NCBI GenBank assembly: GCA_963701855.1
Contig: CAVPBK010000004.1
Location: forward strand, 32,001 to 96,000
From: Nitrospirota bacterium
GTDB lineage: Bacteria; Nitrospirota; Nitrospiria; Nitrospirales; Nitrospiraceae
DNA: 64,000 bases
Reading direction: 5' to 3'
Part shown: piece after piece, positions 1 through 64,000 of the stretch
Numbering within the stretch: the first letter of the stretch is position 1
Layout of the letters: every line of letters begins with the position of its first letter
The notes under the pieces: model-generated
Seen by the model: the letters and a program-made list of their open reading frames with translations, nothing else
Database searches by the model: none
Told to the model about the DNA's origin: nothing
Made by a program: the position numbers and the translations under genes

Positions 1-822
1 ATAGGGCGCCCCGGTTATGGTCCCTGTATATAAGATTGTGCATTTCTCTCCAGCCGGCGCGACAAATTCTTCGATTTCCCCATCATAACCGTTTGGGATT
101 AAATGTACATTCCCTGCCTCGAACGCCTTGGGGTACGCACGCCAAAAGCATTCCGCCTCCGCCGCATGGCGAAATATGATGGACTGCGCCCCTTGAAGGA
201 GAGAATACATCCGCCGTCGATCCAACCGCCTGGCCCACATTGGTCGTCGTAATTCAAAGTTCGTTAATGTGATTGTCCAAGGATCACGAAAATCCAGGAC
301 ATAAGGAATGCCCGTTCCGACTGAACTCCTTTGAGCGACAAGTAACGAAGATACGGGGCCGGCGGTCGCCCAGATCACATCTGCGGGGCTGTGTTGACAC
401 AGCCTTACAGTCGCATCCACCGCGCTGTCGATCCACGGCATCGCTTTGTCCGGGTGATACCACCATGCCTCGGCCGTCTGGATCATCTCTCTCATACGTG
501 TTCGAATACTGCTCTGTTGCCCGTTCTGCGAGTTTCCGATATGTTCCTCCTGAGCGCTGGATGAGTGACTTTGCATTCTTCGCGACCTTGAAGCCTGAAA
601 AGCCTGCCACAGATCATAGGCTTTGATCCGAATGACCTCAATCTCGTTCGGGACCATCTTTATTAGTGCAGGATCATATCTCTCATATTGACTGGGCATG
701 GCCGTAATGACCGTGGGAATCCATCCAAGGTGGGGTAGCTGACGGACGAACCGCAGCGGACGGTATGTGCCGGCGTTTCCCTCCGGAGGAAAGTTGTACG
801 CAATCATCACGGCGTGCTTCAT
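1..822 (-). CDS. Glycosyltransferase family 4 protein (runs off the window edge)
   Basis: Not in the ORF track. Manual translation from ATG at 822: MKHAVMIAYNFPPEGNAGTYRPLRFVRQLPHLGW...YVLDFRDPW...IPNGYD, typical GT4 N-terminal motifs; open to position 1. Confidence 0.85.
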   Translation of the reverse strand, partial: MKHAVMIAYNFPPEGNAGTYRPLRFVRQLPHLGWIPTVITAMPSQYERYDPALIKMVPNEIEVIRIKAYDLWQAFQASRSRRMQSHSSSAQEEHIGNSQNGQQSSIRTRMREMIQTAEAWWYHPDKAMPWIDSAVDATVRLCQHSPADVIWATAGPVSSLLVAQRSSVGTGIPYVLDFRDPWTITLTNFELRRPMWARRLDRRRMYSLLQGAQSIIFRHAAEAECFWRAYPKAFEAGNVHLIPNGYDGEIEEFVAPAGEKCTILYTGTITGAPY

Positions 823-875
823 CGATCCCGTCGGTCTAATTCAATGATGGCCGATCGGCCTAGACACTATGTTGC

Positions 876-1697
876 TTAGGCGCGCGCGCGCGCGAGAAAA
901 CCTGAGACTCCAGATTTAGGGAAAAAGCGCTTTGCCAGATTTGGCATCTGGCTTATCAGCAACGATTTCCCCACCCTCTTGAAAGGATTTGCGGGAACAG
1001 TCCGGTCAATCGCTTGATACCAGGCAACCAGCTCCAATCGGTTTTTTGACAGCAACTCTGCGACCTCATTCTGTGTAATGTCGAAGACCATGTGCTGGTA
1101 GGGGGTAAACACAGAGCCGCACCCGGGACAGCACACAAAGCTGGCCTTTTCCCCAAGGGGAATGGATGCCAGATAATAACCTCCGCTCCTCAACACCCTC
1201 CTGACCTCGGGGAATGAGCCAAAGAAGCTTTCCGGAAAGCTATGCTCCAAGACTTCTGTGCACGTCACCAAATCTAGAGAATCATCGGAAAAGGGAAGCT
1301 GTGTGAGAGACCCAACCTGAAACCCGATATTCTTCAGGTTTTCGAATCTCGACCGGGCCGGGACCAAGGACTCCTCTGACATATCAATTCCCGTGATCTT
1401 CGAATCTGGATACACCTTCAGCAGACAATCTACGAGATTCCCATTGCCACAACCGACATCTGCGATCACTGACGGAGTGCTGGGAATCTGTGACCGAACC
1501 CATGCGAGCAGGTCTTTCCAATATTCAATCGGGTAAAACTGAGTTTTAAGAGCACGGTTCGTGGTCCAGATGGTCCAAAACCGTTTAATGCTCTCGGTCG
1601 ACCAGGTATGATAGTGAAAAGGAGAGAGCTGGCCTGACTTCTCTGAGGGTTTCTGTGCATCGTCGAATTGAGCAACAATATCTTTGTAAAAATTCAT
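876..1697 (-). CDS. Class I SAM-dependent methyltransferase
   Basis: ADVGCGNG motif I, 'LPFSDDSLDLV..EVLEH', 'RVLRSGG'; also a CPGC motif. Confidence 0.9.
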   Translation of the reverse strand: MNFYKDIVAQFDDAQKPSEKSGQLSPFHYHTWSTESIKRFWTIWTTNRALKTQFYPIEYWKDLLAWVRSQIPSTPSVIADVGCGNGNLVDCLLKVYPDSKITGIDMSEESLVPARSRFENLKNIGFQVGSLTQLPFSDDSLDLVTCTEVLEHSFPESFFGSFPEVRRVLRSGGYYLASIPLGEKASFVCCPGCGSVFTPYQHMVFDITQNEVAELLSKNRLELVAWYQAIDRTVPANPFKRVGKSLLISQMPNLAKRFFPKSGVSGFLARARA

Positions 1698-1811
1698 AAT
1701 CTTCCAGTCCTTGTTCCTACCCGGTTACGAGACCGCCCTTCGTTACTGCAGCTCCAAGCATGTCCGAATGTCAAATCAAGTTGTTCGTTCCGAAGCCGCG
1801 CCCCCGAATGT

Positions 1812-2792
1812 TCAGCGGAGCCGCCGGGCTATTGTCTCCGCCGTTCTCTTCGGATTGAGAACGACATCGAGCAAATAGAGGAAAGCATTGGCAGTAAGCC
1901 TGGCATTGCTCAAAGGGTGAGCCAGCGAGGCGAGCTTTCCCCGATGCAGGCTCCAAAACTTTCGGTCGCGTCCTTTGAAAACCTGCCACCCCAAGAAATG
2001 GTAGTACACTTTGAGGTGTTCACGGATATTCTCCTCCAGCTCCTTTTCGGTGAGATACTTCGGACCATACGTGAGAAGGTCGTATAGCCGCCGGGGGAAA
2101 TACGTCGTGACGTCCTCCGAATAGGCGCTCAATGAGCCCTCTCGCACCCGTTGGAACATGAGAACCTGGTGCACGAAACCGTAGTCGTGGTGTTCCAGAA
2201 ACTCGAGACAGACCTCCGAGTCCGCATGCAGATTGGATTCGTTGTAAAACGAGTGGCGACTCCGCACGATATCCGACCGGTACATCAAATTGGTGGGCGC
2301 TCCAAAGATGGATGGCGATCCTGGCAGGAGCCATATGCGGCACGCATCCCGCCCTGGCACGACAGTGCTGGGGTACGGCAGACCATCCCCGGTGACCTTA
2401 TTTCCCGCCAGATGATAGGCTTGGATAATTGCCACGCTGGGGTGTTCCTCCGCCAGGCGGACCATCTTTTCGAGGCACTCGGGGAACAGCCAGTCATCCG
2501 CTGCTACTACTTTGCAGTACTTGCTCACGGGGGAGATTTGCCGGAGTGCGATGTTATAACTGTTTTGTACGCGAACGTTGGTCTCGTTGTTGTGGATCCG
2601 GATCCTTGCATCGCGGGCGGCATACTCCTGAGCAATCTCGAGTGTTCGATCAGTGCTGCAATTGTTGACGACCGTATAGTCCCAGTTGTCGTAAGTCTGG
2701 GCGAGCACGCTCTCGATGCACTCTCGCAGATAGCTCTCCCCGTTGTAGACGGGGGTCACCACGCTTACGAGGGGAGCCTGCTTTGAATTCAT
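1812..2792 (-). CDS. Glycosyltransferase family 2
   Basis: PLVSVVTPVYNGESYLRECIESVLAQTY, STDRT, ADD motif; start set at MNSKQ (2792). Confidence 0.92.
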   Translation of the reverse strand: MNSKQAPLVSVVTPVYNGESYLRECIESVLAQTYDNWDYTVVNNCSTDRTLEIAQEYAARDARIRIHNNETNVRVQNSYNIALRQISPVSKYCKVVAADDWLFPECLEKMVRLAEEHPSVAIIQAYHLAGNKVTGDGLPYPSTVVPGRDACRIWLLPGSPSIFGAPTNLMYRSDIVRSRHSFYNESNLHADSEVCLEFLEHHDYGFVHQVLMFQRVREGSLSAYSEDVTTYFPRRLYDLLTYGPKYLTEKELEENIREHLKVYYHFLGWQVFKGRDRKFWSLHRGKLASLAHPLSNARLTANAFLYLLDVVLNPKRTAETIARRLR

Positions 2793-3067
2793 CGATTTTC
2801 CTTGCGGTTCCCCATCGTATTTTTGCCCTCTCGACCATACGTGACCATCCCCCTTACGCAACGCCCAACTAGGTATGGCACGGCATCACTCATGAAGGAG
2901 GAAGTGCAGGCTTGAGACGCCGATCCTGAGATGGAAGAAGCGCTAGATACTGGTTTCACGAAGCGGCCAAGTAGGAAACCCGCGGCTCGTAGATTCCCTT
3001 TGTAAACCGAATCGCTGGCATCCAGCCGCTGGAAGACCAGGATCGCTGCTTGGCCCTGGCGACATTT

Positions 3068-4312
3068 TTACGTAACGCTCCAACGTTGCGGGAAAAAGGC
3101 GATTCCGTGCCGGCTAGTCGGCGTCCACCCGGACGCATAGATATTCGCCGGTTCCACCTCTAACACGGTACGCACATCCCCATCGTAAATCACTGAATTT
3201 TCCTGATCGGCGATCCACAGAGAGAAGTAGTACTGTGCCGGAAGCAAATTGAGCGAGTCAATCTCAACGTCGATGTACCCGTCCCCAGGCTCCAAGCGGG
3301 GAATGTCGAGTCCATGAGTGTCGGCGCCTGACTCCGTTATGAGTGTCCCCATGCTCGTGAAGAGTCGGAACCAAAAAACCGGATAGTGGACGGTCTTCTT
3401 GGCATAATAGTGCAAGCGGATTACCACGCTATCGCCGCACCTTGTCAGAGCGCGTGGCGTGCGGTCAGGGCTCAAATACTCAACTTTCGTGTATCGGATC
3501 TCACCGTTGCCCTGCCGACTCTTCAAATCCGTCAGCGTAGATTCCGCCGCCGGGCCGCCCGCGAAGCTAGCCATGTAGGCCAGGATAACCTCCTTGGCCT
3601 TTCCGTCCATGCGGACTTTGCCTCCGTCGAGCCAGATCCCGCGGGAACAGAGATTCTCCACCGCCGCCAGATTATGCGACACGAAGAGAACAGTGCGCCC
3701 TCCGCTCCTCAAGTCTTCCATGGCATCGAGACACTTCTTCTGAAACCCTGCGTCTCCCACAGCGAGCACTTCATCGACAATGAGTATGTCAGGTTCGAGG
3801 TGCGCTGCAACAGCGAATCCCAGCCTCAACCGCATTCCGGAGGAATACCTTTTTATCTGGGTATCGATAAACTGCTCGACGCCGGAGAAGGCAACAATGG
3901 CATCGAAGCACTTGTCCACCTGCTGCTTTCGCATACCGAGGATCGATCCATTGAGATAAATATTTTCGCGACCTGTCAGTTCTTCGTGGAAACCGGTCCC
4001 GACCTCCAGCAGGGCGGCAACACGCCCGCTTACCTTGATGTTTCCCTCAGTCGGGTATGTGATCTTCGACAAGATCTTTAGCAGCGTGCTCTTTCCGGCC
4101 CCGTTCCTTCCGATGATGCCCACGACCTCACCTTCGGCCACGTCGAACGAGACATCCCTTAGCGCCCACATTGACTCGGCTTCTTTATCGGGACGCCCAA
4201 ATGGACGCTTGGCTAATTCGATGATGCCTTCCCGGAATGTCCGCTGTTGCCTCCCGATCCGGTAACGCTTGGAGACATTCTGAATTTCGATGCTGTGTGT
4301 CAAAATAGCCAT
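3068..4312 (-). CDS. wzt: Polysaccharide ABC transporter ATP-binding protein with Wzt C-terminal domain
   Basis: GRNGAGKST Walker A, YSSGM signature, ILIVDEVLAVGD, C-terminal extension. Confidence 0.93.
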   Translation of the reverse strand: MAILTHSIEIQNVSKRYRIGRQQRTFREGIIELAKRPFGRPDKEAESMWALRDVSFDVAEGEVVGIIGRNGAGKSTLLKILSKITYPTEGNIKVSGRVAALLEVGTGFHEELTGRENIYLNGSILGMRKQQVDKCFDAIVAFSGVEQFIDTQIKRYSSGMRLRLGFAVAAHLEPDILIVDEVLAVGDAGFQKKCLDAMEDLRSGGRTVLFVSHNLAAVENLCSRGIWLDGGKVRMDGKAKEVILAYMASFAGGPAAESTLTDLKSRQGNGEIRYTKVEYLSPDRTPRALTRCGDSVVIRLHYYAKKTVHYPVFWFRLFTSMGTLITESGADTHGLDIPRLEPGDGYIDVEIDSLNLLPAQYYFSLWIADQENSVIYDGDVRTVLEVEPANIYASGWTPTSRHGIAFFPQRWSVT

Positions 4313-4318
4313 CCCTTC

Positions 4319-5110
4319 TCAGACAATATCGGCGAAGGCCTTTTCGGCGCTCTTGAAGTACAACACACTCGTGACGAAAAGCACTCCGGTGATAACGACA
4401 GAGAACATCAGGAGGTTCCAGTCGAGAACATGGCTTGGAACCACCACATACCGGAAGGCCTCGATAAGTCCGCTTAACGGGTTGAGGGCTAGCAGCCATT
4501 GAAACCGTTCAGGGACCATGCTTGCAGGATAGATAATAGGCGTAGTAAACATTAAAAGTTGGATAAGGAAGGGTATGACATATCTGATGTCCCGATACTT
4601 GACATTGAGCGCCGCGAAGAACGCGCCCAAGCTGAGCGAAAGGAGTATGAGCAGGACTACAAGCGCCGGCCAGAGAAGGAGATTCCAGCCTAGAGGAGTC
4701 TGGTAATAGACGATAAACCCTATAAGGAACACGGAGCTGATCAGGAAATCCATCAGGTTGCCAAGCGCGGCAGCAGCCGGGAGGATGACGCGGGGGAAGT
4801 AGATCTTCGTTAAGAGGCCGCTGTTGGTTACGAGGCTCATCCCCGCATTGGTCAGGGTTGAGGAGAAGTAAATCCAGGGTACCAGTGCGCTGAAGTAAAA
4901 AATCGGCCCGGGTATCCCGTCAGTAGGGATTTTCGCCAATTGACCGAACAATAGCGTAAATATCACCATGGTAAACAATGGCTGAATGACAGCCCAGAGC
5001 ACGCCCAATACGGTCTGCTTATACCGCACCTTTACGTCTCGCCATGCGAGAAAATAGACCAGCTCTCGAAAGCCCCACAATTCTAAAATCCACCTAGCAT
5101 TGAGTCCCAT
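4319..5110 (-). CDS. wzm: Polysaccharide ABC-2 transporter permease
   Basis: RDVKVRYKQTVLGVLWAVIQPL, hydrophobic helices, LNPL; adjacent to wzt. Confidence 0.93.
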   Translation of the reverse strand: MGLNARWILELWGFRELVYFLAWRDVKVRYKQTVLGVLWAVIQPLFTMVIFTLLFGQLAKIPTDGIPGPIFYFSALVPWIYFSSTLTNAGMSLVTNSGLLTKIYFPRVILPAAAALGNLMDFLISSVFLIGFIVYYQTPLGWNLLLWPALVVLLILLSLSLGAFFAALNVKYRDIRYVIPFLIQLLMFTTPIIYPASMVPERFQWLLALNPLSGLIEAFRYVVVPSHVLDWNLLMFSVVITGVLFVTSVLYFKSAEKAFADIV

Positions 5111-5220
5111 ACCGCAGTTATCCTTTAGTGTTTCGCATTTCCTTACGATTTTTGGGTCTTACTATCCTTACCCATTTACCATTCACCTACACTCAGTGCT
5201 GTCCCAATGTTGAAGAAAGT

Positions 5221-5236
5221 AGCATTTTGTATCCCA
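5221..5236 (-). promoter_or_regulatory. Possible sigma-54 -24/-12 promoter upstream of wzm
   Basis: Minus strand TGGGATACAAAATGCT = GG-N10-GC spacing, about 110 bp upstream of the wzm start; imperfect match. Confidence 0.3.
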
Positions 5237-5341
5237 TAAGTGATTGATGCGAGTACCTACACATTTCGGTGCGTGATTGAAGCCGGCACCAGGTTGACAC
5301 GCTTCAATCGGTAAGCCAAATCCACCACCCTCTCGATTACG

Positions 5342-5998
5342 TTAACCAAGAACAATCTTCCGGCCATAAAAAGCTTCGGCGTATTTCCCATGCGCATTTG
5401 ATTCGATGCCTCGTAGTCGAAGAAGCGCATAGAAGGTATCTTCCGTAAACCACTGTCTGCTTCGTTGCGTAGAAAAGCCGTCCATGAGGTATTTCACTTT
5501 CTTTTCACAGAGGGCTTGCGTCAGTGGAACAAAGACGTTGGGCCGGCCAAGATCGCCGTCATACTTCGGTATCTCGTACTCGAGGATCTGATGCTTGCGG
5601 AAGGTATTCCAGGTCAACTCGCAGATCACCCGATGGTCTTGGTGCAGATCATGTCTATAATGGGTGAAGATCAGGTCGGGAGCTACCCGTTTCTTTAATT
5701 GCTCAAAAAACCTCTTTATCTCCGCTCCACGGTAGGGGAAGAAACTCTCCCCGAATCCCTTGGTGATGATGGTCTTCGCTTGCGCGTCCTTGAGAAAACG
5801 TCCTGCGCTAGACAGCGCCTCGCGCCTTCGTTGGGCCTTTGCGCTGAAGACGACCCAGGTTACGTCACAATTCATGTATGTTTGCAGGAGACGAAGAATT
5901 GATCCTCCACAACCAATCTCGATATCGTCAGAATGTGCACCCAAACAGAGGATGGAAAAACATGGTTTCTCGCCAGGATCTGGGATCAGCTCAAGCAT
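5342..5998 (-). CDS. PIG-L/LmbE family deacetylase
   Basis: GAHSDDIEIG and HQDH metal-binding motifs. Confidence 0.9.
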   Translation of the reverse strand: MLELIPDPGEKPCFSILCLGAHSDDIEIGCGGSILRLLQTYMNCDVTWVVFSAKAQRRREALSSAGRFLKDAQAKTIITKGFGESFFPYRGAEIKRFFEQLKKRVAPDLIFTHYRHDLHQDHRVICELTWNTFRKHQILEYEIPKYDGDLGRPNVFVPLTQALCEKKVKYLMDGFSTQRSRQWFTEDTFYALLRLRGIESNAHGKYAEAFYGRKIVLG

Positions 5999-6005
5999 AT
6001 CAGTG

Positions 6006-6800
6006 CTACTTCTCAGTTGGATGGTTTGCCTGCCACACCATCCAAGGCGTATCTCCTCTTGCATACATCTCATCGAGCCGCTGCTTATCCTTAAAGGTAT
6101 CCATACTGATCCAGAAACCTTCGTAGCGATTACTGATCAACTTGTTGCCCTTGATCAGTCGCTGAAAGGGTTCGTGGACCAATTCCTCACCGGGCCTCAT
6201 GTAATCGAAGATTTCCTTTCGAAAGACCATAAACCCGCCGTTGATCCAAAGCCCCGAGCTATTCAGATCCTTGATATCGGCCACGGATCCGTCGTCCAAA
6301 ACCTTGACCACGTGAAAACTCTGTATCGGACGGACACTCAGGAAACTACCGATCGCATTTTGCCTTGCGAAATCCTCTGTCAATGCCGGCAAATTGAAGT
6401 CAGTTAGGCCATCGGTATAATTCGCGAGGAACATCTCCTCGTCCTTTACATAAGACTTTACGGCCTGGAGTCTCTGCCCAATGTTTGACTGAGGTCCGGT
6501 CTCGACAAAGGTAATCGTCCAGTCATCAATGTCCGTATTGTTAAGACGGACCTCTCGCCCACCTCGGGCCATTGTGAAATCATTCGAGAGGCACTCATCG
6601 TAGCTCCGGAAATAGTTCTTGATGATATCTCCCCTGTATCCCAAACACAGGATAAATTCTTTATGGCCAAAGTGGGCATAGTACTTCATCAGGTGCCAGA
6701 GGATAGGACGGTATCCGATATTGACCATCGGCTTCGGGATGGAGTCGGAATATTCTTTCAACCGCATTCCCATACCGCCGCAGAACAAGACAACTTTCAT
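6006..6800 (-). CDS. rfbF: Glucose-1-phosphate cytidylyltransferase family
   Basis: MKVVLFCGGMGMRL..PKPMVNIGYRPILWHLMKYYAH, WINGGF, FWISMDT. Confidence 0.88.
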   Translation of the reverse strand: MKVVLFCGGMGMRLKEYSDSIPKPMVNIGYRPILWHLMKYYAHFGHKEFILCLGYRGDIIKNYFRSYDECLSNDFTMARGGREVRLNNTDIDDWTITFVETGPQSNIGQRLQAVKSYVKDEEMFLANYTDGLTDFNLPALTEDFARQNAIGSFLSVRPIQSFHVVKVLDDGSVADIKDLNSSGLWINGGFMVFRKEIFDYMRPGEELVHEPFQRLIKGNKLISNRYEGFWISMDTFKDKQRLDEMYARGDTPWMVWQANHPTEK

Positions 6801-6833
6801 CGATTCCTCCCCTCCCACATCGTGCGGGGTTCT

Positions 6834-7754
6834 CTACGTTGACGTCGTTCGCACCAGTTCAGATCTGTACCATTCGACCGTTCGAGCAAGGCCTTCCTGC
6901 AACGAGGTTTTGGATTTCCACGTTAACCAGAATTCCGCCTTGGCCACATCGGCAACTCTGTCGGTGTTACTTAGGGCTGCGGGGCCTTGCTCAAAGATTG
7001 GTTCAACCGTCGCACCGGTCACAGAGACCAATTCGGCGACGACTTGGCGGACGGAGGTGGCGACTCCGGTTCCAAGATCGATAGTTTGTCCCTCGACGCC
7101 AGGCGTTGTTGCCGCAGCAAGCATCCCCTCGACAACATCCTCGATAAACACCCAATCGACACGACGCTCGGCGTTTCTTACCCTTGGAACTTTCCCTTGC
7201 AGCAATGAGAGCGTGCTGTACGGCACAAGCTTGGTCGGCCGCTGCCTCGGGCCATAGGTCATGAATGGTCTCACAATGACCACCGGCGTGTGATACATGG
7301 CGTGAAAGGCACGCCCATACAGGACCGTCCCCCACTTGGACAAGGCGTAGGGTGAAGTTGGTAGAGCATCATCCCCCACCCCGACTTCCGGTTCTTCTAA
7401 TGACCCGGTCAGAATGATTTTTTGGCAATTCATGCCGGCCGCAGCCGTCAATACATTCACCGTAGTCTCCAGGTTTCCCTGGAACGTCGGCAGCATCAAC
7501 ATCTTATCGGTCGACGCGTTCGTTTGGCCCGCGAGATGGATAACGATATCCGGCTTCGCTTCACGAAAAGTTGAATGGACGAAATCCGGACCTGTGAGAT
7601 CCCCGATCAGTACATGCGCCGGAAGTTTTGGCTGTGGCGATCGAGCCACTCCATAGACTTCTGCCCCGAGTTGAAGCAGTCGGGCCATGACGCTGGCACC
7701 AAGGAAACCCGTGATGCCGGTGACCAAGACTCGCCGCCCAGCCCATTGTACCAT
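6834..7754 (-). CDS. NAD-dependent epimerase/dehydratase
   Basis: VTGITGFLG, YALSK (YxxxK). Confidence 0.9.
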   Translation of the reverse strand: MVQWAGRRVLVTGITGFLGASVMARLLQLGAEVYGVARSPQPKLPAHVLIGDLTGPDFVHSTFREAKPDIVIHLAGQTNASTDKMLMLPTFQGNLETTVNVLTAAAGMNCQKIILTGSLEEPEVGVGDDALPTSPYALSKWGTVLYGRAFHAMYHTPVVIVRPFMTYGPRQRPTKLVPYSTLSLLQGKVPRVRNAERRVDWVFIEDVVEGMLAAATTPGVEGQTIDLGTGVATSVRQVVAELVSVTGATVEPIFEQGPAALSNTDRVADVAKAEFWLTWKSKTSLQEGLARTVEWYRSELVRTTST

Positions 7755-7758
7755 GGCC

Positions 7759-8682
7759 CTACCGGACTACCCCGTTCCCGTCCTTGAGTACAGGGCAGAT
7801 ATCCCGCGAATTCTCGTGCGGCAATACAAGGTTCTCCGGGATCTTCGCCAGATCGCCGACACGATAGAAATCCCTCAAGGCGGTGCCGGTGCAGGCTGTA
7901 TCGATGTTGGGAGCACCGACCTTTGCGGCCACGTCGTCAAGATGGACGGTGCGAAAATCGATGCTGAATCGCGTATACCCCGAAGTGTTCGGAACACTGG
8001 AATGCAAATGCGCCGCAGAGAAGAGCAACACCCCGCCTTCTTTGGTAATCACCCGTATCTGCGGATCCAGCTCCACATTCCCGATGGGATGGGGTTGTTT
8101 CCTGGTATCTTCTTTCACATACTGTGCAGCATTCTTTCTGGACGTCTGCACATACTCGTCGTAGTTGAATTCCGGCGATTCATTGGCAACAGGCGTATCC
8201 CAGTAGCGACTATGGAATGCCATCGCATTGTCAGGCTGAACCGGAAAGATCGGAATCCACCAATTGATTTGACACATCGGTGCGCCGTACCATGTGTCTC
8301 TATGGGGGTGGAACGCATAGGCGATCCCCGCTGTCAAGAAATCGTCAGACGTCGATGTTCGCATACGTGGAACGTCAAAATAGGTTTTCTCTGGATCGCA
8401 GCCCATGTCCAACAACAGTTTCTGCAGCAGTTCCTTCGAGGTCGAATGGTTGATAAATTTCGGCTTGAGGACCGTGAGAATCTCAATAAATTTCTCGACC
8501 GAGACTTCGTGCTGAGCCGTGAGCGGATCTAATGTGCCGAACGCGTCACGAATCAACTCACGCGCCCACTCAATGAGGGCCAAAGAACTCGGTCGAGGAG
8601 AATACACCAGGAGTTGCCCGTCAAAGAGAAAGTTACGCCGTGTTTCATCATTCACCGTTGGATCAACATACAGTGCATTCAC
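7759..8682 (-). CDS. Hypothetical protein, putative Fe(II)/2-oxoglutarate dioxygenase-like fold
   Basis: HRD (HxD) motif, distal HLH, RFS (RxS) near the C-terminus; GTG start with GGAGG RBS. Confidence 0.6.
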   Translation of the reverse strand: MNALYVDPTVNDETRRNFLFDGQLLVYSPRPSSLALIEWARELIRDAFGTLDPLTAQHEVSVEKFIEILTVLKPKFINHSTSKELLQKLLLDMGCDPEKTYFDVPRMRTSTSDDFLTAGIAYAFHPHRDTWYGAPMCQINWWIPIFPVQPDNAMAFHSRYWDTPVANESPEFNYDEYVQTSRKNAAQYVKEDTRKQPHPIGNVELDPQIRVITKEGGVLLFSAAHLHSSVPNTSGYTRFSIDFRTVHLDDVAAKVGAPNIDTACTGTALRDFYRVGDLAKIPENLVLPHENSRDICPVLKDGNGVVR

Positions 8683-8838
8683 GTGATACCTCCACGCGGT
8701 TTAAGGTTGTCCAGCTCACGAGTTAGTTGCTCATCACCTTGAAAACATTCCCACAGCCACTCACAGACCAGGGATCTGCGGGCAAACACGCGTCGAGCCG
8801 GCCTCTGACGAGCCCGTGTGGAGTAAATCAAACACGAT

Positions 8839-10176
8839 CTATGTCCCAATCCCTTCATACCGCGCAATCTCCCGCTTATCGAGAAATCGCCGCCCATCCA
8901 CTACAAGCGGCTGAACCTCCTGCCTTTTGAGTAGTTCGGGAAGAATTTCAAACTGCTTCCATCGCGTCACCAGCACAATCACATCGGCATCCTTGACCGC
9001 GTCCTCAAGCCCATGACAGAGCGCAATGGGCTGTCCCGTGAACACCTTAGCCGCCTCTTCCATCGCCGCCGGATCATAGGCTCTGACGACAGCTCCTTCG
9101 CGCAACAATCCTCGTACAATAGGGATAGCCGGCGACTCGCGCATATCATTCGTATCAGGCCGAAAGGCGAGGCCTAAGACTGTTACACGCACCCCTGAGA
9201 GAGAAGGAAAGTGTTTTTTCAACAGTTTGATAATCCACTCAGGCTGGTGCTTGTTCACCCGCAGTACCGCTTCCAATAGCGGCATGGATATTCCAGCTTG
9301 TTTGCCATGAACCGCCAGAGCACTCACATCCTTCGGCAAACAACTCCCGCCAAACCCACAGCCGGCGCTCAAGAACGATACGGCCCCCGGCCGATGGCGT
9401 TCCCCAGTCGGGAGAGTGACCGTCAAGTACCGGCTGGAATGGACTCCACTCATGACATCGACGACATCGATCCCGCCAAGAACGGCACAGAGATTGCCGA
9501 TTTCGTTCGAGAATGAAATCATCGTTGCAAGGAGCGAATTTGAGGCATACTTGATCATTTCTGCAGTGGCGTTGTTCGTACAGACGACAGGCACTCCCTT
9601 GAAACCATCATAGAGACATGCTTGTGCGTCGAGGCTGGCCTGATCATTCCCTCCCAGAACAATCCGATCGGGATTCATAAAGTCATCGATCGCTTCTCCC
9701 TCCGTAAGAAATTCTGGATTCATGCCGATTCCGAAGTCCACTCCCGCTTTTTTTCCTGAGGTCTCTTCGAGAATAGGCCGAATTACATTGTCCGTCGTCC
9801 CTGGCACCACAGTGCTCTTGACAACAACCCCGTGATAGCCGGGCTTCGTTTTCAACGCCCTCCCAATCTGCCGTGCAACCTCCTTGATGTAGGTCAGATC
9901 GATCTCCTGCCCGTTAAACGGAGTCCCTACGGCAATGAGCGATAAGTCGGTCGCATGTACGGCTTGCAACAGATTGGTCGTTGCCGATAGTCGCTTGCCC
10001 ACATTCTTCTTTAACAGCGCCTCGAGTCCGTTCTCAAAGATCGGAGGACGTCCCTGATTAATGAGGCTCACCTTTGCCTCATCGACGTCCACGCAGACGA
10101 CGTCATGCCCTTTTTCCGCCAGACACACTCCCGACACAAGTCCGACGTAGCCTGTTCCGAGAACTGAAACTTTCAT
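8839..10176 (-). CDS. ugd: UDP-glucose/GDP-mannose dehydrogenase family
   Basis: GTGYVG, KSTVVPGT, NPEFL, GFGGSCLPKD. Confidence 0.93.
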   Translation of the reverse strand: MKVSVLGTGYVGLVSGVCLAEKGHDVVCVDVDEAKVSLINQGRPPIFENGLEALLKKNVGKRLSATTNLLQAVHATDLSLIAVGTPFNGQEIDLTYIKEVARQIGRALKTKPGYHGVVVKSTVVPGTTDNVIRPILEETSGKKAGVDFGIGMNPEFLTEGEAIDDFMNPDRIVLGGNDQASLDAQACLYDGFKGVPVVCTNNATAEMIKYASNSLLATMISFSNEIGNLCAVLGGIDVVDVMSGVHSSRYLTVTLPTGERHRPGAVSFLSAGCGFGGSCLPKDVSALAVHGKQAGISMPLLEAVLRVNKHQPEWIIKLLKKHFPSLSGVRVTVLGLAFRPDTNDMRESPAIPIVRGLLREGAVVRAYDPAAMEEAAKVFTGQPIALCHGLEDAVKDADVIVLVTRWKQFEILPELLKRQEVQPLVVDGRRFLDKREIARYEGIGT

Positions 10177-10337
10177 GCCGTTGCCTCCGTCATACCGCCT
10201 GAAGAATATTCCAGACCCGCGCTGCTAGCCCTCGTTAACCACACCTCACGCCAGAAAATGTATTCTGAACGAGCGCAAAACTGATGACATTGCCATGGCA
10301 GACTCTCCCCGTCACAGTACTTCTAAGACGTACGCTC

Positions 10338-11450
10338 CTACATATCCTCTGCTTGGCGGTTATCCCCGTACCAAATCAAGGACCGTTTCATTCCATCATT
10401 CACCGACACTCGTGGATCGTACCCAAGATGGGTTCGAGCCTTCGTGATGATGGGGCAACGCCGGCTCGGATTATCCACAAGGTAACTCGTATCGTGGCTG
10501 GCCTTCCGTACAACTTTCCCTTTATACCCAAAGAGATCCCTCGCCAACCCCGCTAGCTTCTCAGCCAACTCGACCATGGAGATCTCCGGTTCTTCTACTC
10601 CAATATTGTAGGCCTCTCCGTTGTGCCCCTTTACCAACACTTTGTAGTAGCCAGTTACGGCATCTGCCGCATAACAAAATGTCCGACGGGGAGACCCGTC
10701 CGAGAGCATGACAATATCCCGGCCGTTCATGATATCTCTCACAAAGTCAGGGATAACGCGGCGATCGCTGATCTTCAAACCAGGACCATAATTGTTGAAT
10801 GGCCGAGCAACTTTGACCGGGATTCCCAATTGTTGCGCAAAGTTTACACACAATGTTTCTCCATAACGTTTCGCTTCGTCATAACACGCGCGTGGCCCAG
10901 TACAGGACACCAGGCCTCGGTAGGTCTCTGGTGTTGGGATATTCTCTGGAGAAGGATCGCCGTAGATTTCGCTGCTGGAAAAGAAAAGAAACCCTTCTAC
11001 AGGATGCCCCTTTACACCCTGAGACTGAGCATACTCAAGCAGCATCCTGAGCCCGTTCACGTTGGCATCCATCGTCCCGATCGGATCTTTTCGGTAATAT
11101 GTCGGAGACGCAATGGAGGCTGCGTGAACAATGAATTGGAAGTCTCCAATATCTGTAGGAAGCGGGTTGCGAATGTCATGACGCACCAGCGACAAGTGCG
11201 GATCTGCCTGGAGTCTCGACAACCATGTCGGCATCCCTCTGACAAAGTTGTCATACACAACGACGTGAATGGATTCGGCGTCTTTGCGCATCAGTGCGTT
11301 CCAGTACAACGCAGCCTGCACAAAATAATGCCCCAGAAACCCGGCCCCGCCGGTGAGAAGGAGCCTTTTACCTGACATGCGACCAAACTCTTCCTTTAAG
11401 TTGTCGCACATCATGTCCAGATCCGACTTCACGACTTCTTGTGCATTCAT
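10338..11450 (-). CDS. NAD-dependent epimerase, UDP-glucuronate decarboxylase (UXS)-like
   Basis: TGGAGFLG, ASIASP, SSSEIYGDP, GPRACYDEAKR; next to ugd. Confidence 0.82.
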   Translation of the reverse strand: MNAQEVVKSDLDMMCDNLKEEFGRMSGKRLLLTGGAGFLGHYFVQAALYWNALMRKDAESIHVVVYDNFVRGMPTWLSRLQADPHLSLVRHDIRNPLPTDIGDFQFIVHAASIASPTYYRKDPIGTMDANVNGLRMLLEYAQSQGVKGHPVEGFLFFSSSEIYGDPSPENIPTPETYRGLVSCTGPRACYDEAKRYGETLCVNFAQQLGIPVKVARPFNNYGPGLKISDRRVIPDFVRDIMNGRDIVMLSDGSPRRTFCYAADAVTGYYKVLVKGHNGEAYNIGVEEPEISMVELAEKLAGLARDLFGYKGKVVRKASHDTSYLVDNPSRRCPIITKARTHLGYDPRVSVNDGMKRSLIWYGDNRQAEDM

Positions 11451-11540
11451 GTCTTCATCCTTATTCGTTACCAAACACCGCGACTGAAACAGCCCTATCA
11501 ACTGTCTCTCTCTTTAAACAGCAATCTCCCAATCCACAGG

Positions 11541-12872
11541 CTACAAGATTTGCACTTCCGGAATAGGCACAATAAACTTGCCTCCCCACTCGCGGATATA
11601 TGATGTCTGCTCCATGATCTCCTCCTTTAAATTCCAGGGGAGAATCAGAAGGTAATCAGGCCTTGACTCCCGGAGTTTTGTCGGCGCATGGATCGGTATA
11701 TGGGTACCAGGGGTGTACTTTCCTTGCTTATAGGGGTTCCGATCGACGGTATAATCAAGGAAATCCGTTCTGATACCGCAATAGTTGAGCAAGGTATTGC
11801 CTTTCCCAGGCGCCCCGTAACCCGCGATCGACTTTCCCTCCCCCTTGATGCCGATGAGACATTCGAGCAGGTCTCTTTTTGTTTTTTTGACCTGCTGGTC
11901 GAACTGACGATATTGCCCTAATGTGGAGAATCCCGCGGCTGACTCCCGCTCTCGGAGAGCCTCGACTCTGGAAGAGACCGGCTTCGAATGATCTTCGCCA
12001 TGTCGGCCATAGATCCTGAGCGACCCTCCGTGGGTGGGAAGTTCATCGACGTCAAATAGTGTCAATCCATGCGCCGCAAATACCTGCTCGACGGTTAGGA
12101 ACGAAAAATACGAAAAATGCTCGTGATAAATCGTGTCGAATTGGTTTTCCTGCATGAGTTTCATGAGATGTGGAAACTCCATCGTAATCACACCGTCCGG
12201 CTTCAGGAGGATCTGCATACCTCCGACAAAGTCGTTCAAATCTGGCACGTGTGCCAACACGTTATTCCCGAGCAAGAGGTCCGCATATTTACCGGCTGCC
12301 GCAAGCTCCCGCGCAGTTGCCCTACCAAAGAACTTGACCATGGTCGGAATGCCCTTCTGCATCGCCACTTTCGCGACATTGGCGGCCGGCTCTACGCCGA
12401 GGACCGGGACACCCTTCTCCAGAAAGTATTGCAGTAAGTACCCGTCGTTACTGGCTATTTCCACTACCTGGCTCTTCGAGCTAATCCCAAACCGCTCGAC
12501 CATGAGATCGGTATAGGCCTTGACATGTTTCAACCATGTGTCCGCGTAGGACGAGAAATAGGCATACTCGGAAAAGATGTCTCCTGGGCTCACATACTCT
12601 TGCAACTGCACGAGAAAGCATCGCTCACACACATAGGTGTGGAGCGGATAGAATGCCTCCATATGGTTCAGTTGATGCGGCTCGATATGCGTTTGACATG
12701 GAGGGGACATACCGAGATCGACAAAGGTATGAACCAATGGCCCGGTACAAAATCGGCAGAGTGCGGCGGCAGCAATCGTTTTCCCCATGTGCGATCCTCT
12801 TGTCCTTATAGATGATTCCGTTAAAGCACTCTCGCTCGCATGCCCGTTTAGGGCTGAACTCGACACTATCAT
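11541..12872 (-). CDS. NDP-hexose C-methyltransferase family (Zn-binding N-terminus); true start may be 12788
   Basis: CRFC..CERCFLVQ, EIASNDG, FDTIYHEH, GYGAPGKGNTLLNY. Confidence 0.9.
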   Translation of the reverse strand: MIVSSSALNGHASESALTESSIRTRGSHMGKTIAAAALCRFCTGPLVHTFVDLGMSPPCQTHIEPHQLNHMEAFYPLHTYVCERCFLVQLQEYVSPGDIFSEYAYFSSYADTWLKHVKAYTDLMVERFGISSKSQVVEIASNDGYLLQYFLEKGVPVLGVEPAANVAKVAMQKGIPTMVKFFGRATARELAAAGKYADLLLGNNVLAHVPDLNDFVGGMQILLKPDGVITMEFPHLMKLMQENQFDTIYHEHFSYFSFLTVEQVFAAHGLTLFDVDELPTHGGSLRIYGRHGEDHSKPVSSRVEALRERESAAGFSTLGQYRQFDQQVKKTKRDLLECLIGIKGEGKSIAGYGAPGKGNTLLNYCGIRTDFLDYTVDRNPYKQGKYTPGTHIPIHAPTKLRESRPDYLLILPWNLKEEIMEQTSYIREWGGKFIVPIPEVQIL

Positions 12873-14149
12873 CGGTGTAATCGACGAATTATTCCCGCCC
12901 CAGCCAAATCATCAGCCGCCTTCCGAATCCGTTGAAAGAACATTCCCGATCGTTCTGCGATATCCAATAAGCTGTGATCACCGTCTGACAAGTTCAGGAC
13001 CCACAGCAAAGCCAGATTATCCTCGCTCCCTGGGGCGCTGTAGAGGCCTTTTTTCCCGAGTTGTGGTTCGCATTTTTGATTTTGGCTGACGTACGTGTCA
13101 TTGAGATCTAAGACTTCAAGAATCTGCCCTACCTTTATGTAGGAATCCGTCAACGATTCAGGCCTGACAAAGCTCAGATTGTCTCCGGAAGTGTGATACT
13201 CAGGAAAACATCCGTTGGGAGTCCGCATGAAACAGCCAACTGGAAGATTGAACCCGGGCGAACAATATTGACGTTCATCATATCCATAGGGGGAAAACTC
13301 CTGCACGGCAAAATCCCCACCGCTATGTCTGAGCACGTGAATCGCCGCTCTATCGACCTCGGCACATCCAGCGCGTGACTTTTTATACGTCGGCTTTCCG
13401 CTGTCACCAACACAAGTTAGAACAATTCCATGCCGAACTTTCTTCGTCTGAGGCTCATTCAAACACAGCCAGGCAATGGCCCCTATCGTGACGGGCAAAA
13501 ACAGAAAACGATAGGAATACTGATGCGGCCGATTGACCAACGCCTCCGCCAGACGGGTTCCTAAGACGACTCCGGAAAGATTGTCATTACACAACGATGG
13601 GTGGCAGACGTGACAGGAAATGAGAATTTCTTCCTCGCGCGCTCCTTTCAGATAGCATTCACCATAGGACAGATGGCCTGCCTCAAGTGTAGAATCAATG
13701 CAGACTTCGTACTCGTCTTCATGCAACTCTATTAGCTGCTTGTGGCTCAGGCAAAATCCCCAACTCTCGCGATAGTAGGCCGTGCGGTAGGGAATCCAAT
13801 CAGGCCGATCCGGCAATGAGAACAGATGTGGCTTTAATTCACCGAGCGTCATTTTTCGATGAATAGGGAGGCTATAACTCACAACATGGAGATTGGATTG
13901 CTGGAAGTCTACGACTCGGTTTCCATGTGAATCCTTGATATATGCGTCGTGGATATTCCACTCTTTCGGAATAGTCCAATCAAATACCTGCGTCCCGGTG
14001 GGAACCTCATGCACAATTAAGGGAATTCGCTTCTCGATGTGATGGAGGGTGGTTCGGAGGCCATCACCGCTGATACTTCGGCACAATGGGTAGAGTTCTC
14101 TCATGAACTCATGCATCTCTCTCCCAACATTCTCAATCGCCAGTGCCAT
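12869..14149 (-). CDS. DUF4910 family protein (aminopeptidase-like with C-terminal winged helix)
   Basis: RSISGDG, VFDWTIPKEW, CHPSLCNDNLSG, GYDERQY, YHTSGDN, CEPQLGKKGLY. Confidence 0.88.
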   Translation of the reverse strand: MALAIENVGREMHEFMRELYPLCRSISGDGLRTTLHHIEKRIPLIVHEVPTGTQVFDWTIPKEWNIHDAYIKDSHGNRVVDFQQSNLHVVSYSLPIHRKMTLGELKPHLFSLPDRPDWIPYRTAYYRESWGFCLSHKQLIELHEDEYEVCIDSTLEAGHLSYGECYLKGAREEEILISCHVCHPSLCNDNLSGVVLGTRLAEALVNRPHQYSYRFLFLPVTIGAIAWLCLNEPQTKKVRHGIVLTCVGDSGKPTYKKSRAGCAEVDRAAIHVLRHSGGDFAVQEFSPYGYDERQYCSPGFNLPVGCFMRTPNGCFPEYHTSGDNLSFVRPESLTDSYIKVGQILEVLDLNDTYVSQNQKCEPQLGKKGLYSAPGSEDNLALLWVLNLSDGDHSLLDIAERSGMFFQRIRKAADDLAGAGIIRRLHR

Positions 14150-14328
14150 GTGCCAAATCTAGCTCCTACAGAGATATCCTTATATCGACGCCGGGAATGG
14201 CTTGAGCCGGAAGCTCCCCCGAACAGGAGATCGTCCACGAGGAGAATCTTCAGTTCCCCTGCGCCAGTCGAAGTTCACCGAGGCCCAGATCGTGTCGATC
14301 CTGAAAGAGGCCTCCTGGCCCACTTCTA

Positions 14329-15621
14329 CTACCATTCGGTATTTACCGCCAACATCGTGACAAGTTTGTCGAAGGCTGGAGATCCAGGATACGAGTAATG
14401 ACTGTAATCTTGCGAAAGCGATAGTTTGGTGCTTCGCGTCAAGCTGTAATCGAGCACCGCTGAACCTGTAATGGTTTCAATCTTGTAGGAACTCACCTGA
14501 GCGGATTCGTTATGGGCATAGGCCCCACTGGCTGTCAGCCGGACCACTCTGGAAAAGCTATGGCTCACGTTGAGTAGGGCGACATTGCTGATCATTGATC
14601 CTCCGATTCCAATATACAAGGGTGCAGTTCGTCTGGAGACCTCGATCGATGCTCGCGTCTGCCGGTCAAAATCATTCATCAGGGAGAAGCTCCCCGTGAA
14701 AAAAGTCCGGTTGTCCTGCTGCTCTATCATCGAAGCCCCTCCACTGATCGTCGCCGTCCAGCCCCGCACGATATGCATTACATACTCTGGCTGGATCGTT
14801 TGCGAAGTAAATTGAATTGAGGGACTTGTGCCTGCTGTATTCGATTGATCCGAACTCAAATAGTTGTATTTCAGAAACAATGTGTCGCCGCCATCAAACG
14901 TATACGTTGGGCCGATTGCGACGTTATGCACCGTGGTATCGAAGAAATTAGTCGCAGTATTTTCCGCCGCGGTCACAAACCGGCGCCCTACATGTAAAAT
15001 GGAATAGGTATAATTAGCGCGCAGACCCATTGTGCGCGAAAAGGAGTAACTTCCGTCTGTGGACAAGTTGTTTGAATATGCATCGGCTCGAGCTCCCTGG
15101 ACGCCGCGGAGGAATACGTCCGATTGTGGTGCCGTTTGTGCGGCTTGTGCTGCGGCTTGTCCTGTACCCTGAAAGGTTGGTCGCTGCGGGCTGTACAGAA
15201 ACGCATCGGTTATTCGTAATTTCAGACCAGGCAACAACTCCTTCGTCCAGTCGCTCAAATCTGAGCTTGCGAGCACATTGGCCGAGGCATACCTCAAATT
15301 GGAATTGTACGCATATCCGTTGCCATCTACTCCGGCGCGGAGCACCGTATCCCCCAAGCGGCTTTTATTCAGGACTGTCACCTTTGCTCCCAACGTCGTA
15401 ATAAGGTCCCACGATTGCTTTCCCTGAGGAACAAATTGTGGCGCAGTAAAGTACACATTGGAGTCATATCGCTGAGCAAGACTGACCGACGGTATATACT
15501 GCGTCTCCGCTTGAGCACGTGAACCCACTGCCATTTCGGTGATCGAGCCGATGGCCAGCAGAAAGAGCGCCACGAGCCGGCCGACGCAGTGCCTCTTTCT
15601 CTGGGCATGCTCCAATACCAC
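14329..15621 (-). CDS. Outer-membrane beta-barrel protein associated with polysaccharide export
   Basis: Signal peptide, 'YDSNVY' near the N-terminus, alternating beta-strand pattern, terminal aromatic W; directly downstream of two OPX genes. Confidence 0.75.
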   Translation of the reverse strand: MVLEHAQRKRHCVGRLVALFLLAIGSITEMAVGSRAQAETQYIPSVSLAQRYDSNVYFTAPQFVPQGKQSWDLITTLGAKVTVLNKSRLGDTVLRAGVDGNGYAYNSNLRYASANVLASSDLSDWTKELLPGLKLRITDAFLYSPQRPTFQGTGQAAAQAAQTAPQSDVFLRGVQGARADAYSNNLSTDGSYSFSRTMGLRANYTYSILHVGRRFVTAAENTATNFFDTTVHNVAIGPTYTFDGGDTLFLKYNYLSSDQSNTAGTSPSIQFTSQTIQPEYVMHIVRGWTATISGGASMIEQQDNRTFFTGSFSLMNDFDRQTRASIEVSRRTAPLYIGIGGSMISNVALLNVSHSFSRVVRLTASGAYAHNESAQVSSYKIETITGSAVLDYSLTRSTKLSLSQDYSHYSYPGSPAFDKLVTMLAVNTEW

Positions 15622-15623
15622 AA

Positions 15624-16274
15624 CTACGGCACCAGGACGGTATCACCAGAGTGCAACACGATGTTGCCTGGTTCACCACGTCCGGCCACGAGATCATCGT
15701 ACCGCAAGGGAATACGGACCTCTCGACGTGTGTGGTCACTTTTTTCAATTACTCGCAGAATCTGCAACTTGTTTCTCTTCGCGTAATCTGTAAATCCTCC
15801 AGCCGTGGAGATGGCTTGGAGTACCGTGATGTACGACTTGAGCTGGTATTTTCCCGGCTTCGTGACTTCTCCCAAGACATACACCGAATAACTGTTGATC
15901 GTTTTTACGCTCACCGACACCGACGGAATGGTTGCAAAATACTGTTTGAGACGCTCGGTAATCCGCTGAGCGAGGGCGTCAGCCGTGAGGCCCGCCGCTT
16001 GAATATCCCCGATGAGCGGCATGGAAATGAGTCCGTCCGGCCGGATTGCTGTGGTTCGTGACAATTCCAGATTCTTCCACACGGTGATCTCTAATTCGTC
16101 CTCTGGACCGAGAAGAAATCCCGCAGGAGCCTCGTAGTCCCTGGATTCAATCGGCGTCGTAGGCCCAAGGCAACCAGCCAGGAATAGCATAGAACATAGC
16201 AAGAAACCGACCGAGAAAATTCTTCGGTGACGCATTGAAATCCATCTGACGTGTGTGTGTGTGTGTTGGTCCAC
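15624..16274 (-). CDS. Polysaccharide export (OPX/Wza-like) lipoprotein, short form; start may be ATG 16235
   Basis: Lipobox LAGC, LGPEDELEITVW..RPDGLISMPLIG, SLBB domain. Confidence 0.9.
   Translation of the reverse strand: MDQHTHTHVRWISMRHRRIFSVGFLLCSMLFLAGCLGPTTPIESRDYEAPAGFLLGPEDELEITVWKNLELSRTTAIRPDGLISMPLIGDIQAAGLTADALAQRITERLKQYFATIPSVSVSVKTINSYSVYVLGEVTKPGKYQLKSYITVLQAISTAGGFTDYAKRNKLQILRVIEKSDHTRREVRIPLRYDDLVAGRGEPGNIVLHSGDTVLVP
16251..16266. repeat. (GT)8 dinucleotide tract
   Basis: gtgtgtgtgtgtgtgt at the 5' end of the second OPX gene. Confidence 0.9.
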
Positions 16275-16295
16275 AAGAGTCCTTTTTGCTGATCC

Positions 16296-17042
16296 CTATC
16301 GACCCGGAAATATCACCATTGCCTCATTCGGAACGACGACCGTATCGCCAGACTTGAGCTCGAAGTTTTCGGTGATTCCCCCACGGAGCACAATTTCGTC
16401 ATAGCTCGCCGTCAATCTCTTCATACCCGTGGCACTTTCTGTAAACCTAAAGATAACCATTTGATTTCTAGCCGCGATCGGGGTGAACCCGCCGGCGATG
16501 GTAATCCCCTGTAACAGTGTCGTTTTGCTTTTGAGTGGATACCTTCCAGGCCTCGCAACTTCACCGAGCACGAAAATATTGGAACTATTGATCTCCTTCA
16601 CACTCACGGCAACGACCGGGTTTTGAATGTATTCTTTCAGTTTACTCGTCATTTCCTCAGCCAATTGCGAGGGCGTTTTCCCTACCGCCATGATGTCACG
16701 AATGATCGGCATGGAGATCCTGCCATCTGGGCGCACTTGAACAATCTTCGATAGATCCACATTCCTCCAGACAGTAATTTCCAGCACATCCTCGGCGCCG
16801 ATGATGTATTCGCTGCTGACCGCATTCGAGAGCGTTTCCATCATGTGTTCTGAAGCGGCGCTCTGCTTGTTCGCCATGTTCACCGCCTTCTCATTGGTGC
16901 TCACGGGAACAGAAGATGACGTGGTGTCAGTCACCGATCTTCCTGCAGACACCGGCCCGACAGGACTAGGCTCACAGAGTCCAGTACTTGCTGCTGAGCC
17001 TATCGAGAGCCAAACTAGTAGGAAACCCAGGGCGCGTTTCAT
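16296..17042 (-). CDS. Polysaccharide export (OPX/Wza-like) protein, short form
   Basis: YIIGAEDVLEITVW..RPDGRISMP, GEVARPGRY, AGGFT. Confidence 0.9.
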   Translation of the reverse strand: MKRALGFLLVWLSIGSAASTGLCEPSPVGPVSAGRSVTDTTSSSVPVSTNEKAVNMANKQSAASEHMMETLSNAVSSEYIIGAEDVLEITVWRNVDLSKIVQVRPDGRISMPIIRDIMAVGKTPSQLAEEMTSKLKEYIQNPVVAVSVKEINSSNIFVLGEVARPGRYPLKSKTTLLQGITIAGGFTPIAARNQMVIFRFTESATGMKRLTASYDEIVLRGGITENFELKSGDTVVVPNEAMVIFPGR

Positions 17043-17201
17043 AAAGCATTGCCCCTTCCCTTATCAAAACAATCTATCTCCTTGCAGCCATATGAGCACG
17101 ACCCAAAAAATGCTTCGTCAATTGAAATTGCATCAGAGCCTATATATCGGACGCGTGAGTCCAGCCTGTCTTCACCGTTCGCTGCAAAAATCCCAATAGG
17201 C

Positions 17202-17702
17202 TCACGCTGCAGCGACGCTAGCGGCATCGATTTCTATGGTGACGGCACGCTGAATCAGACTAATGCTCAGGACTAGACGGCAAGCTTTTGCTTCCCGAAC
17301 CAGGTGGCCCTTGACCCCCTGTAGAGGACCACGAATCACCTCCACAAGCATTCCTTCCCTGAGGTAAGAGCAGCACACATAATCAGAAGGACTGATTATG
17401 AGTTTCCTCAATGACTCAATTTCTTCATCAGGGATAGGCTCAGGTTGTCCCCCGGACCCGATCACGCGTACGACGCCTTGAGATTGAAGCACGGAAAGCC
17501 GGTTTGCTAAGGAGAATCTTGCAAAGCAGTACCCCGCAAAGAGCGGGACTTCGATCTCCTTCTTCCTATCCGTCCACTGACTCAATCGCCTCATCGTCGG
17601 CAAGAAGGTCTCGACATTTCGCATTTCCAACTGACTTCGAACGACTTTTTCGTGTCGAGACAATGTCTGGATCGCAAACCAGCAATGTGGCTGGGAAATC
17701 AT
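17202..17702 (-). CDS. UpxY/RfaH-type NusG-paralog transcription antiterminator
   Basis: WFAIQT..HEK, PLFAGYCF, KOW motif VEVIRGPLQG; first gene of the polysaccharide operon. Confidence 0.88.
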   Translation of the reverse strand: MISQPHCWFAIQTLSRHEKVVRSQLEMRNVETFLPTMRRLSQWTDRKKEIEVPLFAGYCFARFSLANRLSVLQSQGVVRVIGSGGQPEPIPDEEIESLRKLIISPSDYVCCSYLREGMLVEVIRGPLQGVKGHLVREAKACRLVLSISLIQRAVTIEIDAASVAAA

Positions 17703-17959
17703 ATGGTTAGTTCCTTTGTCACACGTAGCTTCGCCCTCTCAGTCCCAACGGACTTGTGTTTCTTAAAACCAGTAACCACTATTCACAACGTTCAGAAGTA
17801 TGTTCGAAACGGTTCTTAGGGTAAAGAGTTTCCGTTCTTATTGCATCGGATGATTGCGTTAAAATACTACCGTGCTATCCCTGCACCTCTCTTTGGCATA
17901 GCAACACCTTAGCCCATGAGAGCCTCGCGGTATTGCACTTGGAGGGTAGAACTCAAGCT

Positions 17960-18343
17960 TCAAAACATGAATTTTAATCCGACGAAGTAGGCCCCATTAC
18001 CATTGGTTTTTCCGAACGGTAATCTCCTCGTCCAGCGAACTTCTGCTAATGTGGGGGTTTCAGCGACGCTGATCGGTGTCGGCACATAGACCTTCATCAC
18101 TTGTGAGATCGCCGGGGCCTGCTCCATCAAGATCAGCATGCCCCCGCTGCTGATATTGACCGACAGCGCTTTCCCTTCGTGAGCAGACACCACCGGATTC
18201 TCCACCGGACTAGTCATCTCATACGGAATCGGCCGCAAGAGCGCCACTCGTTCGTTATGTTTCTGGAAATCCGTCGATATTGGCCATTCCCATTCATTCT
18301 GTCCCACGTTACCCCCCTCCGCACACGAGATTGTTAGATGCAA
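17960..18343 (-). CDS. PilZ domain protein (start uncertain, possibly GTG 18307)
   Basis: QKHNER (degenerate RxxxR), NISSGG (D/NxSxxG), VRW..VGLKF. Confidence 0.75.
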   Translation of the reverse strand: MHLTISCAEGGNVGQNEWEWPISTDFQKHNERVALLRPIPYEMTSPVENPVVSAHEGKALSVNISSGGMLILMEQAPAISQVMKVYVPTPISVAETPTLAEVRWTRRLPFGKTNGNGAYFVGLKFMF

Positions 18344-18530
18344 AAGACCTAGCGCCAGGACCGATGTAGATTCCTCGAAAGTGACATCTTTCTTTATCTT
18401 GTTCTTTTCGCTGATAACGCCAGACAGCCTCAGAATTCTCTGAACGTCTCACCGCTCTGGTGAGAGTATAGAAAAGCGTCGAGTAAGGGACAATACCGAC
18501 GATGTAGGCCTCGTCTCCAAAAGGTGGGTG

Positions 18531-18559
18531 TTGACTCCCCCAAAAGGGTTAGGTAGTAT
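18531..18559 (+). promoter_or_regulatory. Sigma-70-like promoter for the LuxR-family gene
   Basis: TTGACT-17 bp-TAGTAT about 105 bp upstream of ATG 18664. Confidence 0.5.
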
Positions 18560-18663
18560 TTTCAATCTAAAGTTACGTTCTTCATGACTCCATGCTACCC
18601 TAACAGAATGTATTCGATTGTTCAGGATTGTTCTAACGCGACTACGAAAGCATCCCTCCATCC

Positions 18664-19272
18664 ATGATTGATTCATCGCCCCCCGTAGACCCAACAGACA
18701 CTCTCGCCGATCAGCGCGCAGGCTCAGGAATTGTTGTCCTCTCGGCTTCCATGCAACTCCTCCATATGAATCGGCAAGCCTCAGAATTGTCAAAACAGAT
18801 TAATGCGGCAGAACATGGTGGAGGGAGCCTGAAATCAGCCCATGGAGTCCTGCCGACTGCACTGACAGAACTCTGCGGAGAAATCATCAAGGCCCTTCAC
18901 GTTCGTACCGAAGCAAAAGACTGGGAGCAATTCGAGATCAAGCGTGTGGCCGGTAACCCTGATAAACCTATCCTGTTGCGGGGATTTGGCCTACCAGATC
19001 GAGGGGGAGTCCAGTATGCGAGACTCGTGGTCACATTGGAAGAGTTAGCGCGGCGACAACAGCTCAATACCGATCAAGCCAAGGAAAAGTTCCAATTGAC
19101 CAATCGCGAACAATCCGTCATTGAGCATCTGGCAAAGGGGTGGACCAATAAAGAGATCGCAAATGCCCTTCAGATTACTGAACAGACCGTGAAAGAGCAC
19201 ATCAAGCACATCATGCGAAAAACCAACTCCACGACTAGGACAGGGATCCTCGTTCACGTCTTCAATTCGTAA
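18664..19272 (+). CDS. LuxR-family HTH regulator with PAS-like N-terminal region
   Basis: LTNREQSVIEHLAKGWTNKEIANALQITEQTVKEHIKHIMRK. Confidence 0.9.
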   Translation: MIDSSPPVDPTDTLADQRAGSGIVVLSASMQLLHMNRQASELSKQINAAEHGGGSLKSAHGVLPTALTELCGEIIKALHVRTEAKDWEQFEIKRVAGNPDKPILLRGFGLPDRGGVQYARLVVTLEELARRQQLNTDQAKEKFQLTNREQSVIEHLAKGWTNKEIANALQITEQTVKEHIKHIMRKTNSTTRTGILVHVFNS

Positions 19273-19288
19273 TTCTGGTGAAGCTACA

Positions 19289-19379
19289 TCAGGCATTCAG
19301 GCTGGAGGCCAAAAGCCGGAGGTCGAAGTTCTGAACAAGTCAGGCCTTCACTCTAAGCCCCTTCAGCCTATCCGCCTGA
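19289..19379. repeat. Imperfect palindrome (family F, AGGCTGRAG...CTTCAGYCT), possible terminator
   Basis: tcaggc..aggctggagg ... ccttcagcct..gcctga; related to 22632-22694. Confidence 0.55.
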
Positions 19380-19407
19380 GCAAACTCACAATCTGCCACA
19401 GTATCAG

Positions 19408-19519
19408 TGTCAAAAATACCACAGTGCGTTATCTGCAACACATTGATCACGCCAGAATGGCTCATTTTTATACTGTAAATCAATTGTTTACGTGATATAG
19501 ATTTGGTCTGTTGATTGCA
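19408..19519 (+). promoter_or_regulatory. Sigma-54 promoter architecture: UAS + IHF site + -24/-12
   Basis: TGT-N10-ACA at 19408-19423; AATCAATTGTTTA (WATCAANNNNTTR) at 19478-19490; TGGTCTGTTGATTGCA (GG-N10-GC) at 19504-19519. Confidence 0.6.
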
Positions 19520-19594
19520 TTACCCCACCACTGAGACTGAATTAATTGCTGTAGATGTGAGCAAGGCGTAGGGCAAGAGGAAGCCTGAGGTAGT

Positions 19595-20083
19595 ATGAAA
19601 AACTTTCACGTGATATTGGCGAGTATCCTGATTTCAGTGGCTGGGCTCCAGACCCTGCAGCCAGTACAAGCAGCCGCCAGCGACAACGGAAGCTTCATGA
19701 GCCTGTGGAGTACCTACTCCCATTGCCAAGCCACTACCGATATCGACCAGTTGAGAGAGAACGCGTTGACCCTGACAAACGCAGCCAATCGCTCGCTCAC
19801 CAAGGAAGCCTTTGTTCTCCCTCTACCAGGCAAGCTTGAAAGATTTGTGTCAACTCCTGCGGCCAGATTCTCGGTGGACGTGAAAGCGATGGCTGCGGCC
19901 TGTTCCTTACGGGCCAGCTTCGCTGCGGTGGAAGCAGGAAAACTGGACATTGCCAAAGACCTTCTCCAGACAATTCTCAGCTACCAACCCCAATCCGAGT
20001 ACGCCTACTACGCGCTACAGGCAAAATCATTGCTTTCAGAAATCGAGACGAACGCCATTGAGGTTACACTCAACCTTCCCTAG
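19595..20083 (+). CDS. Secreted hypothetical protein (helical, TPR-like C-terminus)
   Basis: GAGG RBS, Sec signal peptide (..PVQA), two Cys. Confidence 0.75.
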   Translation: MKNFHVILASILISVAGLQTLQPVQAAASDNGSFMSLWSTYSHCQATTDIDQLRENALTLTNAANRSLTKEAFVLPLPGKLERFVSTPAARFSVDVKAMAAACSLRASFAAVEAGKLDIAKDLLQTILSYQPQSEYAYYALQAKSLLSEIETNAIEVTLNLP

Positions 20084-20085
20084 CC

Positions 20086-20209
20086 TGTCTTGTTCGTTTG
20101 GTCTGTTCGGTCTATCTGGTCAGTCTCGTTTATTCGGCTGAATTATGCCAACCAGAGAGACCAGGTGAACCAGAAAAACCAGACAGACCTGGTAGTCTCA
20201 GACGTGCAG
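20086..20209. repeat. 9-bp-periodic palindromic repeat (family D)
   Basis: ggtctgttc ggtctatct ggtcagtct cgtttattc ... aaccagaga gaccaggtg aaccagaaa aaccagaca; near-identical to 48975-49099. Confidence 0.85.
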
Positions 20210-21724
20210 CTACCCTCCTGTGACTAACGACACAAACAGTCTGTCGTAGGCATTTGCTGAGCGAACCCACGACACATCCGTAGCCATCCCTGCTTCAACC
20301 AGTTGACCCCACATCGATCGATCCTGATATACCGACACAGCTTGGCGCAACACAACCAGAAGAGCCTCTGCCGTATCCTCCTCAACATGAAACCCGGTTG
20401 CTTGTCCCACCTGCCGAGCCCACGTGGCCAGCGGTAGGACCGTATCTGCCAACCCACCAATTTTTCTCACTACGGGGACCGTTCCATAGCGAAGGCTGTA
20501 GAGCTGGCTCAAGCCACAGGGCTCATACCGAGACGGCATCACAAGCATGTCTGCTCCGCCTTCGATACGATGGGCGAGCCCTTCGTCGAAGCCGATACGA
20601 AGTCCCATACTGTGTGGATAACGTGCCTGAAGCATCTTAAACTTGGCTTCGAGCTCGGGCTCGCCAGCTCCCAACATTACCAGCTGCAGATCCATCGCCA
20701 TCAGTTGCGGAATAATATCCGCCACAAGATCTAAGCCCTTTTGTGAGGTCAGCCGCGCAATGATGCCAAGAAGCGGAACCGATGTTTCCGGCAACTGAAA
20801 CTCCCGTTGAAGCGCCTGTTTGCACTTCAGTTTCCCTGAACGGTCGAACACTGAGTAGTTGGCCGACAGATAGGAATCGGTTTCCGGGTTCCATCGATCG
20901 ATATCGATACCGTTCAGGATACCCAGGAGTCGGTCCACACGGTTGCGTAGCACGCCCTCAAGGCCAAAACCGAATTTGGGCGTGAGAATTTCTCGCGCGT
21001 AGGTGGGACTGACCGTCGTGACATAATCAGCAAACACAATCCCCCCCTTGAGCAGATTTACCAAACCATAATACTCAAGAGCCGCAGGGTTAAACAGCGA
21101 TGGAGGCAGACCTGTTTTCTTAAATTGATCCCCGGGGAAAAGGCCTTGATACCCGACATTGTGCAGCGTCAGTACGGTGCGCACTCCCTGTACTTCCGGA
21201 CGATCTCGATCAACGGTATTGAGATAGACCGCACACAACGCTGTTTGCCAATCATGCAGATGGAGGATATCGGTCTTCCATCGGCACGCGGTTTGGAGAT
21301 AGGCCATCACCTCGATCGTCGCGCGGCAGAAGAAGGTAAACCGGTCGAGATTATCAGGGTAATCGATACCGTGGTCTTGATACAGCCCTGGCCGGTCGAA
21401 GAAGCCTTCGTTCCGAATCGTCCACACCCGCACCCGGCAATCACCTTCGCCAACGGGAATAACATCTTCCTCGATCAGCGTGTCGATACGTCCCTGAGGT
21501 GTCGGCACATGGAGCCGACAGACAGAACGGAAGGATCGGCTTGACTCACTCAAACAGCGGTAGCGTGGGAGCAGGAGGATGACATCGTGACCAAGTTTTG
21601 CCAACTCAAGGGGCAGCGCGCCTGCGACGTCGGCAAGCCCGCCGGTCTTGGCATAGGGAACCGCTTCGGAAGAGACCATGAGAAGATTTAGAGGGTGCTG
21701 GGTCACGGAAGGCCTATAGGACAC
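20210..21724 (-). CDS. glgA: Glycogen synthase
   Basis: KTGGLADV, HLHDWQ, TLHNVGYQG, PSRYEPCGLSQL. Confidence 0.96.
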   Translation of the reverse strand: MSYRPSVTQHPLNLLMVSSEAVPYAKTGGLADVAGALPLELAKLGHDVILLLPRYRCLSESSRSFRSVCRLHVPTPQGRIDTLIEEDVIPVGEGDCRVRVWTIRNEGFFDRPGLYQDHGIDYPDNLDRFTFFCRATIEVMAYLQTACRWKTDILHLHDWQTALCAVYLNTVDRDRPEVQGVRTVLTLHNVGYQGLFPGDQFKKTGLPPSLFNPAALEYYGLVNLLKGGIVFADYVTTVSPTYAREILTPKFGFGLEGVLRNRVDRLLGILNGIDIDRWNPETDSYLSANYSVFDRSGKLKCKQALQREFQLPETSVPLLGIIARLTSQKGLDLVADIIPQLMAMDLQLVMLGAGEPELEAKFKMLQARYPHSMGLRIGFDEGLAHRIEGGADMLVMPSRYEPCGLSQLYSLRYGTVPVVRKIGGLADTVLPLATWARQVGQATGFHVEEDTAEALLVVLRQAVSVYQDRSMWGQLVEAGMATDVSWVRSANAYDRLFVSLVTGG

Positions 21725-21730
21725 ATCACA

Positions 21731-22255
21731 TTATGGAGCGGCCGGTACTTCAAGCCTAGAGCGAAACTTCTCTTCGTGCTTCCAACTGCGTCCAAGCTCA
21801 TGAAGTTTCTCCGATGTCAGCTTTTCACGATAGACAAGCCGTTCTTCAAAAAACACTACTAGCCATCCCTGATCAGGATAAGCCAGAAACAGCGCATCGC
21901 CGGCCTCAATTTGGATCTCCCATCCTCGCGGTGGTTCCCCACTTGCCAACCTCGACCGCGGAATCAGTTCGCCGTCTTTCATGCCGAAGAACTGCATGAA
22001 CTCGGCATGTTGATATGCCGGCGCCCCCCATGCCCTAACAAACGCTGGGGGAGTCAATTGATTGAGCACCAACTTGTTTGCGCGCACGTTGAGCTCCTGC
22101 TCTTCCAACGAGGGCATCCAGCTGCAACTAAGAAGAGATCCGATAGCGATCACAACAAACACACCGGCCCATCCAGAGCGACTCAGAAAATCAAGGCTCC
22201 TGAACCACCGAGCACCGCACCGAGTCACTCTAAACATATCCACGAGCTTCCTCAC
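21731..22255 (-). CDS. Hypothetical lipoprotein
   Basis: Lipobox LLSC after a hydrophobic stretch; overlaps the upstream gene stop (ATGA-type coupling). Confidence 0.65.
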   Translation of the reverse strand: MRKLVDMFRVTRCGARWFRSLDFLSRSGWAGVFVVIAIGSLLSCSWMPSLEEQELNVRANKLVLNQLTPPAFVRAWGAPAYQHAEFMQFFGMKDGELIPRSRLASGEPPRGWEIQIEAGDALFLAYPDQGWLVVFFEERLVYREKLTSEKLHELGRSWKHEEKFRSRLEVPAAP

Positions 22256-22608
22256 AATAGGCGTCGGCTCCTTGGTTCAACAGGCTTCACAGGCTGACAG
22301 ACATCACACTGGCAAAGCCGCCGAAGAAGGGCATAGGAGTAAATACCGGTGTCGTGACCATCGCTCCATGTGAATTGCAACGCATATCGTCCCACCGGCT
22401 GTACATCCTGCAATATGATCAAGAGCGGCACATCGTCCGGTTGCAAACGCCGTGCGCCAGACCACTCGTCCACGCAGGCTGCGCAGGGACATTGTTGGCG
22501 GAGATACCTTACTGGATAGATCGCCTTGTGCCCATCGCTCCATTCGATGCCCAACACCCCCTTTTCAATCCAGGCCATGTCTCTCGGTTCACACACAGTC
22601 TCGGTCAT
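22252..22608 (-). CDS. DUF971 domain protein
   Basis: IEWSDGH..YLRQQCPCAAC, PVGRYA..WSDGHDTGIYS. Confidence 0.9.
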   Translation of the reverse strand: MTETVCEPRDMAWIEKGVLGIEWSDGHKAIYPVRYLRQQCPCAACVDEWSGARRLQPDDVPLLIILQDVQPVGRYALQFTWSDGHDTGIYSYALLRRLCQCDVCQPVKPVEPRSRRLL

Positions 22609-22631
22609 GGTGACGGATTCCTTCTTGCGAC

Positions 22632-22694
22632 GTCACTACTCAGGGGTTCAGGCTGAAGACTAAAAGCCTTCAGTCTATTTACCTGAGTAGTGAC
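22632..22694. repeat. Hairpin (family F)
   Basis: gtcactactcagg..aggctgaag / cttcagtct..cctgagtagtgac. Confidence 0.7.
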
Positions 22695-22719
22695 TTTCCT
22701 ACTGACAACCGTCTCATCC

Positions 22720-23472
22720 TCATGACGGATACGACAGAAAATTCACCGGGGGTAGCTGTCTGCCTGCGACAACAGTGACATACCCTTCAATCGCATCTTC
22801 CAGCTCATGCCGAATTTGCCCGGCGGCCTTCAAACGATCGACCACCGATGGCGAAAGCCTCAACGCTTGCTGGAGAAATGCCAGGCTCCCTCGTGAGAGC
22901 GGCAAGCAGCGGAAGGCTTGGCGCGCAGCACAGACCCTACAGACCAGGCCGCCGGACAGAGGCGAAAACTTCGATTCTTCCATCAACCGGCCATTGCCGC
23001 AGGCGGCACAGTGATCGGTCTGAGGGCGAAACCCGATAAGGCCCAGCAGACGAATCTGAAATAGCAGCGCCGTCAACGCCGGGTCCTGGCTCATGACCAA
23101 TGCGCGCAAGCCCAGTTCAAGCGTCTCGAAGAGCTGCGGGTCCGGGTCCCCATCCGGCGTCACCGCACCCACCACATTAACCATCCGCGCGGCAGCAGTC
23201 ATCAGCGTCAAGTCTTCACGAAACCGCATGAACGGCTCCACGAGATCGACTTGAGACACTCGATAGAGCGAATCTCCTGATTTTTCGAATAGGTTCAGAT
23301 GGCAGATGGTGAGCGGTTCGAGCGATGCCCCGAGGCGGCTCTTCATCCGACGAGCCCCCCGCGCCACCGCGCGAACCTTTCCTATCTCCTTGGTATAGAA
23401 AGTCACAATGCGATCCGCATCGCCCCACTTTCGACTTTTCAGCGTGATGGCTGCGGTCTTGATCAGCGGCAT
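22720..23472 (-). CDS. recO: DNA repair protein RecO
   Basis: GDADRIVTFYT..GKVRAVARGAR, CAAC..CRVC zinc finger; start at MPLIK. Confidence 0.93.
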   Translation of the reverse strand: MPLIKTAAITLKSRKWGDADRIVTFYTKEIGKVRAVARGARRMKSRLGASLEPLTICHLNLFEKSGDSLYRVSQVDLVEPFMRFREDLTLMTAAARMVNVVGAVTPDGDPDPQLFETLELGLRALVMSQDPALTALLFQIRLLGLIGFRPQTDHCAACGNGRLMEESKFSPLSGGLVCRVCAARQAFRCLPLSRGSLAFLQQALRLSPSVVDRLKAAGQIRHELEDAIEGYVTVVAGRQLPPVNFLSYPS

Positions 23473-23481
23473 GGGTGAAAT

Positions 23482-23572
23482 CCGTGAAACGTGAATCGTA
23501 AAACGTGAAAGGTTTCTGAGGAAGAGCACTCGGAAGTCCTACGTTTCACGTTTCACACCTCACGTTTTACGG
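23482..23572. repeat. 7-bp-periodic inverted repeat (family E)
   Basis: cgtgaaa cgtgaat cgtaaaa cgtgaaa - spacer - tttcacg tttcaca cctcacg ttttacg. Confidence 0.85.
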
Positions 23573-23578
23573 TTTCTA

Positions 23579-25042
23579 TTAGCGAAGGTATTCCATGAAC
23601 ACAGTGGCCAGGGAAAGATAGATGGTAATGCCCGTGATATCATTGGCCGTCGTCACAAAGGGGCCGGCCGCAACGGCAGGATCAATCTTCATCCGCTTCA
23701 GCAAGATGGGCATGAACGTCGCCATGCTGGTTGAGACCATGAATGCGATAATCAACGACAGCCCCACGACCATGCCCAGAAACTCTTGATGCCAAATCCA
23801 GCCGACAAGCGTGAGAATCACGCCGCAAGCGAGCCCCATCAGTAGTCCAACCTTGATTTCCCTGAAAAACACGGTGCGCACATCCGTCAGCTCGATCAGC
23901 CCTGTCGCCAATCCTCGAATAATGAGGGTCGAGGACTGGAGGCCTACGTTTCCACCCATGGCGGCAATAACCGGAATAAAACTAACGATGGCGACCACTT
24001 CCTGAATCGTGTACCGGAACTCCCACAGAATCGCCCCCGACAACAGACTGCCGACGAGATTCGTAAAGAGCCACGGGAGCCGATGCTTTGCCGACGCCAC
24101 GCAGGAAGACTTCGAAACCGAGTCCTCTTCGATCGCGCCGGCCATCTTGAGCATATCTTCAGTCGCTTCTTCGCGGATCACGTCCACGACGTCGTCGACC
24201 GTGATAATGCCGACCAATCTGTTATCGCTGTCGATGACCGGAATCGCGAGCAAGTTATAACTCGCCACCTGACGGGCGACTTCTTCCTGGTCCATATCGA
24301 CCGTCACGCTGATCACATCGCGCGTGGCGATGTTTTTCAGCGGCGTGACGGGAGGAACCGTCAGCAGCTGCCGCAAAGAGAGCACCCCGACCAAACGCTC
24401 ATCCTTGTCGGTCACATAAATATAGAACACCATTTCCGCATCCGTCGCCAATTGGAGACGTCGGATAGCGTCTTGCGCCGTCGCATCTTCCGGGAGCGCG
24501 AAGAACTCCGTCGTCATGATGCCGCCGGCTGTATCCTTTGGATACTTCAGGAGGTCGGCAACTTCCGTGGAGTCCTCCGCCCGCATCAGCGCGAGAATCT
24601 CTTTGGCCCGCTCTTCCGGCAAAACACCAAGGAGGTAGGCCACGTCATCGTGGCCGAGGTCTTTGATCAACCAGGCGATATCCGCGTGCAGTAGGTCCGC
24701 CAGCACCTGATTGATACTATCGCTGTCGAGTTCGCTCAGCACTTGGCCGCGCTTCGACTCGCCTCGCACCAGTTCGAAGACTTCCCGCTTTTCTTTGGGG
24801 GACGACAGATGCATGATCACTTGCGCTACGTCGGCCTGGTGCATCCGGCCCAGCATCTTTGCAAGATTGGTGATCGCACCCCGGTGCAATAGCCGTTGTA
24901 CCGACAACAGCACGATGTCGAATTTGGTCCGGCCTCGATCGGCCTGGTCACGCAACGCGTCGCGGAGGAGATCTTTATCCCCTGGTCGAAGGCGTGGATC
25001 CACCGGATTCGATTCTGTCATACGTTCCGTCGGCTGCATCAC
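23579..25042 (-). CDS. mgtE: Magnesium transporter MgtE
   Basis: CBS pair, MGGNVGLQS, DPAVAAGPFVTTANDI. Confidence 0.95.
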   Translation of the reverse strand: MMQPTERMTESNPVDPRLRPGDKDLLRDALRDQADRGRTKFDIVLLSVQRLLHRGAITNLAKMLGRMHQADVAQVIMHLSSPKEKREVFELVRGESKRGQVLSELDSDSINQVLADLLHADIAWLIKDLGHDDVAYLLGVLPEERAKEILALMRAEDSTEVADLLKYPKDTAGGIMTTEFFALPEDATAQDAIRRLQLATDAEMVFYIYVTDKDERLVGVLSLRQLLTVPPVTPLKNIATRDVISVTVDMDQEEVARQVASYNLLAIPVIDSDNRLVGIITVDDVVDVIREEATEDMLKMAGAIEEDSVSKSSCVASAKHRLPWLFTNLVGSLLSGAILWEFRYTIQEVVAIVSFIPVIAAMGGNVGLQSSTLIIRGLATGLIELTDVRTVFFREIKVGLLMGLACGVILTLVGWIWHQEFLGMVVGLSLIIAFMVSTSMATFMPILLKRMKIDPAVAAGPFVTTANDITGITIYLSLATVFMEYLR

Positions 25043-25049
25043 AATCCTG

Positions 25050-25934
25050 TTAATACCCTAGTTCAGTGAGAGCGTGCTCATCTTCTCGCCACGCCTCCCG
25101 CACTTTCACCCACAACTGCAGAAACACTTTCATCCCGAAGATCTGCTCCATATCACGCCGCGCATCGGTCCCGACCTGCTTAAGCCTCTCTCCGTGCTTC
25201 CCGATCACGATCGCCTTATGAGATTCTCGTTCGACCAGCACCGTCGCGCTGATGCGAGCCAGCTTCCCCTCCTCGACAAACTCGTCGATCTCCACGGCAA
25301 CCGAATAGGGCACTTCTTCATATGTCTGAAGCAAAATTTTCTCGCGAATCATCTCGGCCGCCAAGGTTCTCATGGACTGATCTGTGACGGTGTCTGCATC
25401 ATAGGCCGCATCCCCTTCCGAAAGATGGGCCACGGTCACGGACAGCAATCGATCGACATTATCGCCGGTTTCAGCCGATACCGGCACCACATCTGTCCAA
25501 CCGAATAACCTGGCATAGGTTTCCATCACCGGCAGCAACTTGAGCTTATTGACCAGATCCACCTTGTTCAACACGAGAATGACTGGGCGTGGACGCTTCC
25601 TAACCGCCCCTTTCACGTGATCCAGGACCAAGAGATCGCCGGGGCCAGGGGAACTCGTCGTGTCCATCAACACGTACAAAATATCCGCCTCTTCCAGCAC
25701 CTCGACCGTGGTGCGGACCATGCGACGATTGAGTAGATGTTGCGGCTTGTGCAACCCCGGCGTATCGAGCAAGGCAATCTGCGCACCCGGTGCATGCACG
25801 ACCCCCAGAATTCTCGTCCTCGTCGTTTGCGGCTTGTCCGAGACGATCGCGATCTTCTGCTCCAGCAATCGATTGAGCAATGTCGACTTGCCCACGTTCG
25901 GTCGTCCAATGATCGCGACTGTGCCAAACTTCAT
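25050..25934 (-). CDS. era: GTPase Era
   Basis: GRPNVGKSTL, PQTTR, DTPG, NKVD, EEVPYS, KH domain. Confidence 0.96.
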   Translation of the reverse strand: MKFGTVAIIGRPNVGKSTLLNRLLEQKIAIVSDKPQTTRTRILGVVHAPGAQIALLDTPGLHKPQHLLNRRMVRTTVEVLEEADILYVLMDTTSSPGPGDLLVLDHVKGAVRKRPRPVILVLNKVDLVNKLKLLPVMETYARLFGWTDVVPVSAETGDNVDRLLSVTVAHLSEGDAAYDADTVTDQSMRTLAAEMIREKILLQTYEEVPYSVAVEIDEFVEEGKLARISATVLVERESHKAIVIGKHGERLKQVGTDARRDMEQIFGMKVFLQLWVKVREAWREDEHALTELGY

Positions 25935-25938
25935 GGCG

Positions 25939-26289
25939 TTACGGGCGTGACCGCTCCTGCGATGGTGATGGAACCAATTGATACACGGTTTCGCCTTTGC
26001 GAACGTAGCCGAGCTGCTCTCGCGCCAACTGTTCAATTTTCGCGGGATCGTGTTCTAAACGATCGATGTCCCCCCGAAGCGTGCTGGTCGTCCGTTGTAA
26101 TTCATGAAGATCCACGTCCAACTGTTGGGCCTGCTCGCGCATGGAGAAGTAGCGCGGCAGACCCATGTCGCCAAAAACCAAGACGATCAGCAGCAGCAGG
26201 CACACGGCGACTCCAATATAGTGTGCGCCCGTTACCATGCGGCGTTGCCAATCAAGCCACTGCCGCCCCCGATTCTGTTTAATGATCAT
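25939..26289 (-). CDS. ftsB: Septum formation initiator (FtsB/DivIC family)
   Basis: Single TM, coiled coil, IEQLAREQLGYVRKGE; follows eno. Confidence 0.85.
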   Translation of the reverse strand: MIIKQNRGRQWLDWQRRMVTGAHYIGVAVCLLLLIVLVFGDMGLPRYFSMREQAQQLDVDLHELQRTTSTLRGDIDRLEHDPAKIEQLAREQLGYVRKGETVYQLVPSPSQERSRP

Positions 26290-26304
26290 CGCGGATGCTC
26301 ATGA

Positions 26305-27594
<1,290 letters not shown>

Positions 27595-27628
27595 TTACTC
27601 CATCTAAAAAATCGAAAGTTATCCCCCT

Positions 27629-27859
27629 CTACTTCGTCGCAAAATCAAACACAGGCGTCTGGAGCACTCGCGACGGCAATCGTTGCTCCCACACCGTCTG
27701 CTGTAACCGCTCAACCGTTTCAGGGCTATACAGCCGTTCCCCACATTGATCACAAACCTTCGCCGGAACATGCTCGACAACAACTAATTTGTCATCCATT
27801 TGAATCGTATAGGTCACCATCTGCTCGCTCATCGGCGACCCACAGACATCGCATTTCAT
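27629..27859 (-). CDS. YgiT/MqsA-type zinc finger protein (putative antitoxin)
   Basis: MKCDVC...VPAKVCDQCGE. Confidence 0.85.
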   Translation of the reverse strand: MKCDVCGSPMSEQMVTYTIQMDDKLVVVEHVPAKVCDQCGERLYSPETVERLQQTVWEQRLPSRVLQTPVFDFATK

Positions 27860-27860
27860 G

Positions 27861-28166
27861 TTATCGCCTCCTCACCTTGAACTCGATCCACAGGGCAGGG
27901 TCTGGTTCATAGATAGTAATAATCTTCACTGTGGGCCTGCTTGAATCACTGCATTGAACATGAATGGGACGGCCCACCCTCGTCATTCCGAAGATCAAAC
28001 AGCTGGAACCATACTTGTCGTCCGGATAGGCCTCAATAATTTCGCCGCCGACAATGGCCTCTCGCAGATCCTGCACTGAAATGTGGCGAATAATCGATTG
28101 ATCGACAGCATGCTGAGAAAACTCAAAGCCTCCCCGCGCTACTCTCCTTCGAATCTCATCGATCAA
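27861..28166 (-). CDS. DUF4258 domain protein (putative RelE-like toxin)
   Basis: FSQHA, GEIIEAYPDDKYG.SCLIFG, RPIHVQ, ITIYEPD..W. Confidence 0.85.
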   Translation of the reverse strand: MIDEIRRRVARGGFEFSQHAVDQSIIRHISVQDLREAIVGGEIIEAYPDDKYGSSCLIFGMTRVGRPIHVQCSDSSRPTVKIITIYEPDPALWIEFKVRRR

Positions 28167-28234
28167 CTATTCCTCCGCGAATCGACAATCTGTCGCCTTT
28201 TAATCTCTCGAATCGCGTTCATGTTCTCATCTAC

Positions 28235-28972
28235 CTATTGCAAATAAATGTCAAAACCTGAGAAACCCCTACCCTCTTGTGCGTTCACATACGAGAGCCA
28301 CTCTTTTGTGGGCCAGTTAAAGCCATACGTATTGCACAAAAGGGCAACGCCTCCCCACTCCGGCACTCCTGAAATTATCCACACCGAGGCCCAAATCGAT
28401 TCCACTCCAGAAACCAGCTCACAGAGCCGTCTTAAATCTGGTGCCCCACCTAATATGTTCTGGTAGACCAAAAGGTGACGATTCAGCCTCTTATTTTCGA
28501 CCTTGGCGGTCTTTCTCAGAATCGTGGCGGCAACCCACTCATCAGATATTGGCTCTCCTGCGAAAGCAGATTGTGGAATCTCTGGTTTACTCCCATTTCT
28601 ATATGCCTCGCGAATCCTATAGCCGGGCGGATAAGCAGTCGTAATCTCAAACTGGTAAATAGCTCCATTAGCTGTACGAGCTTCAATATCTAATGCCTCT
28701 TCATTGATCCTGGCCATTCTCCCCATCACAGGCGAAACGAGCCGCCGAAAAATCGACAGGAAGGTGGCCCCCACAAGTGCTTCTTGTATTTTCTGTTCGA
28801 GGCTTCCCCCTCTGGACAGGAATGCCTCGCACGTCATTTCTGATTCCGCCTTAACTGCCCACCGTAGCAATCTCGATGGATGCTGCCATAAATACATTGC
28901 GTCAATATCGGAGAAGCCATGATGCATTTTCTTCGCAGTAAGGTCAGGCACCATTAGACTCCTGTCATCCAT
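28235..28972 (-). CDS. Hypothetical protein, possible PD-(D/E)XK-like fold
   Basis: 245-aa ORF in visibly AT-richer DNA; 'LDIEAR...YQFEITTA' resembles a D...ExT nuclease core. Confidence 0.55.
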   Translation of the reverse strand: MDDRSLMVPDLTAKKMHHGFSDIDAMYLWQHPSRLLRWAVKAESEMTCEAFLSRGGSLEQKIQEALVGATFLSIFRRLVSPVMGRMARINEEALDIEARTANGAIYQFEITTAYPPGYRIREAYRNGSKPEIPQSAFAGEPISDEWVAATILRKTAKVENKRLNRHLLVYQNILGGAPDLRRLCELVSGVESIWASVWIISGVPEWGGVALLCNTYGFNWPTKEWLSYVNAQEGRGFSGFDIYLQ

Positions 28973-29087
28973 GCGCTAGAAAATCATTCCTGAAATCCAT
29001 TAACTCGTTGCCAGAGAAAATACTTCTTTCACTCTTGCTGGCTTAGAACTGTCATCAAAACTTCCTCGTCCTCCACTCCTTCTACCT

Positions 29088-29194
29088 TGAGCGCGGGTGG
29101 CGCCGACCTGGGAGCCCGTCCGCCCGCAGCGGGGTCCCTACACCGGGCGGGGTGCGAGGACGGACGGGCTGGTCGGCGACAGGACCCGCGCTCA
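29088..29194. repeat. Long GC-rich imperfect palindrome overlapping the gatB stop codon
   Basis: tgagcgcgggt..cgccgacc..agcccgtccg ... cggacgggct ggtcggcg..acccgcgctca. Confidence 0.8.
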
Positions 29195-30619
29195 TCCCAA
29201 CCTCTTCTTCAGCAACTCATTGACCTTCCCAGGATTCGCCTTGCCGCCGCTCGCCTTCATCACCTGCCCGACTAGGAATCCAAGCACTTGCTGCTTACCC
29301 TCTTTGAACTGAGCTACCTGCGTCGGATTCTTCGCGAGCACTCCGTCGATGATCTTGTCGAGCGCTGCTTCGTCGGATACTTGAATCAGCCCCTTCTCTT
29401 GGACGATCTGTTCCGGTGTTTTCCCGCTGCTGTAGACCTCGGGGAATATCTCGCGCGCGACTTTCAAACTGATCGTCCCTTGCTCAACCAATTGAAGAAG
29501 ACTCACGAGCTGTTCTGGTGAAACCGGGGAAGCACTCGCGTCGGTCCCTGAGTTATTCAGCTCTCTGGTGAGTTCGCCCATGACCCAGTTACTCACCGTC
29601 TTGGGTTGATTGAATAACTTCACACAGACTTCGAAGTAGTCGGCCACGGCCTTCGATGCCGTCAACACACCGGCATCGTACTCAGACAGCGCCCATTCGC
29701 TGACAAATCGCTGCAGCCTGGCCGCAGGCAACTCAGTCACCTGTTTGCGACAGCCTTCGATCCATTCCTTGTCCAGCTTGAGCGGCACCAGATCAGGGTC
29801 GGGAAAGTAGCGATAGTCGTGCGCCTCCTCTTTGGAGCGCATCACCGCCGTCTCGCCGCGGTCGAGATTCCAAAGCCGGGTCTCCTGATTAATCTTGCCG
29901 CCCTCGCTCAACACCTTCGTCTGACGCTTGATCTCATATTCGATGGCGTCCTTGACGAACTTGAACGAATTGATGTTCTTGAGCTCGACCTTTGTCCCAA
30001 ATTCCTTCTGGCCCAACGGACGGAGCGAGAGATTCGGCTCGCAGCGGAAACTCCCTTCATCCATATTGCCGTCACATACCTCGAGATACATGAGCACATC
30101 GCGGAGGCCCTTCAAATAGGCCACGACTTCGTCGGACGATCGCAAGTCCGGCTCCGTCACAATTTCAAGCAGCGGAGTTCCCGCCCGATTCAAATCGACG
30201 CGGCTCCCGTTGGTGCCGGCGACATGGATGCTCTTTCCCGCATCTTCTTCCAGATGGGCACGACGGATACGGACGCGCCGTTTACTTTCACTCGTCGCAA
30301 TCTCGATCCAGCCATGCTCGCAGATCGGCGCCTCATATTGCGAAATCTGATAGCCCTTGGGCAGATCCGGATAGAAGTAGTTCTTGCGTGCAAAAAGATT
30401 GTCCGCTGCAATTGTGCAATTCAAAGCCAGCCCCGCACGCACCGCCATCTCCACCGCCGCCTGGTTAAGCACCGGCAACGAACCGGGGAGCCCCAAACAC
30501 AAGGGACAGGTCTGGCTATTGGCCGTGAGCCCGAATACCGTCCCGCAGCTGCAAAACAGCTTGGACTTCGTCCGCAGCTGCGCATGCACTTCCACTCCAA
30601 TGACGACTTCGTAGATCAT
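29192..30619 (-). CDS. gatB: Asp/Glu-tRNA amidotransferase subunit B
   Basis: [42 protein letters not shown]. Confidence 0.98.
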
Positions 30620-30622
30620 CGT

Positions 30623-30943
30623 TTAGCTGCGGTCTTCCTCATGCAACCGGTCACGTTCGCGCCGCATCGCCTCACGACCTGCGTCAAACGCTTCGCGTAG
30701 GACCCCTTTCTTCGAGTCCACAAATTCCTTCCCATCTCCTACAACTTCTTCCAGCACTTCGCCGGCGCGACCTGCCAGATCCCGCAGATCACCTTCTGCG
30801 CGACGGGCATAACCACGCAACTGCTCGCGCGATTCGCGGCCGGTCTGTGGAGCCAGTAATAATGCCGCCACCGCGCCTAACGCCGCGCCGCTCAGGAATA
30901 CCAGCACGACTGCTGCTGCTGAGGAACCTCTATCATCCGCCAT
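30623..30943 (-). CDS. YtxH domain protein
   Basis: GAALGAVAALLLAPQTGRESR. Confidence 0.88.
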   Translation of the reverse strand: MADDRGSSAAAVVLVFLSGAALGAVAALLLAPQTGRESREQLRGYARRAEGDLRDLAGRAGEVLEEVVGDGKEFVDSKKGVLREAFDAGREAMRRERDRLHEEDRS

Positions 30944-31340
30944 TGTGATGCCCTCCTTTTTCTCGAAACCGCTCCTTCATGACATGGGTCGCAGCTTTAA
31001 ATCCCGCCATCACACTCGCCACATTGGTCAACATCGATCCGCTCGAACCCTTCACAACATCGTGCACATGCTGAACTGACTCCCCCACTTCTCCGGCTGC
31101 ATGCAAGAGGACGGCAGCATGCTCGACTCCCCTGCGGGCTTGCTCAGTCAAATCGTTCACCTTGTGACTCACCGCCCGAAGTTCACCGATCAGCGGCGGC
31201 AGGTCATTGTTCATTTTAGCCAGAAGCTGTTCAGACTCCGCCACGGTCTTGCGAACTTGAATCATCACCGGCACGAGATAGCCCACCAGCACCGCAAATG
31301 CGACAGCCACAAGAATCGCAGCCATTTCGACGATTGTCAT
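30933..31340 (-). CDS. DUF948 domain protein
   Basis: N-terminal TM (AVAFAVLVGYL) then coiled coil; paired with YtxH. Confidence 0.8.
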   Translation of the reverse strand: MTIVEMAAILVAVAFAVLVGYLVPVMIQVRKTVAESEQLLAKMNNDLPPLIGELRAVSHKVNDLTEQARRGVEHAAVLLHAAGEVGESVQHVHDVVKGSSGSMLTNVASVMAGFKAATHVMKERFREKGGHHNGG

Positions 31341-31355
31341 AACACCTCCAAAGCA

Positions 31356-31451
31356 CGTGAATCGTGAAACGTAAAACGCAAGCCACTGAAGACACGGGTC
31401 AGCTCTCGTGTTCCGTCAAATCTTATTACGTTTCACGTTTAACGTCTTACG
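31356..31451. repeat. 7-bp-periodic inverted repeat (family E)
   Basis: cgtgaat cgtgaaa cgtaaaa ... tattacg tttcacg tttaacg tcttacg. Confidence 0.85.
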
Positions 31452-31453
31452 CT

Positions 31454-32920
31454 TTACCGTATCATCGGTTTCTTCGTTCGCCATTGCGTGCTTTGTTCAT
31501 AGGCATAGGCCCCTCGCAAGAGTATCTCTTCCTCAAAGGGGCGGCTGATCAGCTGCAATCCGATGGGAAGTCCATCCCGGCTGAATCCACAGGGCACCGA
31601 AATCGCCGGCACACCGGCGAGGTTGGCTGAAATGGTGAAAATGTCCGACAGGTACATCTGGAGCGGGTTATCGCCCTTCGCTCCAAACTTGAAAGCCGGC
31701 GTGGGTGTCACGGGCGTCACGATGAGATCGACATCCTGAAACGCCGCATCGAAGTCTTGGCGAATCAAAGTTCGCACCGCCTGCGCCTTGCCGTAATAGG
31801 CATCATAATACCCGGCACTGAGAACGTACGTCCCTAGCATAATCCGGCGCTTCACTTCCGGCCCGAACCCTTCCTGTCGCGTCTTCATATACAACTCGAG
31901 CAGGTCTTTGGTCTCTTTGGCACGAAGTCCGAACTTCACCCCGTCATATCGAGCCAGGTTTGAGCTGGCTTCGGCCGTAGCAATCACGTAGTAGATGGCT
32001 ACCGCCGCATCTGTCCTCGGCAGCTGAATTTCCTTGATCTCCCCACCGAGCACTTTCAGCTCCTGAATCGCCGCCCGCACGGCCTGCTCCACTTCCGCAT
32101 CAAGCCCCTCGGCAAAAAACTCAACCGGCACACCGACCTTCAGCTTTTTAAGATCTTTCTTCTTGAGCGCCTTCAGATAGTCCGGCACTGGAACATCGGC
32201 CGATGTCGAGTCTAACGGATCGTGGCCGGCAATGGCCCCAAGGAGAAAGGCGGCGTCCCTCACATCTTTGGTAATTGGCCCGATTTGATCGAGTGAGGAA
32301 GCAAAGGCGATCAACCCGTACCGAGAGACCCGCCCGTAGGTCGGCTTAAGACCCACCACCCCGCAAAACGCCGCAGGCTGACGGATCGACCCGCCGGTAT
32401 CGGACCCCAACGCCGCGGCACATTCGTCGGCTGCGACAGCCGCTGCAGATCCCCCACTGGATCCACCAGGCACACATTGCAGGTTCCATGGATTGCGGCT
32501 GGGTCCAACGGCGGAGTTCTCGGTTGATGAGCCCATCGCAAATTCATCAAGATTTGTCTTCCCAAGCAGCACATACCCCTGCGCGCGCAACTTGGAAATC
32601 ACCGTCGCATCGTATGGCGGTACGAAGTTCCCGAGCATGCGGGATGCGCAGGTGGTGAGCATTCCCTCAGTACAAATGTTGTCTTTGATCGCCAGTGGCA
32701 TGCCCATCATCGGCGATGTCTTGCGCCACCCTTTCAAGGAGGCATCAAGCGCGCCGGCTTGCGCAACCGCCGCATCTTTGGCCTGCGTGATATACGCCTT
32801 CACTTTGGACTCGACCTGGCCGATCCGTAATCCATAGGCACGCACGATCTCTGTGGCCGTGACTTCTCCGGCCGTGAACTTTTCATGGAGATCGTAGAGC
32901 GAAAGCTTGTGAAGCGACAT
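31454..32920 (-). CDS. gatA: Asp/Glu-tRNA amidotransferase subunit A
   Basis: [23 protein letters not shown] amidase signature. Confidence 0.98.
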
Positions 32921-33285
32921 CAGTGTTTCGTCTTCCCGGCAACAATTCTGTTCTTCCCGTCGACCTGGATGATCTTGGGAGCATGTCGCTTGATTTCCTC
33001 ATCTGAATAATACTCGTAGCAGAAGATGATAATCTGATCGCGGACCGCGCCTTTCCGCGCCGTCGGCCCATTGAGAATGATCTCACCCTCGCCACGTTTG
33101 CCCGCCACGGCATAGGTCATAAAACGCTCGCCATTGTTCAGATTGGAGCAGACGATCGCCTCATAGGGTAAGATCCCCGCTGCATCCATCAGATCCTCAT
33201 CGATCGTCAGACTGCCTTCGTAGTCGAGGCAGGACTCCGTCACCGTAGCCCGATGGATTTTCGAACGCAACATTTGCCTAAACAT
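32920..33285 (-). CDS. panD: Aspartate 1-decarboxylase
   Basis: [24 protein letters not shown]. Confidence 0.95.
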
Positions 33286-33296
33286 TCGGACCTCGC

Positions 33297-33599
33297 TTAA
33301 AGGGGTTGCCGATCTTCGATAATTTTCGGAACCACAAAGAATCCATCGACCGACTCCGGCGCATTGGCCACCCCACGCTCGACGGACAGAGATGGCTTCA
33401 CAATGTCAGGACGAAACACATTGCCTTGCCCCAGCACCGTAGCCGTTGGTTCGACGCCAACAGTGTCGTACTGCTTTAACGTCTCCACGTGAGTGAGAAT
33501 CTGGCTCAACTGTTTCGCAAACGACGCCTTTTCAATATCCGTTAACTCCAGCCGGGCCAGCTTCGCAACCTTCTCAACTTCCTGTTTGGTAATTTCCAT
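33297..33599 (-). CDS. gatC: Asp/Glu-tRNA amidotransferase subunit C
   Basis: VEKVAKLARL, NAP..DGFFVVPKII. Confidence 0.93.
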   Translation of the reverse strand: MEITKQEVEKVAKLARLELTDIEKASFAKQLSQILTHVETLKQYDTVGVEPTATVLGQGNVFRPDIVKPSLSVERGVANAPESVDGFFVVPKIIEDRQPL

Positions 33600-34217
33600 C
33601 ACAAATCCTTGTTCACCCAAGAAGATGCAATATAATCATCCCCCAAGATCCCCGAAAGTTTGGTAACCAAGAACAACGTAATCCTCGAACTCCACCGTAT
33701 TAACCAATCCCAACTCATCGCCTGCATCCACATAAATAGACACACGAAACGTTCTATTTCTTCCACAATAATTTGGGGTAGAATATCACTGAACCCATAG
33801 AAATTCCAGGGAAATTTGAGCGTAAACCCTGACAGGCCCTCGTGACGACTCGCTAGGCTAGCCCTCAAAGCGAGCGCGTCAAATATTCTTAGTAGAGACT
33901 CTGCATGACCGCCTCACAACAGGCCCCCTGCTGAATTCATCGTGTGACACGAGACTGTCGCACATCGACACCCGTCACGGACAAGGGGACAGTCCATCGG
34001 CAGCACAGGCATTATCGATGCGGTATGGCCTTCTGTGGGAGGGAATGCCAGAGTGAAAGCGTTTCTCAGTTGTGGAATAGAAACTAATCAGCTAAGTTTT
34101 CTTTGAGCATGCCGTCTATCCCCCAGTCCGAGAGCGGCCATCATCTCATGCGGCTGTGTCCCTGCAAGAGGACCTGCACGTCAGCCCAAATATGCGTACG
34201 CTGATCGAGGCCAGACC

Positions 34218-35318
34218 ATGAAGCGGATTGATTTGATCGCAGGGGCGCGGCCCAATTTCATGAAGATTGCGCCGATCATCGACGCGCTGAACGCGGCAGA
34301 GACGCGGGGCGGTTCCTTGCGGTTTCGTTTGATCCATACGGGCCAACATTATGACCGGGCCATGTCTGGTAGTTTTTTCGAAGAGCTCGGCATTCCGGAT
34401 CCTGACATTAATCTAGAAGTAGGCTCTGGCACCCAAGCTGAACAGACCGCCGCCATCATGGTGAACTATGAAAATGTCCTGCTGAAGCAGAAGAGCGACC
34501 TCTGCCTGGTCGTAGGGGACGTGACCTCGACCATGGCCTGCTCCATCGCCGCCCGCAAGTTGGGAATACCCGTAGCACATGTGGAGGGTGGTATACGCTC
34601 AGGCGACTGGACCATGCCAGAGGAAATCAACCGGGTGGTGACCGACTCCATCACGAATTGGTTTTTCACCACCAGCGAAACCGCCAATGACAATTTGCGC
34701 CGGGCTGGTGTCTCGGACGATCGCATCTTCTTTGTCGGCAATACGATGATTGATACCCTGCTCAAGCAGCTCCCGCGCTTGCGCCCGCCTGCCTGTTGGA
34801 GATCGCTGAAGCTTGAACCAAACAACTACTTTGTAGTCACCCTACATCGCCCGGCAAACGTAGACGGGGAGCAGCAGTTACTACAGCTGCTGCATGCCAT
34901 AGCCGAAGGCACGCGCGGCTTGCCAGTGGTGTTTCCCGTCCATCCGCGAACCGCAAAGAATCTTCGCGATCTCAACAGCACGACACCGCAACTGAATTAT
35001 GTCGACCCACTGGGCTATCTGGAATTCAATTACTTGGTAAAGCATGCCCGTGGGGTAATAACCGATTCCGGTGGTATCACCGAAGAAACAACCGTTCTCG
35101 GCATACCGTGCTTAACCCTGCGCGACAACACCGAACGTCCCGAAACCGTGACAATTGGGACAAACGAACTGATTGGAACCGATCCAAGCAAGTTGCCGCC
35201 GGCGCTGGTACGATTGATGGCAGGGCAGTGGAAAACCGGAGCGATTCCTCTGAAATGGGACGGCAAGGCGGCAGAGCGGATTGTCGAGCATCTGGAACGA
35301 TTACTGCTTCAGAAATAG
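34218..35318 (+). CDS. wecB: UDP-N-acetylglucosamine 2-epimerase (non-hydrolysing)
   Basis: GARPNFMK, HTGQHYD, HVEGG, TDSGG, TERPE. Confidence 0.93.
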   Translation: MKRIDLIAGARPNFMKIAPIIDALNAAETRGGSLRFRLIHTGQHYDRAMSGSFFEELGIPDPDINLEVGSGTQAEQTAAIMVNYENVLLKQKSDLCLVVGDVTSTMACSIAARKLGIPVAHVEGGIRSGDWTMPEEINRVVTDSITNWFFTTSETANDNLRRAGVSDDRIFFVGNTMIDTLLKQLPRLRPPACWRSLKLEPNNYFVVTLHRPANVDGEQQLLQLLHAIAEGTRGLPVVFPVHPRTAKNLRDLNSTTPQLNYVDPLGYLEFNYLVKHARGVITDSGGITEETTVLGIPCLTLRDNTERPETVTIGTNELIGTDPSKLPPALVRLMAGQWKTGAIPLKWDGKAAERIVEHLERLLLQK

Positions 35319-35649
35319 CGCACCTTGCAAACATCGTAATACTACCCACTGACAATACAGCTTTCACCTGATTCTCGCCCAACATCCTTATACAGGGACG
35401 CCACTAGAGGTCTCGAAGACCTTCCCCTCCTCGTCGTGGTCTTCCACGGGAAACGAGGCCTCCCATGTTGAGACTCGTCACAAAAATATCTGACGTCTCT
35501 CACACGTTTTCCTCGTGGATGTCACAAATTGTGTCCAGAGGGTGCACTTAATAATAAGATGGAAACTGATTCAGAATGAAGATTCAATGGAGCCGGCAGT
35601 GACTTTACTTTCAATTAATACCGCGAGCACGGAAACCCACGATCGCCCC

Positions 35650-37479
35650 TCATTCCACCGTCACACTCTTGGCCAAATTCCGTGGCTGATCGACATCCGC
35701 ACCGCGCAGAACCGCAATATGATACGCCAGAAGCTGCAGTGGAATCGTAAACAAAATCGGCGAGAGCAGCGGATGGGTATCGGGAATCGTGAACACCGCA
35801 TCGGCAATTTTCCCCAACTCCCGCTCGCCCTCCGCCACCAACGCAATGACCGGCGCATGCCGGGCTTTCACTTCCATCAGATTGCTTACCGTCTTTTCGT
35901 ATAACCGGTCCTTCGGCGCCAACACAACCACCGGCATATCCTTATCGATGAGCGCGATAGGACCGTGCTTCATCTCTCCCGCGGCATAGCCTTCGGCATG
36001 GATATAGGACACTTCTTTTAGTTTCAATGCGCCTTCAAGGGCGATCGGAAAGTTGATGCCGCGACCGAGGAATAAAAAGTTCCGTTTCTTGTGATACCGC
36101 TTGGCAATCGCGACAATCTCCGCCTCGCGACTGAGCACTCGCTCGACTAATACCGGAAGTCGAACGAGGCGATCGAGCCAGGCCTTGCCGTCTGCGACAG
36201 ATAGGGTTCCGCGCACGCGGCCCAAATGCAAGGCCAGCATGTAGAGCGCGGTGAGCTGCGCGGTAAAGGCCTTGGTTGAGGCGACGCCGATTTCAGGCCC
36301 GCAATGTGTATACAGCGCCCCATCCGATTCGCGAGCCAAAGTACTGCCCACCACGTTCACAATCGACACGACACGCGCCCCTTTTTCCCTCGCTTCACGC
36401 GCAGCGGCCAGCGTGTCAGCCGTCTCGCCAGACTGCGAGATCGTGATAAAGAGATCGTTTTTACCGACCAGCGGATCGCGGTAGCGGAATTCGCTGGCGA
36501 TATCGACCTGCACCGGCGTACGGACCATCTCCTCCAGCAGATACTTCCCAACGAGCCCCGAATGCCACGAAGTGCCACAAGCGACGATCCAAATCCGTCC
36601 GACGGCGGCAAACTGTTTTGGCGTCAATCCGATATCCGGCAGGTCCGCCTCGCCGGTCTCGTAGGAGTAGCGCCCGCGCATCGTATCGAGAATCGTCTGC
36701 GGCTGTTCGTGAATCTCTTTCAACATGAAATGCGGAAATCCGCTCTTTTCCGCTGCGGAGGCATCCCAGGTGATCTTCGTTTGTTTCCGTTTAACAGAGC
36801 GGCCCTCGATATCGGTTAGATGGATGTTGGTCGCGGTCACGACCGCCACATCGCCTTCTTCGAGGTAGGTCACATCACGGGTATGGGCAAGCATGGCCAT
36901 GACGTCGGACGCGACAAAAGACGCCTTGGCGGTTGTGCCTACGACCAGTGGACATCCGGAGCGCGCCGCGATCATCGTCCCAGGTTCCCGCTCCGAAATG
37001 ACGGCGAGCGCATAACTCCCACGCACATCTTTCGTGGCAGCTCGTACTGCTTCGTCCAGCTTCATGCCTTGTTCGAGATATTTGTCGATCAGATGCGCCA
37101 CGACTTCCGTATCCGTTTCCGAATGAAACTTGTAGCCCTCTTTTTCCAATTGCTGTTTCAACGGTTGGTAGTTTTCGATGATGCCGTTGTGCACGAGCAC
37201 GCAGCCTTTCGAGCGGTGCGGGTGGGCATTCTGCTCCGAGGGTTTCCCGTGCGTCGCCCATCGCGTGTGGCCGATTCCCACAGTGCCCTTGAGTTCTTTC
37301 TCCTTGAGCGACTTCTGAAGATTGGCCAGTTTACCGACCGTGCGCCGAATTTCAATTTTATCGCCTTGCAGTACCGCAACGCCGGCTGAGTCATAGCCTC
37401 GATACTCCAGCTTGGCAAGACCGCTGATCAGAATCGGTACCGTCTCCTGATTGCCCACATATCCGACAATTCCACACAT
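35650..37479 (-). CDS. glmS: Glutamine-fructose-6-phosphate aminotransferase
   Basis: MCGIVG, HTRWATHG, PRNLAKSVTVE. Confidence 0.98.
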   Translation of the reverse strand: MCGIVGYVGNQETVPILISGLAKLEYRGYDSAGVAVLQGDKIEIRRTVGKLANLQKSLKEKELKGTVGIGHTRWATHGKPSEQNAHPHRSKGCVLVHNGIIENYQPLKQQLEKEGYKFHSETDTEVVAHLIDKYLEQGMKLDEAVRAATKDVRGSYALAVISEREPGTMIAARSGCPLVVGTTAKASFVASDVMAMLAHTRDVTYLEEGDVAVVTATNIHLTDIEGRSVKRKQTKITWDASAAEKSGFPHFMLKEIHEQPQTILDTMRGRYSYETGEADLPDIGLTPKQFAAVGRIWIVACGTSWHSGLVGKYLLEEMVRTPVQVDIASEFRYRDPLVGKNDLFITISQSGETADTLAAAREAREKGARVVSIVNVVGSTLARESDGALYTHCGPEIGVASTKAFTAQLTALYMLALHLGRVRGTLSVADGKAWLDRLVRLPVLVERVLSREAEIVAIAKRYHKKRNFLFLGRGINFPIALEGALKLKEVSYIHAEGYAAGEMKHGPIALIDKDMPVVVLAPKDRLYEKTVSNLMEVKARHAPVIALVAEGERELGKIADAVFTIPDTHPLLSPILFTIPLQLLAYHIAVLRGADVDQPRNLAKSVTVE

Positions 37480-37488
37480 ACTTAACCC

Positions 37489-39087
37489 CTATTGTGGTTT
37501 CTTCACGTATCTACCCTTTGAAGCCACCGGTTGTTTCTTCGTAAGGCGAGTAGACTTCGTTTCACGTTTCATATTTAACGTTTCACCATGTGCACCGGTT
37601 TGCAATGCCCGCCGGCGCGCAGCCCATCCCACACGATTCACTTGAGGCACTCGCCCAATCACCAAGGCATCCGCCGGCACATCCTCCGTGACCGTGGTGC
37701 CGGCTGCGATGATGGCTCCCGCCCCCACCGTCACCGGTGCAATTAACTGCGTATCGCTGCCGAGAAAGACCCCATCCCCAATCACCGTCTGAAACTTTCG
37801 CACACCATCGTAGTTACAGGTGATGGTGCCGGCGCCGATGTTGACCCCTTTCCCAATCTTTGTGTCCCCGAGGTAACTCAGATGGTTCGCCTTGGATCCT
37901 TCGCCCAGATCGGTTTTTTTCATCTCGACAAAGTTCCCGACCTTGGCCTTCTTCCGCACCACGACACCGGGACGCAGATGAACAAATGGGCCCAGTCGCG
38001 CATCGTCTTCAATATGAGAATCAGCAAATACGCAGTGATCGAGAATCTCGACGCCATTACCGACGGTGCAATCCCTCAGTCGTGTAGAGGAGCGCAGCAC
38101 ACAATCCTCCCCAATCACCGTGGTCCCTTCAAGCGTCACATTGGGGTAGAGTATCGTGTCTTTCCCGATCGTGACAGTGGCGTCAATCCATACCGAAGCT
38201 GGATCGATCATCGTCACCCCGGCATCCAACCAGCGGTTTCGAATCTGCTGCCGTACCACCTGCTCAGCCTCGGCAAGCTGTCGGCGCGTATTCACACCAA
38301 GTCCTTCACCGGGATTGTCGAGCACCACAGCGGCCACACGCCGTCCGGAATGTTCTGCAAGATGAATGATATCCGTCAAATAATATTCCCCTTGGACGTT
38401 GCTGGGATCGAGTTTTTCCAAAGCGCTGAAGAGAAACTCGCCGTCGACCACATAGGTGCCCACATTGATTTCATGGATCGCTCGCTCCTCCGCGGTGGCG
38501 TCGCGATCCTCGACAATGCGAGAAACACCCCGCTCGGCTGAGTGACCACGCACGACCCGTCCATATCCGCTTGCGTCTTCGAGCATCGCAGTAAGAATGG
38601 TCACGGTCGCGCGTTCCGCCTCATGAACACGAAGGAGTTCGCGTACGGTCTTTTCCTGAAGGAGCGGCGTATCACCGTTCAGAATGAGATACTTGGATGG
38701 GGCACCCCGCTTGCCTACCGCAAAGACCGGACGGCTCTGCAATACCGCATGACCCGTGCCCAATTGCTCCCGCTGTTCGACAATCGCAACTATGGAGCTG
38801 CCGCTCTTTCCTGATATCGCGTGGCCGATCACCTGGCGAACCAGATCGGCCTGATGCCCCACCACAACAGCCACACGATCCCCGGAAACGCGCAACCCGA
38901 GCCTAACCGAATAGAGCACCATCGCCTGGCCGGCCACCTGATGCAGCACCTTTGCCTGCTTTGAACGCATGCGCTTTCCAAGCCCAGCAGCCATCACGAC
39001 CACCGCAAGGCCGGCAATCTTTCCCGGCTGGTCGAGGCTGACCGGCTTCTTCACCGTCGAGACTTCAGTGGATCGAGAACGACTCAT
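37489..39087 (-). CDS. glmU: Bifunctional GlmU with N- and C-terminal extensions
   Basis: AAGLGKRM, LGTGHAV, EYYLTD, GNFVEMK, HLSYLGD, CNYDG. Confidence 0.96.
   Translation of the reverse strand: MSRSRSTEVSTVKKPVSLDQPGKIAGLAVVVMAAGLGKRMRSKQAKVLHQVAGQAMVLYSVRLGLRVSGDRVAVVVGHQADLVRQVIGHAISGKSGSSIVAIVEQREQLGTGHAVLQSRPVFAVGKRGAPSKYLILNGDTPLLQEKTVRELLRVHEAERATVTILTAMLEDASGYGRVVRGHSAERGVSRIVEDRDATAEERAIHEINVGTYVVDGEFLFSALEKLDPSNVQGEYYLTDIIHLAEHSGRRVAAVVLDNPGEGLGVNTRRQLAEAEQVVRQQIRNRWLDAGVTMIDPASVWIDATVTIGKDTILYPNVTLEGTTVIGEDCVLRSSTRLRDCTVGNGVEILDHCVFADSHIEDDARLGPFVHLRPGVVVRKKAKVGNFVEMKKTDLGEGSKANHLSYLGDTKIGKGVNIGAGTITCNYDGVRKFQTVIGDGVFLGSDTQLIAPVTVGAGAIIAAGTTVTEDVPADALVIGRVPQVNRVGWAARRRALQTGAHGETLNMKRETKSTRLTKKQPVASKGRYVKKPQ
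37554..37587. repeat. Family E heptamer arm inside the glmU 3' coding region
   Basis: tttcacg tttcata tttaacg tttcacc, translated as GETLNMKRETK. Confidence 0.7.
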
Positions 39088-39752
39088 CCGATCGGCACCC
39101 CTGTTTCAGGCTGTTTGACCGCGCCCCACTTCGCCGTGGCAGGCACAGCCGATGCCAGGGACGTGGATGGTGAACAGAGTCCGCCCGAGACAATGAGCTT
39201 CATCGCCTCTTCTACGCTCATATCGACGGATGTGACTTCATGTTCCGGCACCAACAGGAAATAGCCCGACGTGGGATTCGGAGACGTCGGCACATACACG
39301 TGGATCAGCGGTTCCTGCGCGAGATCTTGCATCTCCCCTTTGGTCACGCCAGTCACAAAGGCAATACAATAGTGGCCATTCTTGGGAAATTGAATCATCA
39401 CGACACGATTATACGACGCATTCTCAGAAGCCGACAAAATATCCATCACGGATTTCAACGTCGAGTAGATCCCTCGCACGAGCGGAACACGATTCAGGCA
39501 TTGCTCCCACCACTTCACGATTTGACGGCCCATAAAATTGGTGGCAAACAGCCCTGTCGCAAAGACCAAGACGATCAACGCCAGAATCCCCAAACCTGGC
39601 ACATAATGACTGGGCACCAACTGAACCAGGAGATCTCCGAGAATCCCATCGACAGCCACGAACAGCGCCTTCAAAATAAGGATCGTTCCCCAGATGGGGA
39701 TAATCACGAGCAGGCCCGTCAGAAAGTAGCGTTTTAGCAAGGTTTTCAGCAT
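39084..39752 (-). CDS. DUF502 membrane protein
   Basis: YFLTGLL, PLVRGIY, YVPTSPNPTSGY. Confidence 0.9.
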   Translation of the reverse strand: MLKTLLKRYFLTGLLVIIPIWGTILILKALFVAVDGILGDLLVQLVPSHYVPGLGILALIVLVFATGLFATNFMGRQIVKWWEQCLNRVPLVRGIYSTLKSVMDILSASENASYNRVVMIQFPKNGHYCIAFVTGVTKGEMQDLAQEPLIHVYVPTSPNPTSGYFLLVPEHEVTSVDMSVEEAMKLIVSGGLCSPSTSLASAVPATAKWGAVKQPETGVPIG

Positions 39753-39884
39753 ATATATGTGCTGACAGAAGTAGAGGGTCATCATACAGAGAATTCCGAG
39801 GGCCTCGCAAGCCTTTTCTTGCTATTTTCAACGACTTGGAATACCATCCCGCCCGTTTTCTTCACCTACGAAGGCCACCGGACA

Positions 39885-40550
39885 ATGGGAACACAGAAGA
39901 AGCAGACTCGCGGCCTGTTTATTACTCTGGAGGGAATAGAAGGTAGTGGGAAAAGCACCCAGATTCGCCACCTCGCGGAGGCGCTGACTCAGATAGGATA
40001 CCGCGTACTCCAAACCAGAGAACCAGGTGGCACTGCTACCGCTGAAGCGATCCGCCATATTCTCCTCACGGCGTCGTCTCACGAACCGATTACGCCTCAG
40101 ACCGAAGCCATGCTGATCCTCGCTGCGAGATGTCAGCACGTCACACATCTCATCAGGCCGGCGCTGCAGCAAGGCACCGTGGTGCTCTGCGACCGGTTTT
40201 CCGATTCTACGTTCGCCTATCAAGGATTCGCGCGCGGCCTTGATCTCCAATGGCTACGGACGGCCAACAGGGTCGCAACCGGTGGGCTCACGCCGAATCT
40301 TACCGTCATACTCGACCTCCCCGTTTCAGTGGGTTTGGCCAGACGGCGAGCCGATCGTGGACAACAGAATCGGCTGGATCGGGAGACCGAACGGTTCCAC
40401 CGAAAAGTGCGTCGGGGGTTTCTGGCACTCGCCGCCAAAGCATCCGGCCGCATGAGGATCGTGAATGCGAATCGGTCCGCGCAGGAAGTTCAGGACGAGC
40501 TCATCGAGATCGTGGTAGGCTGGATCGCTCGACAGCGCAGCCGGAGCTAG
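39885..40550 (+). CDS. tmk: Thymidylate kinase
   Basis: EGIEGSGKST, TREPGG, CDRF..STFAYQG. Confidence 0.96.
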   Translation: MGTQKKQTRGLFITLEGIEGSGKSTQIRHLAEALTQIGYRVLQTREPGGTATAEAIRHILLTASSHEPITPQTEAMLILAARCQHVTHLIRPALQQGTVVLCDRFSDSTFAYQGFARGLDLQWLRTANRVATGGLTPNLTVILDLPVSVGLARRRADRGQQNRLDRETERFHRKVRRGFLALAAKASGRMRIVNANRSAQEVQDELIEIVVGWIARQRSRS

Positions 40551-40734
40551 CCCGAATTATCCATGAGCGTTTCTACTGCAATCGCGGATTCGCTGCTGCG
40601 ACGAGCCTTCGGCGGGCAGGCTCGCCGCTCGCTCCCTCGACGTACTGTTCAAGTACGCCTCGCGGCTCCGCATGCCCGTCTCGCAACGCGACTGCGCAAT
40701 TTCGCGACGAACCATCATGAATAATGCGGGCTAG
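40547..40734. mobile_element. MITE-like element (family G) with 20-bp terminal inverted repeats
   Basis: ctagcccgaattatccatga ... tcatgaataatgcgggctag (18/20 complementary); internal cgtactgttcaagtacg hairpin; partial copy at 45917-45960. Confidence 0.8.
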
Positions 40735-40735
40735 C

Positions 40736-41764
40736 ATGCCATTTCACGACTGTATCGGCCATCAACAATCCATCGCACTCTTACAATCCGCCGTCACCCA
40801 TGAGCGGTTGGCTCACGCCTATCTGTTCCACGGCGAGGAGGCCATTGGAAAACGATTGACGGCTATTCGCCTCGCGCAAGCGCTCAACTGCGAACAGCCT
40901 CCCGAGGCGCAAGGTCTCGACAGTTGCGGTACATGCCGATCCTGCCAGCAGATTGAGGCCCGCACGCATCCGGACTTTTTCGTCATCGAGCCGGACCAAG
41001 AACAGGCCACCCAGCAAATCAAAATTGAGCAAGTCCGCGAGATCGAACACCAGATCATGTACCGTCCGCTCATCGGTGAGCGAAAGATCTGTCTGATCGA
41101 CAACTCCGACCGCATGACGATTGGCGCGGCCAACGCACTGTTGAAAACGTTGGAGGAGCCGCCCGCGCATAGCCTCTTCCTCGTCATCTCAAGTCGCCCC
41201 GCTGCCCTCCCGGCGACCATCCGGTCACGCTGTCAGGCCCTTCGCTTTACGACACCGGCGCGCACACAGGTGGAAGCGGCACTCATCCTGAAACGCGAAA
41301 TCCCTCCCACAGACGCGCGATTCCTCGCCATCATCAGCGAAGGCCGTCTCGGGGAAGCACTCACCGCTGATGTGAAAAACACTCGCGCGCGCCAGCAAGA
41401 ACTTGTGGACTTGGTCAGTCCCCAAGCTTTGCAATCGATCGCGTCCATCCTGTCCTCGGCGGAAACGATTGCGAAGGCCGATCGCGCACAGGACATGCTC
41501 GCCTGGCTGGCTCGCTGGATCCGAGACCTCATATTGATTCAGGTCGGAGGAGATCGTGACCAGATACTCTACCTTGACAATCTCGCAACGCTAGAACTCT
41601 ACGCGCAACAGGCCAATACCGATTCTCTGTTGGACCTGCTCCGTGAGATTGAGATGACCGAGCAGCGGGCCACAAGACACCTCAATCTCCACATGGCGCT
41701 AGAGATAATATTGCTCCGCCTGCGCGATGCAGTGGGTGTGTCGTCCGTCCCGCAACCTGCCTAG
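40736..41764 (+). CDS. holB: DNA polymerase III delta' subunit
   Basis: AHAYLF, CGTCRSC, HPD, ANALLKTLEEPP, TIRSRC; follows tmk. Confidence 0.95.
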   Translation: MPFHDCIGHQQSIALLQSAVTHERLAHAYLFHGEEAIGKRLTAIRLAQALNCEQPPEAQGLDSCGTCRSCQQIEARTHPDFFVIEPDQEQATQQIKIEQVREIEHQIMYRPLIGERKICLIDNSDRMTIGAANALLKTLEEPPAHSLFLVISSRPAALPATIRSRCQALRFTTPARTQVEAALILKREIPPTDARFLAIISEGRLGEALTADVKNTRARQQELVDLVSPQALQSIASILSSAETIAKADRAQDMLAWLARWIRDLILIQVGGDRDQILYLDNLATLELYAQQANTDSLLDLLREIEMTEQRATRHLNLHMALEIILLRLRDAVGVSSVPQPA

Positions 41765-41803
41765 CTTTCGCCATTTATTACCTGGTATCTTTTGTCACGC
41801 CAC

Positions 41804-43810
41804 ATGAGCAATCCCAACAACTTCTACATCACAACGCCGATCTATTACGTAAACGACGTGCCACATATCGGACACGCCTATACCACCGTGGCCGCCGACG
41901 TACTTGCCCGCTACTGGCGCCTACGAGGACGTGAGGTCTTCTTTCTCACCGGGCTCGATGAACATGGGCAAAAAGTTCAGCAGGCCGCGGCCAAAGCCGG
42001 CATCGACCCGCAAGCGCATTGTGATAAGCTGGCACCCCGGTTTCAGGAACTCTGGAAACGGCTGAACATCTCGAACGATGCCTTCATCAGGACGACGGAT
42101 GCACCACACAAATCGGTCGTTCAACGATACCTTCAAGAGCTTTTTGATAAGCAGCTGATCTACAAGGCTGATTATATTGGATGGTATTGCACGTTTGATG
42201 AGCGGTTTTGGACCGAAAAAGACGTCGAGAACGGCCTCTGCCCTGATTGCAAACGGCCAGTCGAACGCATCAGCGAGCACAACTACTTCTTCAAGATGGG
42301 CCAGTATCAGGACCGCCTGATCGAACACATCAAGCAGCATCCGAACTTCATCCGCCCTGAGTCTCGCCGCAATGAAGTTTTGGGGTTCTTGACCACGCAG
42401 AAGCTCGGCGACCTGTCGATCTCACGACCCAAATCAAGACTCTCTTGGGGGATTGAGCTGCCGTTCGACAAAGACTACGTCACGTATGTTTGGTTCGACG
42501 CGCTCGTGAATTATGTCTCTGCCCTTGAATACCTGCCGAAAAAACCGGCGTTCGATCAGTTCTGGCCCGCGAATGTCCACCTGGTCGGCAAGGACATCCT
42601 CACGACTCATGCCGTCTACTGGTCCACGATGTTAATGGCACTGGACCTGCCCTTGCCGGAGACCATCTTTGCCCATGGCTGGTGGACCGTCGAAGGAGAG
42701 AAGATGTCGAAGAGTCGCGGCAACGTCGTCGACCCAAACAAGATGGTCGACGAATTCGGCGCCGACGCGTTCCGATATTTCTTGTTGCGCGAAGTGCCGT
42801 TTGGACAAGACGGAGATTTCTCAGAGCACGCGATGGCTAGACGGGTAAACAGTGACTTGGCCAACGGTATCGGCAACTTACTTAGCCGTACTTTGACCAT
42901 GATTGATCGCAATTGTGAAGGCACTATCCCTGACGTACACCAAGACTACCTTGAAAGAGAAAGCCAGAAATACCGCCTTCTCCTTTTCGCAAAGGAACAG
43001 CTTCTTATCTTGGGAAAGTCTCTTGATGGATTCTTCGAGGATCTTGAATTCAACAATCTACTCCTTCACATCACAAGCCGAGCTACAGACGTAGATATAT
43101 TTATTGATGAGCATGAACCATGGAGGCTCGCGAAAGATCCTGACAAACGCGAGGAACTTAACGCTGTCTTGTATACGGCAGCAGAATGCCTGCGCATTCT
43201 AAGCTTATACATCTATCCCGTGATGCCGAATACTGCGAGGAATGTCGCGGAGCAGTTAGGACTTGATATCAATTTTAGCTCGCCGCTCTTGAGCCAAGAG
43301 ATTAAGTGGGGCGAACTGCAAGGTGGAACAAAGATCCGAAAGGGCAGTTCACTTTTCCCCCGTATTGAAGCAAAACCACAAGGAGCAAAGACCGTGATCG
43401 AACCACCATCTACCCCTCAGCCAACACCCGCCGCACCGGCACCAGTGGCAGCCACAGCCCCTGCAGCACCGACACCCACAGCGCCAGCTCAGATCACCAT
43501 CGACGAGTTCATGAAGATTCAGCTCAAGACCGCGAGGGTCATCAGTGCGGAGCGCGTGCCGAAATCTGAAAAGCTCCTCAAACTTCAAGTCACAGTTGGC
43601 AATGAACAGCGGCAAATTGTGGCAGGCATCGGAAAGAAATACGAGCCGGAAGCATTGATCGGAAAAACTATCGTCATCGTTGCCAACTTGAAACCGGCGA
43701 AATTGATGGGCGTCGAGTCGCAAGGCATGGTCCTCGCGGCAGGTGACAGCGAGGTTCGAGGCCTCATCACGCTCCTTGAAGACGTCGAACCGGGCACGAA
43801 AGTGAAATGA
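41804..43810 (+). CDS. metG: Methionine--tRNA ligase with C-terminal tRNA-binding domain
   Basis: PHIGH, YVWFDAL, KMSKS, C-terminal OB fold (GVESQGM). Confidence 0.97.
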   Translation: MSNPNNFYITTPIYYVNDVPHIGHAYTTVAADVLARYWRLRGREVFFLTGLDEHGQKVQQAAAKAGIDPQAHCDKLAPRFQELWKRLNISNDAFIRTTDAPHKSVVQRYLQELFDKQLIYKADYIGWYCTFDERFWTEKDVENGLCPDCKRPVERISEHNYFFKMGQYQDRLIEHIKQHPNFIRPESRRNEVLGFLTTQKLGDLSISRPKSRLSWGIELPFDKDYVTYVWFDALVNYVSALEYLPKKPAFDQFWPANVHLVGKDILTTHAVYWSTMLMALDLPLPETIFAHGWWTVEGEKMSKSRGNVVDPNKMVDEFGADAFRYFLLREVPFGQDGDFSEHAMARRVNSDLANGIGNLLSRTLTMIDRNCEGTIPDVHQDYLERESQKYRLLLFAKEQLLILGKSLDGFFEDLEFNNLLLHITSRATDVDIFIDEHEPWRLAKDPDKREELNAVLYTAAECLRILSLYIYPVMPNTARNVAEQLGLDINFSSPLLSQEIKWGELQGGTKIRKGSSLFPRIEAKPQGAKTVIEPPSTPQPTPAAPAPVAATAPAAPTPTAPAQITIDEFMKIQLKTARVISAERVPKSEKLLKLQVTVGNEQRQIVAGIGKKYEPEALIGKTIVIVANLKPAKLMGVESQGMVLAAGDSEVRGLITLLEDVEPGTKVK

Positions 43811-44670
43811 CCCACCGCCTGCAGCTGATAGTGGCGGTTGCTGCATGTCTCATCCCGGCACCTTGCCTCGCAATCCCTGCCTCTGAAGCGCCTCCACCTG
43901 CCCTTCACCTCAACAACCCAATACAGACCACCATCCTCGTGCGCGTCGTGGCGCATGGCTCGATGGTCCTGGGCAAGAATGTCGGCGGCGCCCGCGTGAC
44001 GATCACCGACCTGGCTACCAAACAAATCCTAGCCGCCGGGATTCAACAAGGCGAAGCCGGCGACCAGAATCAAATCATGCGAACGCCGCGTCTCATGGAG
44101 GAGGCGCACTATAGCTCCCGGCCAGCCGCCGCGTTTACCGCGACATTCGGCTTACTCCAGCCCACACTGGTTGAAGTGACCGCCGAAGGCCCACTCGCCT
44201 ACCCCGCATCGTCTCAGCGAGCCTCGACGACAGTGTGGCTTATTCCCGGACAGGACATGACTAGCGACGGGGTTGTCCTACATCTCTACGGGTATATCGT
44301 CCAGATCGAACATCCGAAACAGAGCGAACCTCTGATCGCCAAAGACGACGTCCCCCTACGCGCATCCGTGCGCACATTATCCGGAGCACTGGTTCGCCCA
44401 CACGGGGACTGGGATTCCAGAAAGATCCACATCTACGGCGAGCTGATGATTGGCGACCGAGTGATCGAGCGACTTCAACTGTTCTACAGTGGAGAGCAAG
44501 CCACGTTCGAAGCCCCGTTCTTCGTTCCTCTCCAGAAAGATGCCCCTGACGGCATCACCCTCCGCGTAATTGCCGCCGATCCAGCCGGCGGCAACTTCGG
44601 TATCGGACAATCCAACTACCCAATCCTCAGCGAGCGCCTTCGCCAAAACCAGAAAAGCGAACCCCGCTGA
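43807..44670 (+). CDS. Secreted hypothetical protein
   Basis: Signal peptide; ATGA overlap with the metG stop; beta-rich. Confidence 0.75.
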   Translation: MTHRLQLIVAVAACLIPAPCLAIPASEAPPPALHLNNPIQTTILVRVVAHGSMVLGKNVGGARVTITDLATKQILAAGIQQGEAGDQNQIMRTPRLMEEAHYSSRPAAAFTATFGLLQPTLVEVTAEGPLAYPASSQRASTTVWLIPGQDMTSDGVVLHLYGYIVQIEHPKQSEPLIAKDDVPLRASVRTLSGALVRPHGDWDSRKIHIYGELMIGDRVIERLQLFYSGEQATFEAPFFVPLQKDAPDGITLRVIAADPAGGNFGIGQSNYPILSERLRQNQKSEPR

Positions 44671-44685
44671 TACGGAAAGTCTCCG

Positions 44686-44887
44686 GCAGGCTGCGGAAAA
44701 CTCGGTTTATAGATAAAACACCTCTGAACTCTCACAGAATGGTGCTGATGCCACAATGGTTCAGGATGCTCAAAAAGGCCTTCCAGCAAGGCCGTAGCGA
44801 GTGAGGAACCGGAGGCGTACCCTCTGGGGTACGTTGAGGATCTGAACGATGCGAGAACGAAGCTGGCGGACTTTTTCAGCATCCTGC
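44686..44887. mobile_element. MITE-like element (family A)
   Basis: Inner TIR pair caggatgctcaaaaa (44762) / tttttcagcatcctg (44886), outer end gcaggctgcggaaaa (44686); inverted homolog at 50003-50194. Confidence 0.8.
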
Positions 44888-44931
44888 TAGAACGCTTGCC
44901 GCCTCGTCGCTCACATGCGACACTAGTAGTT

Positions 44932-45876
44932 ATGACCACTCTTGCCTCCTATGCACATCTTCGCAACCGTTTGTACCTCGCCCTGGCGCTGAATGCGGCG
45001 ATCATTGCCGCTGAATTCATCGGCGGATGGATACTCAACAGCATCGGGCTCATGGGCGATGCAGGCCATAACTTCGTCGACCAGGGTGCGCTCTTTCTTG
45101 CCCTCTATGCCCATATTCTCACCGCCAGGCCTGCAACAGAAGCCAGAACATTTGGGTATCACCGAGCCGGCATCATTGCCGCGTTCTTGAATTCATTCAT
45201 CCTGTTGCTCACGGCCGCCGGTATCGCACTCGTGGGACTCAACCGGCTGCTGCAGCCGGTTCCGGTGGACGGCGGCTGGGTCATGGCAATCGCCGCCCTG
45301 AGCTTCGCAGCCAACCTGAGCATCGCTCTCCTGTTACAGCACGGAGCCAAAAATGATCTCAATATCCGCAGCGCCTTTTGGCACCTGCTGGGTGATGCCT
45401 GGGTGTCCCTGGGTGTCGTGATCAGCGGTGGGGCCATCTTATTGACTGGATGGACCATTCTCGATCCGCTGATCAGTTTGCTGGTCGTCGTAGCCATCAC
45501 AAAATGGGCTTGGCCATTGTTTAAGGAATCGCTGGATGTCTTGTTGGAATCGACTCCGCCAAAGATCAGCGCCTCACATGTGGCTGCGACCATCGAGGCG
45601 ATCCCAGGCGTGAAAAACGTCCACGACCTCCACATCTGGGCGGTGGAGCCTCGGTTGATTATGATGACCTGTCATATCCTCGTCGATGGAGATGATTCAG
45701 CCATGACCAATGATCTGCTTCACGCCATCCGCGCCAAAGTCAGCACAGATTTCGGCATCAAACATCTGACGATTCAGATGGGAACCGCCTGTTGCCAACC
45801 TGACGAGATCCACTGCGATCTCACCACATTGGCAAAGCAGCACCAGGATGAAGGGCTCGTGCATGTGCACCACTGA
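44932..45876 (+). CDS. Cation diffusion facilitator (CzcD/ZitB-like) transporter
   Basis: DAGHNFVD, TFGYHR, HLLGD, HDLHIW, HLTIQ. Confidence 0.92.
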   Translation: MTTLASYAHLRNRLYLALALNAAIIAAEFIGGWILNSIGLMGDAGHNFVDQGALFLALYAHILTARPATEARTFGYHRAGIIAAFLNSFILLLTAAGIALVGLNRLLQPVPVDGGWVMAIAALSFAANLSIALLLQHGAKNDLNIRSAFWHLLGDAWVSLGVVISGGAILLTGWTILDPLISLLVVVAITKWAWPLFKESLDVLLESTPPKISASHVAATIEAIPGVKNVHDLHIWAVEPRLIMMTCHILVDGDDSAMTNDLLHAIRAKVSTDFGIKHLTIQMGTACCQPDEIHCDLTTLAKQHQDEGLVHVHH

Positions 45877-46058
45877 GTTATCCAGGATCCTGTGCGACAT
45901 TGTCATTCGGAGGAGCCCAGCCCGCATTATTTATGACAGTTCGTCGAGAAATCTCGTAGCAAGATCAGCATGCGAGGTAGCACTTACTGATTGCCTTGGT
46001 CGCTATGGTGCAGGAAAAAACCAGACGTATCAGGGTGGGGTGGCTCTATTTCCGCGCC

Positions 46059-46170
46059 CAGGATGCTCAAAAAGGCCATCCAGCGAGCCGTGAGACATGA
46101 ATCGTTAAAAGTCAGAGGTTGCGGAGGAAGAGCACTCGACTATCCTACGTTTCACGTTTAACCTTTCACG
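46059..46170. repeat. Family A end (caggatgctcaaaaaggcc) fused to a family E heptamer palindrome
   Basis: Shares the spacer gaggaagagcactcg..cctacgtttcacg with 23482-23572. Confidence 0.75.
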
Positions 46171-46180
46171 TGTTTTAAGC

Positions 46181-46996
46181 TCAGGCTTGTTCGACCGGTT
46201 CGTGGATCAGCTCCCCGTTAGTCTCTACCTCGAAGGCCACCACAGCCTCACCTTCTGCAAGATCATTCATGGCAGAAAACTCTTCTGAGAAGTGCGTCTC
46301 GGAGGTCTCGGCTACCACCAGTGGCTCTTCTTCAATCGGCAGGAGGGCCTGCTCGGATGCGCCAAGTTCTTTGAATTCACGCAACGGTGGGAGCTGGCTC
46401 AAATCCTGTAACCCGAAATGCTCAAGAAAAAACTTGGTCGTCCCATACATGATCGGCCGGCCAGGCACGTCTTTTCGCCCGACGATCCGCACCAGCTTGC
46501 GCTCGCATAATGTACGCAGGACACCGGACGTTTCGACACCACGGATCTCTTCGATCTCAGACCGCACGAGCGGCTGTTTATAGGCAATAATGGCGAGAGA
46601 TTCGAGCGCGGAGCGTGAAAGTTTTTGCACCGCCTTGGCTTTATCCATCCGCTTCAGCCAGGGCCCATATTCCTGCTTCGTCACGAGCCGATATCCGCCT
46701 GCGACCTGCACAAGCTGAATGCCTCGCCCGTTCTGATCTAAATCGTGTGTGAGAATCCCCAGGGCCTGAACGACTTCGGCTTTTGAGACTGTTCCCACGA
46801 TAGACATCAGTCGAGCAACCGGCACCGGTTCGGGCGACACGAACAAGACGGCTTCAAGAATGGCTTTGAGTTCCCGCGCGTCGATGACCTCTGCTTGGCT
46901 GTTCACTGCCTCGCCCGGCACTCTGCTGTCTTCAACCGCCGACACCGTCTCGGCAAGAGCGATATCTTCAGTTTCTTGTTCCACAGTTGAGTTCAT
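46181..46996 (-). CDS. scpB: SMC-Scp complex subunit ScpB
   Basis: LEAVLF, LSRSALESLAIIAYKQP, IRGV, GRP..YGTT..FLEHFGL. Confidence 0.95.
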   Translation of the reverse strand: MNSTVEQETEDIALAETVSAVEDSRVPGEAVNSQAEVIDARELKAILEAVLFVSPEPVPVARLMSIVGTVSKAEVVQALGILTHDLDQNGRGIQLVQVAGGYRLVTKQEYGPWLKRMDKAKAVQKLSRSALESLAIIAYKQPLVRSEIEEIRGVETSGVLRTLCERKLVRIVGRKDVPGRPIMYGTTKFFLEHFGLQDLSQLPPLREFKELGASEQALLPIEEEPLVVAETSETHFSEEFSAMNDLAEGEAVVAFEVETNGELIHEPVEQA

Positions 46997-47838
46997 ACTC
47001 CCCTCCATTCAGCATCGTCCAATTCTGCCGGGTCTGGCACCAGTGAGAAGGCGCGCGACACGAGAATCGGCCCGAAATGTTCCGGCTGGAATACCCGGGC
47101 CGTTCGAAGCCGAATCAGTTCCAGCAACGCCAAAAATGTCACAATGATGACAAGACGGTGACAGGACGGCTCGAAGAGCGCGACAAAACTCACCGACTCC
47201 TGCCCTTCCAACATTTCCAAAATCGCGTTCATCCGCTCCCGAACCGTTACGTTATCCGGCAAAATCTCCATGAACTTCTTGCCGGGATTGCGATCGAGAA
47301 TTCCCTGCAATACATCCACTAAATCGAACAGGCTGACATTGTCCAGCAGCGTCTCTTCCGATTCCAATTCAACCACCGGGCTCTGCTCACGACTGTAAAT
47401 CTCCCGCCACAATTGCTCATGTTCATCCAACTGACGGGCAGCCTCTTTGAACTGTTTGTACTCGAGCAACCGCCGCACCAATTCCTCTCGGGGATCTGGT
47501 CCGTCTTCCTCATCGACGACCGTCTCATCTGCGGGAAGCAGCATCTTGGATTTGATCTGGAGCAACGTCGCCGCCATCACAAGAAATTCCCCCGCGACAG
47601 TCAAGTTCAGGTCTTCCATCGCCTCAATATATGTAAGATATTGCTGAGCAATCAGATGGATAGGAATGTCGTAAATATTGATCTCGCTCTTCTTAATGAG
47701 ATGGAGCAAGAGATCGAGGGGGCCCTCAAAGTTCTCGATGCGAACTTGGTAGGGTAGTTCGGTTTGTTCCGAGGCGTCGAAGTGGTTATCCACAAGCGGA
47801 CTTATACCAGACTTGGGGGAGACGGAGCAAGCTTCCAT
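46993..47838 (-). CDS. scpA: Segregation and condensation protein ScpA
   Basis: FEGPLDLLLHLI, FLVMAATLLQIKSKMLLP, FLALLEL. Confidence 0.95.
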   Translation of the reverse strand: MEACSVSPKSGISPLVDNHFDASEQTELPYQVRIENFEGPLDLLLHLIKKSEINIYDIPIHLIAQQYLTYIEAMEDLNLTVAGEFLVMAATLLQIKSKMLLPADETVVDEEDGPDPREELVRRLLEYKQFKEAARQLDEHEQLWREIYSREQSPVVELESEETLLDNVSLFDLVDVLQGILDRNPGKKFMEILPDNVTVRERMNAILEMLEGQESVSFVALFEPSCHRLVIIVTFLALLELIRLRTARVFQPEHFGPILVSRAFSLVPDPAELDDAEWRGV

Positions 47839-47867
47839 CTATTAGTAGTGGTGAGCCAAGAAGAGAC

Positions 47868-48935
47868 CTACGCGCTACCGCGACGAACTCGGTAGATAAT
47901 CAGCAGGGCGCCGAACGTCAGAAGAATGAACATAACCGCGTACTGTATGATCGCATTATCACGCTCTGGGGGGGCCTGTACGGTCGCCGATCTGGCCGCT
48001 CTGGTAAACTGTGAACCCTTTTCAAACGACGTTGTGGAAAAGTCGTCTCGGCCCTTAAAGGACGCATCGGAGAAATCTGCTGTTGATCGGAACGTGGCCC
48101 GGCGAAAGTCCGCATCGTGGTCGAACTGTGTAAAGGTAAAAAAGGCCTCACGGTCGAACGATGCGTCGGAAAAGTCTGCCAGGCCTTGGAAACGGCTCCC
48201 AGAAAACCCGGTACCCAACTTGAAATAGGTGCGCGATAGATTCGCATCCTTCTCGAAGCCTGCTTCCAAAAACTCCGCCATCCCGTTAAACCTCGACTGC
48301 TGGAACGTAACCGGCCCCTGGAAGACAGAACGGTGGAATCTCGTATGCGGGCCAAACGCCGTTTTCTCAGCAAACAGACCGCGTAGAAACCGGCCCTGCA
48401 CAAAATAGCTCTCTTTCATAAATGCCGCGCCTGACAACGTCACCGGCTGAATGAACACTGCGCGCGAAAGATCCACCACCTGCTCAAACCTCGTCCCGCT
48501 GAACGTTACAGGCCCCTTCACCACCAATAGCCCTTGTGACGATCTATGCTTGATCGCTCCGCGCACTACCGAATTGACGATCATCATGGAGCCTGGAATC
48601 ACGCGTACCTCGTGTCCCTGCAGCTCCTTCATTCCCTCAAACTCTGGCGGCAACGGACTCACTGGCAACGCATCCAGGGACAGATCGCCAAGAATGACCA
48701 CCCCTGAGAGATCGATCCCCTTCCCTTCCCTGAGTGCCTGCAGCAGCTGCGCCGCATCCATCGCTCGCGCCTCCCGCTCTTGCTCCGCACAGCCGGCGCC
48801 CAGATGACGTGTCAACGCCGTTTTCGGCCCTGAAGTAGGCGTCTCAACCTGACAGTTCGAGGCAGCGGCACCAAGTGGAAACCAGAGAAGGGCCAGCCCA
48901 CTCACCACAATCCATTCAAATATTCGATTCATCAT
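47868..48935 (-). CDS. Pentapeptide-repeat-like surface protein with signal peptide and C-terminal TM anchor
   Basis: Repeated F-x-x-A/S-x-F units (ADFSDASF, ADFRRATF); C-terminal hydrophobic helix + RVRR. Confidence 0.8.
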   Translation of the reverse strand: MMNRIFEWIVVSGLALLWFPLGAAASNCQVETPTSGPKTALTRHLGAGCAEQEREARAMDAAQLLQALREGKGIDLSGVVILGDLSLDALPVSPLPPEFEGMKELQGHEVRVIPGSMMIVNSVVRGAIKHRSSQGLLVVKGPVTFSGTRFEQVVDLSRAVFIQPVTLSGAAFMKESYFVQGRFLRGLFAEKTAFGPHTRFHRSVFQGPVTFQQSRFNGMAEFLEAGFEKDANLSRTYFKLGTGFSGSRFQGLADFSDASFDREAFFTFTQFDHDADFRRATFRSTADFSDASFKGRDDFSTTSFEKGSQFTRAARSATVQAPPERDNAIIQYAVMFILLTFGALLIIYRVRRGSA

Positions 48936-48948
48936 GCACGCCCTTAAT

Positions 48949-49141
48949 CAGGATGCTGAAAAAGCCCGCCAGCGTGTTTTGTTCTTTTGGTCTGTTCGGT
49001 CTATCCGGTCTGTCTCGTTTATTCGGTTGAACTAGGCCAACCAGAGAGACCAGTTGAACCTGAAAGACCAGACAGACCTGGCATGTCCCAGACGTGCAGG
49101 CCAGTGAGACTCCACCTGCCCGCAGAGCTTTGTGCAGCCTG
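48949..49141. mobile_element. Family A shell containing a family D 9-bp palindrome
   Basis: caggatgctgaaaaa ... tttgtgcagcctg ends; internal 48975-49099 matches 20086-20209. Confidence 0.7.
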
Positions 49142-49356
49142 TTATACGGAATGCCCTACTCCAACGCAAGGCAAGGCAAGGCAAAAACCGTCAAATCGCT
49201 ATACTGCTCAAACGAATTTGCTACACTTTTGCGAGCAGACAACTGAAATTTGAACGATGAACGCGGAAGGTTGACGCAACAATCGTTTCCTTCTCCATCG
49301 CTCACCGTTCAGCATTTCTTAGCCTGCAACTTTTCCCGCATCCTGCATGGGGGGTC

Positions 49357-50001
49357 ATGATGCCACGCCATCTTGCGATTTATATACTGATTGCCACACT
49401 CCTTTGTGGAATCCCGGTCTCAGTCTCGGCAAACAATGTCGTTGAACTTCCGGTCCTGGCGGCCATTCGCCAAAATAATCTCGGCGTGTTCGAAATCCTG
49501 ATGATATGGTGGGACAAGAAACAGGAACCGAATCCTGTTCAACTACAATGGCTCCTCGCAGGCGTTCGACTGGGAGACGATCATCTTGGCGCCATGTCTC
49601 AGGCCTTTGCCTATGCGGTCGAACGCACACCTTCGGTCCAGCATAGCGGAACTGTCTCAGTGCAAGGAGTAACCTATCGACCCACAGGCAGTGACGGGCC
49701 AAGCGCCGGCGCAGCGATGGCCGTGGGATTCATCGCCATGTTCAAGGGGGAACAGATTCAACGGGGCATTGCCCTGACCGGAACCATTGAACCAGGCGGG
49801 CAGATCGGCCCGGTGGGCAGCATCCCTGACAAGATTCGCGCCGCAGCACGGGAAGGCTATCGCACTGTGTTGGTTCCACGCGGGCAGATGCATGACCCAC
49901 GGTGGAACCTGATAGAATTGGGATTTCAGCTCAATATGACGGTGAAAGAAGTTGATACGATCGATGAGGCATATGCGCTCATGACAGGCCAACGAATTTA
50001 A
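49357..50001 (+). CDS. Secreted Lon-protease (S16) catalytic domain protein
   Basis: Signal peptide, DGPSAG (catalytic Ser), ALTGTI..G.IGPVG..DKIRAA (Lys); no AAA+ domain. Confidence 0.85.
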   Translation: MMPRHLAIYILIATLLCGIPVSVSANNVVELPVLAAIRQNNLGVFEILMIWWDKKQEPNPVQLQWLLAGVRLGDDHLGAMSQAFAYAVERTPSVQHSGTVSVQGVTYRPTGSDGPSAGAAMAVGFIAMFKGEQIQRGIALTGTIEPGGQIGPVGSIPDKIRAAAREGYRTVLVPRGQMHDPRWNLIELGFQLNMTVKEVDTIDEAYALMTGQRI

Positions 50002-50002
50002 T

Positions 50003-50194
50003 GCAGGGTGCTGAAAAAGTCCATTAGCGGCGTTCTCGCATCGTTCAGACCCTCAACGGGGACCCGTCCGCCTCACCACTCGGCGGCGTGCACAGACTTG
50101 GTGCTCCTTATTCGTCGCACCGTGCGCCCCACAGGGTACGCCTCGGTCTTTCGCTCGCTGCAGCCTTGCTGAACGGCCTTTTTGAGCATCCTGC
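50003..50194. mobile_element. MITE-like element (family A) with about 65-bp internal insert
   Basis: gcagggtgctgaaaaa ... tttttgagcatcctgc; colinear with the reverse complement of 44762-44886. Confidence 0.85.
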
Positions 50195-50640
50195 TAAGCC
50201 CTGACTCCGTGTATTATTGCGTCATACTCTGCTTGCGTCAATCGATGCATGCCCAGCCTCAATCGTCGAGTAAGTTCGGCGTGATCGGTAATCTGCAACA
50301 CAGTGAGCAACAACGCCTGACTCGCAGCAGACGAGCAGGCCAACCGGCGCACCCCATCGATTCGCACAAAGCCAAATCTAGCCTCAGTTCTTAGTTCGTC
50401 GCTGAGGAACGCATCCAACACGGAGAAGTCCAACACGGGCGGCACAATCTGAAATTCGGCACAGAGCCCAGCCTTCAGCACATACACAAGGCCGCGGGAC
50501 TCCCTATCGAGATAGGCTTGAAGATTCGTCCTGATTAGCCCGGTACAGAGTCCCCAAAGACCGTGCCCAAGTTGCAGCTCAGCGCTTTCATCCGAGGTAC
50601 GCTCGCGCAAGGCTCCGGCCACGAACAAAAAATGATTCAT
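50194..50640 (-). CDS. Hypothetical protein, possibly EVE/PUA-like
   Basis: GLWGL..GLVYV..GMHRLTQAEYDAI resembles the EVE-domain pattern (inference). Confidence 0.5.
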   Translation of the reverse strand: MNHFLFVAGALRERTSDESAELQLGHGLWGLCTGLIRTNLQAYLDRESRGLVYVLKAGLCAEFQIVPPVLDFSVLDAFLSDELRTEARFGFVRIDGVRRLACSSAASQALLLTVLQITDHAELTRRLRLGMHRLTQAEYDAIIHGVRA

Positions 50641-50777
50641 TGGAAATTCGTCGCAGAGTATTCGGCGGGAGAATAATACACAAATGGAATGGACGCCATG
50701 TTACCAGAAAACACTCACCTCGCCATCCATCTGGACGACTCGACCGAGCCGTCCAGAGTAGGCATTCCATGCGAGTG

Positions 50778-51254
50778 TCAGTGCGTGTGGTAATCGTCTG
50801 CGTCGTCTAGCAGGCCTTCCGGTTTTTCAGGAAGATCGGCGTCTTCATCTTCCCCATCCAGTGTGAGTTCCTCTTCCACATCTTCGTCGCCCTCAACGCC
50901 AATGTCCACATCGTCCTCGCCCAGTTCTTCGTCAAGATCGGGATCTTTTAGCGCCTGCGACCCCATCGGCTGCAATGACGAGGACTTCTTAGGCTCCTCA
51001 TCCGCGAACGACTTCATGGGTTTTTTGTCGAGAGCCGGAGCCGCCGGTTTCCTTTGAGCCGCCTTGGGTGCCGTTATCATGGCCTTCTTGGCGGTCTTCT
51101 TGGTAACTTTCTTGGCCGTTTTCATTTTAGCCGGTTTCTTGGCTACTTTCTTGGCTGCCTTCTTGGCTGCCTTCTTCACTGTAGCCTTTGCTTTGGTTTT
51201 CGCTTTAGCCTTCGCAGGTGTTTTCTTCGCCGGCTTTTTCTTGTTCTTCGCCAT
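50778..51254 (-). CDS. Histone H1-like Lys/Ala-rich protein with acidic C-terminal tail
   Basis: KKAAKKAAKKVAKK repeats, then D/E-rich tail; GGAG RBS. Confidence 0.8.
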   Translation of the reverse strand: MAKNKKKPAKKTPAKAKAKTKAKATVKKAAKKAAKKVAKKPAKMKTAKKVTKKTAKKAMITAPKAAQRKPAAPALDKKPMKSFADEEPKKSSSLQPMGSQALKDPDLDEELGEDDVDIGVEGDEDVEEELTLDGEDEDADLPEKPEGLLDDADDYHTH

Positions 51255-51614
51255 CGATTTTCTCCTCCCTCATCCATTGGATGTCTGACGTGGTCTCCAT
51301 CTAGCATAACTTTTTAGATCTTGCAACTCACACTTCACAGCCTCTCACAGGATGGTAACAAATACTCTCTCCTCACCCCGCCAGACCCAGCCTTGTCCAT
51401 CACCGTGAGTGCAAGCAAAGACCAGGATCCGGAAGGGCAACGAGTGAGACAATTGTGGAACTGCCACATCGACTCCCTGGGTTGATTTCCAACGGATGGG
51501 AGAATCCTACAAACAAGCCACAACGTCAAGGGGTACGCCAAGAATCTTTCCTGGTTGACACTACTTTCCCTCTTAGTCCACATAGTAAAATACAATCGCC
51601 GTACGAGAACAACT

Positions 51615-51989
51615 ATGAAAACATGGATCATCATCGCCGTCTTATCGCTGGGACTCTTCACAGCCTGGCCAACCACCGCCACGCCGCCGTACACCGCCAT
51701 CATCATCGATAGCGGGTCACCCTATTTCGTCCCGAAGTCAGCCACCGTGTCCAGCGGAGCCCCCATCAGATGGAACAACCCCACAGCCACCGAACACACG
51801 ATCACCCATGTGGGCTGTTTAGAAGGCGGAACGGTCTGCGCATTCGATTCCGGAATCGTCCGGCCAAACGGCAGCTTTACACTTCCAGGGTTGGCTCCCG
51901 GTCACTACCCCTACCTCTGCCGCATCCATCCCATCATGCACGGAATCATTACCGTAACCGATGTAGCTACGTTCCCCTCCCAGCTCTAG
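51615..51989 (+). CDS. Cupredoxin (plastocyanin/amicyanin-like) periplasmic protein
   Basis: Signal peptide, HTIT..YLCRIHPIMHG type-1 copper ligands H/C/H/M. Confidence 0.88.
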   Translation: MKTWIIIAVLSLGLFTAWPTTATPPYTAIIIDSGSPYFVPKSATVSSGAPIRWNNPTATEHTITHVGCLEGGTVCAFDSGIVRPNGSFTLPGLAPGHYPYLCRIHPIMHGIITVTDVATFPSQL

Positions 51990-52378
51990 CAGGATGCTGA
52001 AAAATGGGCGGGCCTGGCCGTCCTCCTGCTCACGGAACGCGCACAATAAGGATAAGAATGTGCTCGTTCGACGCGCGCAATCGAGGGTCGACCAGGTTAC
52101 CCTTAAAAATGAAATGAGGAATTGGGAAGACGCGCGAAGTTGGGATCATCCCAGCCCCCTTGGCAAAGTAATAGTTCGCTGCAGCCTTGCATGGGATAAG
52201 GCGCGTCCTTGGGCGAAGAGGCTGTCTTGGCAGACTCAGGGCGGTAGGGTGCAGTAGTCGCCAGGGCCGGACAGGTGAGAAGTCTGGCCTTGTTGAGCAT
52301 CCTGCGGGAGTGTGCTCCTGGTGTGCCACTGTGCAGCCACTGAAGCACCTGCCAACATAGTTTTTCGCAGGATACTAG
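51989..52378. mobile_element. Family A shell containing a family B hairpin
   Basis: gcaggatgctgaaaaa (51989) ... ttgttgagcatcctgc (52305), outer end tttttcgcaggatactag; family B unit at 52006-52102. Confidence 0.75.
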
Positions 52379-52387
52379 AACCCGTCG

Positions 52388-52475
52388 TTCGTCTGTCTGG
52401 TCCCTCTGGTCTATTTCGTCTATCTCGTCTGGTACCAGACAGACCAGAGAGACCGGGCAACAACGCGACAGACCA
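52388..52475. repeat. 9-bp-periodic palindrome (family D)
   Basis: cgtctgtct ggtccctct ggtctattt cgtctatct ... taccagaca gaccagaga. Confidence 0.75.
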
Positions 52476-52558
52476 AAATACCGCTTCACATCCTTCAGGC
52501 CTTGCGAGAATCCCAGCCCCCCGTGTAGGCTGCGGCACTTAACCAAGTCACGCCAATC

Positions 52559-54049
52559 ATGAAGCCAGCTGTCGCCGCTCACGCACCACTCAGTCTCACC
52601 GGGGAAATGCTCAGCCTGCTGGCCTGGCACATCCCCGACCTTGTCGTCTACCAGCACAATCGAGACGAATGGTGGTTCGCCCCCCTCGATGACAGCCTGC
52701 CGATCGTGCGCCTGAATCGCACCGGCCTGGAAATGTTACAGGCGATGAACGGCCACACGACAGTGGGTGCACTGGTGGAAAAATACGGGACACAGGTCTG
52801 CGGACCGGACGGACAGCCGGGACAATGGCATTTGGAACATTGGTCTCTGCCCACCTATTCCCTCTGTTACTACGGTATCGAGCCCCCGGGCGGCCATCGC
52901 CACAAAGCCAAGTGGGATCTACTCCTCCAGCAAGTCAGGGAAGGCTGGTCGGGACAGGATGGATTTGAGGGAGAAGAGCATCTTGAAGACTTTCATCACC
53001 ACGAATTGACCGACAGCGGTGAAGACGACGGCCATTTCGACCTGATCGAAACCACCGTTTCACATCTCTTCCGGGAGCCGAACGACGCGCTCAACGGCCT
53101 GACCTATGGCCGGCTGCTCATGCGACAATTCCGGAAGCTAGGCTGGTTCACGCCCAAACCCCACATCATCGTGGAAGTGGGTGGCGGGCTTGGATACCTC
53201 GCCCGTGAGTTGGGCAAGGAACTCTTGCCGTTTGAAAAGCAAACCATCCGGTACATTTCCCTCGATATCACACAACCCTTCCTCAACCTGCAAGTTAGCC
53301 GCGCCAAGGCCGGAGGCTGGAGCGGCATTGGCACACGCGCCAACGGCGAATGGCTGCCTTTCAAAAGTAACTCCGTCGACCTCGTCATCGACAACGAGAA
53401 CATGGCAGACATGACGCCGGTGAAATTGACCAGGAAAGAACTCCTCGATGGAACAGGCGATACGCCGCAACATCAGGAAGCGTTGGACTGGATCAGGCGC
53501 GTACGGCTGCCGCTAAGCACGAACCTGCCCGAGGACGTGATTTTCAATCTCGGCCCCTTTCGATTCGTAGCAGAACTATGGCGAGTGTTGAAGCCAGGCG
53601 GAAGAGCCTTTCTCACCGAATTCGGAATCGAGGAAGGCTGGCCGGCGCCAGTCAAGCTACCAGGCCACACGGAGTACGAGGTTCAATACAGCCACCTGCG
53701 GCAGGCCGTGCGCTGGCTGGGCTTTCAAGAACGCTATCTCTCGCTGCCTCAGTTCCTCGCCATCAAACCGGACAACAAAGTGCTCTGCACCGGCGCGGCC
53801 TATACCATTCAACGATTCTGCCAGACCATGAACAAGCCCTTCATCGTGCGAGCCTACACAGAGAAGGAATTGCAGCAGGCCCTGGGCGACATGCTCCCGA
53901 AACTCCATGGCTGCCATTACCACGACGTGGTAGACCCTGCCTGGTTCGGCCTCCTCGACTTCAAAGTCTTGTTACTGGAGAAGCCCGGTGGGGCTCCGAA
54001 AGCTAGCTTCTCGGAGAACAAAGGCTATCGGTGGTATTCGCAGAAGTAG
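52559..54049 (+). CDS. Class I SAM-dependent methyltransferase with N-terminal PqqD/RRE-like domain
   Basis: VEVGGGLG, LPFKSNSVDLVI, RVLKPGG; N-terminal 'RLNRTGLEMLQAMNGHTTVGALVEKY'. Confidence 0.78.
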   Translation: MKPAVAAHAPLSLTGEMLSLLAWHIPDLVVYQHNRDEWWFAPLDDSLPIVRLNRTGLEMLQAMNGHTTVGALVEKYGTQVCGPDGQPGQWHLEHWSLPTYSLCYYGIEPPGGHRHKAKWDLLLQQVREGWSGQDGFEGEEHLEDFHHHELTDSGEDDGHFDLIETTVSHLFREPNDALNGLTYGRLLMRQFRKLGWFTPKPHIIVEVGGGLGYLARELGKELLPFEKQTIRYISLDITQPFLNLQVSRAKAGGWSGIGTRANGEWLPFKSNSVDLVIDNENMADMTPVKLTRKELLDGTGDTPQHQEALDWIRRVRLPLSTNLPEDVIFNLGPFRFVAELWRVLKPGGRAFLTEFGIEEGWPAPVKLPGHTEYEVQYSHLRQAVRWLGFQERYLSLPQFLAIKPDNKVLCTGAAYTIQRFCQTMNKPFIVRAYTEKELQQALGDMLPKLHGCHYHDVVDPAWFGLLDFKVLLLEKPGGAPKASFSENKGYRWYSQK

Positions 54050-54158
54050 GGGTAAGGGGGCAAGGGGTAAAGATTCGTTCGGATCGCCCGCTTTCACCAA
54101 GGAGCGGGCGACGTCAGTGCCCTTATGAACACAAAACCAAGTCCCAAGAATCAAAACA

Positions 54159-55376
54159 CTACGGAGTCTTCGCGCAGCGGAACCCGGTGCCGAAGCCCTG
54201 GAACGACGGCAAATGGGTCTCCCGATCCGAGGAGCGCAGGTCAGTGATACCGTTGCTGCCCCATGAGCCGCCACGGATCACTTTGTATTCGCCCTTTGAC
54301 GGTCCCGTCGGGTTCTTCAACGGGCTGGTCTTGTAATAGCCCTGGTCATACCAATCGGCGACCCATTCCCAGACATTCCCGGCCATGTCATAGACGCCAT
54401 AGGGGCTCTTGCCCTCTTCAAACGTCCCCACCGGCGTTAATGCCGAATGGTTGCTCCAGACCTCTTTCCCCGAGTTCGCGTGAAACCTCGTCGGAGGCTC
54501 ATTCCCCCAGGGATAGATTCTGCCATCTGTCCCCCGCGCCGCCTTCTCCCACTCCGCCTCGGTCACCAGGCGTTTGCCGGCCCATTTGCAGTAGGCATCC
54601 GCTTCCGCCCAATTCACATTGGCGACGGGGCGATTCTGATTGTACGGTTTGTTCATGACAGTCCAGTCCGCCGGTCTTTCATGGTGGGTGGCTTCCAAGA
54701 ACCTCGCATATTGCGCCACCACCACTTGGTGCTTATCCATGAAAAAGGCATCCACATAGACTTTGTGCACCGGGAGTTCGTCTGGATCTCCCCCCGAACT
54801 CCCCATCATGAACTCCCCCGCCGGCACCCGCACCATCGACCGGTCTGGAAGAGGAGCCACCGCCATCCTCCCGTTACTCCGTGTATGCCTCTGCTGAATC
54901 TTCTCCTGCAACTGCCGGTAGAGGGCCTGTTGTTCGTCGTCAAGACCTAGCTTGTTCACAATATCCAGGGTGTCCTCGGCCTGGGCGACCATATCGGGTG
55001 AGGCATTCGGCTCGTTGATGGCCTGCTTCCCTTCGTCCAGCAAGCGCCAGACTTTGGCCTTGCGCCCCCGTTGTTTGGCCAAACCGGCCACCGAGGACTT
55101 CGCATCAAGCTCCAGCGAGGTCTCATAATGCTCTTCCGCACAGGCCCAGGCTTTCAGACCCCGGCAGGCATCGCCAAGATAGAAGTGCGCCAGGGCATTG
55201 GCAGGGTATTGTTCAAGGCCGGCTTCAAAGGCCGTGCGTGCCTCCTGGTACTTGTGTTGTTTTAGGAAATTGTAACCAGCGTTAAATTTCTTGGCACGCT
55301 CATCAAAGAGTGCCGCAGCCATCGTCGGGTCGATATCGAGCCCAAGTAACACGACGAGTGCAAGGATCTTTCTCAT
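54159..55376 (-). CDS. Secreted TPR + formylglycine-generating-enzyme-like (SUMF1) domain protein
   Basis: AGEFMMGS, RLVTEAEWEKAARG, DMAGNVWEW, RGGSW, GFRC; N-terminal TPRs; FGE catalytic Cys pair not seen. Confidence 0.88.
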   Translation of the reverse strand: MRKILALVVLLGLDIDPTMAAALFDERAKKFNAGYNFLKQHKYQEARTAFEAGLEQYPANALAHFYLGDACRGLKAWACAEEHYETSLELDAKSSVAGLAKQRGRKAKVWRLLDEGKQAINEPNASPDMVAQAEDTLDIVNKLGLDDEQQALYRQLQEKIQQRHTRSNGRMAVAPLPDRSMVRVPAGEFMMGSSGGDPDELPVHKVYVDAFFMDKHQVVVAQYARFLEATHHERPADWTVMNKPYNQNRPVANVNWAEADAYCKWAGKRLVTEAEWEKAARGTDGRIYPWGNEPPTRFHANSGKEVWSNHSALTPVGTFEEGKSPYGVYDMAGNVWEWVADWYDQGYYKTSPLKNPTGPSKGEYKVIRGGSWGSNGITDLRSSDRETHLPSFQGFGTGFRCAKTP

Positions 55377-55488
55377 AAACTACCTCCTCGTTCGGTAGAA
55401 GAGACGATAACACCCTGTCCTTTACGGCTTGATAGATGGGAAAACTATATACCTGGTGCAAAAAAAACACAACCGGACAGGGAGGAGA

Positions 55489-55670
55489 GGATGGAGCCTG
55501 TTGATCTCCTGTGCTCGCGCAACGCGCACGATAAGAATGTGCTCGTTCGACGCGCGCAGTAGGAGATCAATCAGCCCCCATCCCTGAAAGAGAACAAGCG
55601 AGCTTGGATGGATCATTTAGATGGATAACGGACGCTCGATCTATGCAGTGAAGGGCGGCTTGGTCACCCT
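55489..55670. repeat. Family B hairpin with residual outer arm
   Basis: ggatgg..ttgatctcct-gtgctcgcgcaacgcgcacgataagaatgtgctcgttcgacgcgcgcagt-aggagatcaa..ccatcc. Confidence 0.85.
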
Positions 55671-55900
55671 TCTGAGAGAGTAGACGGGGAGTGCACAGAA
55701 AGAAATTGTTCGATTGAAAGACGAGATGTACGATTGTACGGCCTGACTCTGACTGTCCTCGTGGTATGAGCGCTGATTAGCTTTCCGCAACAATCATCGT
55801 GATATTTTAGTTCCGATCGTCTTAGATAGGACACAAGGGGATTATTCAGACAAACCGGGCAGACGTCTTGAACTCCACGAAAGCATGGTTAATAAATCTT

Positions 55901-55917
55901 ACGGCAGGTTTCTTGCT
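55901..55917 (+). promoter_or_regulatory. Possible sigma-54 -24/-12 promoter
   Basis: CGGCAGGTTTCTTGCT (GG-N10-GC, GGCA..TTGC) about 70 bp upstream of ATG 55988. Confidence 0.45.
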
Positions 55918-55987
55918 GAACGATATGACTAGCCCGGCGTGATTCTTTGGGCGGAGGATGTAATTCTCACTTAATGAGGCACGACCC

Positions 55988-56386
55988 ATGAAAACCCGCT
56001 TCAACATTCTGAGGATTATTTTTCTTACTGTTGCGTTGGCATTGATTCATACCGACAGAACTTTCGCTGCCTCCACTTTCGCAGGCAAGAGTGCCGGCGT
56101 CTTCTCTTTACAGGAGAATACCGGCACTGGTGTGACTACACTGCCTCTCACACCCTCTACCGGCTCAGTCTTCCGCGATGTGCCAGCACTCAGTGGACGC
56201 TACACTGCTGGGAGCATGACATTTCTTCCGTATATCGGCGCAGGCTTTGGCGCAGGCTATAATTCCGAACTCGACCGTACGTTCGCGCCGAATTTGCAGC
56301 CTCAACATAGCTTGAATGCCGGCGGTCTGCAGGGCCAAGGCATGGTTCCGAATGAATTCCAAATGGGAATCCGAATCCCGTTTTAG
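55988..56386 (+). CDS. Small secreted protein with OMP-like motifs
   Basis: Signal peptide, PYIGAGFG, C-terminal FQMGIRIPF (beta-signal-like); GAGG RBS. Confidence 0.7.
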   Translation: MKTRFNILRIIFLTVALALIHTDRTFAASTFAGKSAGVFSLQENTGTGVTTLPLTPSTGSVFRDVPALSGRYTAGSMTFLPYIGAGFGAGYNSELDRTFAPNLQPQHSLNAGGLQGQGMVPNEFQMGIRIPF

Positions 56387-56489
56387 GAACCTGAGCCGGC
56401 AAACATCTGGACATCAGATTCTTAGGAAAATAAACCCCTACTTCTTGACCGGCCAATCGTCAACCTATTGCTACTCGAAAAATAAAAGA

Positions 56490-56875
56490 ACAGGGTGGCA
56501 GGGCCAGTCCCTGTGCTCCCGGAACGCGCACGACCAGAATGTGCTCGTTCGACGGCCGCAGTCGGAACGAGCCCTGCCACCCTGTAATGAGAGAGTGGAA
56601 GATAGGAAAACAGGTTGACCGAGGCTTCCTGCCGCGCAACGCGCGGCCTAGGAAGGATGAGGAGGGAGCGGCCAGATGCCCTCCTTGCTCGCAGAACGCG
56701 CACGATAAGAATGTGCTCGTTCGATGCGCGCAGTAGAGGGCAGCCTTGGCCACTCCCTCGAAGTGATGTAGAGAGAGGGAGGGAAGGAGACCCTCACGCG
56801 CGCAGTGAAGGGCAATCTGGTCACCCTGCTTAGGAGAGGATAAGGAAGAATGATCGGACTGAACGCTCGGTCAAT
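56490..56875. repeat. Family B cluster: single unit (56490-56585) plus nested unit (outer 56611-56828, inner 56662-56759)
   Basis: Shared core AACGCGC..TCGTTCGA..CGCAGT with different complementary arms. Confidence 0.85.
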
Positions 56876-56950
56876 ATACCAGATGGGATTGCTCAGTTCA
56901 GAAAAGTAGAATATCCCCGTTAATTCACCCAAAAATAAACTATTTCAGGG

Positions 56951-57146
56951 TTACGCCTTCACCTGAAGCATCTGCGTAGGGACATCGTTCAACGCGAGCA
57001 ATCGTTGATCATTGGTGAGCAGGGTTGCTTCCAGAGTCAGCGCCGTCGCAGCGACAATGGCGTCAGGAAGCTTCAGCCAGAATCGTTTCCGAAGATTCAC
57101 TGCGTGGTGCTTGATTGGTATCGAGAACAAAGCGGGCCACCGTCAC
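56951..57146 (-). pseudogene. VapC/PIN toxin remnant with internal deletion and frameshift
   Basis: GTG start overlaps the antitoxin stop; MTVARFVLDTN then frameshift to ..LKLPDAIVAATALTLEATLLTND..; central part missing. Confidence 0.8.
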
Positions 57147-57355
57147 GCCCACTCATCGCGCAAACGACGTTGGTACGCTACCGGGTCTTCCGACAAACGG
57201 ATCGAGCCCTCATGACGCCGAAGCTGCTCTATCCCATTGGCTCCAGCTGCACTCCCTAACTGTTGTTCGATGCGCAGCCAGTCTTCGTAGGGAATTAAGA
57301 CCCCGACGGGGCGCCCCTCTTCGTCAGTTACAAGCTGTTTGTGAATCGTGCTCAT
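57143..57355 (-). CDS. Putative antitoxin
   Basis: QLVTDEEGRPVGVLIPYEDW...DPVAYQRRLRDEW; directly upstream of the PIN remnant. Confidence 0.75.
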   Translation of the reverse strand: MSTIHKQLVTDEEGRPVGVLIPYEDWLRIEQQLGSAAGANGIEQLRRHEGSIRLSEDPVAYQRRLRDEWA

Positions 57356-57423
57356 CAAACCCTCGCACCAGTTGCCCATTATAGTCAATGGCGTGCAAAA
57401 GAGAAAGCTTAGGTTCGTTCCTG

Positions 57424-57506
57424 CCACAACGTGGCTGATTTTTCTTGGTTCGGCCTCATCGACTTCAAAGTCTTGTTATTGGAAAAGCGGGAGGAGCCCC
57501 GAAAGC
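57424..57506 (+). repeat. Degenerate duplicate of the 3' end of the 52559-54049 methyltransferase gene
   Basis: tggttcggcctcatcgacttcaaagtcttgttattgga vs tggttcggcctcctcgacttcaaagtcttgttactgga (53942-53979). Confidence 0.85.
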
Positions 57507-57514
57507 ACGGGGAA

Positions 57515-57714
57515 AGCAGGGCAGCCAGACTGCCCTTTGTGCTTGCGCAACGCGCGCCCTGAGAAGGGCCTCGTTCGACGGCCCCACGTAGACCAACATG
57601 GGTGCCCTTCCAAGAGAGGGAAAGCTCTCGTTGAACACGCGCAGTGAAGGGCAATCTGGTCGCCCTGCTAAGGAGAGGATAAGGAAGAAGGGTCGAACTG
57701 AACGCTCGATCAAT
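57515..57714. repeat. Family B unit with partly deleted nested unit; tail repeats 56796-56875
   Basis: agcagggcagccagactgccctt ... aagggcaatctggtcgccctgct arms; tail aggagaggataaggaagaa..actgaacgctcg. Confidence 0.85.
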
Positions 57715-57729
57715 GTTCCCTTTTATTTC

Positions 57730-58197
57730 TTTTTGAGACGCCAATGTCTTTGAGGTGCTTATCTCTTTGTACTTCCACAGAGGCCACGGCCTGCTCCTTC
57801 AGCCGAATGAGCGACACCACTGATGCTAGCCGAACAGGGAGAACAGCTTCGCGTCTACTGCGTCCTCAGCGACTTCAGAATACGTTGGCCCATCTTTTTG
57901 GGAAGTAAGGAGTTCGGCGTAATAAAGCCGTTTCAACGGCACTTGCAGTCCAGGTTTTGTGAACGAATCGGAGTTGTAGCCGTTCATACGTAAACCGTCG
58001 AAGGCCCGAGAAATGCGTGCAGAATTCTCAGGCGTGGGGTTCACAGGAAGATCCATGTCATCCGCTTGACGGTCGGCGCAATACCAAGCGACTGCTAAAC
58101 CACCAATAACGACGAATTCCACACCGTTAGCCGTAAAGGCACGAACGAGTTCCTTATTAGCTTCGGTGTGGATGAGCGTGTCGCCAATCTTTTTCAT
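57730..58197 (-). pseudogene. Nucleotidyltransferase-family protein, frameshifted near 57840
   Basis: VVIGGLAVAWY..R.ADDMDL motif; a second frame continues PVRLASVVSLIRLKEQAV..RDKHLKDI past the annotated stop. Confidence 0.7.
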
Positions 58198-58303
58198 GCC
58201 GTATAACGTCCATGTTCAGGTACGTACCACTTCGCGTAATGGGTTGCGGGTCAAGTCTTGCGACCAAATATTTCTAGCGTCTAGTCATTCGATGACTTCT
58301 CAG

Positions 58304-59251
58304 TCATCGTGTCCTCGTCGCCAGTTCAATCAACACTCCTTCCCGCAATCCCAGATCGCTGACGAGCACCGTCGACATCCCCAAGGTCTCCATCACCGTC
58401 CGGATGATGATCGCGCCGGCGGCTATGACTTCTTCGCGGCCTTTTTCTAGGCCTTGCAGGCCGATACGGTCGGTTTTCTTGCGGCTCAGGAGCGTTTGTT
58501 CGAGATCTTGAATGGTATTGAGCTGCAATCTGTAGTTATGGATTCTAGCTGGCTCGTAAGTGGGAAGTTTCTGCGCCATGGCGGCTAGACTGGTGACGGT
58601 TCCGGCTGTGCCGACGAAGGTTGCCGTGTGATAGTTGCCCATACCGGCGACCACCGCTTTGGTTTCTTTCACGATCCACTCGCGTGCCTGGCTCACTTCT
58701 TCGTCGGTCGGAGGGTCGTGATGTAAGAGCCGCTCACAAAGCCTGACGACGCCTACATCTATTGAGCACACATTCGGGTTCTGACCTGGACTATCTAGAA
58801 TGAACTCGGTACTGCCGCCGCCGATGTCTAGGGCCAGCACGTCGGTCACACCGTGGGGTAAGCCGGAGCGGATACCCAGCATTGCCCGCCTGGCTTCTTC
58901 TTCTCCCGATATCAGTTCAACTTCGAAGCCTGCTTCGCGTTTCACGCGATCGAGAAACTCTTCGCGGTTCACTGCATCACGCACGGCACTTGTCGCGACA
59001 GCTACCGTGGCATCGGCATGGGAGGCATCAATAAGCGCTTGCCACTCACTGAGGCACTGCACCACCCGATCCATCGCGGCAACGCTTAGATGCTTGGTCT
59101 GATCGACGCCCTCGCCTAGCCGAAGAATCCGTCGCTCGGATCGTACTTCTATCAGCCGGCCATCGGATGGTACGTCTGCAATGAGCAATCGGCAGGTGAG
59201 CGTGCCGATATCGACGCCGGCGAGACGCATCATACGTGACGAGTCGCTCAT
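58304..59251 (-). CDS. ppx: Ppx/GppA family phosphatase
   Basis: GVDIGT, ATSAVRDA, ISGEEEA, DIGGGSTE, GLREG. Confidence 0.92.
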   Translation of the reverse strand: MSDSSRMMRLAGVDIGTLTCRLLIADVPSDGRLIEVRSERRILRLGEGVDQTKHLSVAAMDRVVQCLSEWQALIDASHADATVAVATSAVRDAVNREEFLDRVKREAGFEVELISGEEEARRAMLGIRSGLPHGVTDVLALDIGGGSTEFILDSPGQNPNVCSIDVGVVRLCERLLHHDPPTDEEVSQAREWIVKETKAVVAGMGNYHTATFVGTAGTVTSLAAMAQKLPTYEPARIHNYRLQLNTIQDLEQTLLSRKKTDRIGLQGLEKGREEVIAAGAIIIRTVMETLGMSTVLVSDLGLREGVLIELATRTR

Positions 59252-59571
59252 AATTCGGTCCGAATCTCCGTCATGTCCGATTCAAGCTTCTCGCGTGCGC
59301 CTTTGAGGTCTTGGATCTCTTGGACGAGTCGACCGATTTCGGCATCGTACAGAATCCGTTCAGCCGGTTCGCCTACTTCATGAAGATGAACCGCCCGCTC
59401 ACCGACATCCCGGTATAACTCATCCAATTGCTGTTCGAGCTTGCGGATATCGAGCCGGATCCGCAGCAGTTCCGTTTCTTCCAACGCACGGATCGCCGCC
59501 TGCGCCGTACCATGGCGCAGCGTCGCCAACCCCGCCTTCATGTCATGCTTCAACCGTTGCAATAATCCCAT
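59248..59571 (-). CDS. Hypothetical coiled-coil protein
   Basis: AGGAG RBS, helical heptads, coupled to ppx. Confidence 0.75.
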   Translation of the reverse strand: MGLLQRLKHDMKAGLATLRHGTAQAAIRALEETELLRIRLDIRKLEQQLDELYRDVGERAVHLHEVGEPAERILYDAEIGRLVQEIQDLKGAREKLESDMTEIRTEL

Positions 59572-59652
59572 TTTCTCCTAGCTCTCCCCACTCTCCACTC
59601 CACCCGGCGAGGGATGCATGGACTAGCATCTTCACTCTCACCACCTCTCCAT

Positions 59653-59870
59653 GGGAGTGGCTAGGCTGCCCTCGCTGCGCGCATCAATAATCCTTCCAAG
59701 CTCGCTTGCTTTCCCTCTCTTGGAAGGGCACTCATGTTGGTCTACGTGCGGCCGTCGAACGAGGCCCTTCTTAGGGCGCGCGTTCCGGGAGCACAGGATC
59801 AACGTGGGTGTCCTTCCAATCCCTTTCATCGTGCGCGTTCTGCGAGCAAAGAGGGCACCTGGCCGCTCCC
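59653..59870 (-). repeat. Family B nested unit (inverted orientation)
   Basis: Minus strand: outer arms gggagcggccaggtgccctc / gagggcagcctagccactccc, inner arms ttggaaggacacccacgttgatc / gaccaacatgagtgcccttccaa. Confidence 0.85.
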
Positions 59871-59874
59871 CCCC

Positions 59875-62427
59875 TCAACTCACCGACCCCAAATCCAATT
59901 TCGATTTCCACCGCCGCAGCATCGTCTCTCGCAAGGCACGATACACCGGCGCATTCAGTTGTGGGTCCTGCTTCAAAAGCGCGAAAGCCTCCTGCCGCGC
60001 CTGCTGAAGCAGATCGGCATCCCGCACCAGGTTCGCGGCGCGAAACTCCGGCATGCCCCACTGCCGAAATCCAAAAAACTCACCAGGCCCACGAATGCGG
60101 AGATCTTCCTCAGCGATCACAAACCCGTCGGTCGACCGTACGAGCGCGTCCAGCCGCTCTCGGGCCGCCGATGGCTGTTCGCCGGCTGCTTTGGGCTTCG
60201 CCGATCGAAACAGCACTCCGCCCGAGGCCATCAGCAGACAATAGGACTGGTGTCCGCTTCGTCCAACGCGTCCGCGCAATTGGTGTAACTGCGCCAGCCC
60301 GAATCGCTCGGCATGCTCGATCATCATGACTGTGGCATTGGGCACATCCACCCCGACCTCCACCACCGTCGTCGAGACCAGAACCTGGACATCCCCCTTC
60401 TTATACGATGTCATGACCCGTTCTTTCTCTTCCGACTTCATCCGGCCATGCACAAGCCCGACGCGAAACTCAGCCAACTCCTCAGCTTGTAACTGTTCAG
60501 CGCCTTGCATGGCCGCTTGCAGATCGGTCTTCTCTGATTCCTCGACCAACGGATACACCACATAGGCCTGCCGGCCACTCCGCAGTTCGTCGCGGAGGAT
60601 CTGATAGGCCCGCCCACGTTGGCCGTCGCTTAAGAGAAATGTCCTCACCGGCTTTCGCCCCGGCGGCATCTGGTCGATCACCGAAACATCCAGATCCCCA
60701 TACACCGTCATGGCCAGCGTGCGTGGAATTGGTGTCGCAGTCAGCACCAGCACATCGGGCTTATAGCCTTTCTCGATGAGCGTCTTCCGTTGGAGAACGC
60801 CAAATCGATGTTGCTCATCCACCACCGCCAAGCCAAGTTTCGCGAAGGTGACGCCTTGCTGAATGATCGCATGGGTCCCAATCACGACTTGTGCAGTCCC
60901 TGAGGCCACCTGTCCGAGAATGGCTTTACGCGCTGCGGCGCGACCACCACCGCTCACGAGCACCACGGAAAGCCCGAGCGGTTCCAACAGACTTTTCATC
61001 GTCCGATAGTGTTGCTCGGCAAGAATTTCCGTCGGCGCCATCAATGCCGCCTGATAGCCCGATCCACAGGCCAGCACCATCGCCTGCACCGCCACGATGG
61101 TTTTGCCGGACCCGACATCGCCCTGCACTAGACGGTTCATCGGTTTGCGCGACGTCATGTCCGACAGAATCTCGCGGATCACCCGTGCTTGCGCCTCGGT
61201 CAACTGAAAAGGCAGTGCCCGGTCCAGCTTGCCGAGAAGTGGTGTCTTCGGATTGAACGACACCTGCTTGACCTCTTCCTTCATCACTCGTTGTCGCGAC
61301 GCCAAAGCGAGTTGGAGCACAAACAGTTCTTCGAACGCCAAGCGACGATGCGCCGGCGTGAGACCTCGATCGAGCTGTCCTCCATCCGTTCCTGACTGTG
61401 GAAAATGCACATCCTGAATGGCTTGTTGAATGGGCAGCAACCGATAGCGAGCACGAAGCGGAACCGGCAACACCTCCTGCGCCTCGGCAGCATGCACGTC
61501 CAGTAAACCTTTCATCAATGCGCGCATCTGCCGGGACGTCCACCCCTTGGTTTCGTGGTATACCGGAACGATCCGCCCCACGTGCAGCGGCGCTTCGGCT
61601 TCCACTCCCACCACTTCGTATTGCGCCACCTCCATCCTCGTAGCCACCCACCCCTGCGCGCCGGCCACCACCCGCCCGGTCAGCATGACGCTCGTCCCGA
61701 CGGTGAAAAGCTGTTCCAGAAACGGCTGATTAAAGAACACCGACTGGAGACGCCCGGTTGAATCCTCCACCACAATGTCGAGGATGGTGAGGCGGCGATT
61801 GCGGGCTCGTTTCGCCTCGCTTCGGACGATCGTGCCGCAGATCGAAGCCTGCACACCTGGCACCAGTTGCCCTATCGGGGTCATGACCGAGCGATCCTCA
61901 TAGCGCCAAGGGAGGGTCCATAGGGCATCCTCAACCGTCTCGATACCGAACCGTTGCAGCAGCAATGCGCGCTTCGGGCCGACTCCCTTCGCGAAACGAA
62001 TGGGCTGCTCCCACCATGCACGCGATGGGGTGTCGTTCATGGCAGGCACAGGCACTGCGATAGGCTCCGGCTCCTGCCAGTCCCTAGCCGAATCGTGAAC
62101 GGCCTTGCGCAAGACTCCAAGAATGACCGTGGCTTCCTGCAGCCGGCGCTGCTGGTCTTCTGCCGGGAGCCGCTGCTGGTCTTCAGGAAATAGCTCACGC
62201 AGCTGGAGCAACGCCGCTTCAATCGCTCGTGGATAGACGCGATCCGACAGGGCCTGCATCACCTGTGAGGAGACGAAACGATTCAGATTCTTGACGGTGG
62301 GCAGATGTGCGAACGCATCGCGTGTCGCGAATTCGATCGGACGCGCGACACGGTTCAGCCATTGCTGAAACTGTTCAGGGGGGTTGGGCTCGGAAGAGCG
62401 CCGTATCACAGTGGCGGATCGTATCAT
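59875..62427 (-). CDS. recG: ATP-dependent DNA helicase RecG (N-terminally extended)
   Basis: QGDVGSGKT, MAPTEILAEQH, DEQHRFG, TATPIPRT, QLHQLRGRVGR, DLRIRGPGE. Confidence 0.96.
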   Translation of the reverse strand: MIRSATVIRRSSEPNPPEQFQQWLNRVARPIEFATRDAFAHLPTVKNLNRFVSSQVMQALSDRVYPRAIEAALLQLRELFPEDQQRLPAEDQQRRLQEATVILGVLRKAVHDSARDWQEPEPIAVPVPAMNDTPSRAWWEQPIRFAKGVGPKRALLLQRFGIETVEDALWTLPWRYEDRSVMTPIGQLVPGVQASICGTIVRSEAKRARNRRLTILDIVVEDSTGRLQSVFFNQPFLEQLFTVGTSVMLTGRVVAGAQGWVATRMEVAQYEVVGVEAEAPLHVGRIVPVYHETKGWTSRQMRALMKGLLDVHAAEAQEVLPVPLRARYRLLPIQQAIQDVHFPQSGTDGGQLDRGLTPAHRRLAFEELFVLQLALASRQRVMKEEVKQVSFNPKTPLLGKLDRALPFQLTEAQARVIREILSDMTSRKPMNRLVQGDVGSGKTIVAVQAMVLACGSGYQAALMAPTEILAEQHYRTMKSLLEPLGLSVVLVSGGGRAAARKAILGQVASGTAQVVIGTHAIIQQGVTFAKLGLAVVDEQHRFGVLQRKTLIEKGYKPDVLVLTATPIPRTLAMTVYGDLDVSVIDQMPPGRKPVRTFLLSDGQRGRAYQILRDELRSGRQAYVVYPLVEESEKTDLQAAMQGAEQLQAEELAEFRVGLVHGRMKSEEKERVMTSYKKGDVQVLVSTTVVEVGVDVPNATVMMIEHAERFGLAQLHQLRGRVGRSGHQSYCLLMASGGVLFRSAKPKAAGEQPSAARERLDALVRSTDGFVIAEEDLRIRGPGEFFGFRQWGMPEFRAANLVRDADLLQQARQEAFALLKQDPQLNAPVYRALRETMLRRWKSKLDLGSVS

Positions 62428-62454
62428 AGCCTCTTCTTCTCCTCAACGAGCAGG

Positions 62455-62512
62455 ACTGGTTTCTCTTGTTTGGTTGAACCAAATAAACCAGATAAACAAA
62501 ACAAATGAACCG
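62455..62512. repeat. Degenerate family D 9-bp palindrome
   Basis: ggtttctct tgtttggtt g aaccaaata aaccagata aacaaaaca. Confidence 0.6.
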
Positions 62513-62617
62513 ATTTCGCGTGTTTTCACACGGCCCGTCTCGCCTTTCGATTTGTCGACAATCCTTTGTTGCGCTTGCCTAGGGTGATACATTGAGTTTC
62601 ATCCTCATGGGGTCTGT

Positions 62618-64000
62618 ATGTACCGTCGCAATATTTTTCACATTTTATATCCTGTCGCCTGCCTCATCGGGCTGTTCGTCGTTTATCAAGCTTGGTTCAA
62701 ACCAACCTATCTGCCTACGCCGCCACCTGATCAGCCCAATGCCGTCGTGGAAATTCCACAAAACACGACGCCAGAACCGCAGCAAGATAGCCCGACGGAA
62801 TCGCAACCTAAACAAACTCGCCTGATCGATCCCAGCGTAGTCCCGAAAACGACGCATCACGAACTATTGGAGACAATCCGCGACGAGATCGAAAAAGGAA
62901 ATGTCAAAACAGCGGAGACTAAACTGGCGGATCTGCCGGCAGCCGTCGCAGACGACAACCGCACACGCCCCTATGTATCCATCCTCTGGAACAATCTGGG
63001 CATTCAACAGGAAAAGCATGGCGGGACCTCCGTTTCGATCAAGGCCTTCAAGAAAGCGGCATCACTCGATGCGAAGAATCCCGTCGTCCAATTGAACCTC
63101 GCCCATGCCTACTGGGAACTGCGCGATCCGGCCATGACGCAGGACTTTCTCGAACAGCTGGTCGCCCTGGCTCCAAGCGAGCCCTTCCCCCATCTGGCGC
63201 TGGCCGATCTCTTTCAGGACCGTGATCAGCTCGGCGAGGCAGCTCGCCATCTCGATCAAGCCACCGCCCTCGCAGGCAAAGACCCAGCGGTGCAATCCTA
63301 TCTGCGAACCGTTACGGCCAAAGTTCGTGGAACCGAGAAAAGCGAAGCGCAACTGATCAGCCGAAACAGTACGCACTTTACCGTGAAATTCGACGGGGAA
63401 GCCAATCAGGCGACTTGGGCCGTTGTGTTGGAGATTCTTGAAGAAGCCTATCGAGAGATCGGCCAAAAGTTCGGGCACTTTCCGACGAAAACCATCGTCG
63501 TCGTTCTGCACGCCAAGTCCACGTTTCAAAGTGCGACCGGTAGTCCTATGTGGGCCGATGGGCTTTTTGATCCCGTGCTCGGGCGCATCCAGGTTCCTGC
63601 GCAGGACGCCTTGGCAGACCGTGCCTGGCTCACACGAGTACTGCGACATGAGTTTGTACACGCCCTCCTGCACAACCAACTCGGCCCCGCCGGCAGCGCG
63701 ATCCCAACCTGGCTGAACGAAGGCTTGGCCATGGAATTGTCCGGAGATCGCTGGTCGGATCTCGACCAGATTATGAAGCAGGAGTTTACACTGATTCCTC
63801 TGCCGGCCTTGGAGGGGGGATGGGGAGGACTGTCCAGCGATGCCGCGACCGTGGCCTATCTGGAGGCGAACTCGGCTGTGCACTATCTAATCGACCACTA
63901 TGGCATGCCTCGGGTGCAAGAACTCCTCACGCAGCTCAGGGCGAGGCAAGCGCTCTCTGCCGCCATGCAATCGCAGCTCTCGATGTCGTACGAGCAATTC
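62618..64000 (+). CDS. Membrane-anchored TPR + MA-clan zinc metallopeptidase (runs off the window edge)
   Basis: Not in the ORF track. Manual translation from ATG 62618: MYRRNIFHILYPVACLIGLFVVY (TM), Pro-rich linker, TPRs (WNNLG..LNLAHAY), HEFVH and PTWLNEGLA. Confidence 0.88.
   Translation, partial: MYRRNIFHILYPVACLIGLFVVYQAWFKPTYLPTPPPDQPNAVVEIPQNTTPEPQQDSPTESQPKQTRLIDPSVVPKTTHHELLETIRDEIEKGNVKTAETKLADLPAAVADDNRTRPYVSILWNNLGIQQEKHGGTSVSIKAFKKAASLDAKNPVVQLNLAHAYWELRDPAMTQDFLEQLVALAPSEPFPHLALADLFQDRDQLGEAARHLDQATALAGKDPAVQSYLRTVTAKVRGTEKSEAQLISRNSTHFTVKFDGEANQATWAVVLEILEEAYREIGQKFGHFPTKTIVVVLHAKSTFQSATGSPMWADGLFDPVLGRIQVPAQDALADRAWLTRVLRHEFVHALLHNQLGPAGSAIPTWLNEGLAMELSGDRWSDLDQIMKQEFTLIPLPALEGGWGGLSSDAATVAYLEANSAVHYLIDHYGMPRVQELLTQLRARQALSAAMQSQLSMSYEQF

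Follow-up and report, generated by a model that had tools for sequence, protein, structure and literature searches.

A self-nesting, strand-polar hairpin repeat family of Nitrospira with features of REP/REPIN-like non-autonomous DNA

The ERIC/IRU, Correia (NEMIS) and BIME-type mosaics of proteobacteria are intergenic palindromic units of about 100-150 nt, frequently located in transcribed spacers. Insertions at internal sites produce longer variants of them, and they form mosaics with other motifs. Their ends are conserved, and Correia and ERIC elements have a TA duplication. REP/REPIN sequences with their RAYT proteins (Y1/HUH; Escherichia, Pseudomonas) are high-copy, intergenic, strand-polar imperfect palindromes, with REPIN hairpins of about 100 nt, subfamilies within one genome and vertical inheritance across a genus. 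IS200/IS605 elements and their ORF-less derivatives (IS608, ISDra2; PATEs) carry imperfect hairpins read on one strand and insert in one orientation beside a short specific word; the lagging-strand template is usually the active strand, and the single-stranded DNA and lagging-strand principle is outlined in PMC6006769. Hairpin repeats of sponge mitochondria (RHEs) and palindromes of Volvox organelles, as presented in PMC2800124 and PMC2670323, have no known enzyme, invade intergenic DNA and are regarded as selfish. The repeat family described here resembles the mosaics in unit size, intergenic palindromic layout, spacer position, internal insertion sites and mosaic formation, REP/REPIN and IS200/IS605 sequences in the traits just listed, and the organelle repeats in being short, hairpin-forming, intergenic and without a known enzyme.

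The window is the whole 64,000-nt stretch analysed, from a Nitrospirota bacterium (GenBank assembly GCA_963701855.1, contig CAVPBK010000004.1, positions 32,001 to 96,000). A preliminary description had assigned six of its loci to one hairpin family, and covariance-model and profile searches confirmed that all six are copies of one repeat family with a hairpin-forming unit of about 100 nt. The covariance model R1, trained on 39 other copies of this genome with the six window loci left out, matched all six on the strands proposed (E-values 8e-18 to 1.6e-31).

51994 to 52112, plus strand: hairpin copy 1 (R1, 65.4 bits), arms gggcgggcctggccgtcctcc / ggagggtcgaccaggttaccc
55478 to 55591, plus strand: hairpin copy 2 (R1, 109.3 bits), arms ggatggagcctgttgatctcc / ggagatcaatcagcccccatcc
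56480 to 56592, plus strand: hairpin copy 3 (R1, 93.2 bits), arms acagggtggcagggccagtccc / ggaacgagccctgccaccctgt
56611 to 56656, plus strand: left half of an outer (host) copy, read from the sequence, apex end ..GGCCTAGGAAGG
56657 to 56787, plus strand: complete inner copy (R1 match 56653-56765, 104 bits; junctions read)
56788 to 56828, plus strand: right half of the outer copy, agaccctc-ACGCGCGCAG-tgaagggcaatctggtcaccctg
57506 to 57675, plus strand: outer copy with replaced apex (R1, 67.3 bits across the insert, span 170 nt)
59653 to 59875, minus strand: nested pair (R1 match 59715-59827, 77.2 bits)

Copy 1, whose apex is of the GCAC..GTGC type with a 6-nt extra insert, lies within a CTAG-bounded block of 389 nt (51990-52378); after it comes a lone right half belonging to another copy (about 52131-52160). 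An ortholog of copy 1 is present in genome G015, and the whole block is missing in genome G090, where CTCTAG runs directly into AACCCG. The tail of copy 2 ends in ..GAGCTTGGATGG and reaches about 55612, beyond which another copy is represented by a lone right half (about 55632-55676); the copy 2 site has three differing arrangements across G000, G015 and G090. Copy 3 corresponds to inverted repeat I14, with 22-nt arms, and is absent at the matching place in G015.

A complete unit sits in the apex of another at 56611-56828 and at 59653-59875, as had been proposed. The first inner copy consists of a hairpin (56657-56760) and a tail of about 27 nt, starts directly after the GGAAGG of the host apex and closes with a second GGAAGG (56782-56787). 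The host right half lacks the core GTTGG, and 85 nt from 56788 recur at 57635-57719 (direct repeat D2, 89% identical). The minus-strand pair, located between the recG stop and the next same-strand gene, comprises an outer left half (59824-59875), an inner complete copy (59715-59827) with its tail and an outer right half (about 59653-59700); nhmmer reports it as a full match (C4:91720-91817) and a left half (C4:91824-91875), and the arrangement is kept in G015. The insert at 57506-57675 is not a complete unit: a different copy contributes only its apex, right half and tail (about 57557-57619), after which the outer right half follows (57620-57669). This locus appears in nhmmer as a full match (C4:89512-89612) with a separate right-half match (C4:89620-89669), and G015 has a collapsed version here with the arms joined via TGTGCTCGCGCAA.

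In the 4.3-Mb genome, nhmmer at E<1e-3 returned 206 matches (137 full and 69 partial, the latter being 35 left-half, 22 right-half and 12 partial) spread over 13 of 15 contigs and both strands, and a strict left-core regular expression matched 130 times. This copy number is far above chance expectation. The model matched all 24 same-genus genomes searched, with at least 91 matches in 13 of them and a lowest count of 26. In a sister family, all five genomes were matched with 1 to 7 weak matches each, and two further families gave no model matches (0 of 6 and 0 of 5 genomes). A pattern scan of species-representative genomes matched at least 132 stretches. Among the 80 matches listed, which include Ca. 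N. defluvii and N. lenta, all but two were titled Nitrospira, Nitrospiraceae or Nitrospirota, the exceptions being one Angustibacter MAG and one record titled 'bacterium'. The family is old, high-copy and occurs across Nitrospira genomes.

The core, TGCTC-N4-AACGCGC, apex, CTCGTT(C/G)GA-YGCGCGCA, was found with both mismatches as described. The T of TGCTC and its partner C were invariant in 39 of 39 diverse copies, and no 1x1 loops were more frequent than the T.C and C.T mismatches, seen in 93 and 89 of 112 copies. The arms vary yet stay complementary: 80.7% of cells were paired, against 68.2% after shuffling and 37-47% with slid partners, and compensatory cells numbered 216 against 91 shuffled. 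The arms covary: both sides had changed in 29 of 35 pairs, and none of 500 shuffles reached this number. The core compensates as well, pair 45/73 for example being G-C in 24 and C-G in 11 copies. These patterns agree with the earlier claim that structure is kept over sequence, and they suggest that the hairpin was under constraint when the family spread. Apex swapping was also seen, with two classes (GCAC..GTGC and GGCC/GCCC..GGCC/GGGC). R1 scored 65-109 bits at the window loci in the plus sense and only 16-20 bits on the reverse strand; the unit is therefore polar, and its strand polarity with fixed mismatches bears out that part of the preliminary description. A purine-rich tail of 25-40 nt follows the right arm and has no partner on the left. 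The centre is the most conserved part and the outer ends the most variable, which is partly an ascertainment effect because the core was used to find copies.

Nesting follows one rule. Twenty left halves end at model positions 55-60, which is the apex GAAGG, and a full, co-oriented copy begins no more than 12 nt beyond each of them (20 against 0 opposite), although these are not 20 independent events because composites may have been copied as units. The proposal that the element targets its own apex is upheld by these cases. All 65 neighbouring match pairs less than 300 nt apart were on the same strand. The inserts are bracketed by GAAGG or GGAAGG, words that may either have arisen as a target duplication or belong to the element. 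Another palindromic repeat family holds 24 of the 137 full copies within its centre.

The top strand of the core lies preferentially on the G-rich strand: G000 has 92 such copies against 34 (Fisher p=1.4e-5; 60 against 27 after cluster collapsing) and G093 has 53 against 20, a share of about 73% in both genomes. Because copies can flip in place, this replichore bias is no certain record of the strand at insertion. Such flips were found in a close relative for 2 of 11 orthologous copies, with flanks unchanged. The copies are old. Nearest-neighbour identity had a median of 85% and no copies were at least 98% identical, which gives no sign of current mobility. Both flanks of 23 clusters were mapped in G015, where the span was kept in 14 and changed in 9. 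Empty sites in relatives, which the preliminary description had raised, did not emerge between G000 and G015: no clean filled/empty site was found in unique DNA, and all differences proved to be replacements within other repeats.

The window had been said to lack a cognate enzyme, and the 11 ORFs scanned at 50-62 kb indeed include no recombinase or transposase. A motif-flanked RAYT, HUH or Y1 gene had also been envisaged, but none of 29 Y1 loci (4 in G000 and 25 longer, RayT-like loci of about 200-370 aa in other genomes) was flanked on both sides, and hairpin density near the latter 25 was only about twice background. Y1/HUH genes occur in 44 of 85 genus genomes, and the 41 lacking them include near-complete, hairpin-rich ones such as G001 (99% complete, 86 matches, no Y1). 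The end hairpins of three IS200 copies are unrelated to the family hairpin, the RAYT-like gene of this genome has its own REP-like motif in 14 copies, and the search for an integron integrase was negative (best TIGR02249 score 80.8 bits against a cut-off of 265). No motif-linked moving enzyme was thus found among the Y1/RAYT loci, integron integrase candidates and window ORFs examined. Given the Y1 distribution and the lack of flanking, membership in the REP/RAYT family is not supported, nor is attC membership, given the missing integrase and the dispersed, non-arrayed copies. What stands of the earlier REP/REPIN- or attC-like proposal is its single-stranded hairpin substrate, which fits the G-rich-strand orientation and one-way nesting.

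We lean, with some reserve, towards an old, genus-wide, non-autonomous selfish hairpin DNA of the REP/REPIN kind, which spread in a strand-specific, loop-seeking manner and is now reshuffled by recombination. One strand would fold into a long imperfect hairpin with an apical core, two fixed pyrimidine-pyrimidine mismatches and a purine-rich tail, and whole units would have multiplied with arms, core and tail together. Insertion may recognise G(A/G)AGG, a short purine word that hairpin extrusion leaves unpaired in the loop; this loop could be the apex of the element itself or the middle of a different palindromic repeat. Insertion would proceed in a single orientation. From one-orientation insertion we infer a single-stranded DNA step at the replication fork, like that of IS200/IS605 or REP/REPIN. 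Nowadays recombination at the hairpins would predominate over new jumps, probably yielding apex replacement, chimeric arms, short deletions between repeated cores and in-place flips of whole hairpins.

It is possible, though unlikely, that no dedicated mover is involved and that the host's own hairpin handling at the fork spreads and reshapes the family by template switching, extruded-hairpin cleavage and repair from core-sharing paralogous copies (ectopic gene conversion). Selection against a stable hairpin on the lagging-strand template would in that case explain both the fixed mismatches and the strand bias; the bottom-strand hairpin is more stable in 107 of 112 copies (DNA parameters), and the G-rich strand, the lagging-strand template, carries the weaker top strand. 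The negative enzyme searches (Y1, RAYT, integron integrase) and the in-place flips agree with this, as do orthologous sites with kept flanks and swapped interiors (cases 7 and 35; site 55478), chimeric copies with a left arm of one subfamily and a right arm of another (L013, L017) and a short deletion between repeated cores (G015 L200:5610-5685). However, conversion can exchange copies but is unable to bring over 100 units that share arms and tails to unrelated loci, nesting after GAAGG is precise and one-way in a manner that looks site-specific, and template-switch correction should remove the T.C and C.T mismatches, yet both are fixed.

A structured RNA, also raised in the preliminary description, is improbable, whether as a co-transcribed cis element (a stabiliser or processing site, like transcribed REP/ERIC) or as a multi-copy small RNA. 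The covariation supports a helix, and between same-direction genes 42 copies are co-oriented with them against 12 (crude gene calls), but among copies whose flanking genes run against the G-rich strand, 17 are oriented with that strand and 8 with the genes (crude gene calls). Top-strand G-U pairs (245) exceed A.C 1x1 loops (98), an excess that C-to-T bias on an exposed strand can equally give. Orthologous copies (93.3% identical) are not better conserved than their flanks (96.5%), 2 of 11 are flipped between unchanged flanks, and nesting and half copies would destroy the fold. Rfam gave no match for the window at the gathering threshold or for 55400-57800 at E<=10.

An ordinary MITE, mobilised by a DDE transposase as double-stranded DNA with the arms as terminal inverted repeats and GAAGG as a 5-bp target duplication, is likewise improbable. 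The unit is a long inverted repeat, its inserts are bracketed, and further MITE-like families and IS elements occur in the genome; against this, the bracket is at times inexact (GGAAGG against GGAGGG, AGAGG or GAAG), the centre rather than the ends is conserved, the tail is unpartnered, and duplex cut-and-paste is expected to nest both ways, whereas 20 to 0 nested cases and 65 to 0 neighbours point one way. Sites of an integron or related tyrosine-recombinase system are largely refuted and very improbable, since the polar imperfect hairpin with fixed unpaired bases, the AAC...GTT boxes in the core, a GTTGGAC that fits the attC box consensus GTTRRRY and one small insert polymorphic exactly after the CTCG of CTCGTT (case 34) are set against an absent integrase, copies dispersed over 13 contigs and both strands without a single array, a stem extending 30 bp past the boxes and a GTTCGA in many copies that misfits the box.

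The hairpin family resembles integron attC sites in that its function would need folding of a single strand in which certain bases stay unpaired while the sequence varies; it differs in having no IntI or cassette array and in the position of the conserved boxes, mid-way in a longer stem. The organelle repeats belong to another domain of life and are unrelated in sequence. IS200/IS605 elements have two separate subterminal hairpins without long arm pairing, those of this genome have unrelated end hairpins, and half of the hairpin-rich genomes here are without a Y1 gene. In REPINs and MITEs the two ends are conserved, whereas here it is the hairpin centre; unlike in REP/RAYT systems, no motif-flanked RAYT gene accompanies the family, Y1 genes are lacking from 41 of the 85 genomes of the genus, and a different, 14-copy motif accompanies the single RAYT-like gene that this genome has. 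Regular apex self-nesting is not known as a REPIN trait. ERIC, Correia and BIME units differ from the present family, which has variable ends, nests in one direction only and targets a purine word in a loop.

The source genome (G000) comprises 4.30 Mb in 15 contigs at 55.5% G+C, and the window corresponds to positions 32001-96000 of its contig C4. Reading of the region 51900-60000, together with a repeat search, revealed a core common to the six hairpin loci of the window (TGCTC-N4-AACGCGC, a 14-nt apex, and CTCGTT(C/G)GA-YGCGCGCAG), beside which arms of about 22 nt differ from copy to copy, yet pair with each other. The preliminary description took the six loci for one element with a shared core, and a covariance model built from 39 other copies of the source genome (R1) matched all of them on the strand assigned there (E values of 8e-18 to 1.6e-31). 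The opposite strand of these loci reached only 16-20 bits; therefore, the observation is real and the unit is polar.

Covariation was evaluated on an alignment of 39 diverse copies (A1), less than 80% identical in pairwise comparison and chosen from 112 simple full copies; none of the 39 was dropped. With a hand-written hairpin of 35 pairs, 80.7% of the cells in A1 paired, compared with 68.2% after shuffling and 37-47% with slid partners. Changes on both sides were detected in 29 of the 35 pairs and compensatory cells numbered 216 vs. 91 expected, confirming the proposal that the arms vary while their complementarity stays. None of 500 shuffles reached the covariation values of A1, a significance that is overstated because the shuffle control leaves relatedness in; the slid controls keep relatedness and were still far lower. 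RNAalifold, unaided, detected 19 pairs in A1, of which 16 had compensatory changes. The core also compensated: at pair 45/73, 24 copies had G-C and 11 had C-G, and at pair 47/71, 29 had A-U and eight had G-C. Invariant columns of A1 all lay in the central core, including the T of TGCTC and its partner C (39 of 39 copies), and the outer arms had no column above 70-90%. The recurrent core mismatches noticed at first sight were also recovered, T.C (93) and C.T (89) being the most frequent single mismatches when the 112 copies were folded.

The family has many copies in the genome and was found throughout the genus. A strict left-core regular expression occurred 130 times in the source genome, and an nhmmer profile derived from 85 simple copies gave 206 matches on 13 contigs at E<1e-3 (137 full copies, 35 left halves, 22 right halves, and 12 partial copies). 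R1 was positive in 24 of 24 same-genus genomes, with at least 91 matches in 13 of these and a minimum of 26. All five genomes of the sister family had 1-7 weak matches, and R1 matched none of the six and none of the five genomes from two other families in the order. At least 132 stretches, some of them in Ca. Nitrospira defluvii and N. lenta, matched the exact pattern in a scan that used a single genome for each species; among the 80 matches listed, all but two were titled Nitrospira, Nitrospiraceae, Nitrospirales or Nitrospirota, the exceptions being one Angustibacter MAG and one record titled 'bacterium'. Phage carriage was rejected, with no exact pattern match in a viral contig collection. 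No description of the family was found in the open full-text literature (subscription journals were outside the scope), and the relevant passages of PMC6006769, PMC12306157, and PMC12542641 list the taxon or deal with other contigs.

Units of one subfamily have the same arms and the same tail, which is purine-rich, 25-40 nt long, usually ends in ..GAGCTTGGA(A/G)GG and at times is followed by about ten more conserved bases; therefore, copying involved the unit as a whole, with its arms, core, and tail. A mobile core with the arms as its target was rejected by a search of the source genome with 74 distinct left-arm 12-mers, in which no arm pair joined without a core was detected. The core followed in 123 occurrences, and the remaining 104 either belonged to copies of the element that were variant, interrupted or on the reverse strand, or lay in unrelated sequence. 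The copies are old. Over about 136 nt, the median nearest-neighbor identity among the 112 copies was 85%, the highest value was 96%, and no pair reached 98%.

Nesting follows a strict polarity. In the source genome, 20 left halves stop at model positions 55-60 (apex ..GAAGG), and a full copy begins no more than 12 nt beyond each of them, which upholds the early observation of a complete unit inside the apex of another, including the case at 56611-56828. All 20 nested copies are co-oriented with the host and none is opposite, and 65 of 65 pairs of neighboring matches less than 300 nt apart are on the same strand. The 20 cases span several different host and insert subfamilies and may represent fewer than 20 events, as composites can be copied as units. 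The structures read here and in two relatives, G015 and G090, are as follows.

Composite structures in the window and in an orthologous copy
56611-56656, + strand: left part of host copy, junctions read
56657-56787, + strand: inserted copy, junctions read
56788-56828, + strand: right part of host copy, junctions read
51990-52378: composite block of 389 nt with CTAG at both ends, in G000 and G015, absent from G090 (CTCTAG/AACCCG continuous)
G000:C4:161001-161092: lacks a 46-nt mini-insert between CTCG and CGATG of the core that is present in G015 (locus L207) and consists of the GC hairpin GCGCGTCTTGGCGCGC and GGGCGGGTGAAAA

At the junctions, host sequence extends as far as ..(G/A)GAAGG, the insert begins with (A/G)TG(G/A)G.. 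and ends with ..GGAAGG, and CCCTCG marks the restart of the host; the insert ends GGAGGG, AGAGG, and GAAG also occur, and thus the GAAGG bracket is not always exact. Many copies are followed by the orphan right half of another copy, which starts just before CTCG, the host apex being lost. A second, smaller insert of about 46-52 nt, a GC hairpin plus GGGCGGGTGAGAA, follows the host CTCG; for this insert, G000 and G015 are polymorphic at one orthologous copy. The GCGCGTCTTGGCGCGC/GGGCGGGTGAAAA module is also found inside many nested copies and in a second repeat family. This second family consists of abundant palindromic repeats that carry CAGGATGCT(G/C)AAAAA at their ends, and 24 of the 137 full copies lie in their center, which is itself a hairpin and a frequent landing place. 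In two orthologous cases, the center of the repeat in G015 is replaced by a hairpin unit in G000. What these cases share is a landing place at the apex of a hairpin that can be extruded.

The CAGGATGCT family has inverted ends, occurs genome-wide in G000 and is more abundant than the hairpin family; in the window its ends are at 51990-52004 and 52295-52310. The source genome has 458 end matches (at most two mismatches) and 141 end pairs less than 1500 nt apart, with 65 pairs 100-130 nt long, and the ends are mostly beside CTAG, TTAG or TAA-like words. The block at 51990-52378 consists of a repeat end, the first hairpin copy of the window, an orphan right half, a GC-hairpin module and the second repeat end, with a further 70 nt or so. 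Two left halves (C9:431417-431468 and C11:117021-117069) have an apex broken by a small repeat, ggttgaggctcaggctgag..cctcaacctcgacc, which also adjoins CAGGATGCT-family ends. Eleven open reading frames at the window loci were methyltransferase-like, FGE-sulfatase/TPR, RelB-like, Ppx/GppA, RecG, or of no assigned kind. The last 65 nt of a 496-aa methyltransferase-like gene (53920-53984) recur with 83% identity at 57424-57488, directly upstream of the 57506 hairpin; the stretch is probably a remnant of a paralog, and G015 carries the same remnant. A small reading frame between two hairpin loci (57143-57427, - strand) contains a RelB-like antitoxin domain (27.9 bits vs. a cut-off of 27).

Comparison of close genomes revealed turnover within repeats. 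In 409 kb of G015 aligned to G000, where flanks were about 96.5% identical, 23 clusters of G000 had both flanks mapped; 14 kept their span (within 5 nt) and nine differed by swaps or by inserts within repeats. The preliminary description had proposed a search for empty sites in relatives, and no simple filled/empty pair in unique DNA was found among the 23 clusters and the 43 indels of at least 60 nt in this comparison. The site at 55478 had three arrangements across G000, G015, and G090. Eleven equal-span orthologous copies gave no sign of extra constraint, their identity (93.3%) being below that of the 200-nt flanks (96.5%), and purifying selection on them was not seen.

Two of the 11 orthologous copies (C1:47083 and C1:153494) are reversed in G015 between unchanged flanks. 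The nhmmer search assigned them to the opposite strand, and alignment as the reverse complement scored 88 vs. 61 and 73 vs. 51. The asymmetric bases of the inner arms are swapped as well, which places the break in the outer arms, where the sequence is symmetric; the flipped segment is only about 50-60 nt, and both orientations were seen between two genomes. Both genomes are metagenome-derived and the two flips may reflect a choice made in assembly, but arms of only about 25 nt fall short of the usual assembly words.

The orientation of copies is related to the replication strand. With the G-rich strand set by 100-kb skew windows (|skew| of at least 0.02), the top strand of the core (the one with TGCTC..AACGCGC) was on the G-rich strand in 92 copies of the source genome vs. 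34 (Fisher p=1.4e-5), or 60 vs. 27 with clusters collapsed. Genes were biased more weakly to the G-rich strand (1825 vs. 1222), and where same-direction gene contexts opposed the G-rich strand, 17 copies agreed with the strand and eight with the genes. Gene calls were crude longest open reading frames, and those that contain 44 of the 137 copies are probably spurious. In G093, a genome of two contigs, 53 of 73 model matches were co-oriented and 20 were not (counted by hand); skew was taken from twenty 20-kb samples, and its changes agreed only approximately with the orientation switches, which fall near 0.45 Mb and at about 1.8-2.3 Mb. The G-rich strand conventionally corresponds in sequence to the template of the lagging strand. 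The abstract of PMC6006769 describes IS608-type elements as acting on the lagging-strand template, a single-stranded DNA principle. The bottom-strand hairpin was the more stable in 107 of 112 copies (by a mean of 3.5 kcal/mol, DNA parameters), and therefore the fork-exposed strand is the poorer folder, which agrees either with an active-strand model or with selection against stable hairpins on that strand.

The search for an autonomous partner covered Y1 (the HUH transposase domain, PF01797) and the integron integrase, IntI. Four Y1 loci were detected in the source genome, three IS200 copies (NF033573, 131 bits) with ccccgtagcttgctacgggg-type hairpins unrelated to the core at their ends, and a 229-aa gene resembling the REP-associated Y1 (RAYT; NF047646, 73.6 bits, under the cut-off of 80). 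Other genomes contain a longer class of Y1 with a C-terminal HTH (about 200-370 aa), two of which were read through (279 and 283 aa).

Y1 loci
L004:1189-1878 (G000:C11): RAYT-like Y1 gene, 229 aa, with an inverted GGTGTCAGGAACAG stem-loop word on its flanks
L249:1254-2304, L281:2103-2847, L246, L250, L244, and L282: longer Y1 + HTH loci with upstream hairpin

The REP-like word GGTGTCAGGAACAG has 14 copies in the source genome (at most one mismatch). About 200 nt at the 3' end of the RAYT-like gene are duplicated in tandem, and a gene-less mini version with two ends only (C15:27043-27118) adjoins a hairpin copy. A RAYT or Y1 gene flanked by the motif, as envisaged at the outset, did not emerge: the core motif was absent within 900 nt of the four Y1 loci of the source genome, R1 had no match in extracted loci L001-L004, and flanking on both sides was found at none of these four, of 30 Y1 loci of the genus or of 18 more longer-class loci. 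Among 25 longer-class loci, seven had a hairpin within flanks of 1.5-2.5 kb per side, upstream and co-oriented in six of the seven, and none had hairpins on both sides. Hairpin density at these loci was about 1/13 kb vs. 1/31 kb genome-wide, roughly twice background, making the longer Y1 + HTH proteins a weak lead only. PF01797 was detected in 44 of 85 genomes of the genus (25 of 47 high-quality ones), and eight hairpin-rich, near-complete genomes are without Y1 (G001, G003, G004, G011, G017, G019, G022, and G023). RAYT and IS200 were rejected as movers given the missing two-sided flanking, the small excess in density and this distribution of Y1, and the integron integrase was rejected with a best TIGR02249 score of 80.8 bits vs. 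a cut-off of 265.

We argue that the hairpin family is selfish DNA whose past spread relied on a loop-seeking step specific to one strand, because dispersed units share arms and tails, the landing site is precise and one-way, and copies are biased between replichores. What is seen today is hairpin recombination in the form of swaps, chimeras, deletions, and flips. A host-driven process with no dedicated mover is a serious rival to the selfish spread, since the copies are old and the enzyme was not found. That the family represents a new kind of hairpin-loop-seeking, single-stranded DNA parasite is a bolder reading that we consider rather improbable. Such a unit would be recognized via its mismatched apical core and would insert one way into whatever loop an extruded hairpin exposes, with its own kind taking precedence; it would be moved by an enzyme other than a Y1/RAYT transposase or integron integrase, or by a host fork protein, and in-place flipping would afterwards sort copies by replichore. 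An RNA role may exist, but nothing speaks for it. No Rfam family matched at gathering score in the whole window, and a search at E<=10 of 55400-57800 gave only two chance-level snoRNA matches (E 6-7). A run search, which does not speak to expression, gave small shares (0.06-0.11) in four metatranscriptome runs.

Nitrospira are the main nitrite oxidizers and the complete ammonia oxidizers of soils, waters, and treatment plants. With tens to more than 100 units per searched genome, the hairpins break assemblies, yield spurious reading frames and mark rearrangement hot spots, so the family model is directly useful for annotation. The family is REP-like without a RAYT partner, lands strictly one way in hairpin loops and flips in place. 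A mover, if there is one, probably belongs to a type that has so far not been connected with repeats of this sort; without one, the family would be a bacterial case of hairpin repeats spread by host replication and repair alone, as proposed for organelle palindromes.

The spread resembles that of IS200/IS605 and REP elements, yet the comparisons with both come out against membership. REP/REPIN-RAYT systems are expected to have a RAYT gene flanked by the repeat and to have repeat and RAYT co-occur, whereas here no such gene is flanked on both sides and hairpins occur in 24 of 24 genomes searched but PF01797 in 44 of 85; REP and REPIN also have conserved words at the hairpin ends and a variable middle, the reverse of the conserved center and variable outer arms found here. 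Integron attC sites are expected with IntI and a co-oriented cassette array; here no IntI scored above the cut-off, and copies are spread over 13 contigs and both strands. DDE-type MITEs would have conserved terminal inverted repeats shared with an autonomous IS and a target duplication; here the ends are variable, nested inserts have a GAAGG bracket that is not exact in every case, and no clean empty site was found. Invertons have inverted repeats around a segment in two orientations and a site-specific invertase, and here both orientations were seen at two of 11 orthologous sites in two genomes, with a segment of about 50-60 nt. Derivatives of IS200/IS605 without a reading frame have ends that match a resident element, whereas the ccccgtagcttgctacgggg-type hairpins of the resident IS200 are unrelated to the core. 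The likeness to IS200/IS605, while not proof of membership, is one of behavior: one-way insertion after the fixed word GAAGG (20 of 20) and a bias to the lagging-strand template (92:34 in G000 and 53:20 in G093).
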